This document shows, one piece after another, positions 1 through 64,000 of a stretch of DNA of 64,000 nt. Source of the stretch: an uncultured Acidobacteriota bacterium (GTDB taxonomy: Bacteria > Acidobacteriota > Vicinamibacteria > Vicinamibacterales > SCN-69-37); assembly GCA_963798795.1 (NCBI GenBank), contig CAWCUZ010000001.1, forward strand, positions 1,076,729-1,140,728, given 5' to 3'. Position 1 is the stretch's first letter; the number at the start of each line of letters is the position of its first letter. Both the position numbers and the translations under genes were made by a program. Under the pieces are notes generated by a model. The model had not been told where the DNA came from. It did not search any database and worked only from the letters and a program-made list of their open reading frames with translations.

Positions 1-1639
1 AGCACGTGCGGCCGGAACGCCTGCGCCGTCTTGACGACCAGCGACTCGGCCGGGTACGCCTTGCCGTTCACGGTGAACGGTGCGGTCGCGCGCAGCACGC
101 TGACGCCCGACTTGATGAGGGCGTTCACGAAATCCACTGCATTGTGCGAAGTCCGGCTGGTCGGACGGCATGATGTAGCCGCGCGGGTCGCGCAGCGCTT
201 TGGCCGTCAGCGCGTCGTAGAGCGCCATGTCGCCGCCCCGGCCGCCGAAGCCCCCGCCGCCGCGTCCGCCGCCGCCTCCCGCACCGCGTCCGGCGTTCGG
301 CAGCGCCGACTGGCCGCCGGCGATTTGCTCGCACACCGCCGGGTTGTCCTTGTGGACGTCCGCGCAGACGCGCGCTGCCTTGTGCGGCGTGAACGTCCAG
401 TGATCCTCGCTGCCCCACTGAATCTCGTCGCGCCCCATCTGATAGATCCGGTAGAGCAGGCTCTCGCGGTACCGCGAGGCAAAGTCGAGCACCGCGCGGT
501 TGGCCGTGATCGAGTAGTCCACCGACTGCCGGAAATGCCAGACCTGCTGCGGCTGGATCGGCCACCACCAGCTCGCCTCCGGCACGGCGAAACGCGGCGT
601 GAACGGAATCTCGCTGGGATTCGGTCCGCCGACCGTTTCGGTCAGGATGCCAATCTGGTTGTGGAAGTACGCCGTCGTGCGGAACCCGCCGTTCCACCAG
701 GTCGAGTACGGCTGTCCCTTGCGGTTGACGACGCCCGGCTTGCCCTCCTCGATGAAGCGGGCCGCCATCACGGCGCCGATCAAATCGATATCGGCCGGGA
801 TCTCCGGGTGGAAGTAGTAGTTGAACGGATCACGGAACGGCGGTGCGAACATCACCGAGCCGGCCGGCCCGGACTGGTGATGGTTGTACATGATCTGCGG
901 GATACCACTCGCGATACATCACGCGGCTGACGTTGGTCGTCTCCGGCAGCGCATTCATGAACGAATCGCGGTTGTCGTCGTGGCCGGCGTAGTGGTTCCA
1001 GAGCACGCGGCGGGTTCGTGCTGCCGTGCTGCATGTACCAGTCGGCCACCAGGTCCATGCCGTCCGGATTCGCCGGCGTGCACAGCAGGATCACGTCGTC
1101 GAGGAACCGCTGCGTTTCCGCGTCGGTGCGGGACACCATCTGGTAGACCATCTCGAGCAGCTGCTGCGCGCCCAGCGTCTCCGTGGCGTGCAGCCCGCCG
1201 TCGATCCAGACCACCGCCTTGCCCTCGCTGGCGAGCGCGTGCGCCTGATCGTCGGTCAGCCCCTCGGCGTGCGACAGCGGGCCGAGATCTGCCTGGTAGC
1301 GATCGATGTTCCGCGTAATTCTCGGGCGACGTGATGATGGCCATCAGGTGCGGCCGGCCCTTCCGCCGTTTTGCCGATCTCGACGACGTGAATCCGCGGC
1401 GAGTCCTGTTCGAGCTTGTGCCAGTACGCGATGAGCTGCTGATAGTCGGCGAGGAAATAGTCGTCGCCGAGATTGTGGCCCCATACGTCCTTGGGCGAGG
1501 TCACGCGGCCCGCCTGGGCCGGCGCGGGCGCGGCCACCGGGGCGCGCATGACCGCTCCGGGCTCGTTCCCGGCCACCAGGCCCGCGCCACTCAGCCCGAC
1601 GACCACCAACCCGACCAGGATCCACTGATACTTGCGCAT
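1..1639 (-). pseudogene. M14-family zinc carboxypeptidase, secreted. The 3' end runs off the window and the frame is broken about five times.
   Basis: Signal peptide MRKYQWILVGLVVVGLSGAG in ORF 1256..1672. Family-typical segments then lie in different minus-strand frames: VEIGKTAEG / MAIITSPENY / RNIDRYQ...VVWIDGGLHATETLGAQQLLEMVYQMV...CTPANPDGMDLVADWYMQHGS (ORF 852..1214) / RVLWNHYAGHDDNRDSFMN / QIMYNHHQSGPAGSVMFAPPFRDPFNYYFHPE...WWNGGFRTTAYFHNQIGILTE (hand translation). Shifts fall near 1350, 1315, 1010, 905 and 155. Confidence 0.8.
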
Positions 1640-1678
1640 TGCTCTGCCCTCCGAGGTGGCTAACGATAGCACGGCGCG

Positions 1679-3350
<1,672 letters not shown>

Positions 3351-3354
<4 letters not shown>

Positions 3355-5206
3355 TCGACCCTGAATCCGCCCGGCGTCCGGCTGCGCGGCACCTCCGGTA
3401 CGGGCACCTCCGGCGTGAAGTCCTCGCCGGGATTGATGAAGCGGTTGCGCTCGAAGTTGTACTGCTTCTCGTAGAGCTGGCGATACCGGCCGTCCTGGGC
3501 GAGCAGCTCCTCGTGCGTCCCCCGCTCCACGATCTCTCCGCCTTCGACGACGAGAATCTGATCCGCGCTGCGAATCGTCGACAGCCGGTGCGCGATGACG
3601 AAGGTCGTCCTCCCGCGCCGCAGCGACCGCAGGCCGTCCTGAATCATCATCTCGCTCTCGCTGTCGAGGCTCGACGTCGCCTCGTCGAGCAGGAGGATGC
3701 GCGGATTCGCCAGCATCGGCGCGCGCAATCGCCACGCGCTGCCGCTGGCCGCCCGAGAGCCGGACGCCGCGCTCGCCGACCGTCGTGTCGTACCCCTGCT
3801 CGAACCGGGTGATGAACTCGTCCGCGTGCGCGATCCGGCTCACCCGCTCGATGTCGTCGGGCGCGGCCCCCGGCCGCCCGTAGGCGATGTTCTCCGCGAT
3901 CGTCCCGTCGAACAGAAAATTGTCCTGCAGGACCACGCCCAGCTGGCGACGGTAGTCGGCCAGCCGGAGCGACGCCAGGTCGCGGCCGTCGACGCGCACC
4001 GTGCCCTGCGTCGGGCGGTTGAAGGCCATGACCAGGCTGATCAGCGTGCTCTTGCCCGATCCCGACGACCCGACGAGCGCCGTCGTCGTGCCGGCGGGCG
4101 CCCGGAAACTGACGTCCTTGAGCACCGGAACGCCCGGGCTTGTACTCGAACCAGACGTGCTCGAACTCGATGTTGCCCTCGATGTCGGCGACGGCCTGCT
4201 TGGCAAGGTCGTCGGCGTCCTCCCGGCGCCGTGCTCAGCAGTTCGTGGATGCGGTCGAGCCCGGCGAACGCCTCCGTGATCTGCGTCCCGATCGACGCAA
4301 TCTGCACGATCGGCATCGCCGTCAGCCCGGTGAAGATCACGTACTGCGCCAGCTCGCCCGAGGTCATCGTGCCGCCGGCGATCGCGCGGCCGCCCACGAT
4401 GATGATCACCACGCCGATGGCGCCGACCACGACGCTCGAGAACGACGAAAGCGCCGAGACGCCGGTCATCGATTTGGCGACATTGCGCAGCAGCTTGTGC
4501 GCGCCTTTCGTGAACACGAGGTCCTCGCGCCGCTCCGCCGTGTAGATCTTCACGACGCGCACGCCGCCGAGCGCCTGGTTGAGGCGCCCGGTGAGGTCGG
4601 CCGTGATCTTGCCGCGGTCGCGGAACAGCGGCCGCAAGGTCTTGAACGCGTAGCCCATGCCGCCGCCGAACGCCGCCAGGACGACGAGTACGGTCAGGGT
4701 GAGATGCCAGTCGATGACGAACAGCCACACGATCGCCACGCCGCCGTGACCACACTGCCGGTCAGCTGCACGAGGCCCGTGCCCACCAGGTTGCGAATGC
4801 CCTCGGCATCGTTCATCACGCGGGAGATGAGCACGCCCGTCTGGGTGCTGTCGAAGTAGCGGACCGGCAGCCGCATGACGTGCGCTTCGACCCGGCGGCG
4901 CATGTCGGTGATCGCCCGCTGGGCGGCCACGCCGAGGATCTGCGAGTTGCCGAAGGCCGTGACCGCCTGCACGACCGTGGCGCCGATCCCGGCCCAGGCG
5001 AGCTTCGGCAGGATCGACAGATCCCCGCGCACGACCACGTCGTCGACGAAGTACTTCGACAGCGCCGGCAGCACCAGACCCGACGCGCGGTTGACGAGCA
5101 TCAGGGTCAGGCCGAGCCCGAGCCGCCAGCGATGGCGCCAGACGAGCTGGCGCGCCTCCGCCCAGGCCGACGACCAGCGGACCCGGGGCTTGCGGGGTCC
5201 GTTCAT
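3351..5206 (-). pseudogene. ABC exporter, fused permease/ATPase (MsbA/ABCB type), with about four frameshifts.
   Basis: The N-terminal TMD is in ORF 4694..5251 (from MNGPRKPRVRW) and the TMD continues in ORF 4041..4739. The segment REDADDLAKQAVADIEGNIEFEHVWFEYK is in a third frame. Walker A GSSGSGKSTLISLV and [13 protein letters not shown] are inside ORF 2473..4755. The Walker B and C-terminus ([16 protein letters not shown]...AHRLSTI) are in ORF 3351..3728. Shifts fall near 4742, 4228, 4133 and 3719. Confidence 0.85.
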
Positions 5207-5328
5207 ACCGCGACGGAGGGGCAATGCCGGGGGCGACGACAGCGTGACCAACCCATCAAGGATACACGCGGCGCGCCGGCGCCTCCACGACCCGTTCGGG
5301 CAGTCTATGATCGGTCTCGGACCGCGCC

Positions 5329-6397
5329 GTGACCTCGCCCCACCCCGCTTCCCCCGCCGAGCCGGGCGGCCCGCGCGCCCCCGCCCTCGACTGGGCGGAC
5401 CTGCCCGACCAGGCGCTGCTCGCGCGGCGGTTCTGCGACCTGCCCCTGTCGATTGCGGGAGCTGGCTGGAGGCGCGCGTCAGCGACCTCTACGCGGACCT
5501 GGCCGCGCGCGGCCTGACCTTCCAGCCCCACGTCTGGCTGTCGGAGGAGTGGTTCTCGCCCGACGGCGTGCCGGGCATTGCCATTCCGTTCTACCTGGCG
5601 CATCCGCGGCTGATGCCGCCTCGAGAAGGCGCAGATGCTGGAAGTGGAGGGCGGCACGCCCGAGTGGTGCATGCAGATCCTCCGGCACGAGGCGGGCCAT
5701 GCCTTCGACAACGCCTACGCACCTCCGGCGCCGGCGCCGGCGGCTGCAGCTGTTCGGATCGCCGCGCACGCCCTACCCGGATTTCTACCTGCCAAAGCCC
5801 TACTCGAAGAGCTTCGTCCTGCACCTCGACTCGTGGTACGCGCAGAGCCATCCGGACGAGGACTTTGCGGAAACGTTCGCCGTGTGGCTGACGCCCGACA
5901 GCGACTGGCGCGCGCGATACGAGGGCTGGCCGGCGCTGCGCAAGCTGGAGCTCATGGACGATCTGATGCGCGAGATCGCCGGCCGGCCGCCCGTCGTCAC
6001 CACGCGGCGCCGGTCGTCGAGCCGATCGCCAGGCTGAAGACCACGCTCCGTCGCCACTACGCGCGCAAGCGCGAGCACTACGGCCTGGAACACCCGAACT
6101 TCTACGACCGCGACCTGCGGCGGCTCTTCTCGGCCGCCCCCGAATACCGCAAGAACCGCAAGGCCTCGCGGTTCATCCACCGCATCCGGCGCGACGTGCG
6201 ACGGCTGGTGGCGGAGTGGACCGGCGCCTACCAGTACACGATCGACCGCGTCATCGAGGACATGGTCGGGCCGCTGCGATGAGCTGAACCTGCGCCTGAA
6301 GTACCCTGAGGACCGCACCAAGCTCGACTTCACGATGCTGCTCGTCGTGCAGACGATGAACTACCTGCACTCGGGACGGCATCGGCTCGCGTTGTGA
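5329..6397 (+). pseudogene. Putative zinc-binding metallopeptidase (HExxH, Peptidase_Mx-like), with about five frameshifts.
   Basis: A continuous conserved-looking protein can be assembled across frames: WADLPDQALLARRFCDLPLSIAG / SWLEARVSDLYADLAARGLTFQPHVWLSEEWFSPDGVPGIAIPFYLAHPRLM / RLEKAQMLEVEGGTPEWCMQILRHEAGHAFDNAY / ...YLPKPYSKSFVLHLDSWYAQSHPDEDFAETFAVWL... / VVEPIARLKTTLRRHYARKREHYG...IEDMVGPL / DELNLRLKYPEDRTKLDFTMLLVVQTMNYLHSGRHRLAL. Shifts fall near 5457, 5617, 5722, 6015 and 6279. The start codon is uncertain. Confidence 0.7.
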
Positions 6398-6410
6398 TAC
6401 GGACATGGCC

Positions 6411-6571
6411 GATTCGTGATTCGTGATTCGTGATTCGTGATTTGCGATTTGCGATTTGCGATTGCTGATTGATTGAACGATTGAGTGATTGATTGAACGA
6501 TTGGCCGGCCGATTGCCGATAGCCGATAGCCGATCCGATTGACGCTTGCCGATAGGAGATTGCCGATGATC
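6411..6571. repeat. Heptamer-phased tandem array: (GATTCGT)x4, (GATTTGC)x3, then degenerate GATT/CCGATAG-type 7-mers.
   Basis: Read directly: gattcgt x4 (6411-6438), gatttgc x3 (6439-6459), then gattgct gattgat tgaacga ttgagtg attgatt gaacgat tggccgg ccgattg ccgatag ccgatag ccgatcc gattgac gcttgcc gatagga gattgcc gatgatc. The 7-nt register is kept for about 23 units up to the ATG at 6566. Confidence 0.9.
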
Positions 6572-7912
6572 TGCCTGCTCCTCCTGACCTTGTGGCCGCA
6601 GGCGCCGCAGTGGATTGACGCGTACCGGGCGCCGGCCGCGCGACTGCTGCAGGCGGCGCAGGCCGACGACCACGCGTGGCGGCGGCTCGCCGAGCTCACT
6701 GATACCTACGGCAACCGCCTGTCCGGCTCGCGCACCCTCGAGCAGGCGATCGACTGGGCCGTCGCCACCATGAAGGCTGACGGACTCGAGAACGTGCACA
6801 AGGAGCCGGTCATGGTGCCGCACTGGGTGCGCGGGCGCGAGAGCCTGACGCTGCTCTCGCCCGTCGAACAGCCGCTCGTGATGATCGGCCTCGGCAATTC
6901 GGTGGGCACGCCGGCCGGTGGCGTCGAAGGCGACGTCGTCGTCGTCGGCAGCTTCGACGACCTGCAGACGCGCGCGGCGGACGTGAAGGGCCGGATCGTG
7001 CTCTTCAACGTGCCGTTCACGAACTACGGCGAGACGGTGGTCTATCGCACGATCGGGCCGTCACGCGTGGCGCAGCTCGGAGCGATCGCCATGCTGCTGC
7101 GGTCGGTTGGGCCGCCGGGACTGCGCACACCGCACACCGGCGTCACCCACTACGCCGACGGCGTGCCGCAGATTCCCGCGGCGGCCATTCCCACCGAGGA
7201 CGCCGATCGGTTCCAGCGCTTGCAGGACCGCGGCGCACCCATCCGCGTCCGCCTGATGATGGAGGGCCGCTTCGAGCCCGATTCGCAGTCCTATAACGTC
7301 GTCGGCGAGCTGCGCGGCCGCGAGCTGCCCGACCAGGTCGTGCTCGTCGGCGGACACATCGACTCGTGGGACGTCGGCGCCGGCGCCACCGACGACGGTG
7401 GGGGGTGCATTGCCACCTGGGAGGCGGTCCGGTTGATGAAGGCGCTCAATCTGCGGCCCCGGCGAACGGTGCGCGTCGTGCTCTTCACCAACGAGGAGAA
7501 CGGCGCGCGCGGCGGCGCGGGCTACCGCGACGCACATCGCGCCGAGCTCGACAACCATCTCGTGCTGCTCGAGTCGGACGGCGGCGTGTTCAAGCCGACC
7601 GGCTTCGGGTTCACCGGTCCGGACGAGTCGAGGGCGACCGTCAGGACGATCGCGGGCCTGCTGGCGCCGATCGGCGCCACGGCCGTCCAGTCCGCCGGCG
7701 GCGGCACCGACATCGAGCCCGCCGCGACCGAGGGCCACGTCCCGATGCTCGAGCACCTGGACGAGGGCGAGTACTTCCTCATCCACCACACGCCCGCCGA
7801 CACCATCGCGCGGATCGACCCGCAGCAACTCGCGCAGAACGTCGGCGCGATCGCGGTGATGGCGTACACGACCGCCGACCTGCCGTTCCCGTTCCGGCCG
7901 GGCACGCGCTAG
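6566..7912 (+). CDS. M28-family aminopeptidase with a PA domain, secreted.
   Basis: ORF 6539..7912. It has a PA-domain stretch (GDVVVVGSFDDLQTRAADVKGRIVLFN) and M28 metal-ligand context (VVLVGGHIDSWDVGAGATDDGGG, VVLFTNEENGARGG). ATG 6566 (MICLLLLTLW) is preferred over TTG 6539. The frame is intact. Confidence 0.85.
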   Translation: MICLLLLTLWPQAPQWIDAYRAPAARLLQAAQADDHAWRRLAELTDTYGNRLSGSRTLEQAIDWAVATMKADGLENVHKEPVMVPHWVRGRESLTLLSPVEQPLVMIGLGNSVGTPAGGVEGDVVVVGSFDDLQTRAADVKGRIVLFNVPFTNYGETVVYRTIGPSRVAQLGAIAMLLRSVGPPGLRTPHTGVTHYADGVPQIPAAAIPTEDADRFQRLQDRGAPIRVRLMMEGRFEPDSQSYNVVGELRGRELPDQVVLVGGHIDSWDVGAGATDDGGGCIATWEAVRLMKALNLRPRRTVRVVLFTNEENGARGGAGYRDAHRAELDNHLVLLESDGGVFKPTGFGFTGPDESRATVRTIAGLLAPIGATAVQSAGGGTDIEPAATEGHVPMLEHLDEGEYFLIHHTPADTIARIDPQQLAQNVGAIAVMAYTTADLPFPFRPGTR

Positions 7913-7938
7913 ACGTCCGCCCGCCAATGGAGGACGGT

Positions 7939-8001
7939 CGCCGGGGCTGAAGACCCGGCGCTCCAGGGAACGGATGGAGCCCCGGGGCTGCAGCCCCGGG
8001 G
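7939..8001. terminator. Two GC-rich hairpins between convergent genes, probably a bidirectional terminator.
   Basis: A 7-bp stem cgccggg/cccggcg with a loop containing ctgaa lies at 7939-7960. A perfect 22-nt palindrome ccccggggctgcagccccgggg lies at 7980-8001. Both sit between the M28 stop (7912) and the ChaN stop (8007). Confidence 0.55.
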
Positions 8002-8006
8002 ACGCG

Positions 8007-8930
8007 TCAGTCTTCCTTCAGCGTGTAGACGAGAAAATCGGCGCGCGCGCGCTCCCTCTCGTCCGGCGCGAGCGCGTCGAGGTTGTCCACCGGCAGCACG
8101 GAAATGACGACGACGCGCCGGCCCGGGAGGCGGCGCATGGCCCGTGCGGCCGTGCCCTCGTGGAAATCGGTATGGAACGCGCCGTTGAAATGCACGACGA
8201 GCGGATACTTGCCGCCGGCCGACGCGGCCTCATAGGCCTGCGCCACCGATTCGCCCATCGTCTCGTCCTTGAGACACTGGGCGAGATAGAAGCGCTCGAG
8301 CGTCTGGCGCGCGGCGGTTGCCGCGTGCTCGTCTCCCCCTTCGGCGCCGGGATGCCCGCTCATCGCCTCGCCGAACCGCTTGAAGTAGTCGTCGTCGGTC
8401 GGACACTGCAGGTCGGCGGCGAACCATCTTCGTTCGAGTTCCGGCAGGTTCTTCAGCGCACCCAGGCCCGATTTGGACACGTCAGACGCGACCTGCCGCG
8501 GCACGTTCGTGGCGATCACGGGCCAGTCGTGCGCAATGGCCAGATCGACGAGCGGCTTGTAGTCGGTCGCATAGCGCGGCCAGGGCCGCGAATCCGCCAG
8601 GAATGCGGCCTCATCCTCATGCCCCATGGCGAAATGGTCGAGCGACTCCTGCACGTCGCGCTCGAACATCTCGAGCCCGACCGTGATGTCGGCGCGCCGG
8701 CGCGCGAGTCCTTCGAGCACCGCCAGCTCCAGCACGTGTGTGTTGGGATCGTCGTGCTGTTCGCCGACGAAGACCACGTCGGCCGTCACCAGCCGCGCCA
8801 GCATCGTCTCGAAGTCCGCGAACTGCCCGCGGGAGGTGTCGAATACGCGCTGCGGCACGTAGCGCGCCTGCGCGTGCATCACGACCCCGGCCGACACCGC
8901 CATCGCCGCCACCACGAGAAGACGTCTCAT
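8007..8930 (-). CDS. ChaN-family (haem-binding / Tiki-like) lipoprotein.
   Basis: This is the C-terminal 307 aa of ORF 8007..9122, starting at MRRLLVVAAMAVSAGVVMHA. ChaN-like motifs are present: VVFVGEQHDDPNTHVLELAVLEGL, VGLEMFERDVQ, YKPLVDLA, and HFNGAFHTDFHEGT. Confidence 0.7.
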   Translation of the reverse strand: MRRLLVVAAMAVSAGVVMHAQARYVPQRVFDTSRGQFADFETMLARLVTADVVFVGEQHDDPNTHVLELAVLEGLARRRADITVGLEMFERDVQESLDHFAMGHEDEAAFLADSRPWPRYATDYKPLVDLAIAHDWPVIATNVPRQVASDVSKSGLGALKNLPELERRWFAADLQCPTDDDYFKRFGEAMSGHPGAEGGDEHAATAARQTLERFYLAQCLKDETMGESVAQAYEAASAGGKYPLVVHFNGAFHTDFHEGTAARAMRRLPGRRVVVISVLPVDNLDALAPDERERARADFLVYTLKED

Positions 8931-8971
8931 ACGGTGACTATACGGTCCCGATGGGAGCGCGTAAACGCGTG

Positions 8972-11116
8972 TTATTTCCCAAACCGGACCTGCAGCTCGG
9001 CCCAGCCGGTCGCTTCGAGGTACTCGATGCGCAGACGATGCCGCCCGCCGTCGAGCGCGATGTGATCGACGACCGATTCGTGCACGGACCAGCGGTCGAG
9101 CGCCAGGCGTCCGTCCACCCACACGCGCACGCCATCGTCGCTGATGACGGTCATGTCGGTTGAGCCGGCCGGCAGTTGCACGTCGCCGTCGGCGCGCAGG
9201 GCGACGCGGTCGGGTGGCAGGTCCGGCGCCAGGGCGCCGCCGCTGAGGTAGTCGAGGTGACGGGCCTCGACCGTCTTGATCGGCTTGCCACGCAGGACGG
9301 CCGCGAACGCATCCGGCGCTGTCACCGGATCGGCCGTCTCGCTGTAGGTCCAGAACGACACGCGCCAGTCGACAGCCGGATCGAACTGCGTGTAGCCGAA
9401 CGGCACACGGGCACCGGCAGCATAGTGCACGCCCCGCGGCGTGACGACCTCGGCGCCGACATAGTCGAGGGTGATCGCGAGGTCCGTGCCGTCGCCGTCG
9501 ATCTGCACCGCGACATCGCCGGGGACATCACCCGACCGCGCGGTCAGGCGCCCGCCGGTGATTGACGCCAGCATCCACTGTCCGGGCGGACCGAGCACGC
9601 GGAGCTTCAGCGGCCGATCGCCCGGCCGGCCCGCGGGCCACGCCTTCGGCGACCGATAGTCGTACGGTCCCCACTCGTCGACGATGATGGCGTCGCGGCC
9701 GCGGCGGGCGCCGGCGGGAAGCCGCGCGGCCGTGGAACGCGGGCCGGGCGGCGCAGCGGGCAGGTCCGACCGCGTGGGAGGTGACGCCGGCTCGAATGCC
9801 AGCGCGCGCACGTCCGCACCCGTCTGAAGCGGCACGCCGACCCGGTCGTAGCGGTTGCCGGACACGTTGACATCGCTTGTGCGCAGCAGGTTCAGCGCGG
9901 TCTTGTTGCCGCTGAACGTGTTGCCGTCGATGGTGTAGTCGTGGCTGCGGGTGTCGCGCGTCTTCGGATAGCCCCAGTTCGGGTCCTGCGACGCGTTGGC
10001 CCACACGCGAATCGCGGTCTCGTCTCCATCGAACCGGTTGTCGGCGATGACGATGTGCTGGCCGTGCTCGATGGCGATGCCGTCGGTGTTCTTCGAGAAG
10101 CTGTTGTCGATGAAGTACGTGTCGAAGCTGTAACCGCCCCACACGCCGTGCCAGCAGTCGTCGATGCGATTGCCGAAGAACCGGTTGCGGCTGAACGTGG
10201 CCTCGATGCCGTTGGCGACCGCGTGGCTGAAGTCGTTCCCGACGAACACGTTGTCGTTCGCGCCCCCCTGCCCCGTGTCCATCGTCGACTGCCCCGCCCA
10301 CAGGAAGAGCCCGTCGCCGCCGTGCGTCGCCGAGTTGTCGGCGACGAGGTTGCGGCTCGACTGCTCGTACATCAGGAGCGCGGCCGAGTCCTGGCCGCGG
10401 TTGTAGAACCCGTGGCTGTATCCGCGCACATCCCAGTCGAGACGGTTGCGCGCGATGGTGCTGTCGGTCGTCCGATAGAGGCCGATGCCCAGCCCCGACA
10501 TCCACGAGAAGGTGTTGTCGGTGACGGTCAGGCGCGCCGACCGCGTGACCATCAGGCCGTTCTGCCCCTGGACGGCGGTGTTGCCGCTGACCTCGGCTTC
10601 GTCGCAATCGGCCAGGTAGACGGCGGCGCCGTAGCGCAGCCACTGGTCGTGTTCGTTGTCGTGGTGCGTGAGCCAGTCGACGAGGCTCTCCTTTTCGATG
10701 CCGCTCCACAGCCGCGCCTTCCAGTTGTAGCTGAAGTCGTTGTCGACGAGGTGCAGGCGCGGCGAGTGCCGGCCGAGCACGGCGACCTTGTAGCCGCGGA
10801 CCGCGGCGTGGCGAATCGTGACGTCGGCTCCGCCCTCGACCAGGATACCGGTGCCCGAGTAGCCGTCCGGCTCCGCGATCGGATCGCCGCCTTCGATCGT
10901 GACGCCGGTGAAATCGACAACGACGTGTTCGCCGCGAACGGTGATGGCGGGCGTGTCGACATCGGCGCTGGCGAGCCGATAGGTGCCCGGGCGAATCCTG
11001 ACCGAGTGGTCGATGACCATGCCGCCGACCGGCGTGACGAGCGGCGGCGCTTGACGCGCGCTCGCCACCGCGCCGGCGGCGACCAGGCCCGCGACGGTCA
11101 GCAGTCGAAGTCTCAT
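8972..11116 (-). CDS. Secreted right-handed parallel beta-helix repeat protein with a C-terminal PA14-like domain.
   Basis: ORF of 714 aa with signal peptide MRLRLLTVAGLVAAGAVASA. It carries repeated NxxxxN/G beta-helix turns (VSGNTAVQGQNGLMV, VTDNTFSWMSGLGIGL, ADNSATHGGDGLFLW, VGNDFSHAVANGIEA). The C-terminal part (VISDDGVRVWVDGRLALDRWSVHESVVDHIALDGGRHRLRIEYLEATGWAELQVRF) is PA14-like. The frame is intact. Confidence 0.75.
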   Translation of the reverse strand: MRLRLLTVAGLVAAGAVASARQAPPLVTPVGGMVIDHSVRIRPGTYRLASADVDTPAITVRGEHVVVDFTGVTIEGGDPIAEPDGYSGTGILVEGGADVTIRHAAVRGYKVAVLGRHSPRLHLVDNDFSYNWKARLWSGIEKESLVDWLTHHDNEHDQWLRYGAAVYLADCDEAEVSGNTAVQGQNGLMVTRSARLTVTDNTFSWMSGLGIGLYRTTDSTIARNRLDWDVRGYSHGFYNRGQDSAALLMYEQSSRNLVADNSATHGGDGLFLWAGQSTMDTGQGGANDNVFVGNDFSHAVANGIEATFSRNRFFGNRIDDCWHGVWGGYSFDTYFIDNSFSKNTDGIAIEHGQHIVIADNRFDGDETAIRVWANASQDPNWGYPKTRDTRSHDYTIDGNTFSGNKTALNLLRTSDVNVSGNRYDRVGVPLQTGADVRALAFEPASPPTRSDLPAAPPGPRSTAARLPAGARRGRDAIIVDEWGPYDYRSPKAWPAGRPGDRPLKLRVLGPPGQWMLASITGGRLTARSGDVPGDVAVQIDGDGTDLAITLDYVGAEVVTPRGVHYAAGARVPFGYTQFDPAVDWRVSFWTYSETADPVTAPDAFAAVLRGKPIKTVEARHLDYLSGGALAPDLPPDRVALRADGDVQLPAGSTDMTVISDDGVRVWVDGRLALDRWSVHESVVDHIALDGGRHRLRIEYLEATGWAELQVRFGK

Positions 11117-11164
11117 GGGAGGGCTACTCTAACCGGGCCCCAACCGGGCTCGTCGAACGCCGCC

Positions 11165-13241
11165 CTACACGCCGAACACTTCGGGCTTCCACTCGAGGCC
11201 CAGCTCACTCGGCGGCGCCATGTAGCCGGCCAGCGCCGAGGCGGCGACGACCGCGGGGCTCGCCAGATAGCCCTCGCCGCCGAGCCCCATGCGGTTCTGC
11301 CAGTTGCGATTGAACGACGTGATCGCGCGCTGGCCGCGCGTGAGGCGCGTCCTCGCCCTGGCCGAAGCACGGGCCGCACCAGGACTGGCGGATCACGGCG
11401 CCGGCGGCGCGGAACACGCTGGCCACGGACTCGCCGCCGAGCCGTTGGTCCGGGCGCTCGATTTCGCGCCGCACGCCGCCCGAGCCCGGAAATACCGTGA
11501 ACTCGCGCGCGGCCCGCGTGATCCCCTGCGCCCGCGCGGCCCGAATCACGAGCGCCGCCTGCAGCAGGTCGTCGTAGCTGCCGTTGGTGCACGATCCGAT
11601 CAGCGCCTTGTCGAACGTGATGCGCTCGCGCGCCACCTCGTCGGCTGGAAACGCGTTACCCGGACTGAACGGCTTGGCAATCATCGGCGCCACGTCGCCC
11701 AGCTCGAACGTCTCGTCGATGGCGAACGCCGCATCGGGCCCGGGGACGGCGGCCGGATACGGCAGACCGTCGATGCCCTTCTCGCGATACCAGGCGCGCG
11801 TCACCTCGTCGGCCGCAAAGACGCCGTTGAGGGCCTCGGCCTCCGCCATCATGTTGGCGATCGTGTTGCGCGAGACCATCGGCAACTGCCGGTCGCGGTC
11901 GACGAACTCCACGCTCATCCCCTGCGACTGCTTCGCGCCCCAGCGGCGCAGCAGTTCGAGCACGATGTCCTTGCCGCCCACCCACGGGTTGAGCCGCCCC
12001 GTGAACACCACCCGTCGCTGGCGCGCCAGCGTGAAGTAGACGTAGCCCGTCGACCACCCGAACCCGAGCGTCGTCGAGCCGACGCCGATCCCGACCGCGC
12101 CGTAGGCGCCGTAGGCCCGGCTGTGCGAGTCGGCCCCGGGGATGAACTGGCCCGGCAGGACGAGCCCCTGCTCGGGGAAGTAGAAGTGGAAGATACCGTC
12201 GCCCGGCGTCGCGTAGTACGGCTTGACCAGTTCCTGCTGCCCGGCGAACGCGCGGCCGATGGAGGTCTGCCGCTCGTCCTCCGCCTTGCCGGTGAAGACG
12301 AAGTGGTCGTTGGCAATCGCCGCCTGGCGCGGATAGATCGTGTCGCCGCCCGTGATCTGGTTGAACGTGTGGATGGCGAAGGGCGCCGTGCCATCGGATG
12401 CGGGCAGCAGGTCCGCGTAGACCCGGAGTGTCGAGCCGGGCTTGAATTCCTCGCGGCGGAGGGCGCGGTCCACCCGGTGCGCCCAGACGATCTGCTCGGT
12501 CGACGTCATGCCCCGGGCCAGCGCCTCATCGGGCCAGTCGAGCGACGGCGGCGTCTCGACCGACTGCCGGAACTCCCGGCGGCCGACCGCAAAAATTCCG
12601 CCGCTCCGCCGAATCTCCTCTTCCTTGGCCGACAGCGGCAAGGGCTGGTACGTCTTTCCCTGCGCGACGTTGGTCAGCTCGCGCGTGAGCGGATCGAACG
12701 AGAACTCGTCGCCGTCGCGCGCGTCCGCCACGGCCTCGGGCGCCTGGACGACGTGCAGGCCGAGGTTGAACGCGTTGCGGCGGAAGATGTCGCCCATGTT
12801 CTGGCCGCAGACGATCACCATCTCCCGTCCGACCTCGTCGGCCACGGCCTTCAGCCCGGCGGGGCTCATCTCGCGCGACGATCCGATCGCGAAGCGATCG
12901 CCGGCGATCACGAACGTCTGCCCGGCGTGAACGCGCTGCCGGAAGTCGGGCATCAGATAGCGGAACGCCCCCGCCTTCCAGCGCTCGTCCAGCCTGTCGA
13001 GGCTCTCGGAGACGCAGTCGGCCGCCGGCGTGATCTGATCCGTGTCGATCGCGTCGAGCTTCTTCGTCCCGGGCGGCGCCTTCGGATCCCAGAAGATGAG
13101 GGCGTGACCCGTGAGGCGCCCACCAGTCTGGGTCGCCGCCGCGGCTCCCGAACCGGTCGTCTCGGGAGCGCCAGGCAGACTGTCGAGCGCGACACCCGGC
13201 TTGAGTCGAGCGGGCGTGATCCTGTGCATCTCTGGAGACAC
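11165..13241 (-). pseudogene. Aconitase-family dehydratase with an N-terminal LeuD-like swivel domain fused to a LeuC-like catalytic domain. One frameshift lies near the C-terminus.
   Basis: ORF 11205..13241 has a swivel-like N-terminus (FVIAGDRFAIGSSRE, GQNMGDIFRRNAFNLGL) followed by a catalytic region (GADSHSRAYGAYGAVGIGVG, IGSCTNGSYDDL, SWCGPCFGQG). After CGPCFGQGEDA the conserved tail LTRGQRAITSFNRNWQNRMGLGGEGYLASPAVVAASALAGYMAPPSELGLEWKPEVFGV continues in another frame to the stop at 11165. An extra base lies near 11345. Confidence 0.75.
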
Positions 13242-13263
13242 TCTACCGCAGGCTCAGACGTAG

Positions 13264-13317
13264 CCGCAGGGCTTCAGCCCTGCGGTCCGCAAGCCGCGGC
13301 GGGCTGAAGCCCGCCGC
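13264..13317. terminator. Tandem GC-rich tetraloop hairpins (GGGC-TTCA-GCCC and GGGC-TGAA-GCCC).
   Basis: ccgcagggc ttca gccctgcgg lies at 13264-13285 and gcggcgggc tgaa gcccgccgc at 13296-13317. On the minus strand they sit directly after the stop of the small Cys-rich gene. Confidence 0.5.
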
Positions 13318-13527
13318 CTACACCTGGCTGCCCTTCTCATACCCCGCGCAGACGACGACGGGCAGCCGCGGGAACTTCGGAAAGCTCGGGTCGGTCTTCG
13401 ACTTCTCGCACAGCACGAACCGGCTCCCGCGGTCGCTGGTCACCACGCGCCGATGTCGGCACGTGGCACACAGACCCGGCGGCCGGTCTTGCCCGGATGC
13501 CAGCGAATCGTCCATCATTGATCCCAT
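13318..13527 (-). CDS. Small conserved Cys-rich protein (CxxC...C...C), function unknown.
   Basis: ORF 13318..13605. The likely start is one of the internal Met codons (MGSMMDDS, 13515-13527). The core is CATCRHRRVVTSDRGSRFVLCEKSKTDPSFPKFPRLPVVVCAGYE. Confidence 0.5.
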   Translation of the reverse strand: MGSMMDDSLASGQDRPPGLCATCRHRRVVTSDRGSRFVLCEKSKTDPSFPKFPRLPVVVCAGYEKGSQV

Positions 13528-13915
13528 GTTCACATCGGAGGCGACGACGCGCGGCATCCGCGTTTCCGTGGTGTCGGAGTACGCACCCGATCGCTCGCGC
13601 CCCACGCAGCAGCAGTGGTTCTTCGTCTACACGATCACGATCGCCAACCAGGGCGAACTGACCGTCAAGCTGCTCACCCGCCACTGGATCATCACCGACG
13701 GGACCGGCCATGTGGAAGAGGTCCGCGGCCCCGGCGTCGTCGCCCAGCAGCCGGTCCTGGGCCCGGGCGAGGCGTTCCGCTATTCGTCGGGCTGCCCGCT
13801 GACGACTCCGTTCGGCACCATGGAAGGCACCTACCAGATGGTGACGCCCGAGGGCGAGGAGTTCGACGTCCGGATCGCGCCGTTCACGCTGAGCGAACCG
13901 TATACGGTGCACTGA
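13526..13915 (+). CDS. apaG: ApaG (DUF525) protein.
   Basis: ORF 13463..13915 from MFTSEATTRGIRVSV. It is ApaG-like throughout: WFFVYTITIANQGELTVKLLTRHWIITDGTGHVEEVRGPGVVAQQPVLGPGEAFRYSSG. Confidence 0.85.
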   Translation: MFTSEATTRGIRVSVVSEYAPDRSRPTQQQWFFVYTITIANQGELTVKLLTRHWIITDGTGHVEEVRGPGVVAQQPVLGPGEAFRYSSGCPLTTPFGTMEGTYQMVTPEGEEFDVRIAPFTLSEPYTVH

Positions 13916-13984
13916 GTGACCGGCCGGGCCGCCGGGCTGGACCGCGGCCGGCACCGCACGAACCGGTGCGGCCGTCGCATCCGT

Positions 13985-14575
13985 TCACGCGAACACGCAC
14001 TCCCTGCCGAGCGCCTCCCGCAGCCGGGCGAGGTACTCCTCCCGCGGAATCTCCACCGCCCCGAACTGCTCGAGGTGCTCCGTTGTCCACTGCGTGTCGA
14101 GCATCGCGAAGCCGCGCCGGCACAGCCGATCGACCAGCGCCACGAGCGCGACTTTCGAGGCGTCCGTTTCCCGGTGGAACATCGACTCGCCGAAGAATGC
14201 GCCGCCCAGGTGCACGCCGTAGAGCCCGCCCGCCAGCCCATCGCCGTGCCAGGCCTCGACCGAGTGCGCGATCCCCATCCGGTGCAGCGCCTTGTAGCTC
14301 TCCACGATGGTCTCGCTGATCCACGTCCCTTCGCCCGGGCGCTCGGCGCACGCGCGCATCACGGCCTCGAACGCCGTGTCGACGCGAATCTCGAACCGGC
14401 CGCCGCGCACCACCCGCGCGAGCCGCGCCGGCACGTGGAACGTGTCAAGGGGCAGGACGCCGCGCGGGTCGGGTGAGAACCACCCGATCTGCCCGTCTTC
14501 CAGCGCCATCGGGAAGATGCCCTCGCGATAGGCCCGCACGAGGAGGGCCGGGTTGATCGCGCGTGGCGTGTGCAT
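13985..14575 (-). CDS. aat: Leucyl/phenylalanyl-tRNA--protein transferase.
   Basis: ORF of 196 aa with LLVRAYREGIFPMA, IGWFSPDPRGVLPLD, GGLYGVHLGGAFFGESMF and MLDTQWTTEHLEQFGAVEIPREEY. Confidence 0.9.
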   Translation of the reverse strand: MHTPRAINPALLVRAYREGIFPMALEDGQIGWFSPDPRGVLPLDTFHVPARLARVVRGGRFEIRVDTAFEAVMRACAERPGEGTWISETIVESYKALHRMGIAHSVEAWHGDGLAGGLYGVHLGGAFFGESMFHRETDASKVALVALVDRLCRRGFAMLDTQWTTEHLEQFGAVEIPREEYLARLREALGRECVFA

Positions 14576-14627
14576 GGATCTCAGTGCCGTTTCGGCATCG
14601 AATCGAGGATACCTGCCGGCCGCGGCG

Positions 14628-15644
14628 TCAGCAGTACGTCCGCCGAATCGAGGGAATCAGGTACTCGCGAAAGGCGCGCCCGAAATCGAAGCGCGGCGCA
14701 AATCCCCAGTCGCGGCGAGCCGGCGCGTCGTCCACGTCGGCCGGCCAGGTGTCGACGATGCCCTGGCGCTTGGCGTCCACCTGGAAGGAGATGTCGGCCG
14801 ACGGGAAGGCGCGGATCACTTCGGCGCGCACCTCCTCGGCCGTCGGCGCGAACGCGCCGACGTTGTAGGCCGTCTGCGACAGCGACGCCCGCGACGCCCG
14901 TGCCAGCGCCAGCAGCGCCTCCACGCCATCGGGCATCGCCATGAACGGAATGCGCGTGTCGGCGCGGACAAAACAGGCGTAGGGCTCGCCGCGCGCCGCG
15001 GCATGGATCATCTCGGGGGCAAAATCGGACGTGCCGCCCGACGGCATCGTGGCGGCGGAAATCAGCCCCGGGAACCGGACCGCTCGAAAGTCCACGCGCC
15101 CGTGCGGCGCGTCGGCGCTCAATTGCTTGTAGTGGTGCGCGTAGTATCGCCCGAGCTCCTCGCAGTACAGCTTGTTGCACCCGTACATCGTCGTCGGATG
15201 CGTCCACTGGTCTTCACCGACGCGCCCGGCTTGCGTCTTGATCTCGAGGCTCGGCAGCCCGTACACCGCAATCGACGAGGGATACAGGAAGATCACGGGC
15301 CGGCCGTGCGACTCCGCCTGGTGCTGCGCGAACTCGAGGAGGTTCAGCGTGCCCTCGACGTTCACCTCGTGCGCGGTCACCGGCGAGAACTCGGACCGGG
15401 TCGACAGCAGCGCGGCCAGGTGAAAGACACGATCGACCTCGAACTCGGCCACCAGGCGCTCGAGCAGCGGCCGGTCGAGAATCGACCCGGTCATCTCGCG
15501 GGCGACGTGGGGCGACAGCGCCGGGTCGAGCGGCGACAGGTCGAGGGTGACGATGGCGGTCTGCGGGTCGTCGGCGAGACGGGCGATCAGCCCGTGACCG
15601 ATTTCGCCGCCGGCGCCGGTGATGAGCACGGCAGGTTTACGCAC
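14628..15644 (-). CDS. NAD-dependent epimerase/dehydratase family protein (SDR-type L-threonine 3-dehydrogenase-like).
   Basis: ORF of 338 aa with a Rossmann motif VLITGAGGEIGHGL and the YGCNK catalytic Tyr/Lys (YxxxK) motif. Confidence 0.75.
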   Translation of the reverse strand: MRKPAVLITGAGGEIGHGLIARLADDPQTAIVTLDLSPLDPALSPHVAREMTGSILDRPLLERLVAEFEVDRVFHLAALLSTRSEFSPVTAHEVNVEGTLNLLEFAQHQAESHGRPVIFLYPSSIAVYGLPSLEIKTQAGRVGEDQWTHPTTMYGCNKLYCEELGRYYAHHYKQLSADAPHGRVDFRAVRFPGLISAATMPSGGTSDFAPEMIHAAARGEPYACFVRADTRIPFMAMPDGVEALLALARASRASLSQTAYNVGAFAPTAEEVRAEVIRAFPSADISFQVDAKRQGIVDTWPADVDDAPARRDWGFAPRFDFGRAFREYLIPSIRRTYC

Positions 15645-15666
15645 GAAGGCGCATTCTAGCCGCGCT

Positions 15667-16524
15667 CTACAGATTCCGCATCAGGATCAGCCCGTGCACG
15701 ACCGACGCCACGATCGACAGCAGCGACAGGCCGAGACAGGCGAGCGCGACGACCAGGTGGTCGATGCGCTCGGGCTTGAGCGGGTCGAGCAGTTGCGCCG
15801 CGAGGAAGCCGCCGGCAAAGCCGCCGGCGTGCGCGTAGTTGTCCACGCCGCGCATGACGAGGCCGAACACGAACAGGATCACCGCGTAGTACAGCGCCTG
15901 CGAGTGCACGACCCGCGACCCGGTGCGTCGCCCGTAATAGACGAGCGCCCCGAGCAGGCCGAAAATCGCCGCGGAGGCGCCGACCGTCAGCTGCGCCCCC
16001 TGCAGCATCGGCAGGAACGGCAGGTAGGCGCCGGCCGTCGACGTGACGGCGAATCCCACCGCGCCCGCCACCGTGTAAATGATGACCATCCGGCCCGGCC
16101 CGTACAGCTCCGCCACTTCCGGCGCGAGCTGCCGAATCCACAGCAGGTTGAAGAGGATGTGCAGCACGCCGCCGTGCAGCCACGACGCGCTGACGATCGT
16201 CCACCAGCGGTGCAGCCCGAAGACCGGCCCCGCACCGCTCGCGCCGAACAGGAACAGACTCTGGGCGCTGGGCACCAGAAAGTCGAGTCCGCCGCCGGCG
16301 ACCGTCGGCCCCGACCACAGCAGCGTCAGCACGTACACGACGACGCACGTGGCGGTGACGAACGGGACGAAGCCGAGATCCTGACCGAGCCGCCGGATCG
16401 CCGGCGCGAATCCCCAGAGCCCGGGGTTGCGCCGGCCGCAGTGGTAGCACCGATCGTCGTTGACCCCGACCAGATAGCCGCAAGACACACAGACAACCGA
16501 GCCACTGGTCTGACGCTTGAACAT
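15667..16524 (-). CDS. Rhomboid-family intramembrane serine protease with an N-terminal zinc ribbon.
   Basis: This is the last 285 aa of track ORF 15667..17691, from MFKRQTSGSVVCVSCGYLVGVNDDRCYHCG. It has WLHGGVLHILFNLLW, GASAAIFGLLGA (catalytic Ser context) and AHAGGFAGG (His). Confidence 0.85.
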   Translation of the reverse strand: MFKRQTSGSVVCVSCGYLVGVNDDRCYHCGRRNPGLWGFAPAIRRLGQDLGFVPFVTATCVVVYVLTLLWSGPTVAGGGLDFLVPSAQSLFLFGASGAGPVFGLHRWWTIVSASWLHGGVLHILFNLLWIRQLAPEVAELYGPGRMVIIYTVAGAVGFAVTSTAGAYLPFLPMLQGAQLTVGASAAIFGLLGALVYYGRRTGSRVVHSQALYYAVILFVFGLVMRGVDNYAHAGGFAGGFLAAQLLDPLKPERIDHLVVALACLGLSLLSIVASVVHGLILMRNL

Positions 16525-16557
16525 TCGCCGCAGAATAGCATGGCGTAGGATCAGCCC

Positions 16558-17514
16558 GTGCGAGTGCTGGTCACCGGCGGTACGGGCTATCTGGGCGGCG
16601 CGGTGGTGCGCGTGCTCGCCGAGCGCGGCCACCAGCCGGTCGTCTTCGCGCGGCACGCGTCGTCTGCGCGGCTGCCGGGCGAGGCGGTCGACGCGGACAT
16701 CCGCGATCGCGCGGCCCTCGAGCGCGCCGCACACGGCGTCGACGCCATCTGCCACATGGCCGCACTGGTCAAGGTGTGGCGACCCGATCCGCACGAGTTC
16801 GACGAGATCAACATCGGCGGCCTCGACCGCGTGCTGCACGTGGTCGCCGCGCAGGGCGTCCCGCGGCTCGTCTACACGTCGTCGTTCCTCGCCCGGCCGC
16901 CCGCCGGACGCACCGCACCGCTCCAGGCCAACGACTACCAGCGCACCAAGGCGGTCGCGTACGCGCACGCCCGCCGGGCGCAGCAGTCTGGCGCTCCGAT
17001 CGTCATTCTGATTCCGGGGCTGATCTACGGTCCCGGCCTGTTGTCGGACGGCAACCTGCTGGGACGCCTGCTGGCCGATCACTTCGCCAGACGCCTGCCG
17101 GGTCTCGTCGGCGCCGATCGGATCTGGTCGTTCGCGTGGGTCGAGGACGTGGCGCAGGCGCACGTGGCGGCTCTCGAGCACGAGCGCCCGGCGGCGGAGT
17201 ACACCCTGGGCGGCGACAACGCCCCGCAGATTCGCGCGTTCGAGATCCTCCGGCAGCTCCGGGGTGGACGCCTGCCCCGCCGCATCCCGGACTGGCTCGC
17301 GATCGCCGGCGGCCTCGGCGGCGACGCCTACGCGCGCCTGTTCGGGCGTCCTCCCCTGCTCACTCGCCGCACCGTGCAGATCCTCCGGTGCGACTGGCCG
17401 CTCGATCATGCGGCGGCCGCGCGGGACCTCGCCTATCGCGTCAGGCCGCTCGCAGACGGCATCGGCCGCACCGTCGCCGAACTCGACCGAACTGCGGCAT
17501 CCTCGTCTACGTAG
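16558..17514 (+). CDS. NAD-dependent epimerase/dehydratase (extended SDR) family protein.
   Basis: ORF of 318 aa with MRVLVTGGTGYLGGAVV and a YQRTK (YxxxK) motif. Confidence 0.75.
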   Translation: MRVLVTGGTGYLGGAVVRVLAERGHQPVVFARHASSARLPGEAVDADIRDRAALERAAHGVDAICHMAALVKVWRPDPHEFDEINIGGLDRVLHVVAAQGVPRLVYTSSFLARPPAGRTAPLQANDYQRTKAVAYAHARRAQQSGAPIVILIPGLIYGPGLLSDGNLLGRLLADHFARRLPGLVGADRIWSFAWVEDVAQAHVAALEHERPAAEYTLGGDNAPQIRAFEILRQLRGGRLPRRIPDWLAIAGGLGGDAYARLFGRPPLLTRRTVQILRCDWPLDHAAAARDLAYRVRPLADGIGRTVAELDRTAASSST

Positions 17515-17590
17515 ACTCTCGTACCCGAGCGCGGCCATCGTCGCGCCCCGCGAGTCGAATGGCCTAACCGGCCGATCAGGTGTCCGTCTA

Positions 17591-18172
17591 ATGAAGCAGA
17601 TGCATCCGGACGACGCGGCTGCCGTCGCGCGAGCGAAGGGCGGCGACGAGGAGGCCTTTCGGACGCTGGTCGAACGGCATTCCCGGAGCATCTACCGGCT
17701 GGCGTATCGAATGACCGGTCGACCGGAGGATGCCGAAGATGTGGTGCAGGACGCGTTCGTGCGCGCTTACCGGCAGCTTGGCCGGTTCGAAGCGCGATCG
17801 AATTTCGCCACGTGGCTGTACCGGATTGCGTTCAACTGCGCGATTGACCATATGAGAAGCCGCCCGCATCGGGAGCACTCCGAACCGCACGACACGCTGG
17901 AACACCTCGCGCCGCACCAGTCCGGCCCGTCGCTCGATGACCTCGTGTTTGCCGCCGAGATCAACGTGCAGGTCCAGACGGCCCTCCAGGCGCTCAGCGA
18001 GCAGGAACGCGCGGCGTTTCTGATGCGCCACTATCACGGCTGTTCGATCGACGAGATCTGCGGCGTGCTCGGGCTCAAGTCCAACGCCGCCAAGCACTCG
18101 ATCTTCCGCGCCGTCCGCAAGATGCGCAGCGCCCTGAAGCCCCTGATGGATGCCCGCCATGCATGCCAGTGA
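17591..18172 (+). CDS. ECF (sigma-70 family) RNA polymerase sigma factor.
   Basis: This is the last 193 aa of ORF 17264..18172, from MKQMHPDD. Region 2 (DAEDVVQDAFVRAY...FATWLYRIAFNCAIDHMR) and region 4 (LSEQERAAFLMRHYHGCSIDEICGVLGLKSNAAKHSIFRAVRKMR) are recognisable. Confidence 0.9.
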   Translation: MKQMHPDDAAAVARAKGGDEEAFRTLVERHSRSIYRLAYRMTGRPEDAEDVVQDAFVRAYRQLGRFEARSNFATWLYRIAFNCAIDHMRSRPHREHSEPHDTLEHLAPHQSGPSLDDLVFAAEINVQVQTALQALSEQERAAFLMRHYHGCSIDEICGVLGLKSNAAKHSIFRAVRKMRSALKPLMDARHACQ

Positions 18173-18953
18173 AGACGACCTGATTCTCCATTTCTACGGC
18201 GACGCCGACGGCGAGTCCGCGGCGCGCGTCGACGCGCACCTGGCCGGCTGCGGTGCGTGCCGCCAGACGTTCAACGAGCTTCAGGACACGCTGAGGCTCG
18301 TCGACGCGGCTGCGGTGCCCGAGCCCGGCCCGGCGTTCGAGCGCGTGACGTGGGCTCGGGTGCAGGCCGCCATCGGGTCGGCCCGTCCGCGGCGGGCGGC
18401 CTGGTGGACCACCCGCCCGCTGCTCTGGGCCGCGAGCCTCGTCCTCGTAGCGATGGTCAGCGGCGCCGTGGCCGTGCGGTGGTTCCGGCCTTCGACGGCC
18501 GCGTCGACCACGACTGCAACGGCCGGGGCGCGGCCGGGCGCCACCGCCACGGGCGCGGATCGCCCGGCGAGCCGCACGCGCGAGCGGCTGCTGCTCTCCG
18601 CGCTCGACGATCACTTCCAGCAGACGGAGCTGCTGCTCGTCGAGATCATGAATTCTCCGGCGGCGGGCGGCGAACTGCAGTTCGAGCGGCAAACGGCCGG
18701 CGACCTCGTCGCGTCAAACCGGCTGTACCACGAGACGGCCGTCATGAACGGCGACGTGAGGCTGGCGCAGATGCTCGAGGATCTGGAAACCGTGCTCGTC
18801 GAAGTGGCGCACGCGCCGGCCCGGGTCGAAGCCGCCGACCTGACCTCCCTGCGCGACCGGATCACGGACGACAGTCTGCTCTTCAAGGTGCGGGCCGTCT
18901 CGAGCGAGGTTCGTAAGCGCCAGCGCGATTTGATTTCGGACGCCAGTGAGTGA
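18150..18953 (+). CDS. Anti-sigma factor (zf-HC2 type) with one transmembrane helix.
   Basis: The ORF overlaps the sigma gene's end. It has the HxxxCxxC motif AHLAGCGACRQTF and a TM segment PLLWAASLVLVAMVSGAVAV. Confidence 0.75.
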   Translation: MPAMHASEDDLILHFYGDADGESAARVDAHLAGCGACRQTFNELQDTLRLVDAAAVPEPGPAFERVTWARVQAAIGSARPRRAAWWTTRPLLWAASLVLVAMVSGAVAVRWFRPSTAASTTTATAGARPGATATGADRPASRTRERLLLSALDDHFQQTELLLVEIMNSPAAGGELQFERQTAGDLVASNRLYHETAVMNGDVRLAQMLEDLETVLVEVAHAPARVEAADLTSLRDRITDDSLLFKVRAVSSEVRKRQRDLISDASE

Positions 18954-18960
18954 GGACCCC

Positions 18961-20586
18961 ATGACACGACTGCCTGCTTTCGTCGGTTTCGCTCTTCTCG
19001 TTCCCGTGGCCGTCGCCGCGCAGCCGGCGCCGCGGCCCGCGCCGCCGGCGCCGCGGCCGACCCAGACGCCGATGGTCGTGCCGGCGCCCGCGCCCCGAGT
19101 CCTGGCGCCGGAGCTCCCGCCGCTGCCCGAGGTCGCGCTCGCGCCCCGGCCCGATCTGGATCTGATGCCGCTGGCTCCCCTGCCCATGCTGGCCCCCGTT
19201 CCGCCCCAGCGGGTAGTGATCGATCCCGACGCGGTCGACGCCATTCGCCAGGCCGCTGAAGCGGCGCGTGACGCCGCGCGCGATGCGCGGCGCGTCGATC
19301 TGGATGCGATGCGCCAGGCCATGGACGAAGCGCGCGTCCAGCTGCACGACTTCCGATTCGACATGCCCGACATCCACGTGCCCCTGCCGGACGCGCACGT
19401 GTGGAGCGACTTCGACCTGCAGGCGTCTCCCTGGGTCACGGCCGACCAGGGCGCCAGCAGCGACGCGAGCCTCTACAGCAACGGCCTCGGCTACATCCAG
19501 CGCCACAACTACGACCAGGCCATCGTCTACTTCGACCGCGCGCTCGCGCGGAAAGGCACGCATGGCGAGGGGGCCCTGTACTGGAAGGCGTTCGCGCAGT
19601 ACAAGCTCGGCAAGACCACCGAGGCGCTGGCCGCGATCGCGGACCTGCGCAAGAGCTATCCGCAGAGCTCGTACCTGAACGACGCCAAAGTGCTCGAGGC
19701 CGACGTCCGGAAACTCGACGGCCAGCCGGTCAACGTGGCCGGCATGGACGACGAGGAGCTGAAGATCCTCGCCATTCACGGCATCCTGAACGCGGATCCG
19801 GATCGGGCGCTGCCCCTGATCGAGGGCGTGCTCAACGCCACGAACTCGTTGTCGGTCAAGAAGGAGGCGCTCTACGTGCTCGCCGGCAGCGACGACGCGC
19901 GCGCGCACCAGATCCTGCTGAAGTACGCCAAGGGCGCGGGGAATCCGGATCTGCAGAGCCTCGCGATCCGGTACCTGGCGAGCACGGGCAAGCAGCAGAC
20001 GACCGCCGCGGAGCTGCGCGAGATCTACGAATCGACCCAGGACCCCGCCATCCGCTCGGCGATCATCGACGCCTACGCGCGGTCCGGCAACAAGAACGCC
20101 CTGTTCACGATCATCAGCTCCAGCGGCAGCACGCCGGTCGCGCTGCGGCAGCGCGCGGTGAACGGCGTCGGCGACCTGGCGACCCCCCAGGAAATCTGGA
20201 CGCTCTACCAGAAGGAAGAGAACCGCGATCTGCGGATGCAGATGGTGAGCGCGTTCAGCTCGATGGGCGCGATCGACCAGCTGACCGAGGTCGCGAAAAC
20301 GGAGAAGGACCCGGCGGTGAAGCAGCGCGCCATCCGATCGCTCGGCAACGCCAAGGCCGACAAGACCGGTTCGGTCCTCACGACAATCTATGCCGCCGAT
20401 TCCGACAAGGACACGCGCAAGACGATCATCTCGGCGCTCGCGAACCAGGGCAACGCCGAGGCCCTCGTCGCCCTCGCCCGCAAGGAGACGAGCCTGGATC
20501 TGAAGACCGAGATCGTCCGCCGGCTGTCGGACATGGCGCCGAAGTCGAAGGTGGCGGCGGACTATTTGATGGAAGTCATCAAGTAA
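18961..20586 (+). CDS. Secreted TPR plus HEAT-repeat protein.
   Basis: ORF 18946..20586, using ATG 18961 (MTRLPAFVGFALLVPVAVAAQ). A Pro-rich linker is followed by a TPR-like part (YDQAIVYFDRALARKG...ALYWKAFAQYKLGKTTEALAAI) and then repeated HEAT-like units (DPAIRSAIIDAYARSGN, DPAVKQRAIRSLGN, DKDTRKTIISALANQGN). Confidence 0.65.
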   Translation: MTRLPAFVGFALLVPVAVAAQPAPRPAPPAPRPTQTPMVVPAPAPRVLAPELPPLPEVALAPRPDLDLMPLAPLPMLAPVPPQRVVIDPDAVDAIRQAAEAARDAARDARRVDLDAMRQAMDEARVQLHDFRFDMPDIHVPLPDAHVWSDFDLQASPWVTADQGASSDASLYSNGLGYIQRHNYDQAIVYFDRALARKGTHGEGALYWKAFAQYKLGKTTEALAAIADLRKSYPQSSYLNDAKVLEADVRKLDGQPVNVAGMDDEELKILAIHGILNADPDRALPLIEGVLNATNSLSVKKEALYVLAGSDDARAHQILLKYAKGAGNPDLQSLAIRYLASTGKQQTTAAELREIYESTQDPAIRSAIIDAYARSGNKNALFTIISSSGSTPVALRQRAVNGVGDLATPQEIWTLYQKEENRDLRMQMVSAFSSMGAIDQLTEVAKTEKDPAVKQRAIRSLGNAKADKTGSVLTTIYAADSDKDTRKTIISALANQGNAEALVALARKETSLDLKTEIVRRLSDMAPKSKVAADYLMEVIK

Positions 20587-20619
20587 GGCAGAAGGCAAAA
20601 GGCAGAAGGCAGAAGGCAA
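20585..20619. repeat. Heptamer tandem array (AAGGCAG/AAGGCAA) x5.
   Basis: aaggcag aaggcaa aaggcag aaggcag aaggcaa starts inside the TAA stop of the upstream HEAT gene and ends 20 nt before the next ATG. Confidence 0.9.
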
Positions 20620-20639
20620 CAGTTTCGGAGCGCCGCCCT

Positions 20640-21760
20640 ATGCGCGTATTGCTCGCAAGCGCCATGTTGCTGGCTGCGGCGACGGCCGGCACGGCCTTCC
20701 AGGCCCCGGCTGCGCAAGTGCCGTCGCAGATCCAGGTCCAGAACGGCCGGATCGAGCCGCGGCCGGGCACCGACATCGCCGCGGAGGCCGCGCGCCTCGC
20801 GCCGCCGGCCGGCGCCGATCCGGTCTGGCTCGGCTGGCGCGTGCCCATCGTCGCGGGCGGCCGCGGCGGCTGCAGCTGGTACGTCGACGACGGCACGGGA
20901 CCGATGGGAATCCGCGCGTCGGTCCTCGAATCCTCCGGCGCGCGGCTGCCGCAGATTGCGCCGCCGACCGGCCCCGTGCCGATCGAGGCCGGCACCGGCC
21001 TGATGGTGCTCCTCCGCCTGCTGGACGGCCAGGTCGAGCGGATTCGCACGCTCGGAGACGACTGCCCCATCGATGCCGGCGGCCGCACCCTGTACCTGGC
21101 TCGCCGGCGTCACCCCCGCCGCGAGCCTCGCCTACCTGGACACCCTGACCCACGGCGCCGCGCCGGCCGACATGACGCCGAACGCGTGGCGCCGCCGGGC
21201 CGAAGCGGCCGTCTCGGCGATTGGCCAGCACGGGGACGCGGCTGCGGACGCACTGCTCGACCGGCTCCTGTCGACTGCGAATGATGCGGCGCTCCGGCAG
21301 CAGGCCGCCTCCGTGCTCGCCTCCACCCGAGGCGCGCACGGGTTCGACGCCGTGCGTCGGGCGATAGCCGCCGAGCGCGACCCCGCCGTCCGGCGCAGCC
21401 TCGTCGTCGCACTGGGCCAGACCCGCCAGCCCCAGACCCCTGAGGCGCTGCTCACCCTGGCGCGCCGCGATGCCGACGCCAGGGTGCGCAGCGAGGCGGC
21501 CTACTACTACGCCGTGCGGGCGGGCCCGGCCGGTGTGGCCAACGTGAAGGCATTGATCGCGAGCGACATGGACAGCAGCGTCCGCCGGCGTGCAGTGTCC
21601 GGCCTGGCGGCCCTGCCCGGCGACGTGGCGGTTCCGGATTCTGATCGAGCTGGCGCGAACGAGCCAGGACCTGGAGGTCCGGAAACAGGCCGTCTCGCAG
21701 CTCGGCCGCAGCAAGGACGCGCGCGCCGTCGCCTTCCTCGAGGAACTCATCAAGGGCTGA
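20640..21760 (+). pseudogene. Secreted HEAT-repeat protein with two frameshifts.
   Basis: MRVLLASAMLLAAATAGTAFQ...DCPIDAGGRTLY is inside ORF 19401..21284. It continues as WLAGVTPAASLAYL...ERDPAVRRSLVVALGQT...DADARVRSEAAYYYA...DSSVRRRAVSGLAALPGDVAVP in ORF 21073..22005. It then ends as ILIELARTSQDLEVRKQAVSQLGRSKDARAVAFLEELIKG in the third frame, with stop 21758-21760. Shifts fall near 21095 and 21637. Confidence 0.65.
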
Positions 21761-21800
21761 CGTGCGATACACTCCTCAGGTTTACGGAGGAGGTTCCACG

Positions 21801-24800
21801 ATGTCACGCCCAAGACGCCTCAGCGTTCCGATGGCCGTCGGCTGCGCCGTGCTCTGCACGGCCTGGGGAATCCAGGCCGGGGCGGCTCGCGCTGACCGGC
21901 AGACGGCCGCGCCCCCCGGCCTGGATCCTGCGCTGCTCGCCACGTTTCAGTGGCGGAGCCTCGGCCCGGATCGCGGCGGCCGCTCGCTCGCCGTCTCGGG
22001 CGTGAAGGGTCAGCCGGACGTCGGCTACTTCGGCGCCACGGGCGGCGGGCTCTGGAAGACGACGGACCGCGGCGATACCTGGGCGCCGGTCACGGACGGT
22101 CAGGTGCACAGCGGCTCGGTGGGCGCCGTCGCCGTCTCCGAGAGCAACCCCGACGTCGTCTACATCGGCATGGGCGAGTCGTGTATCCGCGGCAACATCC
22201 AGCCCGGGGACGGCGTCTACAGGTCCACCGACGCGGGCAAGACCTGGACGCACGTGGGGTTTTCGGACTCCGACGCCATCGCCAAGGTCCGGATCCATCC
22301 GACCAATCCCGACATCGTGTTCGTCGCCTCGTTCGGCAAGTACGGCGGGCCGAGCCCTGAGCGCGGCGTGTTCAAGACGACCGACGGCGGCCGGACGTGG
22401 AACAAGGTCCTGTTCCGCGATGACAAGACCGGCGGCGTCGACATCGCCATCGACCACAACAACCCGGCCGTGATGTACGCGGCGCTCTGGGAGGCGTTCC
22501 GCAAGGAATACACGATGTCGAGCGGCGGGCCTGGCAGCGGCCTGTTCAAGTCGACGGACGGCGGCGACACCTGGAGGGAAATCACCCGGAACCAGGGCCT
22601 GCCCTCGGGCATCGACGGCAAGATCGGCGTGGCCGTGTCGGGCGCGGATTCCAGCCGCGTCTACGCCATCGTCGAGAACGCGAACGGCGGGCTGTTCCGA
22701 TCGGACGACGCCGGCGCCACCTGGACGCTCGCCAACAACGAGCGCAGCATCCGCCAGCGCGCGTTCTACTACACGCATATCACCGCCGACCCGCACAACA
22801 AGGATCTGCTGTACGTGCTGAACGTCGGCACCTTCCGCTCGACGGATGCGGGCAAGACAATGGTCCGATTCGCCGGCGGCGATTCGCATGACCTGTGGAT
22901 CGATCCGGACGACTCCGAGCACGTGATGCACGCGAGCGACGGCGGCGGCGCGATCACCTATGACGCCAGCGCGCCGAACCGCAATTGGACCTCGCGGGAC
23001 TATCCGACCGGGCAGTTCTACCACGTGATTCCGACGGCCCACGTGCCCTACCAGATCTGCGGCGCACAGCAGGACAGCAGCACTGTCTGCATCCCGAGCA
23101 CTCCGTCGGGCGGCGGTGGCCGGGGCGGCCGCGGCGGACGCGGCGGGAGCGCGCCCACCAGCTACAGCCCCGGCGGCGCCGAGCCCGGCTACATCGCGCC
23201 CGATCCGAAGGACCCCGACGTGTTCTTCTCGGGCAGCAACAACGGCGGCTTTATGGACTACGTCAACCGGCGCACCGGCGAGCGGCGCGAGGTCCATCCG
23301 TACCCGCGCATGTTCTCCGGCGAACCGTCGAGCGCGCTCGTCGAACGGGTCCAGTGGACGTACCCGATCGTCTTCTCGCCCGTCGATCCGAACGTGCTCT
23401 TCACCGCCACCCAGCACGTGTGGCGGACGACCAGCGGCGGACAGACGTGGGACCGCATCAGCGACGACCTGACGCGGCACGACCCGTCGACGATGGGCGA
23501 TTCGGGCGGACCGATCACACACGACATGAACGGTCCGGAGGTGTACGCGACGGTCTTCGCGCTCGGCCCATCCAAGGTCGACGTGAACGTGCTCTGGGCG
23601 GGCTCTGACGACGGGCTCGTCAACGTGACGCGCGACGGCGGCAGGACGTGGACGAACGTGACGCCGCCGGGCATGCCGGACTTCGGCCGCGTGAGCATCA
23701 TCGACGCGTCGACGTTCGACGCCGGCACGGCCTACGTGGCCGTCAAGCGGCCGCTGCTGAACGACAAGGCGCCCTACCTCTTCCGCACCCACGACTTCGG
23801 CCGGACCTGGACGAAGATCGTCAACGGCCTCGGCCCGCTCGACTACGTGCACACGGTGCGCGAGGACCCCACGCGCCAGGGGCTGCTCTACGCCGGCACG
23901 CAGCATGGCGTGTACTACTCGTACGACGACGGTGGTACCTGGCGGTCGCTGTCGCTGAACCTGCCCGACACGCAGGTGTCGGACCTGTGGGTCGTCGACA
24001 GCGACATCGCGATCGCGACGCACGGACGCGGGTTCTACATCCTCGACCACATCGCGCCGCTGCGGCAGTACGGCGCGCAGCCCGCCGCGGCGAGCGATGC
24101 CGTCCTGTTCAAGCCAGACGCGGCGATTCGCTCCGCGGGCAACGCGACCATCGAGTACTGGCTGAAGCAGCCGGTCGGCACTCTCACCCTCGACGTCGTC
24201 GACCCGAAGGGAACGGTCGTCCATTCGTTCTCGAGCAACGCCGCGGCCGGTGGTGGAGGCGGACGCGGCGGGCGCGGCGGCGGCGGGGCTGGCGCGGGAC
24301 GCGGCGGCGGCCGCGGGCAGGCACCAGCACCGGCGGCGCCGTCGGCGAGCGTCGGATCGCCAGGCGCCGGATGCGGCCCAGGCGGAGGCGGCTTCGGGGG
24401 ATTCGGCGGCCGCGGCGGCCGTGGCGGCGGAGCCGCGGGCCCCACGCCCGCGCCGGCCACTGTCGGGTTGAACTGCGTGACGTGGAACCTGCGTTATCCC
24501 GATGCGGTCGGCTTCCCGGGGATGATCCTGTGGGGCGGCGGCCTGAGCGGGCCGGCCGCGGCTCCCGGAACCTACCAGGTGCGGCTCACCGCGAACGGCA
24601 GGACGCAGACCCAGCCGCTCGTCATCAAGCGACACCCGTGGCACGCCGCGACCGACGCCGACCTGCAGGAGCAGTTCGACCTGGCGATCCAGGTCCGCGA
24701 CAAGGTCACCGAGGCGAATCAGGCGGTGATCCAGATTCGCCGAATCCAGGACGCGGTCGGTGACCGCCTCGGCAAGTCATCCGATGCGCGGCTCAAGTCG

Positions 24801-25103
24801 GCGGGCGACCGGCTGAAGACGAACCTCAGCGCGGTCGAGGAGACCATCTACCAGGTCCGCAACGAGAGCGGTCAGGACCCGCTGAACTTCCCGATCAAGC
24901 TGAACAACCGGCTGGCCACTCTGCTGTCGGTCGTCAGCGACGGCGACGGCAAACCCATCGGAAACGCGCGGCCGATCTTCAACGACCTGACCGCGGAGCT
25001 GAAGGTGCAGACCGACAAACTGCAGCAGGTACTGACCGCCGACCTGACGGCGTTCAACACCGAAGCGCGGAGGCTGGGGCTGGAGCCGATCAGCGACAAG
25101 TGA
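21801..25103 (+). CDS. Secreted BNR/Asp-box, sortilin (VPS10)-like beta-propeller protein with Gly/Arg-rich inserts.
   Basis: ORF 21762..25103, using ATG 21801 (MSRPRRLSVPMAVGCAVLCTAWG). Repeated Asp-box motifs are present: KTTDRGDTW, RSTDAGKTW, KTTDGGRTW, KSTDGGDTW, RSDDAGATW, RSTDAGKTM, RTTSGGQTW, VTRDGGRTW, RTHDFGRTW and YSYDDGGTW. The frame is intact over 3.3 kb. Confidence 0.85.
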   Translation: MSRPRRLSVPMAVGCAVLCTAWGIQAGAARADRQTAAPPGLDPALLATFQWRSLGPDRGGRSLAVSGVKGQPDVGYFGATGGGLWKTTDRGDTWAPVTDGQVHSGSVGAVAVSESNPDVVYIGMGESCIRGNIQPGDGVYRSTDAGKTWTHVGFSDSDAIAKVRIHPTNPDIVFVASFGKYGGPSPERGVFKTTDGGRTWNKVLFRDDKTGGVDIAIDHNNPAVMYAALWEAFRKEYTMSSGGPGSGLFKSTDGGDTWREITRNQGLPSGIDGKIGVAVSGADSSRVYAIVENANGGLFRSDDAGATWTLANNERSIRQRAFYYTHITADPHNKDLLYVLNVGTFRSTDAGKTMVRFAGGDSHDLWIDPDDSEHVMHASDGGGAITYDASAPNRNWTSRDYPTGQFYHVIPTAHVPYQICGAQQDSSTVCIPSTPSGGGGRGGRGGRGGSAPTSYSPGGAEPGYIAPDPKDPDVFFSGSNNGGFMDYVNRRTGERREVHPYPRMFSGEPSSALVERVQWTYPIVFSPVDPNVLFTATQHVWRTTSGGQTWDRISDDLTRHDPSTMGDSGGPITHDMNGPEVYATVFALGPSKVDVNVLWAGSDDGLVNVTRDGGRTWTNVTPPGMPDFGRVSIIDASTFDAGTAYVAVKRPLLNDKAPYLFRTHDFGRTWTKIVNGLGPLDYVHTVREDPTRQGLLYAGTQHGVYYSYDDGGTWRSLSLNLPDTQVSDLWVVDSDIAIATHGRGFYILDHIAPLRQYGAQPAAASDAVLFKPDAAIRSAGNATIEYWLKQPVGTLTLDVVDPKGTVVHSFSSNAAAGGGGGRGGRGGGGAGAGRGGGRGQAPAPAAPSASVGSPGAGCGPGGGGFGGFGGRGGRGGGAAGPTPAPATVGLNCVTWNLRYPDAVGFPGMILWGGGLSGPAAAPGTYQVRLTANGRTQTQPLVIKRHPWHAATDADLQEQFDLAIQVRDKVTEANQAVIQIRRIQDAVGDRLGKSSDARLKSAGDRLKTNLSAVEETIYQVRNESGQDPLNFPIKLNNRLATLLSVVSDGDGKPIGNARPIFNDLTAELKVQTDKLQQVLTADLTAFNTEARRLGLEPISDK

Positions 25104-25224
25104 TTGGGAGATTTGGCGATTTGGCGATTTGGAGATCTGGTTGCAGCGTTCCAAACCGGCAATCTCCAAACCTCCAAACCTCCAAACCTCCAAATCTCCA
25201 AATCTCCAAATCTCAATCCCAATC
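25102..25224. repeat. Opposed arrays of an 8-nt unit (GATTTGGN vs NCCAAATC) forming a long imperfect hairpin.
   Basis: The left arm is gattggga gatttggc gatttggc gatttgga gatctggt (25102-25141), followed by the spacer tgcagcgt. The right arm is tccaaacc ggcaatc tccaaacc x3 tccaaatc x3 tcaatccc aatc (25150-25224). The outermost gattggga pairs with tcccaatc at 25217-25224. The array lies between convergent genes. Confidence 0.9.
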
Positions 25225-25242
25225 GTCGAATCCCGCCTCGCA

Positions 25243-25788
25243 TCAGTGGACGCCGTGTCCCATCTGCAGCAGGTGGGGATCGGCGCCGAGACGGCGAATC
25301 GCCATCTCCCACGACGCCTGGGGCGGAATCTCGAAGATGAGGTCCAGCTCCACGGGCATGATCAGCCAGGCCGACTCGGCCAGTTCCGTATCGAGCTGGC
25401 CGGGACCCCAACCGGCGTAGCCGGCGAGCACGTGGGTGCGGCGCGGCAGCGGCTGCGCCGTGAGCACGCGGCGCAGCAGGACGGGCGACGCCGACAGATA
25501 CAACCCGGCACCGAGTTCGCGCGACTCGACGCCGTCCGGTTGCTGTGACGTCAGGATCCATCCGCGCTGCGGTTCGACCGGGCCGCCGATGAGCAGCGGC
25601 AGGTCGTTCGGTTGACTCAGCGGCGGATCCAGGCTCACCGCCCGCGCGGCCTCGACTTCCGAGGGCCGATTGACGATCAGGCCCAGCGCGCCCTCGGGCG
25701 CGTGCTCGCACAGAAGCACGACGGACCGCGCGAAATTCGGATCGATCAGCTGCGGCATCGAGAGAAGGAGGGCGGGTGCGAGCGACAT
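25243..25788 (-). CDS. YqgE/AlgH family protein (UPF0301).
   Basis: ORF 25243..25914 from internal MSLAPALLLSMPQLIDPNFARSVVLLCEH...GLIVNRP...GGPV...AGYAGWGPGQLDTELAESAWL. The upstream part of the ORF merely translates the repeat array. Confidence 0.85.
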   Translation of the reverse strand: MSLAPALLLSMPQLIDPNFARSVVLLCEHAPEGALGLIVNRPSEVEAARAVSLDPPLSQPNDLPLLIGGPVEPQRGWILTSQQPDGVESRELGAGLYLSASPVLLRRVLTAQPLPRRTHVLAGYAGWGPGQLDTELAESAWLIMPVELDLIFEIPPQASWEMAIRRLGADPHLLQMGHGVH

Positions 25789-25808
25789 GAGATCGATAGT
25801 AGCAGGTG

Positions 25809-25965
25809 GCTCGGGTCGCTCAGGTCTGTCGGGGCCCTGGGGTCCTTCAGGTCCGAGGCGCGGCGGTCCCGGTCGGCGATTGACGATGGCCCAATCGCGA
25901 TTGGAGATTGCCAAGCGACGATTGCCGGTGCGTGGGTCTCGGGTCCCTCAGGTCCCTCGGGTCCG
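25809..25965. repeat. Nonamer-phased arrays (GCTCGGGTC-type and TCGGGTCCC-type) flanking a GATTG-rich segment.
   Basis: The first block is gctcgggtc gctcaggtc tgtcggggc cctggggtc cttcaggtc (25809-25853). The middle segment is ggcgattgacgatggcccaatcgcgattggagattgccaagcgacgattgcc. The second block is tcgggtccc tcaggtccc tcgggtccg (25939-25965), which overlaps the last codons and stop of queG. Confidence 0.8.
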
Positions 25966-26877
25966 GGCGGCGGTGGCGTAGCGAAGCGAGCGCCGGATGC
26001 GGCGGAGGCCGGCGCGGCGCATCGCGCTGCCCTTCAGGAGCGTCCGCCACGCGTCGTCGGACAGCCGGCACAGGTCGACGAGCCGCGGGAACGCCAGACC
26101 GTCGCGCGGCTGCCAGGCCGGATCGTCGCTGACGGCCGCGCGCCGGTTCCACGGACACACGTCCTGACAGATGTCGCACCCCAGAATCTCTTTGCGCACC
26201 GCCGGCTGCCGCGAGGTGTCCACCTCGCCGCGCGCTTCGATGGTCAGATACGACAGGCAGCGGGTGGCATCCAGTTCGTACGGCTGCACGATGGCGCCCG
26301 TCGGACACGCATCGAGGCACCGGGTGCAGGTGCCGCAGTGATCGACCGCCGGCGCATCGGGCTCGAGTTCCGCGTTGGTGAGCACCTCGCCGAGGAACAG
26401 CCACGATCCGATCTGCCGGTTGATGACGCAGGTGTTCTTGCCGATCCAGCCGAGGCCCGCCTGCTCGGCGAACACGCGCTCCTGCACGGGCCCCGCGTCC
26501 ACACACGAGAACGCTTCGAAGCCTTCCCCGGCCGCCTCGCGTAGACGCCGCAGCAGGTCGCGCAGCCGGTTGCGCAGGACCTCGTGGTAGTCGTCGCCCC
26601 ACGCGTAGCGGGAAATCGCCACGCGGTCCGCATCGGTGATCTCGGTCGAATAGGGCCGGTCGGTGTTGTAGACGCACGCGACGGACACGACCGACCGTGC
26701 GGTCGGCAGCACGCGCGCGGGATCCAGCCGTTCGTCGAGAGACTCGGCCAGATACCGCATGTCGCCAGCGCGTCCAGCGGCAATCCAGTCGGCGAGCCGC
26801 GCGAGACGCGGATGCCGCTCGGCGCGCGCGACACCGCACAGGTCGAAGCCGGCCTCGCGCGCCGCCGCCTTCACCAT
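25948..26877 (-). CDS. queG: Epoxyqueuosine reductase QueG.
   Basis: This is the last 309 aa of track ORF 25948..27807, from MVKAAAREAGFDLCGVA. It has ISRYAWGDDYH, GLGWIGKNTCVI, two 4Fe-4S Cys clusters (CGTCTRCLDACPTGA, CDICQDVCPWN) and a HEAT-like tail. Confidence 0.9.
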   Translation of the reverse strand: MVKAAAREAGFDLCGVARAERHPRLARLADWIAAGRAGDMRYLAESLDERLDPARVLPTARSVVSVACVYNTDRPYSTEITDADRVAISRYAWGDDYHEVLRNRLRDLLRRLREAAGEGFEAFSCVDAGPVQERVFAEQAGLGWIGKNTCVINRQIGSWLFLGEVLTNAELEPDAPAVDHCGTCTRCLDACPTGAIVQPYELDATRCLSYLTIEARGEVDTSRQPAVRKEILGCDICQDVCPWNRRAAVSDDPAWQPRDGLAFPRLVDLCRLSDDAWRTLLKGSAMRRAGLRRIRRSLRYATAARTRGT

Positions 26878-26981
26878 CAAGGAGTCGAGCACACGTCGAG
26901 TGGTACTGGGCCCTGGGCTGTCGGTCGTGGGCAGGCGCCCCGAGGCTTCCGCCCCGGCCGAGCAGCGGGAGCCGGCGTGCG

Positions 26982-29678
26982 TCAGCCGCGCGCCAGCCGC
27001 CGGAGCACGTACGGCAGGATTCCGCCGTGCCGGAACGCGGCGAATTCCTCGGGCGTGTCGATGCGAACGACGACCTGGACGTCCGCGGACGTGCCGTCGG
27101 GGCGCCGCGCGGTGACGGTCAGCCTGACGGGCGGCCGCTCGCCGGCGTCGAACGCCTCGACGTCGAACAGCTCGCGGCCGGTGAGGCCGAGCGAGGCCGC
27201 CGATTCGCCGGCCGGAAACTGCAGCGGCAGGACGCCCATGTTGACGAGATTGCTGCGGTGGATCCGCTCGAAGCTCTCGGCGAGCACGGCCTTCACGCCG
27301 AGCAGCAGGGTCCCTTTGGCGGCCCAGTCGCGCGACGATCCGGACCCGTACTCCTTGCCGGCAACGACGATCAGCGGCACGCCGGCATCGCGGTATTTCA
27401 TGGCCGCGTCGTAGATCGACATCACGCCGTCGTCGGGCAGATAGGTCGTCCAGCCGCCCTCGGTGCCGGGCGCCAACTGGTTCTTGAGGCGCACGTTCGC
27501 GAACGTGCCGCGCATCATCACCTCGTGGTTGCCGCGCCGGGCGCCGTACGAGTTGAAGTCCTTCGGCGTCACGCCCTGGGCGATCAGGTACCTGCCCGCC
27601 GGGCTGTCCGCCTTGATCGATCCGGCCGGGGAAATGTGGTCGGTCGTGATGCTGTCGCCGAGCAGCGCGAGCACGCGCGCGTTGCGGAGCGGCGTGAACG
27701 CCGGCGGCTCGGGCGTCAGGTCCTCGAGGAATGGCGGGCGCCGGATGTAGGTGGACGCCGGATCCCAGACGAAACGATCGCCGGTCGGCACGGGCAGCCC
27801 GCGCCACAACTCGTCACCATCGAAGACGTGCGCATATCGCTGCCGGAACATGTCGGCCGACACCGACGCCAGCATCGTCTCGTGGATCTCGCGCTGCGTC
27901 GGCCAGATGTCGGCCAGGAACACCGGCCGACCGTCGGCGCCCGTGCCGAGCGGATCCTTTGACACGTCCACGTTCATCGATCCGGCCAGTGCATACGCGA
28001 CGACGAGCGGCGGCGAGGCCAGGTAGTTGGCGCGCACGTCCTGCTGGATGCGCCCCTCGAAGTTCCGGTTCCCCGACAGCACCGCGCAGACGACGAGTTG
28101 CCGTTCGCGCACTTCGGCGGCAATCGCCTCCGGCAGCGGTCCGCTGTTGCCGATGCAGGTCGTGCAGCCGTACCCGACGAGATTGAAGCCGAGTGCGTCC
28201 AGATAGGTCTGCAGACCCGACTTCGTCAGGTAATCGGTCACGACCTTCGAGCCTGGCGCGAGGCTGGTCTTGACCCAGGGCTTCGTCTTCAACCCGCGCT
28301 CGACGGCCTTCCGTGCCACGAGACCGGCGCCGATCATGACGCTCGGATTGGACGTGTTCGTGCAGCTCGTGATGGCCGCGATGACGACCGACCCGTGCTC
28401 GAGCGCGGTCGCCGTCGCCACGGCTTCCGCCGCCGCGACGCCGCCGCCCGACGACGCCGGCGGCTGGCTGAGCCCCTTCTGCAGATCGGGCAGCGCGGCG
28501 GCAAAGGAGCGTTTGGCCTGCGCGAGCGGAACACGATCCTGAGGCCGCCGCGGGCCGGCCAGGCTCGGCTCCACGGCGCCGAGGTCCAGCGCCAGCCCGC
28601 CGGCATACTCGGCCTCGGGGCTGGCGTCGGTGCGGAACAGCCCCTGGGCCTTGGCGTACGCCTCGACGAACGCCACGTGCTCGGCATCGCGTCCGGTGAG
28701 GCGCAGGTAGTCGAGCGTCATATCGTCGATCGGAAAGACCGCGACCGTCGCGCCGTACTCCGGGCACATGTTGCCGAGCGTGACCCGGTCGGCAATCGTC
28801 AGGTGTTTCAATCCCGCGCCGAAGAACTCGACGAACGACCCCACGACGCCCTTCCGGCGCAGCGACTCGGTGACGGTCAGGACCAGGTCGGTGGCCGTCG
28901 TGCCCTCGCGCAGCCGGCCCGTGAGCCGGTAGCCGATCACCGGCGGAATCAGCATCGAGCTGGGCTGGCCGAGCATCGCCGCTTCCGCCTCGATGCCGCC
29001 GACGCCCCACCCCACCACGCCGAGGCCGTTCACCATCGTCGTGTGCGAGTCGGTGCCGAACACGGTATCGGGGTATGCGAGCGTCCGGCCGCCAGCCGCG
29101 GTCCGGCACACGACCCGGGCGAGATACTCGATGTTCACCTGGTGCACGATGCCGGTCTCGGGCGGCACGACCCGGAAATTGCGGAACGCCGTCTGGCCCC
29201 AGCGCAGGAAGGTGTAGCGCTCGCGATTGCGGTGGTACTCCATCTCGGCATTGAGGCCGAGCGCCTTCGGGGAGCCGAAGTAGTCGACCTGGACGGAGTG
29301 ATCGATGACCAGCTCGACCGGCTGGAGCGGGTTCACACGCTCGGGGTCGCCGCCGAGCTGGGCGATGCCGTCGCGCATCGCGGCCAGGTCCACGACGCAG
29401 GGCACGCCGGTGAAGTCCTGCAGCAGGACCCGCGCCGGCATGAACGAGATCTCCGTCTGCTCGCGCGCGCCGCGCGCCAGCGCCTCGATGTCGGCCGGCG
29501 AGACGAACGCCCCGTCCTCGCGACGCAGCAGGTTCTCGAGGAGGATCTTGAGCGAATACGGCAGCCGCTCGACGCGGCCGAATCCGCCCTGCGCGGCCAG
29601 CGCCGGCAGGCTGTAGAACTCGGACGGGACGCCGCCCAGCGTCGCCGTCGTGCGGGTGCGGAAGGAATCGTGAGACAT
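26982..29678 (-). CDS. acnA: Aconitate hydratase A.
   Basis: ORF of 898 aa, intact and AcnA-like end to end: [77 protein letters not shown], and [16 protein letters not shown]. Confidence 0.95.
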
Positions 29679-29681
29679 CGG

Positions 29682-30377
29682 TCAGAACCCGATCAACAGG
29701 CCGGCGAGGAACGTGCCGGCCACGAGATGCCGGCGGTCGCCGAGATGGAAGACATTCGACCGCTCGGTCAGGCGGGCCTCGGCGCGGATCCCCAGCCGGT
29801 GGATGAGGCCGCCGCCACCCTGTCGCCACCAGTATTTCACGCCTCCACCAGCATTGGCGACGTGCCCGTTCCCGGCGATCTGCCGATCCGACGAGAGGCC
29901 GCGCAACCAGCCGGCCGCTCCTCGCGCGAACCACTCGGCGCGCCCGCGCCGCCGGAGGGTCCACAGCGCCGCGCCTTCCAGCGCAAACTGGGAGACCGGC
30001 GTGGTGAGCGTGAGGGCGTCGGCCCCGTCGACGTCCGCTGAAATGCGCGTCTCGATCTGTCCGCGCATCCAGCTGCCGGACAGCTCGGCCGACAGCCGCC
30101 GGCCGACCCGCATCGAGACCGCACCCTCGAGTCCGGCGCCGGCCCCCAGCCGGTTCTCGGTGGCGAACACGGGCAAGGGCGAGCCGTCTCCGGTGAGCAG
30201 GTCGGCGCTCATCGTGCCAAGCGAGGAGGTCGAGGCTCCGGCGAATGCCATCGACAAATCGACCGCATGGCCGGCGGAGGCCGGCGGCCCGACCGCCTGT
30301 GGTGCGGCGTGCACCCGCGCCACGCCCGCCTCCACGACAAGGAGGCCCACCGCAGCGAGCGCCACGAGGGTCCTCAT
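29682..30377 (-). CDS. Predicted outer-membrane beta-barrel protein.
   Basis: ORF of 231 aa with signal peptide MRTLVALAAVGLLVVEAGVARVHA, alternating Gly/aromatic beta-strand-like segments and a C-terminal ...FLAGLLIGF ending in Phe. Its ATG overlaps the stop of the upstream protease gene. Confidence 0.55.
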   Translation of the reverse strand: MRTLVALAAVGLLVVEAGVARVHAAPQAVGPPASAGHAVDLSMAFAGASTSSLGTMSADLLTGDGSPLPVFATENRLGAGAGLEGAVSMRVGRRLSAELSGSWMRGQIETRISADVDGADALTLTTPVSQFALEGAALWTLRRRGRAEWFARGAAGWLRGLSSDRQIAGNGHVANAGGGVKYWWRQGGGGLIHRLGIRAEARLTERSNVFHLGDRRHLVAGTFLAGLLIGF

Positions 30378-31393
30378 TTCGACTTCACCGCAATCTCGAT
30401 CGGCGACGCCGCGCCCCCGGCCGGCACCGACACCAGGCGCTCGAAGTAGGCGGGCCGGAAATCGAGATCCACGAACGTGTCCTCGTCGAAGAAACTGTCG
30501 ATGTCGGCGTCGTCCAGCGGCTCGGCTCGAATGACGTAGAGACCGGGTGTCAGGCCGCCGAGGACGAAGCTCCCCTGCTCATCGAGCGAGAATCCCCCGA
30601 CGAGCGTCCCCGTCGCCATGGAGAGCGCCGTCACGTGTGCGCCGAACACGCCGCGGCCGGCCAGCGTGACCCGTCCGCTGACGGCGCCGAGGTCCTGGCG
30701 GAACGCCGGCGTCCGATACACGTCCTGGATGCCTGCGACGTCGTCCGGCTTCAGGGTGCGGTCGACGAGGCTGCCCGGCGCGTAGGCGATCGGGAACATC
30801 ACCGCCCGCTTGCCGAGCACGCGGCGCCCCCCGTCGGGCCGCAGCTCCGTCTCGCCGAGTGCCGAGTGCGAAAGCCCCAGCAGGTGGCCGACCTCATGGA
30901 GCGCCACCGACTGCAGGTCGTACCGGCCGGCCTCTCCGTTCGCCGATGCCGACCACGTGAACGCCGGCGTCAGGTTGAAGAAGATGTCGGATTCGACGAG
31001 CGATCCATCCGTCTCGTCGACGACGAACGTCGTCGCGGCGAGCGTGCGCTCGAGTTCCGGACGCGCGCGGAACCCCATGACGTTGGCGCCGTCGTCGGCG
31101 AACGGCTCGTTGGAGGTGAACCCGCCGAACTGGCCGCTGATGCCGGTGCCGGGCACGGCGCCCCAGGTCGCGAACGCATGGTCGATCGCGGTCTGCAGGT
31201 CCGCGGCGCTCACCCCGGGCGCGTCGCGGTTGGTGACGAAGTACGGCACGGGAAACCGGGACCACCGCAAGCCCACGACCTGCGTCCCGACCCGAGCGCC
31301 GAGTTTGAGGTAGGCGCGCGCGGCCGGCGTCAGTCCGGACCCCAGCCCGAGAGCCACCAGCAGCACCACGGGCCTGGCGAGCCGACGGGTCAT
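30374..31393 (-). CDS. Matrixin (M10)-like zinc metalloprotease with a C-terminal carboxypeptidase-regulatory-like beta-sandwich.
   Basis: ORF of 339 aa with signal peptide MTRRLARPVVLLVALGLG and the zinc motif HEVGHLLGLSHS followed by a Met-turn candidate (AVMFP). The C-terminal part is GRVTLAGRGVFGAHVTAL...GLYVIRAEP. Confidence 0.8.
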   Translation of the reverse strand: MTRRLARPVVLLVALGLGSGLTPAARAYLKLGARVGTQVVGLRWSRFPVPYFVTNRDAPGVSAADLQTAIDHAFATWGAVPGTGISGQFGGFTSNEPFADDGANVMGFRARPELERTLAATTFVVDETDGSLVESDIFFNLTPAFTWSASANGEAGRYDLQSVALHEVGHLLGLSHSALGETELRPDGGRRVLGKRAVMFPIAYAPGSLVDRTLKPDDVAGIQDVYRTPAFRQDLGAVSGRVTLAGRGVFGAHVTALSMATGTLVGGFSLDEQGSFVLGGLTPGLYVIRAEPLDDADIDSFFDEDTFVDLDFRPAYFERLVSVPAGGAASPIEIAVKSK

Positions 31394-31953
31394 CGGCCGC
31401 CCGTGCCTTGACGCGCGCGCGTGGCCTGCACCAGCCGCACGAGCCCCTCGAACTCGGAGGGTGAAAGCCCGTGGCGGCGCGGTTCCCCACGGTTGACTCG
31501 GCCCGACGGCGCGGTGACGCCGGCCAGAAGCGGCGGATCCACCACGGCGCGGCCGCTCGCCGGTTCCGCCCGCACGTGGACGACCCCCATCGTCAGGCCG
31601 ATCGGACGCCAGTACCCATCGGCTCCGCGCCGGAGAAAGCAGAACACCTGTTCGCCCGCGCGGAGTTGCGGCGCGCCAATCATCACGTACCGGTACCGCC
31701 CGATCTCGCCGCCGGGGAACCTGAGCGAGACGAACGCCTGCGGCGACCCCTTCAGCACGCGATCGACCGCCAGCGTGGCGACCGACTCCACGCCGGATCG
31801 AGGCACCTCCACCGACCGCACGTCGGTGACGCGGCCGCGCACGATCAACTCCGCGTCGTCGACGAGCCCGCGGAACTCAGTAGGGATGACGACGGTCGCC
31901 GAAGCCGAAGCGGCCAGCGCCACGATCACGGTGGCTGTGAGACAGAAGCGCAT
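31390..31953 (-). CDS. Secreted hypothetical protein, first gene of a three-gene overlapping unit.
   Basis: ORF of 187 aa with signal peptide MRFCLTATVIVALAASASA. I recognise no family motif. Its stop overlaps the start of the matrixin gene. Confidence 0.5.
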   Translation of the reverse strand: MRFCLTATVIVALAASASATVVIPTEFRGLVDDAELIVRGRVTDVRSVEVPRSGVESVATLAVDRVLKGSPQAFVSLRFPGGEIGRYRYVMIGAPQLRAGEQVFCFLRRGADGYWRPIGLTMGVVHVRAEPASGRAVVDPPLLAGVTAPSGRVNRGEPRRHGLSPSEFEGLVRLVQATRARQGTGGR

Positions 31954-32015
31954 AAAGGGGGACGGGAGATTTTTCCACAGATTCGGGCGATCCGGGGACA
32001 GAGGATGGGCTGACG

Positions 32016-32072
32016 GAATTCAAGGATTCAAGGAATCAAGGATTCGAGGATTTGGGAGTTCAAGATTCAGAG
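32016..32072. repeat. Octamer tandem array (GATTCAAG-type) x7.
   Basis: gaattcaag gattcaag gaatcaag gattcgag gatttggg agttcaag attcagag. The array overlaps the lpxB stop codon (32060-32062). Confidence 0.85.
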
Positions 32073-33241
32073 TGCAGCATTCGGAGGACGGCTGCCGCCG
32101 CGCGCGCCGAGGCGCCCGGCCCGCCCAGACGTGCCCGGACCTCGGCCAGATCGCGGCGCATCGTGCTCGCGCGCGCCTCATCGGTCAACAGCGAGACCGC
32201 CTCGTCGGCGACGCGTTCGGGCGTGAAGGCGTCCTGAATCAGTTCCGGCACGACCGCGCGGCCGGCCACCAGATTGACCATGCCGTACGTGCTGACCCTG
32301 ACGACCCGCCGGCCGAGCCCGTAGGTCATCGGCGAGAGCCGATAGACGATCACCATGGGCCGGCCGTGCAGCGCGGTCTGGATGGTCGCCGTGCCGGACG
32401 CGGTGACCACCGCGTCCGACGCGGCGAGCACGTCGTCGGTGGCGTGCTCGACGACGGCGAGCGGCAGACCGGCCGCTCGCACGGCGTCGAGCGGCGCGAA
32501 CAAGTCGTCGTCGAGGGACGGGGCGCGGGCCAGCAGGAACTGGACGCCGGGCCGCCGCGCCGCGATCCGCGGCGCGGCGGCGGCGAGCGTCGGCAGGATG
32601 TGGCGCAGCTCGCTCGGGCGACTGCCCGGCAGCAGCGCCAGGATCGGCCGGCCGGGATCCAGGTCGACCGAGGCGAGAAATGCGTCCCGCGCGCGCCCGG
32701 CCTGCGTCAACTCCACGAGCGGATGTCCGACGAACTCCACCGGCACGCCGGCCTGCTCGTACATCTCCGCCTCGAACGGAAAGATCACCAGCATGCGGTC
32801 GACGTACCGCCGGATCGTCCGGAGCCGGCCGGGCCGCCAGGCCCAGAGCTGCGGGCTGACGTAGTAGACGATCCGCACGCCCCGGTCACGCAGCGCCGGC
32901 AGCAAGCGGAAATTGAAATCAGGGAAATCAATGGCGACAAACACGTCCGGCCGCCGCTCGCGCGCCGCCTCGCGCAGCTCGCGGAGCATCCGCCACGACT
33001 GCGGCAGCACGGAGAGCGCTTCGACGAGTCCGGTGACGGTGAAACCGCGATAGTCGCCGAGGAGATCGGCGCCGGCGGCGGCGAGCCGCGGTCCACCGAA
33101 CCCGAACGCCTGCACGCCGGGCCGCAGCGCGGTCAGCTCGCGCACGAGCGCGCCGGCATACAGATCGCCCGACGCCTCACCGCACGAGATCATCACGCGG
33201 GGCGGCCCGGCGCCGCGCCCGGCCGGCGGCGCGGGACTCAC
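32060..33241 (-). CDS. lpxB: Lipid-A-disaccharide synthase.
   Basis: ORF of 393 aa with MISCGEASGDLYAGALVREL, DFPDFNFRLLP, YYVSPQLWAWRPGR, FPFEAEMY, VGHPLV and ASGTATIQTALHGRPMVIVYR. The exact start (33241 or the internal Met) is uncertain. Confidence 0.9.
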   Translation of the reverse strand: MSPAPPAGRGAGPPRVMISCGEASGDLYAGALVRELTALRPGVQAFGFGGPRLAAAGADLLGDYRGFTVTGLVEALSVLPQSWRMLRELREAARERRPDVFVAIDFPDFNFRLLPALRDRGVRIVYYVSPQLWAWRPGRLRTIRRYVDRMLVIFPFEAEMYEQAGVPVEFVGHPLVELTQAGRARDAFLASVDLDPGRPILALLPGSRPSELRHILPTLAAAAPRIAARRPGVQFLLARAPSLDDDLFAPLDAVRAAGLPLAVVEHATDDVLAASDAVVTASGTATIQTALHGRPMVIVYRLSPMTYGLGRRVVRVSTYGMVNLVAGRAVVPELIQDAFTPERVADEAVSLLTDEARASTMRRDLAEVRARLGGPGASARAAAAVLRMLHSES

Positions 33242-34761
33242 CGGCCCGGGCGGCGCGGCCCGGCCGTTCGGCCGCCCGACGGCGGCGCCCGGCGGAGCGT
33301 TGGCGAGTTCAGGTCGAGCTCGCTGAGGGGAATCCGCTCGAAGTCGTCGAAACCCAGCGCCTTCAGCTGATCGACGAACCTGGCCGCGTCGCCGACCAGC
33401 ACGATCGACAACCGGTCGGGCCTCAGTAAGGCGCGCGCGACGCGGTCGACGTCCTCCACGGTCACCGCGTTGACGCGATCGCGGAACGTCTCGAGGTCCT
33501 TCAGATCCAGGCCGTAGAAGAGCTGGTTGAGCACCTGGAGGGCGATCGCACTCGGCGTTTCGACGGTCAGTGGGAAGCTGCCGGCCAGAAAGTCCCGCGC
33601 CCCCGCCAGTTCACGCGCGTCGACGGGCGTCCGCTGAAGCCGGGCGAATTCGTCCACCATCAGCCGCAGCGCCTCGCCGGTCGTCGGCGACCGCGTATTG
33701 GTCTGGGCGACCATTTCGCCGGCGCCCTTGAAGGCGTGCAGGTCGGCCGAGGCGCCGTAGGTCAGGCCGCGATCGCTTCGCAGCACGCCGAACAGCCGGT
33801 TGGCGCCCTCGCCGCCGAGGATGCGAATCGCCATGTCGAGCGTCAGATAGTCCGGATTCGTCCGCGCGATCGACAGATGGCCGATCCGGATCTCGGTCTG
33901 CGCCGAACCTGGCCGATCGATGACGACGACGCGCCGGATCGGCGCCGGCGGCTCGATCGGCGCGATGGTCGGCACGTCCTTGCGCGCCCAGTCCCCGAAG
34001 GCCCGCTCGGCCGCCGCGAAGGCCTCGTCGGCGGTAATGTCACCGACGATCGCGAGCAGCGCGTTGTTCGGCAGGAACCAGGTGTCGTGAAACGCCACCA
34101 GGTCCTCGCGCTTGAGCCGGCTGATCGACTCCGGCGTCCCGTCCCCAGGCCGCCCGTACGGGTGATATCCGAACACGAGCCGGTCGAAGACGATGTCGGC
34201 CACGTAGTCCGGATCGTCGTAGCTCACCTGCAGGCTCGACAGCGCCTGGCGCCGCTCGCGCTCGATTTCGTCCGGCGCGAACGCCGGACGCTGCACCATG
34301 TCGGCTGCCAGCCCGAGCGCCAGGTCGGTCCGGTCGTTCACGACGGCGCCGCTGACGAACGTCAGCTCGTTGCCGGCGCCGGCGCCGAGGATGCCCCCGG
34401 CCGACTCGATGAGGTCCGCAATCTGCTCGGAGGACTTCGTGGTCGTCCCCTGGTCGAGCAGCGACGCCACGAATCCGGCCACGCCGGGTTTGTCGGCTGG
34501 CTCCTGCATCGCGCCCGCGCGGACGAGCAGCCGGAAATCGATCGAGGGCTGTTCGTGGTGCATGACGACGAGCACCTGCAGCCCGTTCTTCAGCGTGCGG
34601 ATCTCATAGGGCGGAAAGGAGACCGGGTGTTCGGCCAGCGGCCGCGGGCGCCTGATCGCTCGGCCACTCCTGCCGCTGAGCCGCGGGCGCGGCGACCCGA
34701 AGCTCACTGCCGCCAGCAGCGCCGCGCCGGCCAGGACGGCGGACCGCCGCCGCGCGGTCAT
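33238..34761 (-). CDS. M16-family (pitrilysin) peptidase homologue lacking the HxxEH motif, probably a non-catalytic partner subunit.
   Basis: ORF of 507 aa with an M16 fold signature but VAGFVASLLDQGT where HxxEH would be. It overlaps lpxB and the upstream M16 gene by 4 nt each. Confidence 0.75.
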   Translation of the reverse strand: MTARRRSAVLAGAALLAAVSFGSPRPRLSGRSGRAIRRPRPLAEHPVSFPPYEIRTLKNGLQVLVVMHHEQPSIDFRLLVRAGAMQEPADKPGVAGFVASLLDQGTTTKSSEQIADLIESAGGILGAGAGNELTFVSGAVVNDRTDLALGLAADMVQRPAFAPDEIERERRQALSSLQVSYDDPDYVADIVFDRLVFGYHPYGRPGDGTPESISRLKREDLVAFHDTWFLPNNALLAIVGDITADEAFAAAERAFGDWARKDVPTIAPIEPPAPIRRVVVIDRPGSAQTEIRIGHLSIARTNPDYLTLDMAIRILGGEGANRLFGVLRSDRGLTYGASADLHAFKGAGEMVAQTNTRSPTTGEALRLMVDEFARLQRTPVDARELAGARDFLAGSFPLTVETPSAIALQVLNQLFYGLDLKDLETFRDRVNAVTVEDVDRVARALLRPDRLSIVLVGDAARFVDQLKALGFDDFERIPLSELDLNSPTLRRAPPSGGRTAGPRRPGR

Positions 34762-36123
34762 TGCCCGCCTCCGGTCCCGGCGGCGGCTGCGGGCAGCACG
34801 GTCAGCCGCATGCGCGACTCGGGCGTGAAGTAGTTCGTCGCCACGCGCTGCACGTCCTCGGCGGTCACGTTCTGGAAGAGGTCGAACTCGCCGTCAGCCG
34901 TCCTGATGTCGTTGTGGATCACGATGGCGTGCGCGAGCTGCAGCGCTTTCTGCCGCACCGTCTCGCGGCCGAGGATGTAGTCGCGGGCGAACTGCCGCTT
35001 GGCCCGGTTCAGCTCCTCGGCGGTGATGCCCTCGCTCTTGATGCGATCGATCTGCCGCTGCAGCTCGTCCATGACTTCATCGGGCTGATGCCCGGGCTGG
35101 ACGATCGCGACGGCGTAAAAGAGATTCGGATCCTCGATCAGCTTCGCCTCGCCGAACGCCGCCAGCGCCAGCTGCTTCTCGTAGACGAGATCCTGGTAGA
35201 TGCGCGAGCTGTCCCCGTCGGACAGGATCTTCGCCAGGATGTGCAGTGGATACGAGTCCGGGATTGCCGTCGTAGGTGATGTGATAGGACACGACCACGG
35301 CCGGCAGCGGCCAGTTCTCCGTCACCGTGAAGCGCGCCTCGGCCGTGTGCGCCGGCTCCGCGGCAATGTCGCGCGGCACGGGCCGGCCCTTCGGTACGCG
35401 GCCGAGATACTGCTCGACCAGGTCCTCCGCCTGCTTCGTCTCGAAGTCGCCGACGAGCGCCACCGTGGCGTTGTTCGGCACGTAGTAGGTGTCGTGGAAG
35501 GCCCGCACATCGTCAATCGACGCCGCCTCCAGGTCCGCCATGCTGCCGATCGTCTGGTGCTTGTAGGGATGTGTCGTGAACGCCTTGTCGAAGATGATCT
35601 CCGACAGCCGGCCGAACGGCTGGTTCTCGAACCGCATCCGGCGCTCTTCCTTGACGACTTCGCGCTCGGTCGTGAACTTGTCCTCGCTCACGTCGAGCGA
35701 CGCCATCCGGTCGGCCTCGAGCCACAGCGCCATCGGCAGGGACTGCGCCGGGACGGTTTCCCAGTAGATCGTTGTGTCCTCGTCCGTGAAGGCGTTGGAC
35801 TGGCCACCGATGCTCGTGATGAGCGACGGGTGCTGATCGGGCCGCACGTTCTTCGAGCCCTTGAACATCAGGTGCTCGAACAGATGCGCAAACCCGGTCC
35901 GGCCCGGCTTCTCGTCCCGCGAACCGACGTGGTACCAGATCGCCACGTGGACGATCGGCGTCGAGTGATCCTCCAGATAGACCACCTGCAGCCCGTTGGC
36001 CAGCGTGTTCATCGTGTAGTCGAATTTCGGCGGGCGGGGCACCGCGGCCGGCGCCGCGGCGCTCGGCACCACGAACAGGGCGCCCAGCAGGGCCGTCGCA
36101 CGCAGACATTTCGAGCCGATCAT
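34758..36123 (-). pseudogene. M16-family zinc peptidase (catalytic, HxxEH) with one frameshift.
   Basis: ORF 35077..36171 from MIGSKCLRATALLGALFVV carries GFAHLFEHLMFKG, EREVVKEER and more, up to VVSYHITYDGNP. The conserved continuation DSYPLHILAKILSDGDSSRIYQDLVYEKQLALAAFGEAKLIEDPNLFYAVAIVQPGHQPDEVMDELQRQIDRIK... is in the frame of ORF 34758..35072. An extra base lies near 35260. Confidence 0.8.
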
Positions 36124-36190
36124 CAACCGATTATAGACGGCGGCCGCCGCCTCCCGCGGAGCGCGGCGCACCCGATGGGCCCGTCCGCGG

Positions 36191-37234
36191 CTATCGCTTC
36201 TGCTCTTCGAGGCGCCTGAGGCGCTCCGTCAAGTCGCGCAGGCTCTCGCGCAGCTCCGACAGCCGCCGCAGCAGCACGACCGATTCGCGCCAGTCGTCCA
36301 CGTCGACGGCCGGGATGCCTGCCACATGGCGGCCCGGCTCCACGTCCTTGGTGACGGCGGACTTGGCGCCGACCATCGCGCCGCGGCCAAGCCGCACGTG
36401 CCCGGTCGCGCCCGACTGCCCCGCCATGACCACGTCGTCCTCGAGGAGGGTGCTGCCGGCGATCCCGACCTGCGCCGCGAGCAGCACGTTCCGGCCGATG
36501 TGGACGCCGTGCGCCACCTGGACCAGGTTGTCGATCTTGGCTCCAGCCCCGATGCGCGTTTCGCCCACGGCCGGCCGATCGATGGCCGAGTGCGCGCCGA
36601 TCTCGACGTCGTCTTCCACGATGACCCGGCCGACCTGCGGGATCTTCTGATGCGTGCCGTCCTGCCGCCGCGCGAACCCGAACCCGTCGCTTCCGATCAC
36701 CGCGCCGTCCTGCACGACGACGCGGTCGCCGATCTCGACGCCATCCCGGATCGACACGTGCGCATGCACGACACAGTCGCGGCCGAGCACGACGCCCGCG
36801 CCGACTACCACGTGGGGATGGAGGACGGTCCCGGCGCCGATGCGCGCTCCGGCGCCGACGACGACGCATGGCGCGATACTCGCGTCCGCGCCGATCTCGG
36901 CCGTCGGGTCGATGGCCGCAAGCGGACTGATGCCCGCCGGCGGCCGTGCCGGCGGCGTGAGCAGGGCCACGGCGTCCGCAAACGCGAGATACGGCTGCGG
37001 CGTCCGCAGCACCGCGCACGGCGCGCCGTTCACCGTGTCGTCGGCGATGACCGCCGAGGCGTGCGTGGCGGCGAGCCGTGAGGCGTACTTGGGATTGGCG
37101 AGGAACGTGACGTCCCCCGGCTGGGCGCTTTCGATCCCCGCGACGCGGGTGACGTCGACCGAGCCGTCACCCTCCAGGCGGCAGCCGAGTTGGCGCGCCA
37201 GTTCCGCCAGTGTCACGGCGCGCGAGTATACCAT
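36191..37234 (-). CDS. lpxD: UDP-3-O-acylglucosamine N-acyltransferase.
   Basis: This is the last 347 aa of track ORF 36191..37699, from MVYSRAVTLAELARQLG. It has hexapeptide repeats throughout, FLANPKY, and GFGFARRQDGTHQKIPQVGRVIVEDDVEIGA. Confidence 0.9.
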   Translation of the reverse strand: MVYSRAVTLAELARQLGCRLEGDGSVDVTRVAGIESAQPGDVTFLANPKYASRLAATHASAVIADDTVNGAPCAVLRTPQPYLAFADAVALLTPPARPPAGISPLAAIDPTAEIGADASIAPCVVVGAGARIGAGTVLHPHVVVGAGVVLGRDCVVHAHVSIRDGVEIGDRVVVQDGAVIGSDGFGFARRQDGTHQKIPQVGRVIVEDDVEIGAHSAIDRPAVGETRIGAGAKIDNLVQVAHGVHIGRNVLLAAQVGIAGSTLLEDDVVMAGQSGATGHVRLGRGAMVGAKSAVTKDVEPGRHVAGIPAVDVDDWRESVVLLRRLSELRESLRDLTERLRRLEEQKR

Positions 37235-37242
37235 CCGGTCGA

Positions 37243-37914
37243 TCAGCCCCGCTGTGCCACGCGGGCCAGGTGCGCGGCCAGCCGCGGCAGCCCGAGGGCC
37301 CCCGCCACGTCCTCGACAGTCTGCCGCCGAGCCGGCTCTGTCTCCTGCAGCGCGCGCGCGAGCCGCGTGAGGTCGGCAGACGGCTGTCGCCGCCACTGCA
37401 CGCGACGCCGGCCGTGATCGGCGCCCCGCATCGACAGGAGATGGCCCACCGCCCGAAACAGGAAGTAGAACCCGATGACATTGGGGCCGGGCAGCAGCGC
37501 AACCGGAATCGAGGCGACGGCCAGCACCGCATTGACGAGCATCCACCGGCGGTGGCGCCGGAGGTCGTGATTGAGCTGGCGGCGGAGGATCTGCTCCGCG
37601 CGGGGGCCGTCGAGCTCGTCCGGGTGGACGAGCCGGGCCTCGCCCTCGCGTCGCAGGCGCCAGAGCAGCCGCTGTTCGGCGACCGCCTCCGCGATCCACC
37701 GGACGAGCACCCGGCGCACGCGGCCATGCGACACGTCGTGGGCCTCGCCCTGCCGCACGCGCTCGCCTTCGGCCGCGACCCGGCTCACGAACGCGCCCAG
37801 GCGGTCGCGCCAGGACGCCGCGGGTGACGCCGCGTCGCCGGCCGCAGGCTCGGCCGCCGGCTCGCAGTAGAGCTCGTACCGGTCGGCGCCGACCGGGATC
37901 AGGAACACCTCCAT
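37243..37914 (-). CDS. Conserved hypothetical membrane protein.
   Basis: ORF of 223 aa. It starts MEVFLIPVGADRYELYCE and has two hydrophobic helices (WMLVNAVLAVASIPVALLPGPNVIGFYFLFRAVGHLL). It is tightly spaced upstream of lpxD. Confidence 0.5.
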   Translation of the reverse strand: MEVFLIPVGADRYELYCEPAAEPAAGDAASPAASWRDRLGAFVSRVAAEGERVRQGEAHDVSHGRVRRVLVRWIAEAVAEQRLLWRLRREGEARLVHPDELDGPRAEQILRRQLNHDLRRHRRWMLVNAVLAVASIPVALLPGPNVIGFYFLFRAVGHLLSMRGADHGRRRVQWRRQPSADLTRLARALQETEPARRQTVEDVAGALGLPRLAAHLARVAQRG

Positions 37915-37924
37915 CAGCGGGGAG

Positions 37925-38848
37925 TCAGCGCGCCGGCCGCCGGGCAGGGCGCGGGTCGGCGCCGGGAAGCTTGGGTTTGCCGGCGCGCGTCCAGGCGGCC
38001 GCGATCACGCTGGCGACGCCGCTCGCGGAATCGCTCAATCGCCGCTCCAGAATCGTTCGCGCGCCGTCGAAGAACGCGGCGTAGTACGCGTCGTCATAGC
38101 CGGAATGCGCGGAGGCGGCGCGACGATCGGCGTCGAGCAGCGGTGCGACGAGCGACTGACTCTCGACGAGCTGGGCGAAGACGAAGCCGACGGCGTCCGC
38201 GATCGGCGTGACGCGCACCGGGGCGAGCGTCAGCCGGTCGAGGTTGCGCAGCACGAGCGCCGTCTCGAAGCGCGCATGGATGCCGCGCTGGCCCGTCAAC
38301 TGGCCGTCGTGGTTCGCGGTGGCGTGGAACGGCTGGTGCGCGTCCTCGACGTAGTGCGCCAGCACCGCGGCGATGTAGCGAGCGTTGTCGGCGGCGTACG
38401 GACGGTCGGGCCGCCCGATGTCGCGGAACGCGGCGACCAGCCGGTCGAACATCTCCCCGACGCGCCACGGCAGCCATCCGTTGCGATCGGCGGCCTGCTG
38501 GCCGTACTTCGCGACGTAGGCGGTCCAATCGTGGGGGACACCGCGAAACGGCGGCGGCTCGCCCAGGCCATCGATGTCGAGATAGTGATTGGGATCCTCG
38601 GCGCCGCGTTCGTTGCGCAGCCCGACCACGCGCCAGAGATCGGGATCGGCACTGTGCTCGCCGATGAAGTCGCGCTGGCTCTGGAAGAACGGCCGGATCT
38701 CGAGCGGCAGGCCGTCGATGGCGCGGCGGGTCAGCATCCGGTGCACGTCCATGCCCCACGCGCCGATCGACGCCGGGGCCATGAGCGCCGCGGCGAGCAG
38801 CATCGCCGTCATCGCACCGAATCGTCGCCGCAACCGGGCCAATCGCAC
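37925..38848 (-). CDS. S1/P1 nuclease / zinc-dependent phospholipase C superfamily protein, secreted.
   Basis: ORF of 307 aa. The signal peptide ends in ...ASIGAWGMDVHRML (a mature N-terminal Trp plus His is typical of this superfamily). Further His/Asp ligand candidates are HSADPD, NHYLDID and LAHYVEDAHQPFHAT. The family call is tentative. Confidence 0.5.
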   Translation of the reverse strand: MRLARLRRRFGAMTAMLLAAALMAPASIGAWGMDVHRMLTRRAIDGLPLEIRPFFQSQRDFIGEHSADPDLWRVVGLRNERGAEDPNHYLDIDGLGEPPPFRGVPHDWTAYVAKYGQQAADRNGWLPWRVGEMFDRLVAAFRDIGRPDRPYAADNARYIAAVLAHYVEDAHQPFHATANHDGQLTGQRGIHARFETALVLRNLDRLTLAPVRVTPIADAVGFVFAQLVESQSLVAPLLDADRRAASAHSGYDDAYYAAFFDGARTILERRLSDSASGVASVIAAAWTRAGKPKLPGADPRPARRPAR

Positions 38849-38876
38849 CGCGTCACCATGCTAGCATCCCGGTGAG

Positions 38877-39173
38877 ATGCCCTCGAAACTGACGCGCGAC
38901 GAGGTCCGTCGGGTGGCCGAGCTCGCCCACCTGGCCTTGACCGACGCCGAGATCGATCTGTTCACGACCCAGCTCGACGGCATTCTCACGATGGCCGAAG
39001 AGGTCCAGCGGATCGACACGACCGGCGTCCCCGAGACCCCGCACCCGGCGGGCGACGCCGCGGCCTGGCGCGAGGATGCGCCGGCCGGCTCGCTCGACCG
39101 GGCCGACGCGCTCGCCAACGCGCCGGACGCGTCGCCCGACCGTGCCTTCTTCCGCGTCCCGAAGGTGCTCTGA
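38877..39173 (+). CDS. gatC: Asp/Glu-tRNA(Asn/Gln) amidotransferase subunit C.
   Basis: ORF of 98 aa with [47 protein letters not shown] and FFRVPKVL. Confidence 0.9.
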
Positions 39174-39183
39174 TCCCACCGAC

Positions 39184-40626
39184 ATGTCCGACGAGCTGAC
39201 GACCGCTCTCGCGCAGCGCGACGCGATTCGGCGCCGTAGGGTCTCGGCGCGCGAGCTGGCCGTGCGCGCCCTTGCGCGCATCGAGGCCCGGGACGGGCAT
39301 CTGCACGCGTTTCAACTGGTCGAGCCGGCGCGCACTCTCGCCCGCGCCGACGCCATCGACCGCGCCGGTCCATCCGACGCGCCGCTCGCCGGCGTGCCGG
39401 TGGCCGTCAAGGACAACATCGCCGTTCGCGGAATGCCCACCACGGCCGGCTCGCGGATGCTGGCGTCGTACGTGCCGCCCTTCGATGCCACGGTCGTCCG
39501 CCGCCTCGAAGCCGCCGGCGCCCTCGTCGTCGGCAAGACGGTGTGCGACGAGTTCGCGATGGGATCGTCCACCGAGAATTCCGCGTTCGGGCCGTCGCGT
39601 AATCCCTGGGCCACCGATCGGACTCCTGGCGGGTCGAGCGGCGGATCGGCCGTGGCCGTGGCTGCGGGGCTGACGCCGCTCGCACTCGGATCGGACACGG
39701 GGGGTTCCATCCGCCAGCCGGCCGCCTTGTGCGGCGTCGTGGGTGTCAAGCCGACCTACGGTCGCGTCTCGCGCTACGGCCTGGTCGCGTTCGCGTCCTC
39801 GCTCGACCAGATCGGCCCGATCGCCACCAGCGTAGCCGATACCGCCCTGGCGCTCGAGGTGCTCAGCGGGTCCGATGTGCACGACGCGACGTCGGCCGCG
39901 CGCGACGTGCCGCCCTGGAGTGCACAGCTCGAGGCGCCGGTCGCCGGTCTGCGCGTCGGCGTTCCGCGCCACCTCCTCGAACGCGGCATCGAAGCCGGCG
40001 TGGCGGCCCGATTCGAGCACGCGCTAAGCGTGCTGGTGGACCGCAGCATCGCCGTGCGGACCATCGAGCTGCCGCACAGCCGCGCCGCCATTGCCGTCTA
40101 CTACCTGGTCGCCACCGCGGAAGCCAGTTCCAACCTGGCCCGCTACGACGGCGTCCGCTACGGGTTGCGCGTGGCAGCCGGGACGGTGGACGAGATGTTC
40201 GAGCGCTCCCGGAGCGCCGGCTTCGGCGCGGAGGTCAAGCGCCGCATCATGCTCGGCACGTACGTGCTCAGCGCCGGCTACTACGACGCGTATTATCGAA
40301 AGGCCCAGCAGGTTCGCACGCTCATTCGCGACGACTTCGACCGGGCATTCCAGGACGTCGACGTCGTGGCGCTGCCGACCAGCCCCACGACCGCATTCCA
40401 GCTCGGGGCGCGAACGGCCGACCCGCTGCAGATGTATCTGGCCGACGTCTTCACGGTCAGCGCCTCGCTGGCCGGACTCCCCGCACTCAGCGTACCCTGC
40501 GGCCTGGCCCCGGACGGACTGCCGGTGGGCCTGCAGCTCATCGGCCGCGCCTGGGACGAGGCGACGATTCTCCGGATCGCCCACCAGTATCAGCAGGCGG
40601 CACCGACGGCTCTTCCGGCCGTGTGA
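39184..40626 (+). CDS. gatA: Asp/Glu-tRNA(Asn/Gln) amidotransferase subunit A.
   Basis: ORF 39076..40626 from [11 protein letters not shown]. The amidase signature is present: [65 protein letters not shown], and [13 protein letters not shown]. Confidence 0.95.
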
Positions 40627-41309
40627 GCCGGCTCTTCGCGACAAGCCCGATCCCGATCGGCGCCACCCACGGCACCAGCGCCGTCCAGCCGGTCAGCAGG
40701 CCCATGCGGGCGTTGACCATCACGAACAAGGCCGTGTGCAGCGTGACGCCGGCCATCACGAGGCTCGTGGCGTACTCGGTACCGCCAGAGCGCCTCCGAC
40801 GCGCGTGCCCGGTCGGCGTAGCGCAGGTCCCCCAGGCCGATCGCAAATCCGATCGGCGCAATGATCAGGAAGGGCCACTCCCCCCACGCCGCTGACGCGG
40901 GAAAGAAGACGAGCGTGGCGACGACCGACGCGGTGTTCAGGAGGGCGTGAACCCACGACCGGATGCGTCGCGGCGCTTCGCGCGCGGCAAGGACCGCCGC
41001 GCCGTGCTGCACGGGCACCACGATGGTCACGAGCAGGTACAACCCGAGCCAGGCCGTTCGCCGCACGGCCTGCAGCCAGCGGGTTGTCACGTCGCCGGGC
41101 GGCAGCGCGAGGCCAGGAGCGATGAGGGCGAGCAAGGCAACGAAGCCGCCCACAAGGCCCAGCGCTCCGGCGAGCACGACGAATCGCCGGCTGGCCGCGA
41201 GGTGCTCCGCGCTGCCGACCGACGAGCGTGCCGTGATCCAGAACACGACGGCAGTCAGGGCGGCCAGAGCCAGGACGGCAGGCTCCAGAACGGTGAGCAC
41301 AACGGTCAC
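40538..41309 (-). pseudogene. Polytopic membrane protein of unknown family, probably with one frameshift. The 3' end is uncertain.
   Basis: ORF 40590..41309 is hydrophobic up to ...IAPIGFAIGLGDLRYADRA, then turns Arg/Gly-rich. A hydrophobic continuation [51 protein letters not shown] is in the frame of ORF 40538..40861. The shift is near 40790. The predicted tail would overlap the gatA 3' end. Confidence 0.4.
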
Positions 41310-41380
41310 GAGAGCCGGATCTTAGTCCCGCACGTGCGCGTCCGTGTAGATCGGGGGCGGCGCTCGGCGAGCGCCGCTGG

Positions 41381-41707
41381 TCAGGCGTGCGCCGGCCGGC
41401 GGGCGGATTGAACGATGAGCAGCACCAGCGCCGCCACGATGACAACCGGTACGAGCGGGGCGAGCACGGCCAGCACCAGCGCGACGCCCGCCAGCACGCC
41501 CGCAAACGCGAGCGCGCCGACCAGCGCGACGCCAACCAGCACCAAAACCGCCTTCAACAGCAGAAACGGCAGCGCCACCGCCCAGAAAAGCAGGCGGAAC
41601 GGGAGCAGCACCATCCAGAGCAGGACCCGCAGGAAGACGAACAGCACGCCAAGAGCAACGGCGCCCGCGAGCGCGAAGGCGGCAAATACGGCAACGGGAG
41701 CACCCAT
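41381..41707 (-). CDS. Small, very hydrophobic membrane protein (hypothetical).
   Basis: The ORF of 108 aa is almost entirely A/L/V/F helices (three or four TM segments). The alternative plus-strand ORFs here are Arg/Gln-rich shadows. Confidence 0.4.
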   Translation of the reverse strand: MGAPVAVFAAFALAGAVALGVLFVFLRVLLWMVLLPFRLLFWAVALPFLLLKAVLVLVGVALVGALAFAGVLAGVALVLAVLAPLVPVVIVAALVLLIVQSARRPAHA

Positions 41708-41774
41708 GCGAACCTCAACCCCGCCCCGCCAGGCGGCGGGACGGGGGTCATAGAGATTCGACGGAAACGACGGC

Positions 41775-42212
41775 TCAGCCGTTCACGGGAATCTGCCGCG
41801 GCCGCGCTTCGTCGCGCCGGGGCAGAGTGAGCGTCAGCACGCCGTCCTCGTAACTGGCCTGCACGTGCTCGGCGTCCACCGCCTGCGGCAGCGTGAAGCT
41901 GCGCCGGAACGAGCCATAGCTGCGCTCCAGCCGGTGATACCGGTCGCGGTTGACGTCACGGTCGAACGCGCGCTCGCCCTCAATCGTGAGGACGTTGTTC
42001 TCGAGCGTCACCTTGATGTCCTCGCGCTTCAGGCCGGGCAGTTCCACCTTGACCACCGCGTCCTTCGTGTCGGTGTCGTAGATGTCGACGGCCGGCGTCC
42101 AGCCGCCGCTCGTCGTCGGCTCGCTGCCGAAAAAGTCATCGAACATCCGGTTCAGGCGGTCCACCTCGACGGCAGCCAGGCCACTCATCGGGCTCCAACG
42201 GGTCAGTGTCAT
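41775..42212 (-). CDS. Hsp20/alpha-crystallin small heat-shock protein.
   Basis: ORF 41775..42278 from MTLTRWSPMSG. The alpha-crystallin domain is PAVDIYDTDTKDAVVKVELPGLKREDIKVTLENNVLTIEGER...ERSYGSFRRSFTLP...ASYEDGVLTLTLP. The RBS gaggagga lies upstream of the ATG. Confidence 0.9.
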   Translation of the reverse strand: MTLTRWSPMSGLAAVEVDRLNRMFDDFFGSEPTTSGGWTPAVDIYDTDTKDAVVKVELPGLKREDIKVTLENNVLTIEGERAFDRDVNRDRYHRLERSYGSFRRSFTLPQAVDAEHVQASYEDGVLTLTLPRRDEARPRQIPVNG

Positions 42213-42249
42213 GGTCGGTCTCCTCCTCAAGGGTCGATTCGTTAGAGAC

Positions 42250-42278
42250 ATGATAGCCACTATATTAGCTTCTGTCAA
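42250..42278 (-). promoter_or_regulatory. Near-consensus sigma-70-type promoter for the minus-strand hsp20 gene.
   Basis: The minus strand reads TTGACA (42278-42273), a 17-nt spacer, then TATCAT (42255-42250), about 40 nt upstream of the ATG at 42212. It sits inside an unusually AT-rich island (42241-42320). Confidence 0.55.
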
Positions 42279-42377
42279 ACATATTATATGAGTGCATACA
42301 ACGCATATTTAGAACACCGTCCAGCTGACAAAGCGAACCCTCGGCTCCTTCCGGGTTGCCTTGTATGATCGACACTC

Positions 42378-42821
42378 GTGACGCCCCCTGCACCAGACGA
42401 AGAAACCCGTGATCTGGCGGACGACGCCCAGCGGCTGTTGCAGCAGCTCGACCGCGAGCTGGCCGGGGCCCCTGGCACCAGCGGCGACTGCCGGCCTCCG
42501 ATCGACGTCGTGGAGCTGCCCTCCGCTGTCGAGGTCGTCGTCGACGTCCCCGGCGTGCCCGCGCAGGCGCTGCGCGTCGCGGTGCGGCGCAACCGCGTGC
42601 TGGTCGTCGGCGCCAAGCGCGGGGCGGCGCCGACGCCCGACGCGCGGTTTCATGTCGCCGAGCGCAGCTACGGCCAGTTCGCTCGCGCCGTCCGCGTGGA
42701 GGGCGCGTTCGACATCGCCGGCGCGCGCGCCGTCGTGGCCTCGGGCCAGTTGCGGGTGATTCTGCCGCGCCGCGAGGACCGCCGGGGACAGCTCTTCGAC
42801 GTGCCGGTGGAGCGCGGATGA
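42378..42821 (+). CDS. Hsp20/alpha-crystallin family protein (divergent second copy).
   Basis: ORF of 147 aa with a GTG start. It has PPIDVVELPSAVEVVVDVPGVPAQALRVAVRRNRVLVVGAK...ERSYGQFARAVRVEGAFD...ASGQLRVILP. Confidence 0.8.
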   Translation: MTPPAPDEETRDLADDAQRLLQQLDRELAGAPGTSGDCRPPIDVVELPSAVEVVVDVPGVPAQALRVAVRRNRVLVVGAKRGAAPTPDARFHVAERSYGQFARAVRVEGAFDIAGARAVVASGQLRVILPRREDRRGQLFDVPVERG

Positions 42822-43647
42822 TCCGCCTGCTGTTCATCGGCGACATCGTCGGCCGGCCGGGCCGCGAGATCGTTCGCCGGGGACTCGCGGCCATCGTCGC
42901 GCATCGCCGGATCGACCTGGTCATCGCCAACGTCGAGAACGCCGCCGCGGGTTTCGGCGTAACGCCGGACATCGCCGACGACCTGCTCGAGCGCGGGGTC
43001 CACGTGATGACCGGCGGCAATCACATCTGGGACAAGAAGGAGATCCTCCCCTACATCGATCGCCAGCCGCGCCTGCTCCGGCCGGCGAACTTTCCGGCCG
43101 GCGCCCCGGGGCGCGGCATCTGCGTCGCGCAGACCGCGTCGGGCGTCCCGGTCGCGCGTGATCAACGTCATGGGCCGCGTCTTCATGAATCGACGATCGA
43201 CGACCCGTTCCGCATCGGCCGAGGCGGCGATCGAGGCGCTCGCCGGCGAGGCGCGCGTCATCTTCGTGGACTTCCACGCCGAGGCGACGTCCGAGAAGGT
43301 CGCGATGGGCTGGCACCTCGACGGCCGCGTCACCGCGGTCGTCGGCACGCACACCCACGTGCAGACGGCCGACGACCGCGTCCTGCCCCGCGGCACGGCC
43401 TACATCACGCGACGTCGGCATGACCGGTCCGCACGACTAGGTGATCGGCGTCGAGCGGGCCGCCGTGATACAGCGCTTCCTGACGGGCCTGCCGCAGCGG
43501 TTCGAGACCGCCACCGAGAACCCGCGCCTGAACGCCGTCATCGTCACGGCCGACGACGCCACGGGCCGCGCGGCCGGCATCGAACGGCTCAGCCTCGCCG
43601 CCGAGGACGTCGAGGCGCTGGTCGCGGCGCCGGCCGCGACCTCCTGA
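42818..43647 (+). pseudogene. ymdB: YmdB-family metallophosphoesterase (2',3'-cyclic-nucleotide 2'-phosphodiesterase) with four frameshifts and one in-frame TAG.
   Basis: MIRLLFIGDIVGRPGRE...[42 protein letters not shown]...GVPVA is in ORF 42818..43423. The remaining segments change frame as follows: [11 protein letters not shown] (ORF 43158 frame) / [11 protein letters not shown] (back in the first frame) / [62 protein letters not shown] / [30 protein letters not shown]... (ORF 43441..43647). Shifts fall near 43155, 43190, 43220 and 43408. The TAG is at 43438-43440. Confidence 0.85.
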
Positions 43648-43658
43648 ACACGGCTCGC

Positions 43659-45032
43659 ATGGACGACTGGCTCCGCTCCCCTTCGACGAGCCGCGCGCGC
43701 CCGCGCCCGGCGCCGCCGCTCTCGGTCAGCGAGCTGACGATGCGCCTGAAGGCGCTCGTCGAATCGGGATTCGCCGGCGTGGCGGTCGAGGGCGAGATTT
43801 CGAACTGCAGGCAATGGAGCTCGGGCCACATCTACTTCACCCTCAAGGACGAGCACGCGCAGCTGCGCGCCGTCATGTTCCGCGCGACCGCCCGCCTGCT
43901 CAAGTTCACGCCTCGAGGACGGCCTGCACGTCGTGGCGCGCGGCCGCCTCAGCGTGTACGAGGTCCAGCGGCGACTATCAGCTCATCTGCGACGCCGTCG
44001 AGCCGCGACGGACTCGGCGCCCTGCAGCTCGCGTTCGAGCAGCTCAAGCGACGCTGCAGGCCGAGGGACTGTTCGACCAGGCCCGGAAGCGGCCGCTGCC
44101 GGTTCTGCCGCGCCGGATCGGCGTCGTCACGTCGCTCGACGGCGCGGCCGTGCGCGACATCGTCCGCGTGCTCACGACGCGCCATCCCACGGCGCGCATC
44201 CTCGTCCGGGCGGCGCGGGTGCAGGGCGACGGCGCCGCCGAGGATCTCGACGCGGGCCCTCAGGGCCGTCGCGCGCGCGCCCGGCGTGGACGTCGTCATC
44301 ATCGGCCGCGGCGGCGGATCGGCCGAGGACCTGTGGGCCTTCAATGACGAGGGCCTCGCCCGGGCGATCGCGACCTGCCCCGTGCCGGTCATCTCGGCTG
44401 TCGGCCACGAGGTGGACTTCACGATCGCGGATTTCGTCGCGGACGTGCGCGCCGCCACGCCGTCCAATGCGGCGGAGCTGGTCGTCGAGCGCGCCGACCA
44501 CTTCTGCGCGCGGATCGATCGCGCCGAGCATCGGCTGCGCTTCGCCGCCCGCCGCGGCGTCGAGCGGCGTCTGCAGGCGGCGGATCGCGTTGACGGGCGG
44601 CTCCGCCGCTGGCCCACCGCGGTCCTGCTCCGCGCCCGCGAGGCGGACGAGATCAACGGCCGCCTGGCCCGCCTGATGCAGGTCCGGGTCACCCGTGTCG
44701 GCCAGCTGCTCGAGCGCCTGCGACGGCGACTCGAGCGGCGGAACGTGCGCCAGGTGGCGGCCGACCTGCGGACCCGGATCGTGCGCGCTGACGGACGACT
44801 GGCGGCGCTGGCCATGCGCCGGCGCCTCGCCGCCGAGGGGCGGGCGCGCGAACTGGCCGCGCGGCTCGATTCGCTCAGCCCGCTGGCCGTGCTCGGCCGC
44901 GGCTATGCGGTCTGTTGGAACGAGACGCGCACGAGTATCATTCGTTCGTCGCGCAGCGTGGCGCCGGGCGACGGCGTTCGCGTCACGCTGGCCGAAGGCG
45001 AGCTGGAGTGTCGCGTGGAACATCGCTCATGA
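43659..45032 (+). pseudogene. xseA: Exodeoxyribonuclease VII large subunit with five frameshifts in a 340-bp stretch.
   Basis: The N-terminal OB fold ([65 protein letters not shown]) is in the frame of ORF 43158..45032. The next four segments change frame: [19 protein letters not shown] / [13 protein letters not shown] / [13 protein letters not shown] / [67 protein letters not shown]. The gene then returns to the first frame for [40 protein letters not shown]...[28 protein letters not shown] and runs to the end. Shifts fall near 43912, 43970, 44010, 44050 and 44250. Confidence 0.85.
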
Positions 45033-45271
45033 GTGCCGAAATCAAGGACTTCGAGTCCGCCCTCGCCGAACTCGAGCAGATCGTCAAGCAGCTCGAGGAG
45101 GGCGACCTGCCCCTGGACGCGTCGCTCGCGCTGTTCGAGCGCGGCGTCGCGCTGTCGCGCTACTGCCACGACCAGCTCGGGGCGGCCGAACGCCGCATCG
45201 AGCAGCTCACCGAGCGGGGCGAGGTCAAGGACGCCTCCCAGCTGGTCGACCCCTCCGACACCGAGCGTTGA
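45029..45271 (+). CDS. xseB: Exodeoxyribonuclease VII small subunit.
   Basis: ORF 44915..45271 from [50 protein letters not shown]. Its ATG overlaps the xseA stop. Confidence 0.9.
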
Positions 45272-45284
45272 CCGCCAGCCGCCC

Positions 45285-46244
45285 GTGTCCGCCCAAGCGC
45301 CGCCGCTCGCGTCCTATCTCGAGGCGATGCGGCGCGTGGTCGACGCCGCTCTGGACCACGCGATGCCGGCCGACGCGCCGACGCTCATCACCGATGCCGC
45401 CCGCTACTCACTGCTCGGCGGGGGCAAACGCTTCCGCCCGTGCCTGACCCTGGCGACGGCCGAGGCCGTGGCGGCCTCGCGCGCTGAGCCGCCCGATCAT
45501 GCCGCGGCCCTGGCGCTCCCGGGCGCCTGCGCCGTCGAGATGGTTCACACCTACTCGCTCATCCACGACGACCTGCCGGCGATGGACGACGACTCGCTCA
45601 GGCGCGGCCGGTCGACGTCGCACGTGGTGTTCGGCGACGGGCTCGCCATTCTGGCCGGCGACGCGCTGCTCACCGAGGCGTTCGCCGTGCTGGCCGAGCG
45701 TCCGAGCCGGCTGGCGCCCGCCGGCGCCCGCGCCGCGCCCGTCGCGCGCCGGCTTGCCGCCGTGGCGCGGCTGGCCGCGGCGGCCGGAGCCGCAGGCATG
45801 GCGGGCGGCCAGGCCATCGACCTGGCCGGCGCGGGCCAGGTCACCGGCCGCGCGGCCGCGGCCTTCGACGAGCAGTCGCTCGCCGACATGCACGCGCGCA
45901 AGACCGGCGCGCTCATTCGCGCCGCCTGCGCGCTTGGCGCCATCCTCACCGGCGCGCCGCCGGACGCCGTGGCCGCCATCGACGACTACGCGCGCGAGAT
46001 CGGCCTGGGATTTCAGATCGCCGACGACATCCTCGACGTCGAAGGGTCCGATCAGCAGCTCGGCAAAACGGCCGGCAAGGACGCCGCGGCGGGCAAGCCG
46101 ACCTATCCGGCGCTGTTCGGTCTGGATCGTTCGCGGACGCTGGCGCGCGAGTGCGTCGCCCGCGCGCACGCTGCGCTGGCCCGCGCCGGGTTGAGCGGCC
46201 GCTTGGACGAGATCGCCACGTGGACGGTGGCCCGGGTCTCCTGA
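45285..46244 (+). CDS. ispA: Polyprenyl (farnesyl/geranylgeranyl) diphosphate synthase.
   Basis: This lies in the frame of ORF 45033..46244. GTG 45285 is the first plausible start before LASYLEAMRRVVDAALD. It has GGKRFRP, the first DDxxD (LIHDDLPAMDDDSLRRGR), KTGALI, and the second motif (FQIADDILD). Confidence 0.85.
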   Translation: MSAQAPPLASYLEAMRRVVDAALDHAMPADAPTLITDAARYSLLGGGKRFRPCLTLATAEAVAASRAEPPDHAAALALPGACAVEMVHTYSLIHDDLPAMDDDSLRRGRSTSHVVFGDGLAILAGDALLTEAFAVLAERPSRLAPAGARAAPVARRLAAVARLAAAAGAAGMAGGQAIDLAGAGQVTGRAAAAFDEQSLADMHARKTGALIRAACALGAILTGAPPDAVAAIDDYAREIGLGFQIADDILDVEGSDQQLGKTAGKDAAAGKPTYPALFGLDRSRTLARECVARAHAALARAGLSGRLDEIATWTVARVS

Positions 46245-46254
46245 GGCGCGCCCG

Positions 46255-47019
46255 ATGCCCCGGGTCCGGCTCGATCACCTGCTCGTCTCGCGCGGACTGG
46301 CCGGTTCGCGTGAGCGGGCGCGCGCGCTCATTCTCGCCGGCGACGTGTTGGTGGCCGGCCGGACCGAAGACAAGGCCGGCACGCTCGTCGACCCCGACGC
46401 CGCCGTGGTGCTCCGCGCGCCGGACCATCCGTGGGTCGGCCGGGGCGGCGTCAAGCTCGCGCATGCCCTCGGGGCGCTTGCGATCGATGTCACGGGCGCG
46501 ACGGCGCTCGACATCGGCGCCTCGACGGGCGGATTCACCGACGTGCTGCTGCAGCGCGGCGCCCGGCACGTCGTCGCCCTCGACGTCGGCCGCGGCCAGA
46601 TCGACTGGCGCCTGCGGACCGACCGCCGCGTCACGGTCATCGAAAGCGCGAACGCGCGGCGACTCCGGCCGGAGGATCTGCCCGCCGCCACGCGGACCTT
46701 CGATCTCGTCACCGTCGACGTCTCGTTCATCTCGCTGCGCCACATCCTGCCGGTGCTGCCGCCGCTGCTGGCCGAGGGTGGGTGCGTTCTCGTGCTCGTC
46801 AAGCCGCAATTCGAGGCCGGACGCGACCAGGTGTCGCGCGGCGGCATCGTGCGCGATCCCGCCGTGCACGAACGGGTGGTCACCGACGTGGTGGCCGGGG
46901 CGCATCAGATAGGATTGGAGCGCACCGGGTTCGTGCCCTCCCCGATCGAGGGCGCCGAGGGCAATCGCGAATTCTTCGTGCGGTTCGAGCGGCGCGAATC
47001 CGGTCCGGCCCAGCCATGA
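46255..47019 (+). CDS. tlyA: TlyA-family rRNA 2'-O-methyltransferase (S4 domain plus FtsJ-like methyltransferase).
   Basis: ORF of 254 aa with RLDHLLVSRGLAGSRERARALILAGDV, VGRGGVKLAHAL, LDIGASTGGFTDVLLQRGARHVVALDVG, DVSFISL, and LVKPQFEAG. Confidence 0.9.
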   Translation: MPRVRLDHLLVSRGLAGSRERARALILAGDVLVAGRTEDKAGTLVDPDAAVVLRAPDHPWVGRGGVKLAHALGALAIDVTGATALDIGASTGGFTDVLLQRGARHVVALDVGRGQIDWRLRTDRRVTVIESANARRLRPEDLPAATRTFDLVTVDVSFISLRHILPVLPPLLAEGGCVLVLVKPQFEAGRDQVSRGGIVRDPAVHERVVTDVVAGAHQIGLERTGFVPSPIEGAEGNREFFVRFERRESGPAQP

Positions 47020-47903
47020 CACGTCCAATCCGGCGCGCCGGCCTGATGGCCCGCCACACGATCCCCGACGCGGTCTCGACGCTCGCCCAGGCAGCCGCGT
47101 GGCTCGCCGGGCACGGGTGCGAGCCCGTTGTCGACGCCGCGAGCGCCGTCCCCGCCGCCGCCTTCGACCGCTGGGAACGGGTGGACCGCGACGCGCTCGC
47201 CGGCAGCGTGGACGTGCTCATTGCGTTCGGCGGGGATGGCACGCTGCTCGAAGCCGCCGGCGTCGTGGCCCGGTCCGCGGCGGACGTGCCCCTGCTCGGC
47301 GTGAACCTGGGCCGGCTGGGGTTTCTCACGGAGGTCGGACGCGCCGAGCTCGTGCCGGCCCTCGAAGCACTGCTGTCCGGCAGGACGCGCACCGAAGACC
47401 GCCTGATGCTCGCCGGCGTCGTCGAGCGCGGACAGGACCTCGTCGAGGACCGGATCGCGCTCAACGACGTCGTGGTGACCCGCGGACCGCTGTCGCGCAT
47501 GATCGAGATCGACGTGGCCGTCGACGACCAGTTCGTCTGTCACGTCAAGGCCGACGGCGTCATCATCGCCACGGCGACCGGCTCGACCGCCTACAACCTC
47601 TCGGCGGGCGGGCCGATCGTGCACCCGTCGGTGGATGCGCTCGTCCTCACGCCGATTGCACCGCACACGCTCACCAACCGTCCGATCGTGCTGCCGGCCG
47701 CGGCGCAGGTCACGCTGCGACCCGCCCCCGATTCCGAGCCGAGCGATCTGGTGGCGACGTTCGACGGCCAGTTCGGCGTGGCGTTGACCGACCGCGACCT
47801 CTTCACGATTCGCCGTGCCGACCGGGTGCTGCGGCTGCTGAGGACCACGGCGCGGACGCACTTCGACATGCTCCGTGAAAAGCTCAAGTGGGGCGGCGCC
47901 TGA
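47016..47903 (+). CDS. nadK: NAD kinase.
   Basis: This is the last 295 aa of ORF 46431..47903, from MTRPIRRAGL. It has FGGDGTLL, GVNLGRLGFLTE, LNDVVV, DGVIIATATGSTAYNLSAGGPIV and LTPIAPH. Its ATG overlaps the tlyA stop. Confidence 0.9.
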   Translation: MTRPIRRAGLMARHTIPDAVSTLAQAAAWLAGHGCEPVVDAASAVPAAAFDRWERVDRDALAGSVDVLIAFGGDGTLLEAAGVVARSAADVPLLGVNLGRLGFLTEVGRAELVPALEALLSGRTRTEDRLMLAGVVERGQDLVEDRIALNDVVVTRGPLSRMIEIDVAVDDQFVCHVKADGVIIATATGSTAYNLSAGGPIVHPSVDALVLTPIAPHTLTNRPIVLPAAAQVTLRPAPDSEPSDLVATFDGQFGVALTDRDLFTIRRADRVLRLLRTTARTHFDMLREKLKWGGA

Positions 47904-47913
47904 GCGGCGCGCG

Positions 47914-48933
47914 CTACCGGTTGCGGAAGTACTTGATCTGCCACTTCGCGACGTTGCGGTTGTGCTCGGCCAGCGTCGTCGCGAAGGCGTGCGTACCGTC
48001 GTTCTTGCTCACGAAATAGAGATACGGCACGTCCGCGGGGTGCACGGCCGCTTCGAGGGAGGCGCGCCCCGGCGAGGCGATCGGACCGGGCGGAAGTCCC
48101 GCGTACCGGTAGGTGTTGTACGGCGAATCGATCTGCAGGTCCTTCTTCGACAGGTTGCGGTTCCACCGCCCGGCCAGCATCAGCGCGTAGATCACGGTCG
48201 GGTCGCATTGCAGCACCATGCCGCGCGCCAGGCGGTTCTCGTAGACGGCGGCGATGATCGGCCGTTCGTCCGGCTGGGCCGTTTCCTTCTCCACGATGGA
48301 CGCGATCGTCACGACGTCGTGCGCGCTCAAGTGCCGCTCCGCCGCCGCGGCACGCAGTTGCGCGTCGAACGCGCGGGCGAAGCCGGCCACCATGGCGGCC
48401 ACCGTGCCCTCGGCCCCCGCCCTGCGCGGCAGCGAATAGGTATCCGGGAACAGGTAGCCCTCCAGGTTCGCGGCGCCGGGATCGAACGTCGCGATGGGCG
48501 ACGGATCCGCGGCCGCCGCCCGGAAGGCATCGGCCGTGCCGAGCCCGCTGTTCGCGAAGATGTCCCCCATCTCGGCGATCGTGCGGCCCTCGGGGAAGGT
48601 GACAGTTCGGGTGAACACGTCGCCGCGCGCGAGGCGCGCGACGACCTCGCCCGGCCTGGCCGCGTCCGCAAAGCGGTATTCGCCGGCCTGTAGCCGGCGG
48701 TCCTCGCCGGCCAGCCGGGCGGCCACCCGGAACGTCAGCTCGTCCGGCACGACACCCGCCTGCGTGAGGAGTCGTCCGATGGTGCTCACGCTGGCCCCGG
48801 CCGGCAGTTCGACGAACACCTCGTCGCCGGCAAAGCCGCGATAGGGCGTGACGAGCTGCTGCCGCAACCACCAGCCGGCGGCGGCCGCCGCCGCAAGCCC
48901 GAGCAGGACCAGCACCAGAAGCGCGCGGCGCAT
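47914..48933 (-). CDS. mltG: Endolytic murein transglycosylase MltG (YceG).
   Basis: ORF 47914..49074 from MRRALLVLVLLGLAAAAAAGWW. It has VTFPEGRTIAEM, LEGYLFPDTY, ASIVEKET, VYENRLARGMVLQCDPTVIYA, SPYNTYRYAGLPPGPIASPG and LYFVSKNDGTHAF. Confidence 0.9.
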   Translation of the reverse strand: MRRALLVLVLLGLAAAAAAGWWLRQQLVTPYRGFAGDEVFVELPAGASVSTIGRLLTQAGVVPDELTFRVAARLAGEDRRLQAGEYRFADAARPGEVVARLARGDVFTRTVTFPEGRTIAEMGDIFANSGLGTADAFRAAAADPSPIATFDPGAANLEGYLFPDTYSLPRRAGAEGTVAAMVAGFARAFDAQLRAAAAERHLSAHDVVTIASIVEKETAQPDERPIIAAVYENRLARGMVLQCDPTVIYALMLAGRWNRNLSKKDLQIDSPYNTYRYAGLPPGPIASPGRASLEAAVHPADVPYLYFVSKNDGTHAFATTLAEHNRNVAKWQIKYFRNR

Positions 48934-48934
48934 G

Positions 48935-49405
48935 TCAGCCTCCCGCGGTGGCGCGGCGCGCGGCCGGGCCGAGCGCGGAATCCAGGAAGTCCTGCAGGAT
49001 GATGGCGGCGGCCGCGGCATCCAGCCGGGCCTTGCGCCGCCGCCAGTCACGCTCGCGCTCGGCGAGCCGGGCATCGGCCTCGTGACTCGTCAGTCGCTCG
49101 TCCTGCAGATGGACGGGCAGCGACGTCGCCGCCGCCAACGCGTCCGTGAACGCGCGCACCGCCGGCGTCTGCTCGTTGTCCTCGCCGTTCAGCCGCCGCG
49201 GCAGGCCGACGACGACCGCGGCAATGCCGGCCGCGTCGTCGTCCTGCTTCCGCCACTCGTCGAGAAGGGCGGCCAGCCTGACGGCCGAGTCGCGCGGCGT
49301 GGCGCCCGCCGCCAGGGTCTGCCACGGACGCGCCAGGACCCCTGTGCCGTCCGACAGCGCCAGGCCGATTCGCCGCCGCCCGTAGTCCACGCCGAGGACC
49401 CGCAT
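48935..49405 (-). CDS. ruvX: YqgF/RuvX putative pre-16S rRNA nuclease (Holliday junction resolvase-like).
   Basis: ORF of 156 aa with MRVLGVDYGRRRIGLALSD, VVGLPRRLNGEDNEQ, DERLTSHEA and AAAAIILQDFLD. Confidence 0.9.
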   Translation of the reverse strand: MRVLGVDYGRRRIGLALSDGTGVLARPWQTLAAGATPRDSAVRLAALLDEWRKQDDDAAGIAAVVVGLPRRLNGEDNEQTPAVRAFTDALAAATSLPVHLQDERLTSHEADARLAERERDWRRRKARLDAAAAAIILQDFLDSALGPAARRATAGG

Positions 49406-49554
49406 ACCACTAAGCGTATTACGGTCCGAGGCCGTGTCGAGGTGAGGGCGGGCCTGCCCCGCTTTGCAGGGACTGACCCGCTGGCCGGTTCGGCGCGATC
49501 CGCCCGGATGCCAGGGCAGGCGTCTGACAGCGCCACTTGGGCGATAATGCCTTC

Positions 49555-50715
49555 ATGTCCTCGAAGTCCCGCTGGGTTATCTTTCTGATTTCGACCCCGC
49601 TCGTCGTGTTCACCGCCGTCGGCGGCCTGCTGGGCGCGTCGGCGGCGCAGTCGGAAAGCTTCACCCATCTGAAGGTGTTCGAGGACGTCGTGTCGCTCAT
49701 CGTCAGCGCCTACGTCGAACCCGTCGATGCCGACAAGGTCATGGAAGGCGCCATGCGCGGCCTGGCCGATGGCCTCGACCCGGCGAGCGCGTACCTGACG
49801 CCCGATGACGTGGCGACGCTCCAGGCGGGCACTCCGCTGCCGGCCGGGGACGTGGGGCTGACGGTCACCCGCCAGTTCTATCTGCGCGTGGTCGGCGTCC
49901 GGGACGGGTCGCCGGCGGCGCGCGCGGGACTGCGGACCGGCGATTACATTCGAGCCATCGACGGCAAGCCGACGCGGGATGTCTCGGCGTTCACCGGCAC
50001 ACGCTGGCTGCATGGCGATCCCGGATCCAAAGTCGAATTGACGGTCATTCGAGGCAACGCAGCCGATCCGCACGTCATGCCCCTGGTCCGCGAGGCACCG
50101 GCCCGGGAACTGGTAACGGGCCGGACGATGCCGACCGGCGAAGGCTACGTGCGCATCGTCAGTTTCCGGGAGGGCGCTGCGGCGGCGCTGCGGAGCCGGA
50201 TCGCGGCACTCCAGAAGTCCGGGGTCGCGATGGCCGTCATCGACCTGCGCGGCGTGGCGGACGGACCGCCGGAGGAAGGCATTGCCGCCGCGCGGCTGTT
50301 CGTCAAAGAGGGGACCATCGCCATCCGCCAGGGCCGCGGCCCCGATCGCACCACCATCGAAGCCGGGTCCGGTGACGGCGCGCTGACGCTGCCGATCGTC
50401 CTGCTCGTGTCGAACGGCACGGCGAATGCCGCCGAGGTTTTTGCGGCCGCCCTCGACGGCCACGACCGGGCGGACCTGGTCGGCGAGCCGACCGCGGGAC
50501 TGGCCGCTCTGCAGCATCTGGTGCTCCTGCCCGAAAATCGCGGCCTGTGGATGACCTACGAGCGCTATCTCACGCTGAACGGCGACCCCCTCCACGAGCG
50601 CGGCTTGCGGCCCGACGTGGTCGTGGAAGAACCGGTCGTCGGATTCGACGAGACGCCGCCGGCCACCGACGAGCCGCTCAACACGGCGCTCGCACGGCTT
50701 CACGGGAAGTCATAA
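49555..50715 (+). CDS. S41 (C-terminal processing peptidase) homologue with a PDZ domain. Both catalytic-dyad positions are substituted.
   Basis: ORF 49537..50715, using ATG 49555 (MSSKSRWVIFLISTPLVVF). The PDZ domain is GLTVTRQFYLRVVGVRDGSPAARAGLRTGDYIRAIDG. The S41 core is VIDLRGVADGP...IVLLVSNGTANAAEVFAAALDGHDRADLVGEPTAGLAALQ, where the family consensus is GSASASE...TFGKGxxQ. Confidence 0.8.
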   Translation: MSSKSRWVIFLISTPLVVFTAVGGLLGASAAQSESFTHLKVFEDVVSLIVSAYVEPVDADKVMEGAMRGLADGLDPASAYLTPDDVATLQAGTPLPAGDVGLTVTRQFYLRVVGVRDGSPAARAGLRTGDYIRAIDGKPTRDVSAFTGTRWLHGDPGSKVELTVIRGNAADPHVMPLVREAPARELVTGRTMPTGEGYVRIVSFREGAAAALRSRIAALQKSGVAMAVIDLRGVADGPPEEGIAAARLFVKEGTIAIRQGRGPDRTTIEAGSGDGALTLPIVLLVSNGTANAAEVFAAALDGHDRADLVGEPTAGLAALQHLVLLPENRGLWMTYERYLTLNGDPLHERGLRPDVVVEEPVVGFDETPPATDEPLNTALARLHGKS

Positions 50716-50842
50716 GGTCCCAAGGTCCGAGGGTTCGCGGAACGAGCCGACGCGTGCCTCATTGTTTGAAAGAAGCTGGCCAGCGTCAGTTCGTTCGTCG
50801 GCCCCTGGGACCTTGGGACTCTGGGACCTTGGGACCTCTGAG
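50714..50842. repeat. Opposed octamer arrays (AAGGTCCC-type vs CCTTGGGA-type) around a 65-nt AT-richer spacer.
   Basis: The left arm is aaggtccc aaggtccg agggttcg (50714-50737), starting inside the TAA stop of the S41 gene. The right arm is cctggga ccttggga ctctggga ccttggga cctctgag (50804-50842). The units are reverse complements of each other. Confidence 0.85.
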
Positions 50843-50891
50843 ATATACTGAACGTTCGCCGTGGGCCCGATGCCTGCGGCAGAGGTGCCGT

Positions 50892-50968
50892 AGGCGCGTA
50901 GCTCAGCTGGTTAGAGCGCCTGCTTGACATGCAGGAGGTCGGCGGTTCGAGTCCGCCCGTGCCTACCA
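50892..50968 (+). tRNA. tRNA-Val (anticodon GAC) with CCA encoded.
   Basis: A cloverleaf can be read by hand. The acceptor stem is aggcgcg/cgtgcct (one G-U pair). The D-arm is gctc-agctggtta-gagc. The anticodon arm is cctgc-ttGACat-gcagg. The variable loop is aggtc. The T-arm is ggcgg-ttcgagt-ccgcc. The discriminator is A, followed by CCA. Confidence 0.9.
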
Positions 50969-50970
50969 AC

Positions 50971-51048
50971 GAACGCTGAACCTGGAACCCGGAACCGAAC
51001 CTGGAACTCTGAACCGAACCGGGAACCCTGAACCGGGAACCCGCAACC
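50971..51048. repeat. Heptamer-phased array with a GAACC core (about 11 copies).
   Basis: gaacg ct gaacc tg gaacc cg gaacc gaacc tg gaact ct gaacc gaacc gg gaacc ct gaacc gg gaacc cg caacc. The array fills the whole gap between tRNA-Val and the thrS GTG at 51053. Confidence 0.85.
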
Positions 51049-51052
51049 TGCC

Positions 51053-52984
51053 GTGTCTGCTTCGATCACAATCACCCTGCCCGATGGATCCCAGCGCCCC
51101 GTGCCGCGCGGCACGACGGTGCAGGCGTTCGCCTCCGAAGCGGTGCCCCCCGGCGTGCTGCGCAAGGCGCTGGCGGCGTCGGTCGACGGCCGCCTCGTGG
51201 ATCTGAACGCTCCGCTCGAGGGGAACGGCACGGTGAAGCTCGTGACGCCGGACGACCCGAACGCGCTGCCGCTCTACCGGCACTCGACGGCGCACCTGCT
51301 CGCGGCGGCGGTGACGCAACTGTTTCCCGGGGCGCAGTGCGGCATCGGACCGGCCACCGACGAGGGCTTCTTCTACGACTTCGTCGTCGACCGGCCGTTC
51401 GTGCCGGAGGATCTGGAGCAGATCGAGGCGCGGATGCGGGAACTGGCGCGCGAGGACCTGCCGTACGAGCGGCAAATGTGGCCGCGCGACGAGGCCATCG
51501 CGTTCTTCACCGAACGCGGCGAGCCACTGAAGGTGCAGCTCATCGAAGAGAAGACCGCCGGCCAGCGCACCGTCTCCTGCTACGCGATCAAGGATCGCGA
51601 GACCTTCGTGGATTTCTGCATCGGGCCGCACGTGCCGTCCACCGGCCGGCTGAAGGCGTTCAAGCTGCTCAATGCCTCGAACGCCTACTGGAAGGGCGAT
51701 GCGCACAACCAGCCGATGCAGCGGATCTCCGGCACGGCCTTCTTCAAGGAAGACGAGCTGAAGCAGCATCTGCATCGGATCGAGGAAGCGAAGAAGCGCG
51801 ACCACCGCAGGCTCGGGCGCGAGCTTGGCCTCTTCATGTTCCATCCCTGGTCGCCGGGCGCCGCGTTCTGGCTGGGCAAGGGGACGACGCTCTACAACCT
51901 CCTCGCCGCGTACATGCGCGGGGTGCTCTTCCCGGCGGGCTACCAGGAAGTCAAGACGCCGCTCGTCTACAACAAGGCGCTCTGGGAGACGTCGGGCCAC
52001 TGGCAGCACTACCGCAAGAACATGTTCCTGGTGGAGTCCGAGGACGCCGAGATGGGCTTCAAGGCCATGAACTGCCCCGGCCACATGCTGGTGTTCGCGC
52101 AGGAGACCCGCAGTTATCGCGACCTCCCGCTGCGCCTCCACGAACAGACGCCGCTCCATCGCAACGAGGCCTCGGGCGTGCTGTCGGGCCTCACGCGCGT
52201 CCGGCAGTTCGCTCAGGACGACGCGCACTGCTTCGTCATGGAGTCGCAGATCGGCGAGGAGGTCGAGCGGCTGCTCGGCCTCGTCAAGCGGGTCTACGGC
52301 GACTTCGGCCTCGAGTACGACGTCAAGCTGTCGACCCGGCCCGAGGAGTATCTCGGCGAGCGGGCCACCTGGGACCACGCCGAAGCGGAGTTGAAGAACG
52401 CGCTCGAGGCCGCCGGCGTGCCGTATCGGATCAACGACGGCGACGGCGCGTTCTACGGCCCCAAGGTCGACTTCGACGTCAGGGACGCCATCGGCCGGAC
52501 GTGGCAGTGCGCTACCATCCAGCTCGACTACCAGATCCCCACGCGCTTCGACCTGAAGTACATCGGGGCCGACAACGCCGAACACCGTCCGGTGGTCATC
52601 CACCGCGCGATCTTCGGCAGTTTCGAGCGGTTCATCGCGCTCCTCATCGAGCACTACGCGGGCGCGTTCCCGCTCTGGCTGGCGCCCGTCCAGGCGATCG
52701 TGCTGCCGATCGCCGACCGGCACGCGCCCTACGCCGGGACGGTCCGCGACCGGCTGGCCGTGGCCGGGCTGCGCGTCGAACTGGACGGACGGCAGGAGAA
52801 GATTGGTTATAAGATTCGGGAAGCCCAGCTGCAGAAGGTGCCGTACATGCTCGTCATCGGCGACCGGGAAGCGGCCGAAGGCACGGTGGCGGTGCGGAGC
52901 CGCGCCGCGGGCGATCAGGGTGCCCGCGCGGTGGAGGCGTTTCTCGACGCGGCGCGCGCCGAGATCGCGGAGCGGCGTTCCTAG
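51053..52984 (+). CDS. thrS: Threonine--tRNA ligase.
   Basis: ORF of 643 aa, intact, with a GTG start. It has a TGS domain (ITLPDGSQRPVPRGTTV), HSTAHLLAAAV, FCIGPHVPSTG, RDHRRLGRELGLF, MNCPGH, and RVRQFAQDDAHCF. Confidence 0.95.
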   Translation: MSASITITLPDGSQRPVPRGTTVQAFASEAVPPGVLRKALAASVDGRLVDLNAPLEGNGTVKLVTPDDPNALPLYRHSTAHLLAAAVTQLFPGAQCGIGPATDEGFFYDFVVDRPFVPEDLEQIEARMRELAREDLPYERQMWPRDEAIAFFTERGEPLKVQLIEEKTAGQRTVSCYAIKDRETFVDFCIGPHVPSTGRLKAFKLLNASNAYWKGDAHNQPMQRISGTAFFKEDELKQHLHRIEEAKKRDHRRLGRELGLFMFHPWSPGAAFWLGKGTTLYNLLAAYMRGVLFPAGYQEVKTPLVYNKALWETSGHWQHYRKNMFLVESEDAEMGFKAMNCPGHMLVFAQETRSYRDLPLRLHEQTPLHRNEASGVLSGLTRVRQFAQDDAHCFVMESQIGEEVERLLGLVKRVYGDFGLEYDVKLSTRPEEYLGERATWDHAEAELKNALEAAGVPYRINDGDGAFYGPKVDFDVRDAIGRTWQCATIQLDYQIPTRFDLKYIGADNAEHRPVVIHRAIFGSFERFIALLIEHYAGAFPLWLAPVQAIVLPIADRHAPYAGTVRDRLAVAGLRVELDGRQEKIGYKIREAQLQKVPYMLVIGDREAAEGTVAVRSRAAGDQGARAVEAFLDAARAEIAERRS

Positions 52985-52993
52985 GAGGTAGTT

Positions 52994-53566
52994 ATCGCTT
53001 ACGACCGCGGACCCCGGCGCGACGACCGCGTCCGGATCAACGAACGGATTCGGGTGCGCGAAATCCGCGTCATCGACGACGGCGGCGAGCAGCTCGGCAT
53101 CATGCCGCCGCCGCAGGCGCTTCAGTTGGCGCGCAGCAAGGGACTCGACCTGGTCGAGATCTCGCCCACGGCCATGCCGCCGGTCTGCCGGATCATGGAC
53201 TTCGGGAAGTACCAGTACGACCAGCAGAAGCGCGCGAGGGCCGCGCGCAAGCACCAGCGGACGATCGAGGTCAAGGAGATCAAGTTCCGCCCGAAGGTGG
53301 ACGAGCACGACTATCAGTTCAAGAAGAAGCACATCGAGCGCTTCCTCGCGGAGGGGGACAAGGTCAAAGCGACGATCTTCTTCCGCGGACGCGAGAACGC
53401 GCACCCGGAAATCGGCCGGCGGATTCTCGACCGGCTGACGATGGAACTGAGCGACGTGGCCGTCATCGAGTCGGAACCGCAGAAGGAAGGCAACCAGCTC
53501 CATACGATCCTCGCCCCGCGCCCCGGTGCGCGGCGCGCCGTCGCGGCGGAGCGAAGCGGGGTCTGA
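52994..53566 (+). CDS. infC: Translation initiation factor IF-3, probably with a non-canonical ATC start.
   Basis: Track ORF 53054..53566 begins at an internal GTG. The same frame is open back to the thrS TAG and encodes IAYDRGPRRDDRVRINERIRVREIRVIDDGGEQLGI, which matches the conserved IF-3 N-terminus (RIN.EIR..EVRL). The only start-like codon is ATC at 52994, 5 nt after AGGAGG (52983-52988). Confidence 0.8.
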   Translation: MAYDRGPRRDDRVRINERIRVREIRVIDDGGEQLGIMPPPQALQLARSKGLDLVEISPTAMPPVCRIMDFGKYQYDQQKRARAARKHQRTIEVKEIKFRPKVDEHDYQFKKKHIERFLAEGDKVKATIFFRGRENAHPEIGRRILDRLTMELSDVAVIESEPQKEGNQLHTILAPRPGARRAVAAERSGV

Positions 53567-53607
53567 CCCGGTGACGAAGCGGGGCTGACCCTCTGACGGA
53601 AACACCT

Positions 53608-53805
53608 ATGCCGAAACTCAAAACGCACCGAGGCGCCGCCAAGCGCTTCAAGAAGACCGGCACCGGCAAGATCAAGCGCACGAAGGCGTTCCGGCGCCAC
53701 ATCCTGACGAGCAAGCCGAAGCAGCGCAAGCGCCACATGCGCGGCATGGAGATCGTGTCTCCCGCCGACGCGCCGCGCCTCAAGCGCATGCTTCCCTACG
53801 ACTGA
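53608..53805 (+). CDS. rpmI: 50S ribosomal protein L35.
   Basis: ORF of 65 aa: [36 protein letters not shown]. Confidence 0.95.
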
Positions 53806-53812
53806 GGTCGCC

Positions 53813-54181
53813 ATGCCCCGCGTAAAACGAGGAACCGTCCGGCGCGCCAAGCGCAAGAAGCTGCTCAAGCGCACCAAGGGCTTCTACGCCAACAAGAGCA
53901 AGCTCTATCGCGCCGCCAAGGAGGCCGCCGACAAGGCCCTCAGCTACGCCTATGCCGGGCGGCGCCGCAAGAAACGCGATTTCCGCCGGCTGTGGGTCGT
54001 GCGCATCAACGCCGCGGCTCGCGAGAACGGCCTGACCTACGGACAGTTGATCAACGGCCTCAAAGCCGCCGGCGTCGGGCTCGATCGCAAGAGCCTCGCC
54101 GAGCTGGCCGTCCACCATCCGGCGGCCTTCGCCCGCGTGGCCGAGCAGGCGCGCGGGGCCCAGCCCGCCCGGCCCGCCTAG
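53813..54181 (+). CDS. rplT: 50S ribosomal protein L20.
   Basis: ORF of 122 aa: MPRVKRGTVRRAKRKKLLKRTKGFYANKSKLYRAAKEA...RRRKKRDFRRLWVVRINAAAR. Confidence 0.95.
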   Translation: MPRVKRGTVRRAKRKKLLKRTKGFYANKSKLYRAAKEAADKALSYAYAGRRRKKRDFRRLWVVRINAAARENGLTYGQLINGLKAAGVGLDRKSLAELAVHHPAAFARVAEQARGAQPARPA

Positions 54182-54232
54182 CGCCCGCACCCCGGCGGCC
54201 CCGACGGGACGCCGGGACCGGCCGGTCGCCTC

Positions 54233-55285
54233 ATGACGGAGTCCGATCCCGAGATCCAGCGCATCCGCGACCGCTTCGACGAAGCGATGGCGGCGGTGCG
54301 CTCGCTCGAGGAATTGACGGCCGTCCGTCACCGATTCCTCAACCGCACCGACGGCGAGGCCACGACGGCGGTGAAGGCCATCGCGAGCCGGCCGCCCGAG
54401 GCGCGCCGCACGTTCGGCGCCGAGGCCAACGCGCTCAAGCGCGAGATCGAAGCGGGGCTCGGCGCGCGCGAAGCCGTCCTGCGCGCCGGCGCGCCCGTGG
54501 CCGGCGCCATCGACCTCACGCTGGCGCCGCGGACGCCGACCGCCGGACGCCGGCATCCACTCACCCAGGTGCGCGAGCGGATCGAAGACATCTTCCTGGA
54601 GATGGGCTACGCGATCATCGAGGGCCCGGAGCTCGAGGACGACTGGCACAACTTCGAGGCCTTGAACATGCCGCCCGAGCATCCGGCGCGCGACATGCAG
54701 GACACGCTCTACCTGGCCGCGCCGCTGCCGGTGGCCGGCCCGCGGCCCGCCACCCTGCTCCGCACCCACACGTCGGGCATGCAGATCCGCCACATGGAAT
54801 CCACCTCGCCGCCGATCCGCGTGATCGCGCCGGGCCGCGTGTATCGGCGCGACAACTTCGACGCGACCCATACGCCGATGTTCACGCAGGTGGAGGGACT
54901 GGTCGTCGACGAGGGCGTGAGCCTCGGCGACTTGAAGGGCACCCTCCAGGCGTTCGCCGACCGGTTCTTCGATACCCACGTCGCCACGCGGTTTCGCCCC
55001 AGCTTCTTTCCGTACACCGAGCCATCGGCCGAGCTGGACGTCCAATGCCAGGGCTGTCATGGCGCCGGGTGCCCGCTCTGCAAACAGACCGGCTGGCTCG
55101 AAGTGCTCGGGTGCGGGATGGTGCATCCGGCCGTGTTCGAGGCCGTCGGCTACGATGCCGACCGCTACACGGGGTTCGCGTTCGGCGTCGGCATCGAGCG
55201 CCTGGCGCTGCGGCTCTACGGCGTCGACGACATCCGGATGTTCTACGAGAACGACCTGCGCTTCCTGACCCAGTTGCCGCTGTGA
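54233..55285 (+). CDS. pheS: Phenylalanine--tRNA ligase alpha subunit.
   Basis: ORF of 350 aa with HPLTQVRERIEDIFLEMGY, FEALNMPPEHPARDMQDTLY, LLRTHTSGMQIR, GRVYRRDNFDATHTPMFTQVEGL, FRPSFFPYTEPSAE and GFAFGVGIERLA. Confidence 0.95.
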   Translation: MTESDPEIQRIRDRFDEAMAAVRSLEELTAVRHRFLNRTDGEATTAVKAIASRPPEARRTFGAEANALKREIEAGLGAREAVLRAGAPVAGAIDLTLAPRTPTAGRRHPLTQVRERIEDIFLEMGYAIIEGPELEDDWHNFEALNMPPEHPARDMQDTLYLAAPLPVAGPRPATLLRTHTSGMQIRHMESTSPPIRVIAPGRVYRRDNFDATHTPMFTQVEGLVVDEGVSLGDLKGTLQAFADRFFDTHVATRFRPSFFPYTEPSAELDVQCQGCHGAGCPLCKQTGWLEVLGCGMVHPAVFEAVGYDADRYTGFAFGVGIERLALRLYGVDDIRMFYENDLRFLTQLPL

Positions 55286-57327
55286 AGGTTCCGCTGTCCT
55301 GGCTTCGTGAATTCGTGGACGTGCCCGCCGATCCCGCGGTCGTCGCGGCGCGGCTGGCGGCGTGCGGCTTCGAGGTCGCCGGCATCGAGGGCGACGTGAT
55401 CGACTTCGAGATCACGGCGAATCGACCCGACTGCCTGAGCGTCTACGGCCTGGCGCGCGAAGCCGCGGCCGCATTCGACCGCCCCCTCGCGCCGCTCGAT
55501 GCGACCCTGCCGGCCCGGCCGGCAGAGGACGCCGCCCGCGTGCCGGTCACCATCGAGAGCGCCGCGTGCGGCCGTTACGTGCTGGCCGGCGCCACCGTCA
55601 CCGTGACGCCCTCGCCCGGCTGGCTGGCCGATCGGCTGGCCGCCGCCGGCGTCCGGCCGATCAACAGCGTCGTCGACGCCACCAACTACGTGATGCTCGA
55701 GATGGGCCATCCGATGCACGCCTTCGACGCCTCGCGGCTGGCGGGGCCGGAACTCCACGTCCGGCTCGCGCGCCCGGGTGAACGCCTGACGACGCTCGAC
55801 GGGCAGACGCGCTCGCTCGACGAGCGGATGCTGGTCATTGCCGACCGAGACCGCGCCGTGGCGGTGGCCGGGGTCATGGGCGGCGCAGCGTCGGAAGTCT
55901 CGGACGCCACGCGGCGGATCGCCATCGAGAGCGCCTGGTTCGAACCGGCATCAGTGCGCGCCACGAGCCGGCGGCTCGGCCTCCAGTCCGAAGCGTCCGC
56001 GCGCTTCGAGCGCGGCGCGGATCCGAACGGGCCCGCCGCGGCCGTCGCGCGGGCGCTCGCGCTGCTGGTCCGCCTGGATGCCGGCGTCTCCATTGGTGAC
56101 GTCGTCGACGTCTGGCCGCGGCCCGCGACGCCGCGCACGGTCCGCCTGACGCGCGCGGCGCTCGATCGGCTGCTCGGCGCCGCGGTGCCGGACGCCGACG
56201 TCGGCCGGATCCTCACGCGGCTCGGTTTCGGCATCTCGCCGGCGGCAGAGGGCTGGCGGGTCGAGGTGCCCACTTTCCGCGTCGACGTATCGCGCGAGGC
56301 GGATCTCATCGAGGAAGTCGGCCGGCATTGGGGCTTCGACCGGGTCACTCCCAGGTTTCCGGCGCTGCGGACCGCGCCGCGCCCCAGTGCGCCGACCGTG
56401 GCCCTGGCGCGCCGCATCCGCCGCCTGCTCGCCGGCGCCGGCCTGCAGGAGGCCGCTACGTTCAGCTTCCTCGAGCACGCTGCGGCCGAGCCGTTCGTGG
56501 CTGACGCCGCGACGCTCGCGCCCATCGCGAATCCCCTGTCGGAGAAGTTCGCCGTGCTGCGGCCATCGCTGCTGCCGGGTCTGCTCGACGCCGTCGCCTA
56601 CAACACCCGCCGCGGCACACGCGACGTCCGGCTCTTCGAGATCGGCTCCGTCTTCTCGGCCGGCGGCGAGCGGTTGCAGATCGGATGGCTGGTCACCGGC
56701 GCCTGGGGCGCGCACTGGAGCGGATCCGGTCACCCGGCCGACGCGTTCGACGCCACCGGCGTGGCGCACCTGATCGCCGCCGCCCTCGACCTCACGCTCG
56801 AAATCCGGCCGTCCGGCGACCTCCCGGGCCTCGTGGCCGGGCGCTGCGCGCGCCTCCTGGCCACGAACGACGGGCGAACGGCGCCGTTCGGAGTCGTCGG
56901 GCAGATCGATCCCCGGGCCGCGGCAGCGCGCGGCGTGCCGGCGGCCGACGAGGTCTTCGGTGGCGTCCTCGATCTGGTGCTCGACGAGGCACTCGTCGAG
57001 GCCGCCGGTCGCGCGCGGCCCATCGCGCCGCTGCCCCGCCACCCGTCGATCGTCCGCGATCTGTCGATCGTGGTCGACGAACGCTTGCCAGCCGACTCGG
57101 TTCGTGGCACTATCCGGGCCAACGCGCCGTCCACGCTCGCGGACGTGCGCGAGTTCGATCGGTACCAGGGCAAAGGCGTCGCGTCCGGCCGGGTCAGCCT
57201 GTCGATGCGTCTCACGTTCCGGGATCCCGATCGCACGCTGACCGACAGTGAAGTGCGGCAGGCTGTCGACGCGATCGTCGCCGCGCTCGCGCGGGAGCAC
57301 GGCGCCACGCTGCGCGGCCTCCCTTGA
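55282..57327 (+). CDS. pheT: Phenylalanine--tRNA ligase beta subunit (short form, 681 aa).
   Basis: The GTG overlaps the pheS stop, in the frame of track ORF 53992..57327. It has VKVPLSWLREFVDVP, FEITANRPDCLSVYGLAREAAA, the B3/4 domain (INSVVDATNYVMLEMGHPMHAFD), the B5 domain, and a C-terminal FDX-ACB-like domain (RHPSIVRDLSIVVDE...FDRYQGKGV...SLSMRLTFRDPDRTLTDSEV). Confidence 0.9.
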   Translation: MKVPLSWLREFVDVPADPAVVAARLAACGFEVAGIEGDVIDFEITANRPDCLSVYGLAREAAAAFDRPLAPLDATLPARPAEDAARVPVTIESAACGRYVLAGATVTVTPSPGWLADRLAAAGVRPINSVVDATNYVMLEMGHPMHAFDASRLAGPELHVRLARPGERLTTLDGQTRSLDERMLVIADRDRAVAVAGVMGGAASEVSDATRRIAIESAWFEPASVRATSRRLGLQSEASARFERGADPNGPAAAVARALALLVRLDAGVSIGDVVDVWPRPATPRTVRLTRAALDRLLGAAVPDADVGRILTRLGFGISPAAEGWRVEVPTFRVDVSREADLIEEVGRHWGFDRVTPRFPALRTAPRPSAPTVALARRIRRLLAGAGLQEAATFSFLEHAAAEPFVADAATLAPIANPLSEKFAVLRPSLLPGLLDAVAYNTRRGTRDVRLFEIGSVFSAGGERLQIGWLVTGAWGAHWSGSGHPADAFDATGVAHLIAAALDLTLEIRPSGDLPGLVAGRCARLLATNDGRTAPFGVVGQIDPRAAAARGVPAADEVFGGVLDLVLDEALVEAAGRARPIAPLPRHPSIVRDLSIVVDERLPADSVRGTIRANAPSTLADVREFDRYQGKGVASGRVSLSMRLTFRDPDRTLTDSEVRQAVDAIVAALAREHGATLRGLP

Positions 57328-57346
57328 GATGAGAGCGGAGTGACCG

Positions 57347-57622
57347 ATGGCACGCACCGGGACCACCGTGGATCTTCAGCCCATCGACCGACTGGAAGAA
57401 AAAGTCCGGCAACTCGTCGGCGTGATCGACACGCTGCGCGCCGAACGCGCCAAGGCGCTCGACGAAGCGGCCCGGCTGCAGCGCGAGCTCGAAACGGCGC
57501 GCGCCCGGCTCGGCGAGGCCGCCGGCGCCTCGGCCGAGGTGACGTCGCTGCGCGAGGAGCGCGAGCTCATCCGCAATCGCGTCGTGCAGATGATTGCGCA
57601 GATCGACAAGCTCGGCCTCTAG
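57347..57622 (+). CDS. ZapB-like coiled-coil cell-division protein.
   Basis: ORF of 91 aa with heptad-rich sequence (LEEKVRQLVGVIDTLRAERAKALDEAARLQRELETARARL). It sits immediately upstream of zapA. Confidence 0.6.
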   Translation: MARTGTTVDLQPIDRLEEKVRQLVGVIDTLRAERAKALDEAARLQRELETARARLGEAAGASAEVTSLREERELIRNRVVQMIAQIDKLGL

Positions 57623-57632
57623 ATTCCCGCTC

Positions 57633-57950
57633 ATGGAGAGCCGCGTCATTCACGTCGATATCCACGGCCAGCGCTACGCCATCCGCAGCGCGCTCGACGG
57701 GGCGTACGTGTGCGAGCTGGCGGCCTACCTCGACGAGAAGATGCGGCTCGCCGCCGCCGAGCTCCAGAGCGCCGACACGATGCGGATTGCCGTCGTCGCC
57801 GCATTGAACGTGGCGGACGAGCTGTTTCGTGCACGCGCCGACAGCCGCGGCGTCGAGGGCCGGCTCCTCGACCGCACCGCCGAAATCGAGCGGCTCGTGG
57901 ATGCGGTGCTCGCCGGCGCCGATGAACGCGCCGTCGCCGCCAACAGCTGA
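57633..57950 (+). CDS. zapA: Cell division protein ZapA.
   Basis: ORF 57594..57950 from MESRVIHVDIHGQRYAIRSALDGAYVCELAAYLDEKMRLAA...RIAVVAALNVADELF. Confidence 0.8.
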   Translation: MESRVIHVDIHGQRYAIRSALDGAYVCELAAYLDEKMRLAAAELQSADTMRIAVVAALNVADELFRARADSRGVEGRLLDRTAEIERLVDAVLAGADERAVAANS

Positions 57951-57984
57951 GCAGCGCGCCCGGTCCGCATGCTAAGATGCCCGA

Positions 57985-58176
57985 GGACTTCGAGTTCCCT
58001 GCTTTGCACGTGATGGTTCGGAGTGTCGCTTGAGCCAACGTCACGTCCAAAGTGAGCCGCGACGTTGCGTGGTGTGCATGCCTCCGCAGTGAGGAAGCCT
58101 GAAGCGCGACTTCTCGAGTGGCTCCACCTGCTTTGCAGGTTCATCCGACCTCCCCACACGGCAAAGCGGGGTCCTT
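57985..58176 (+). ncRNA. ssrS: 6S RNA (SsrS). The ends are approximate.
   Basis: It fills the non-coding gap after zapA, which is the classical zapA-ssrS synteny. The closing helix pairs CCCUGCUUUGC (57997-58007) with GCAAAGCGGGG (58161-58171). The core GGUGUGCAUGC-CCUCcgcaguGAGG-AAGCCUGAAGCGCGAC (58070-58110) closely parallels the E. coli 6S segment GGUGAGCAUGC-hairpin-AAGCCUUAAAACUGCGAC as I recall it. A possible -10 box TAAGAT lies at 57973-57978. Confidence 0.75.
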
Positions 58177-58180
58177 TCCG

Positions 58181-59189
58181 ATGACGACTGTCGCCGCGCT
58201 CGGTGAGCGCGCGCTCGTCGAGCGCGTGCGGCAGCGCGCTGGCGCGGCCCCCCCCTACGTCGCGCTCGGGATCGGCGACGACGCCGCGGCGATCGAACCC
58301 GAGCGCGGCACGATCGACGTCCTGACCACCGACAGTCTCATCGAAGACGTGCACTTCCGGCGGGCCACCACACCACTGGCGGCCGTGGGGCACAAGGCGC
58401 TCGCCGTCAATCTCAGCGACCTCGCCGCCATGGGCGCTCGACCGCGCGCCGCGCTGCTCAGCCTCGCCCTGCCGCCCGATCTCCACGATCGCCGACTTCG
58501 ACGCCCTGCTCGACGGACTGCTGGCGCTGGCCGTCGATTCGAAATGTCCCCTGATCGGCGGCAACATGGCACGTTCTCCGGGACCGGTCGTGGTGGATGT
58601 GACCGTGGCCGGCGCCGTCCGGCGTCGGCACCTCCTCACCCGCGGCGGCGGACGTCCCGGTGATGAGCTCTACGTGACCGGCCGGCTGGGCGCCGCGGCG
58701 GCGGGCTGGTCCATGCTCGAGGCCGGACGAGCGCGGGCCGATCTGGACGCGGCGGCCGGCGAATGCGTGGTCCGCTACGAGCGCCCCGCCCCTCGACTTC
58801 GCTGCGGCTGGGCCGTCGCCCGCACCCGCGCCGCGCGTGCCTGCATGGACCTGTCCGACGGCCTGGCCGACGCCGCCCGCCAGATGGCCGCGGCGGCCGG
58901 TCTGGGTGTCATCGTCGAAACCAGCCGCGTGCCCGTTCACCCCGGCGCCCGCGACTGGGCCGCCGGTTCCGGGGGCGACGCGCTGAACTGGGCCCTCTCA
59001 GGGGGTGAGGACTACGAGTTGCTGTTCGCCGTCGCGCCGAGGTCTCGGCGGAAGTTCCTGGCTGCTGTCGGCCGATGCCGGCACGTGAATGTGACGCTGG
59101 TCGGGCACCTGACCGCCCAGGCCGGCGCGTGGCTCCAGAACCCCGACGGCCGTCTGCAGCCGTTGCCAGAGGGCTTTTCGCACTTCTGA
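58181..59189 (+). pseudogene. thiL: Thiamine-monophosphate kinase with one frameshift.
   Basis: ORF 58118..58663 from MTTVAALGERALVERV carries GIGDDAAAIEP, TTDSLIEDVHF, GHKALAVNLSDLAAMGARP and LLSLALPPDL. The continuation TIADFDALLDGLLALAVDSKCPLIGGNMARSPGPVVVDVTVAG... is in the frame of ORF 58566..59189, which also holds CMDLSDGLADA and LSGGEDYELLFA. An extra base lies near 58483. Confidence 0.85.
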
Positions 59190-59302
59190 CTCCAGCCGGC
59201 AGTGCGCTCTAATCTATCTGTTTTCAGTAACTTACAACTCTGGATGGGAAATATTTCCGTGCGACGCGGGTCCGACCCCGGGGTACGATCGTCTGAACAG
59301 AC

Positions 59303-59770
59303 ATGTTCCTGTCCCGGTCGATACGGCGGAAGCTGCTGGCGACTGCCCTGAGCGCGCTCGGGTTCGTCCTGCTGTACGAGGCGTCCACGATCGATTCCCA
59401 CACCATCGCCAGTCTGGCGGCACAGTCGGGCGTGGCGCCCCGGTTCGCGGCGGGATCTCAGGCGCAGTTCACGGCCACCGCCTACTGCAAGGGACAGACG
59501 ACGGCCTCGGGCGTGGCGGTCCGGTCGGGCATCGTCGCCGCCGACCCCAACCTGCTCCCGCTCGGATCCGTCATCCGAATCGACGACGGGCCCGAGCGCT
59601 ATCGCGGGATCTACACCGTGATGGACACCGGCCCGAAGGTGCAGGGCCGGCACATCGACGTCTACATCTGGAGCTGCTACGAAGCGCTCGACTTCGGGCG
59701 GCGGTCGCTGAACGTCACGGTGCTCCGCCACGGGTATCGTCCGAACGATCTGGCCCGGCGCGGCAACTGA
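59303..59770 (+). CDS. 3D-domain (MltA/RlpA-like double-psi beta-barrel) protein, membrane anchored.
   Basis: ORF of 155 aa with a TM anchor LLATALSALGFVLLY and the 3D domain FTATAYCKGQTTASGVAVRSGIVAADPNLLPLGSVIRIDD...YTVMDTGPKVQGRHIDVYIWS. Confidence 0.75.
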   Translation: MFLSRSIRRKLLATALSALGFVLLYEASTIDSHTIASLAAQSGVAPRFAAGSQAQFTATAYCKGQTTASGVAVRSGIVAADPNLLPLGSVIRIDDGPERYRGIYTVMDTGPKVQGRHIDVYIWSCYEALDFGRRSLNVTVLRHGYRPNDLARRGN

Positions 59771-59776
59771 CGCACG

Positions 59777-61512
59777 TCAGGTTTCCTGCTCCCGATACTG
59801 CAACTGATACAGCCGGTAGTAGAGCCCGCGCCGGGCCAGCAGTTCCTGGTGGGTGCCGCTCTCGCGCAGCTCGCCCTTGTGCAGTACCAGGATGCGATTC
59901 ATGTCCTGGATCGTCGAGAGCCGGTGCGCGATCGCGAGGACGGTGCGGTCCGCCATCAGGACGTGGAGCGCGTCCTGGATGAGCCGTTCCGTCTCGGTAT
60001 CGATGCTCGAGGTCGCCTCGTCGAGCACCAGCACCGGCGGATCGAACGCCAGGGCCCGCGCGAACGACAGCAGCTGTTTTTCGCCGACCGACAGCGTCGC
60101 GCCGCGCTCGGCGACCGCGGCCTGGTAGCCGCCGGGCAGCGCCTCGATGAATCGATCGGCGCGGACGGCCGTCGCGGCGCGTCTGACCGCGTCGTCTCAA
60201 ATGTCGGCGCGGCCCAGCCGGATGTTGCCGGCGATGGTCCCGGAAAACAGGTGCACGTCCTGCAGGACCAGCCCGAACCGCGCCCGCAGATCGGCCAGGT
60301 CCAGGCCGCGGACGTCGAGGCCGTCGACCAGGATGCGCCCGCGCGAGACGTCGTAGAAGCGCAACAGCAGGTTGATGAGCGTCGTCTTGCCCGACCCGGT
60401 CGCACCGACGATGCCGATTCGCTCGCCCGGCTCGACGACGAACGACACGTCGCGCAGCACGTACTGCTCGTCCTGGTAGGCGAACCACACGTGGTCGAAC
60501 TCGATCCGCCCGATCCGCCGGGTTGCCGCGGGCGCCAGGGCCGGTGTCGGCAGCGGCGAGTCGATCGCGACCGGCGTGTCGAGCAGGGTGAAGATGCGCT
60601 CCGAAGCGGCCATCGCGCCCTGCAGGATGTTGAACTTCTCGGACAGGTCGCTGATCGGCTGGAAGAACCGGCGCGAGTACTGGAGAAACGCGACGAGCAC
60701 GCCGATGCTGACCACGCCGTCCAGCGACCACCCTCCGCCGATCCAGATGATCAGCGCGCCCGAGAGCGCGGCCAGGATTTCGATCGCCGGATAGAACACG
60801 GCGTAGTAGAAGATCGCCGCGAGGTTGACGTCGCGGTGTTCGCGGTTGATCGCGTCGAACCGCCGGAAGACCCGGGCCTCCTGGCCGAACAGCTGGACGG
60901 TGGACATGCCCGTGATGTGTTCCTGCAGAAAGGCGTTGAGCCGCGCCACCAGCGCCCGTACCTGGCGGTACGACTCGCGCACGTGGTGCCGGAACCAGGC
61001 CGTCGTCCAGCCGATGAGGGGCAGCACCGTGAACGCCACCAGCGCCAGGCGCCAGTTCATGACCAGCATGACCACCATGATTCCGGCCAGCACGAGCACG
61101 TCGCCGACCACCGTCACGACGCCGGACGCGAACAGATCGTTCAGCGCGTCGACGTCGGTCGTGACGCGCGTCATCAGCCGGCCGACCGGATTGCGGTCGT
61201 AGTAGGCGAGATCGAGGCGTTGCAGGTGCGCGAACACCTGCATGCGGAGCCGGTGCATGATGCGCTGGCCCGTCGCCTGCAGGATGTAGGTCTGCCCGTA
61301 CTCGAACGACGAACGCCGCCGCCAGCAGCCCGAGGAACAGCAGGACGATGCGGCCCAGGCCCGCCAGCGTCGCCGGTCGTGATGTAGCGGTCGATGGCCT
61401 GCTGGGTGACCCAGGGCTGCGCCAGCTCGACGACCGAGCCGCCGAGAATCCCGACGAGCGCGAGCGAGACGGCGAGCTTGTGCGGCCCGAGATAGGTCAG
61501 CAGCCGCCGCAT
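59777..61512 (-). pseudogene. ABC exporter, fused permease/ATPase (second of a pair), with two frameshifts and one in-frame TGA.
   Basis: MRRLLTYLGPHKLAVSLALVGILGGSVVELAQPWVTQQAIDRYITTGD is in ORF 61174..61512. LAGLGRIVLLFLGLLAAAFVV is in the third frame. FEYGQTYILQATGQRIMHRLR...GATGSGKTTLINLL...GNIRLGRADI is in ORF 60197..61717. After TGA (60197-60199), the same frame continues [70 protein letters not shown]... to 59777. Shifts fall near 61373 and 61305. Confidence 0.85.
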
Positions 61513-61563
61513 CAGGCGCGCGTCGTACGCTTTGCCGATGACGTCGTCGCTGCATGGCCGCTC

Positions 61564-63331
61564 TCAGGCCTCCCGGAGTTCCTGCTTCGAGCATCTGCCG
61601 GCGGTGCAGCTCGGCGTAGACGCCGCCCAGGTTCACCAGCTCGTCGTGCGTGCCGCGCTCGACGATCCGGCCCCGCGACAGCACGACGATCCGATCCGCG
61701 TCGCGCACCGTGGACACGCGATGCGAGACGAGCCATGCCGTGCGGCCCGCCGCACGTCCCGCAGTTGCATGAGGATGGCGGCCTCGGTCGACGTGTCCAC
61801 CGCCGACAGCGCATCATCGAGGACGAGAATGCGCGGATCGACCGCCACGGCGCGCGCGATGGCCGTCCGCTGGCTTCTGGCCGCCCGACAGCGTGATGCC
61901 GCGCTCGCCCACCAGCGTGTCGAAGCCGCGGTCGAATCCGGCGACTTCGGACGCGAGCGCCGCCGTGTCCGCCGACGCCTCGATGCGTCGGCGGGCGGCC
62001 GGTTCCTCGGCGTCGCCCGAGAGGCCGAAGCCCACATTGCCGGCGACCGTGTCGGAGAACAGAAACGGCTCCTGCGGCACCACGCCGATCGCGCCGCGAA
62101 GCCGCGCGAGCGGAATCTCGAGCACGTCGACGCCGTCGATGAAGACCGAGCCGGGCGGCGGGTCGTGCAGCCGCGGCAGCAGGTTCACCAGCGTCGACTT
62201 GCCGGAACCGGTGGCGCCCACCAGCGCGAGCGTGCGCCCGGTTCCACCGTCAGGCTACACATCGTGGAGCGCGTCGGCCGCCGCGCCGGGTACCGGAACG
62301 TCAGGTGGCGGATCTCCACGCGCCCGTGGATCCCCGCGGCGAGCGCCTCCGGCCGCGCGGCCGCGTCGTTGACGGCCGGCGCCGTGTCCATCACCTCGAG
62401 CATGCGGCTCCATGATGCGGCGCCGCGCTGGATGATGTTCGTCACCCAGCCGAAGGCGATGAGCGGCCAGGTCAGCAGCACCAGATAGCGGCTGAAGGCG
62501 ACGAAGTCGCCCAGCGTGATCCGCTGCGCGATGACGTCGCGCCCGCCGACCCACAGCACCAGGGCGGCGCTCGTGCCCAGGCAGACCGTCAGCGTCGGGA
62601 AGAACGCCGCCTGCAGCCGAATCAGGCCGAAGTTGCGGCGGACGTACTCGTCGTTCGCGGCACGGAACCGCCCGATCTCGCTCGACTCCTGGCGGTAGGC
62701 GCGAACGACGCGGACGCCCGCGAGCGCCTCCTGCACGACCGCGCTCAGCTCCGACAGCTGCGCCTGGATGCCTTCGAACCGCTCGTGGATGACCCGGCCG
62801 AAGTGCCGCGTCGCCAGCGTCACCGCCGGCATCGGCAGGAGCGCGATGAGCGTCAGCCGCACGTCGATCGTGAACATCAGGACGATCGCCAGCACGAACC
62901 CTAGAACCGTGGTGGCCGAAGTACATGACGGCGGGCCCCAGCATCATGCGGACGGCGCCCAAATCGTTGGTGGCACGCGACATCAGGTCGCCGGTCCGGT
63001 TACTCTGGTAGTAGCCGGCGGACAGGCGCTCGAGGTGGGCAAAAAAATCGTTCCGGAGCGCATATTCCATGCGCCGGGAAGCGCCGATAAAGTATTTGCG
63101 CATCAGGTACCGGAACACGCCGTCCCCCACGGCCAGCGCCAGGGTGAGCACGGCATAGGCGGCCAGCACGGAGCGGTCGACGCCCCGCGTGAGGCCGTCG
63201 ACGACGTACTTGAGGATCCAGGGCGAGACGAGCGAGATGGAAGTGCCCGCCAGGACGCAGGCGAGGCCGATCAGCAAGTCGCGGCGCGCGCTGCGGACGT
63301 ATGGCAGCAACCGTCCGAGCGCCCCACGCAT
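61564..63331 (-). pseudogene. ABC exporter, fused permease/ATPase (first of a pair), with about seven frameshifts.
   Basis: MRGALGRLLPYVRSARRDLLIGLACVLAG...GPAVMYFG is inside ORF 62255..63712. The TMD ATTVLGFVLAIVLMFTIDV...EIRHLTFRYP is in ORF 62185..62895. The next segments change frame: GAAADALHDV / SLTVEPG / [20 protein letters not shown]...LSGGQK (ORF 61814..62221) / [30 protein letters not shown] (ORF 61633..62037) / [37 protein letters not shown]...RRQMLE / KQELREA, with the stop at 61564. Shifts fall near 62920, 62295, 62258, 62236, 61890, 61745 and 61590. Confidence 0.8.
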
Positions 63332-63346
63332 GGAGGCAGTATAGCA

Positions 63347-64000
63347 ATGCAGGATCGCACCACCCGTCGCACCGGCCGGCGCGCCGGCTTCGTGATCACC
63401 GCCGCGGCGCTCGCGCTGGCGCTCCCAGGCGCCGCCCGCGCGCAGTACTCGGCCCCCCGCCTGGCGTCGGATCAGCCGATCGGCGAGCGCTACCACGTCG
63501 AAGTGAGCGGCACGTTCTGGAACCCGAGCCCCACCGGCACCGTGTCGAGCGAACAGTGGGGGCTGGTCGGGTCCGACATCGACTTCACGAACGATCTCGG
63601 CTTCGCCCAGACGCGATTCAAGGAATTCCGCCTCGTCCTGCGTCCCACCACCCGGTCCAAGTTCCGCATCCAGTACACGCCGGTGCAGTACTCGGCGGCG
63701 TCCACCCTGCACCGCGACATCGTCTTCAACGGCATCAGATTCCCGGTGGCGCTGCCGGTGCAGTCGGAGTTCGGCTGGAAGGTGTGGCGCTTCGGCTACG
63801 AGTACGACGTGGCCTACGACCGGTGGGGCTACGTCGGCGTGGTGCTCGAGGGGCGCTACAGCGAGCTGACGACGACTCTGAGCGCCCCCCCCATCGCCGA
63901 AGAATTCACGCGCGCCAAGGCGCCGCTGCCGGCGATCGGCGGGGTGGCTCGGGTGTACGTCGTGCCGAGCGTCGCGATCAACTTCGAGTTGACCGGCATG
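63347..64000 (+). CDS. Predicted outer-membrane beta-barrel protein. It is partial and continues past the window end.
   Basis: This gene is not in the ORF track because no stop is reached. Hand translation from ATG 63347 gives MQDRTTRRTGRRAGFVITAAALALALPGAARAQYS...YHVEVSGTFWNPSPTGTVSSEQWGLVGSDIDFTNDLGF...FRIQYTPVQYSA...WKVWRFGYEYDVAYDRWGYVGVVLEGRY... It has a signal peptide and alternating aromatic beta-strand pattern, and stays open for all 218 codons. Confidence 0.6.
   Translation, partial: MQDRTTRRTGRRAGFVITAAALALALPGAARAQYSAPRLASDQPIGERYHVEVSGTFWNPSPTGTVSSEQWGLVGSDIDFTNDLGFAQTRFKEFRLVLRPTTRSKFRIQYTPVQYSAASTLHRDIVFNGIRFPVALPVQSEFGWKVWRFGYEYDVAYDRWGYVGVVLEGRYSELTTTLSAPPIAEEFTRAKAPLPAIGGVARVYVVPSVAINFELTGM

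Follow-up and report, generated by a model that had tools for sequence, protein, structure and literature searches.

Here we show that a gene in the window (the whole 64-kb stretch of Acidobacteriota DNA analysed here) encodes a CtpA-type homologue of the S41 peptidases in which both residues of the catalytic dyad have been replaced, and that this gene is under purifying selection on par with that on its housekeeping neighbours. The first-pass annotation had called the protein a probable maintained pseudo-protease, a view strengthened by the clade-wide loss of the dyad, the purifying selection and the retained fold. Its scope of one orthologue group proved too narrow, as the family spans several orders of Acidobacteriota. 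With moderate confidence, we infer that the protein, itself non-catalytic, partners enzymes of peptidoglycan synthesis through its PDZ domain.

Domain architecture and catalytic residues

As judged from the ORF list and the Pfam matches, the architecture of the ORF at 49537-50715 is that of a full CtpA, with a membrane segment, a CtpB_N-like region, a PDZ domain and a Peptidase_S41 core. The features of the gene are as follows.

49537..50715, + strand: S41 homologue gene, TTG start, 392 aa
49573..49638, + strand: N-terminal hydrophobic segment, residues 13-34
49642..49797, + strand: CtpB_N-like N-terminal dimerisation region, residues 36-87 (PF22694, 29.2 bits against a cut-off of 27)
49879..50061, + strand: PDZ domain, residues 115-175 (PDZ_6 and PDZ_2 matches in Pfam)
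50143..50625, + strand: Peptidase_S41 core, residues 203-363 (PF03572, E 5.9e-30)
50425..50427, + strand: Asn297 in the catalytic Ser column, codon AAT (codon 297)
50500..50502, + strand: Leu322 in the catalytic Lys column, codon CTG (codon 322)
50512..50514, + strand: Gln326, retained third residue of the Ser-Lys-Gln triad, codon CAG (codon 326)
50671..50706, + strand: predicted C-terminal helix, residues 379-390 (helix 373-384 in the 386-aa AF2 model)

A database protein (P0001) is 100% identical to this product and begins at the ATG at 49555, giving 386 aa. Membership of PF03572 was clear (104.5 bits against a gathering cut-off of 24), and the score against TIGR00225 (prc, the C-terminal processing peptidase subfamily) was 174.1 bits, below the curated cut-off of 218.6. 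The Pfam domains and the conserved N-terminal hydrophobic segment bore out the earlier statement that signal anchor, PDZ domain and S41 core have been kept. One Ser and one Gly of the hydrophobic segment recur even in the relatives from Terriglobales and Bryobacterales, and the segment probably anchors the protein in the membrane instead of being cleaved off as a signal peptide. As in active CTPs, the PDZ domain precedes the core and is provided with a carboxylate-binding loop (x-hydrophobic-G-hydrophobic); the loop reads DVGL at residues 106-109, just upstream of the PDZ match, and is kept in orthologues. The motif of the predicted C-terminal helix, D..L.KA.E.L, is kept in orthologues and in Terriglobales relatives as well.

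The Ser-Lys-Gln triad is used here as defined in PMC8764530. Active CTPs carry the Ser nucleophile within G-S/T-A-S-A-S/A-E, a Lys as general base (F-G-K-G) 25 residues further on and a Gln four residues after the Lys. Here, Asn297 and Leu322 occupy the first two positions and only the Gln, Gln326, is present. The replacement of Ser by Asn and of Lys by Leu, noted in the first-pass annotation, was confirmed by the codons and by three independent alignments, none of which placed a Ser or Lys of this protein at a catalytic column. In a phmmer search against the PDB, GTANAAE paired with GSASAAE of Pseudomonas aeruginosa CtpA and TAGLAALQ with SFGKGSVQ, and the Ala of the engineered S302A mutant (7rqh) shared a column with Asn297. 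An HMM of 97 S41 homologues placed N under consensus S and L under consensus K with the highest posterior probability; it was built from 37 confirmed Ser/Lys representatives and 60 search matches, of which only about half fit the strict dyad pattern. Similarly, a MAFFT alignment with 150 cluster representatives assigned Asn297 and Leu322 to the same two columns. The distance between the two columns is 25 residues, as between S302 and K327 of CtpA and between S309 and K334 of CtpB, so that the spacing and the downstream Gln are indeed preserved as first described. Since the Ser nucleophile and the general-base Lys are lost, no hydrolysis of peptide bonds by the family mechanism is to be expected; this loss of catalysis is what the sequence, read with the known mechanism, predicts.

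Conservation, selection and fold

We checked if the loss of the dyad was peculiar to this sequence. In the 120 homologues closest to it, N or G fills the Ser column, with D, H, Y, R or E as rare exceptions and S in no more than two, and nearly every one has L, I or M in the Lys column. Lys is absent from all 33 syntenic orthologues from Vicinamibacterales, where its column reads L, I or R, and Ser is absent from 32 of them; the remaining orthologue (L001) has Ser in the nucleophile column, yet no Lys. Thus, no canonical dyad was found among the syntenic orthologues, and the present sequence is not a lone variant. Gly occupies the nucleophile column in about half of the close relatives and in all Terriglobales members. 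Around this column the motif G-T-A-x-A-A-E is near-invariant, the former nucleophile being its one variable position; Gln326, Thr319 and Glu300, which surround the old active site, are invariant in 86 orthologues, and the tunnel motifs of the S41 core are conserved among the same 86. Mean column identity was highest in the PDZ domain (0.83), followed by the N-terminal hydrophobic segment (0.82). Such a pattern is consistent with the earlier idea of PDZ-dependent binding.

The dN/dS of the S41 homologue ranged from 0.04 to 0.17 in close pairs and matched the values that the same genome pairs gave for mltG, ruvX, nadK and tlyA. Here and in over 30 species-level genomes, the gene has an uninterrupted reading frame. 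An AlphaFold (AF2) model had a pLDDT of 87.3 and a pTM of 0.82, and Foldseek gave the CtpA proteins of Helicobacter pylori and P. aeruginosa as the closest structures (TM 0.75), showing, at the level of the predicted model, that the fold has been retained.

Distribution of the dyad-less family

The family is spread across Acidobacteriota, including Vicinamibacterales, Terriglobales, Bryobacterales and others. Ser and Lys were both absent in 119 of 119 Terriglobales matches. In a metagenome scan, the motif was readable in 77 of 80 loci, and these had Gly in the Ser column and Asp, Glu, Thr or Asn in the Lys column. Over the relatives as a whole, Ser has given way to Gly, His, Asp and others, and Lys to Ile, Arg, Val, Asp and Glu. 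We define here a dyad-less CtpA-like clade of Acidobacteriota by CtpA architecture, non-Ser and non-Lys residues in the two columns and purifying selection, all of which the window protein displays; the tree of the clade was made by neighbour-joining and is indicative only.

Homologues in public data number thousands. A literature search on pseudoproteases, pseudoenzymes, inactive CTPs and S41 non-peptidase homologues returned nothing on bacterial CTPs without the dyad, a paper on the lipocone having proved irrelevant, and the clade apparently represents a large, undescribed family of dead CtpA-like proteases in several Acidobacteriota orders. The named homologues are annotated as 'S41 family peptidase' or 'carboxyl-terminal processing protease', and the homologue searches suggest that thousands of database entries carry such a label, implying an activity that is almost certainly absent.

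Genomic neighbourhood

The genes adjoining the S41 homologue are the following.

47914..49074, - strand: mltG, YceG family lytic transglycosylase (PF02618, E 4.6e-89)
48935..49405, - strand: ruvX (PF03652, E 1.8e-35), divergent from the S41 homologue across a 131-bp intergenic gap
50892..50968, + strand: tRNA-Val(GAC), found by ARAGORN between the S41 homologue and thrS
51053..52984, + strand: thrS, first gene of the thrS-infC-rpmI-rplT-pheS-pheT cluster

Reading of the translation indicates that the real start of mltG is probably the ATG at 48936, which overlaps the stop of ruvX. The order of mltG and ruvX on one strand and of the S41 homologue, tRNA-Val and thrS on the other is kept down to 47% identity, and wherever a related locus reaches far enough, the thrS-infC-rpmI-rplT-pheS-pheT cluster comes after the S41 homologue. 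The reported adjacency to mltG and ruvX holds in the window but not as a general rule: the S41 homologue directly adjoins ruvX-mltG in only about 13 of 34 loci, and in the others 2-5 kb separates them. The gene inserted between ruvX and the S41 homologue encodes, in many loci (e.g. L004), a member of the type I phosphodiesterase family and has no cell-wall function. A 3D-domain ORF, also mentioned earlier as being near, is present but 8.6 kb away.

The strongest contextual link is that to a class A PBP, in Terriglobales and not in this window. A class A PBP gene lies directly downstream of the dead homologue on the same strand in 47 of the 73 Terriglobales loci with room for a downstream gene, and 0.6-4 kb downstream in another 12 of them; the genes upstream are variable. 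These PBPs share a conserved C-terminal tail, QK[VL]DTPD.AP...E[TSA]H, preceded by a variable Pro-rich linker. Characterised CTP PDZ domains prefer non-polar C-termini, whereas this tail is acidic and ends in His. The PBP-linked relatives are only about 35-38% identical to the window protein, which is not itself followed by a PBP gene: none was found in the window or in 41 Vicinamibacterales loci, and a search of the window for a motif like the PBP tail gave nothing relevant. No gene for an LbcA-like TPR protein was seen near the S41 homologue. We also considered the C-terminus of MltG as a PDZ ligand and found no support for it, as MltG stops at the edge of its YceG domain in a basic stretch, without a separate tail motif.

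Proposed role and alternative explanations

In the reading that we favour, the protein is a pseudo CtpA-type protease that retains the entire scaffold (membrane segment, N- and C-terminal oligomerisation elements, PDZ domain, S41 core with its tunnel motifs, and Gln) and would reside at the periplasmic face of the inner membrane. There, its PDZ domain and substrate tunnel may bind, without cutting, a partner in the synthesis of peptidoglycan glycan strands, and the dead homologue would act as an adaptor, regulator or protector. Gene order is what points to the partner. In Terriglobales it would likely be the adjoining downstream class A PBP, whose conserved tail resembles a PDZ or tunnel ligand; in Vicinamibacterales it is less certain, because no PBP gene is nearby and MltG is the only cell-wall neighbour. 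Active CTPs act on proteins of this kind, since Prc targets PBP3, MepS and MltG (PMC7481392), and CtpA with LbcA targets endopeptidases (PMC12772221).

A more specific version of this role, which we put forward only tentatively, is that of a protease and its substrate 'frozen' as a pair. A CTP which in ancestral times trimmed the C-terminal tail of a peptidoglycan synthase would have lost catalysis and become a dedicated, membrane-anchored cofactor gripping the ...DTPD.AP...E-x-H tail of the class A PBP, possibly together with MltG in Vicinamibacterales, and it might thus control the polymerisation or termination of glycan strands in Acidobacteriota. We know of no lineage-specific regulator of class A PBPs described in this phylum.

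Alternatively, the protein could be a dead subunit which co-assembles with an active CTP paralogue, or titrates the substrates or adaptors of one, and so tunes proteolysis as other inactive protease paralogues do. The parts from which CtpA and CtpB build oligomers, namely the dimerisation region at the N-terminus and the helix at the C-terminus, are kept and, with the conserved tunnel motifs and Gln, would suit such a subunit. However, no second S41 gene was found in the 64-kb window, in the 41 Vicinamibacterales loci (with flanks of up to 10 kb) or adjoining any Terriglobales homologue. In a search with a profile of GC-rich canonical Ser/Lys representatives, the nearest canonical Ser/Lys proteins came only from Myxococcota and Deltaproteobacteria, and not from Acidobacteriota. 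We regard a dead subunit as unlikely.

Less probable still is that the old active-site cavity has become a pocket for a small molecule or a peptidoglycan fragment, in the manner of IRBP, making the protein a sensor or carrier. The Gly that mostly fills the Ser column would enlarge such a pocket, many lineages have a hydrophobic residue (L, I, V, M) in the Lys column while the PBP-linked lineage has an acidic one (D, E), the motif around the old site stays invariant, and IRBP is weakly similar to residues 287-363. A precise pocket, however, would hardly admit the N, G, H, D, Y, R, E and S that are found in the Ser column, and it is the PDZ domain, not the core, that is most conserved.

That the protein is still a protease with another nucleophile and base is very improbable, despite the invariant Gln326, Thr319 and Glu300 and the Ser regained in L001. 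Alternative catalytic residues were sought and rejected: no Lys is invariant or nearly invariant in the 86 orthologues, the few invariant Ser residues belong to the PDZ domain and to the region N-terminal in the protein, with none in the core, the nucleophile column is so often Gly, and L001 has no Lys to accompany its Ser. Only the loss of the dyad itself could speak for a pseudogene in decay or an error of assembly, and both are refuted by what selection and conservation show, namely the intact frames, the low dN/dS and the thousands of homologues on public record.

Returning to the favoured role as a binding partner, PBP3, MepS, MltG and further wall enzymes are under the control of active members of the family, and we found no description of a natural, widespread and strongly selected dead CTP in the literature searched. 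If a class A PBP or MltG is indeed the partner, the protein would point to a type of regulator of peptidoglycan synthases that is new, in Acidobacteriota. This is an abundant and poorly studied soil phylum, and the existence of cultured Terriglobales makes the hypothesis testable.

Comparison with known systems

The CtpA proteins of P. aeruginosa (with adaptor LbcA) and H. pylori are the best match to the window protein both in sequence (E 2e-46, about 30% identity) and, as noted, in structure. They share with it the domain order of N-terminal dimerisation region, PDZ domain, S41 core and C-terminal helix, the dyad spacing and the Gln. The predicted helix 379-390 lies where P. aeruginosa CtpA has its C-terminal helix, which has a role in dimerisation (PMC8764530). 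In contrast to CtpA, the window protein has Asn and Leu for Ser and Lys, a conserved N-terminal hydrophobic segment and a TIGR00225 score below the cut-off. Bacillus subtilis CtpB, to which the CtpB_N-like Pfam match also points, has the same PDZ-gated tunnel architecture and the geometry of its Ser309-Lys334-Gln338 triad, but is an active signalling protease of sporulation, whereas the window protein is without the dyad. Escherichia coli Prc (Tsp), which works with NlpI, is likewise an S41/PDZ protein, though of distant similarity (E 3e-20), and is much larger, active and soluble. The protein classes that it targets are nevertheless those encoded beside the dead homologues, MltG here and the class A PBP in Terriglobales.

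Vertebrate IRBP (retinol-binding protein 3) has an S41 fold without catalytic residues that is used for binding, and the window protein gave a weak, partial match to it (9frx) in the phmmer search against the PDB. IRBP is eukaryotic, consists of tandem S41-like modules without a PDZ domain and has no relation of descent within the CtpA subfamily, whereas the window protein is bacterial and has a single module with a PDZ domain. A parallel in function may be drawn with the degenerate LytM factors EnvC, NlpD and DipM, catalytically dead envelope hydrolase folds that now act as regulators or hubs of peptidoglycan enzymes (PMC12772221). The parallel is one of function only, the LytM fold (M23 metallopeptidase) being unrelated, and the regulatory role that we infer for the dead CtpA homologue has been demonstrated for the LytM factors. 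Dead hydrolase folds such as EnvC and NlpD have proved to hold a key place in regulating the cell-wall enzymes of bacteria.

Catalytic columns of the S41 homologue

The open reading frame of the S41 homologue opens with TTG, and the ATG at 49555 gives the 386-residue form held in public databases (P0001). The features relevant to catalysis and binding are as follows.

49537-50715, + strand: S41 homologue, 392 aa from the TTG start
Residues 36-87: CtpB_N-like region (Pfam)
Residues 115-175: PDZ domain (Pfam)
Residues 203-363: Peptidase_S41 domain (Pfam, E 6e-30)
50425-50427, + strand: Asn297, codon AAT, in the catalytic Ser column
50500-50502, + strand: Leu322, codon CTG, in the catalytic Lys column
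50512-50514, + strand: Gln326, codon CAG, third residue of the triad

The first-pass annotation had proposed that both residues of the catalytic dyad were replaced, Ser by Asn and Lys by Leu, and three alignments agreed in bearing this out. When compared with PDB by phmmer, GTANAAE lay opposite GSASAAE of P. aeruginosa CtpA, with the Ala of the S302A mutant structure 7rqh in the same column as Asn297, and TAGLAALQ lay opposite SFGKGSVQ. An HMM built from 97 S41 homologues placed consensus S over Asn297 and consensus K over Leu322 with maximal posterior probability; it comprised 37 confirmed Ser/Lys representatives and 60 matches of a canonical-dyad profile search, only about half of which fit the strict dyad pattern. 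The same catalytic columns came out of a MAFFT alignment with 150 cluster representatives. The triads are Ser302-Lys327-Gln331 in CtpA and Ser309-Lys334-Gln338 in CtpB, with 25 residues between Ser and Lys (PMC8764530). Since the dyad residues are replaced and the mechanism of the family is known, the window protein, judged from its sequence, cannot use the S41 Ser/Lys mechanism.

The profile checks suggested earlier gave a divided answer: the Pfam Peptidase_S41 profile matched, while TIGR00225 'prc' (NCBIfam) scored 174 bits, under its cut-off of 218.6 bits. Thus, the window protein belongs to the S41/CtpA family by homology, fold and Pfam match. It falls below the TIGR00225 cut-off and carries neither the catalytic Ser nor the Lys, so it ought not to be classed with the active C-terminal processing peptidases.

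Conservation and selection among orthologues

The closest 120 database homologues were 62-70% identical to the window protein and came chiefly from soil metagenomes, an Acidobacteria MAG being the one taxon-named entry. At the Ser column, 49 had N and 52 had G; a few had D, H, Y, R or E, and just 2 had S. At the Lys column, nearly all had L, I or M. Scanning the GTDB species genomes gave 41 loci, almost all labelled Vicinamibacterales or Acidobacteriota. Where the gene was full-length, the Lys column was L, I or R in 33 of 33 loci and the Ser column N or G in 32 of 33; the remaining locus, L001, has Ser in the nucleophile column, with Lys still absent. The dyad loss is thus not that of a lone variant. 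Two loci (L009 and L035) were from MAGs labelled Acidimicrobiia, with full Vicinamibacterales synteny and an S41 homologue 61-64% identical to the window protein; these bins are probably mislabelled or contaminated.

Pairwise dN/dS (Nei-Gojobori) of the S41 homologue was 0.04-0.17 for closer pairs, except for the L026-L027 pair of loci, where assembly errors probably raised the value to 0.42. Comparable values were obtained in these genome pairs with mltG (0.07-0.20), ruvX (0.05-0.30), nadK (0.03-0.19) and thrS (0.04-0.18). Therefore, the S41 homologue is as constrained as its housekeeping neighbours and is a maintained gene; a pseudogene or an assembly error was rejected on these values and on the conservation of the gene among orthologues. 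In an alignment of 86 orthologues, the former nucleophile was the sole variable position (x) of the motif G-T-A-x-A-A-E, and Thr319, Gly321 and Gln326 were invariant. The same alignment revealed no invariant or nearly invariant Lys at any position and no conserved Ser within the S41 core, so an alternative Ser/Lys dyad is unavailable, and residual catalysis was likewise rejected.

Predicted structure and regional conservation

The orthologue alignment was used to build an AlphaFold2 model (mean pLDDT 87.3, pTM 0.82), which was of low confidence only in the first 35 residues and recovered the CtpA fold. Foldseek against PDB matched CtpA of H. pylori (9jr1, 9ku0) and of P. aeruginosa (8sxe-h) with E ~1e-34 and TM ~0.75, followed by CtpB, D1 protease and Prc. 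At its C-terminus the model has a helix (373-384 in the numbering of the 386-aa form) with the conserved pattern D..L.KA.E.L, whose position matches the C-terminal dimerisation helix of P. aeruginosa CtpA (PMC8764530). In the model, then, the oligomerisation elements seem to be kept.

Mean column identity was highest in the PDZ domain (0.83) and the N-terminal hydrophobic segment (0.82), followed by the N-terminal dimerisation region (0.78), the S41 core (0.74), the C-terminus (0.67) and the linker following the hydrophobic segment (0.49). The carboxylate-binding loop of the PDZ domain (x-hydrophobic-G-hydrophobic) is retained, as DVGL in the window protein. Cleaved signal peptides are not normally so conserved as the hydrophobic segment, in which one Ser and one Gly are kept even in relatives at 33-50% identity; we therefore infer that this segment is a functional membrane anchor.

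Spread of the dyad-less proteins

With HMMER, 1.84 billion cluster representatives were scanned in full, and 1735 proteins matched at E<=1e-30. Of the best 150, 102 were full-length and were scored for the dyad: 50 lacked both residues (Ser column mostly G; Lys column R, L, I, V, A, M or D), 43 had the canonical Ser/Lys and 9 had lost a single residue. A rough neighbour-joining tree grouped the canonical proteins in one cluster and split the dyad-less ones into several deep lineages, named by source as Vicinamibacterales, Bryobacterales, Terriglobales and 'uncultured Acidobacteriota'; the nearest canonical proteins in sequence were from Myxococcota and Deltaproteobacteria. A further 119 proteins were found when distant members without the dyad served as the profile query; every one has G in the Ser column, the Lys column holds V, D, E, M, A or T, and those with a named source are Terriglobales. 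The clade extends far beyond a single orthologue group, and the finding has a wider scope and a firmer footing than first proposed.

Among the cluster representatives, P0180, P0192, P0208 and P0257 have lost Ser and kept Lys, while P0154, P0193 and P0264 have lost Lys and kept Ser. Since some lineages lack just one dyad residue, the sequences suggest that inactivation within the S41 family was stepwise or repeated.

Genomic context

The gene order in the window is tlyA, nadK, then mltG and ruvX (- strand), followed on the + strand by the S41 homologue, tRNA-Val(GAC), thrS and infC onward. The order is the same in related loci that extend far enough, and L050, a relative at 47% identity, holds it with thrS-infC-rpmI-rplT-pheS-pheT after the S41 homologue. 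The conserved position beside mltG and ruvX thus stood as to order, but the ruvX-S41 gap is below 150 bp in only about 13 loci and contains a 2-5 kb insertion in about 21, that is, in most Vicinamibacterales loci; in L004 the insertion (7813-9912) is a 699-aa gene of the type I phosphodiesterase/nucleotide pyrophosphatase family. The 3D-domain protein described as nearby (59303-59770, + strand) lies 8.6 kb downstream and is not an immediate neighbour. No class A PBP (aPBP) gene was present in the window or the Vicinamibacterales loci.

In the stretch 48934-48937, the likely mltG start, an ATG at 48936 (- strand), overlaps the ruvX stop codon, which suggests that ruvX and mltG are translationally coupled. 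A zapA homologue follows pheT (57594-57950, + strand). An AIRS N-terminal domain (ORF 58118-58663) and AIRS_C (ORF 58566-59189) lie in different frames of 58118-59189 (+ strand), as if a frameshift, either genuine or due to misassembly, had split a thiL-like gene.

A different and more informative context was seen in Terriglobales. In four loci of this order (L042-44 and L047), an aPBP (Transgly plus Transpeptidase) is encoded 98-226 bp downstream of the dead homologue on the same strand. Among 80 further metagenome loci, this direct pairing was found in 47 of the 73 with downstream room, and the PBP lay 0.6-4 kb downstream in 12 more; the upstream genes varied. Of the 80, 77 had a readable motif; it carried Gly at the Ser position and, at the Lys position, Asp, Glu, Thr or Asn. 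The paired PBPs have a variable Pro-rich linker and then a conserved C-terminal tail, QK[VL]DTPD.AP[AG]x[DE]E[TSA]H-COOH (for example, L066 7346-9517 and L047 9316-11535), which looks like a short linear binding motif. The PBP is absent in other Terriglobales loci (L045, L046, L048, L049). A 196-aa ORF without a Pfam match follows the dead homologue in L045 (9350-9940), L046 (9350-9940) and L049 (7300-7890), and its product could be an alternative partner; L048 has neither.

Proposed role and comparison with known systems

Strong purifying selection acts on the scaffold, PDZ domain and N-terminal segment in several orders of a single phylum. Clade-wide dyad loss, this selection and the CtpA-like fold of the model support the earlier reading of a maintained pseudo-protease, which would bind a partner rather than cleave it. 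Active CTPs use the PDZ domain to recognise C-terminal tails, which they thread into the tunnel. Prc targets PBP3, MepS and MltG (PMC7481392), and CtpA with LbcA targets endopeptidases (PMC12772221). Since the known physiological targets of active CTPs are peptidoglycan enzymes, and dead homologues adjoin MltG in the window or a tailed aPBP in Terriglobales, the gene context makes a non-catalytic partner of enzymes of glycan-strand synthesis or termination the most economical reading. Against it count the identity of only ~35-38% between the window protein and the relatives showing the PBP link, the lack of a special C-terminal tail on MltG, and the acidic PBP tail, which is unlike known CTP ligands.

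It is possible that the protein is instead a dead subunit modulating an active CTP encoded elsewhere in the genome, although no second S41 gene was found in the window or any fetched related locus. The Gly/hydrophobic or Gly/acidic replacements at the dyad columns make a ligand pocket like that of IRBP conceivable, but the nucleophile column varies too much to form a precise site.

For a non-catalytic partner, the degenerate LytM factors NlpD, EnvC and DipM offer a functional precedent (PMC12772221). A search of 8 million openly accessible full-text papers gave no account of natural bacterial CTPs that lack the dyad. IRBP, a known S41 non-peptidase homologue, is eukaryotic, modular and without a PDZ domain, whereas the window protein is bacterial and has one. 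The scaffold is thus a known one. The novelty is that a dead form of it has been conserved in several orders of a phylum and is linked to genes for peptidoglycan synthases.
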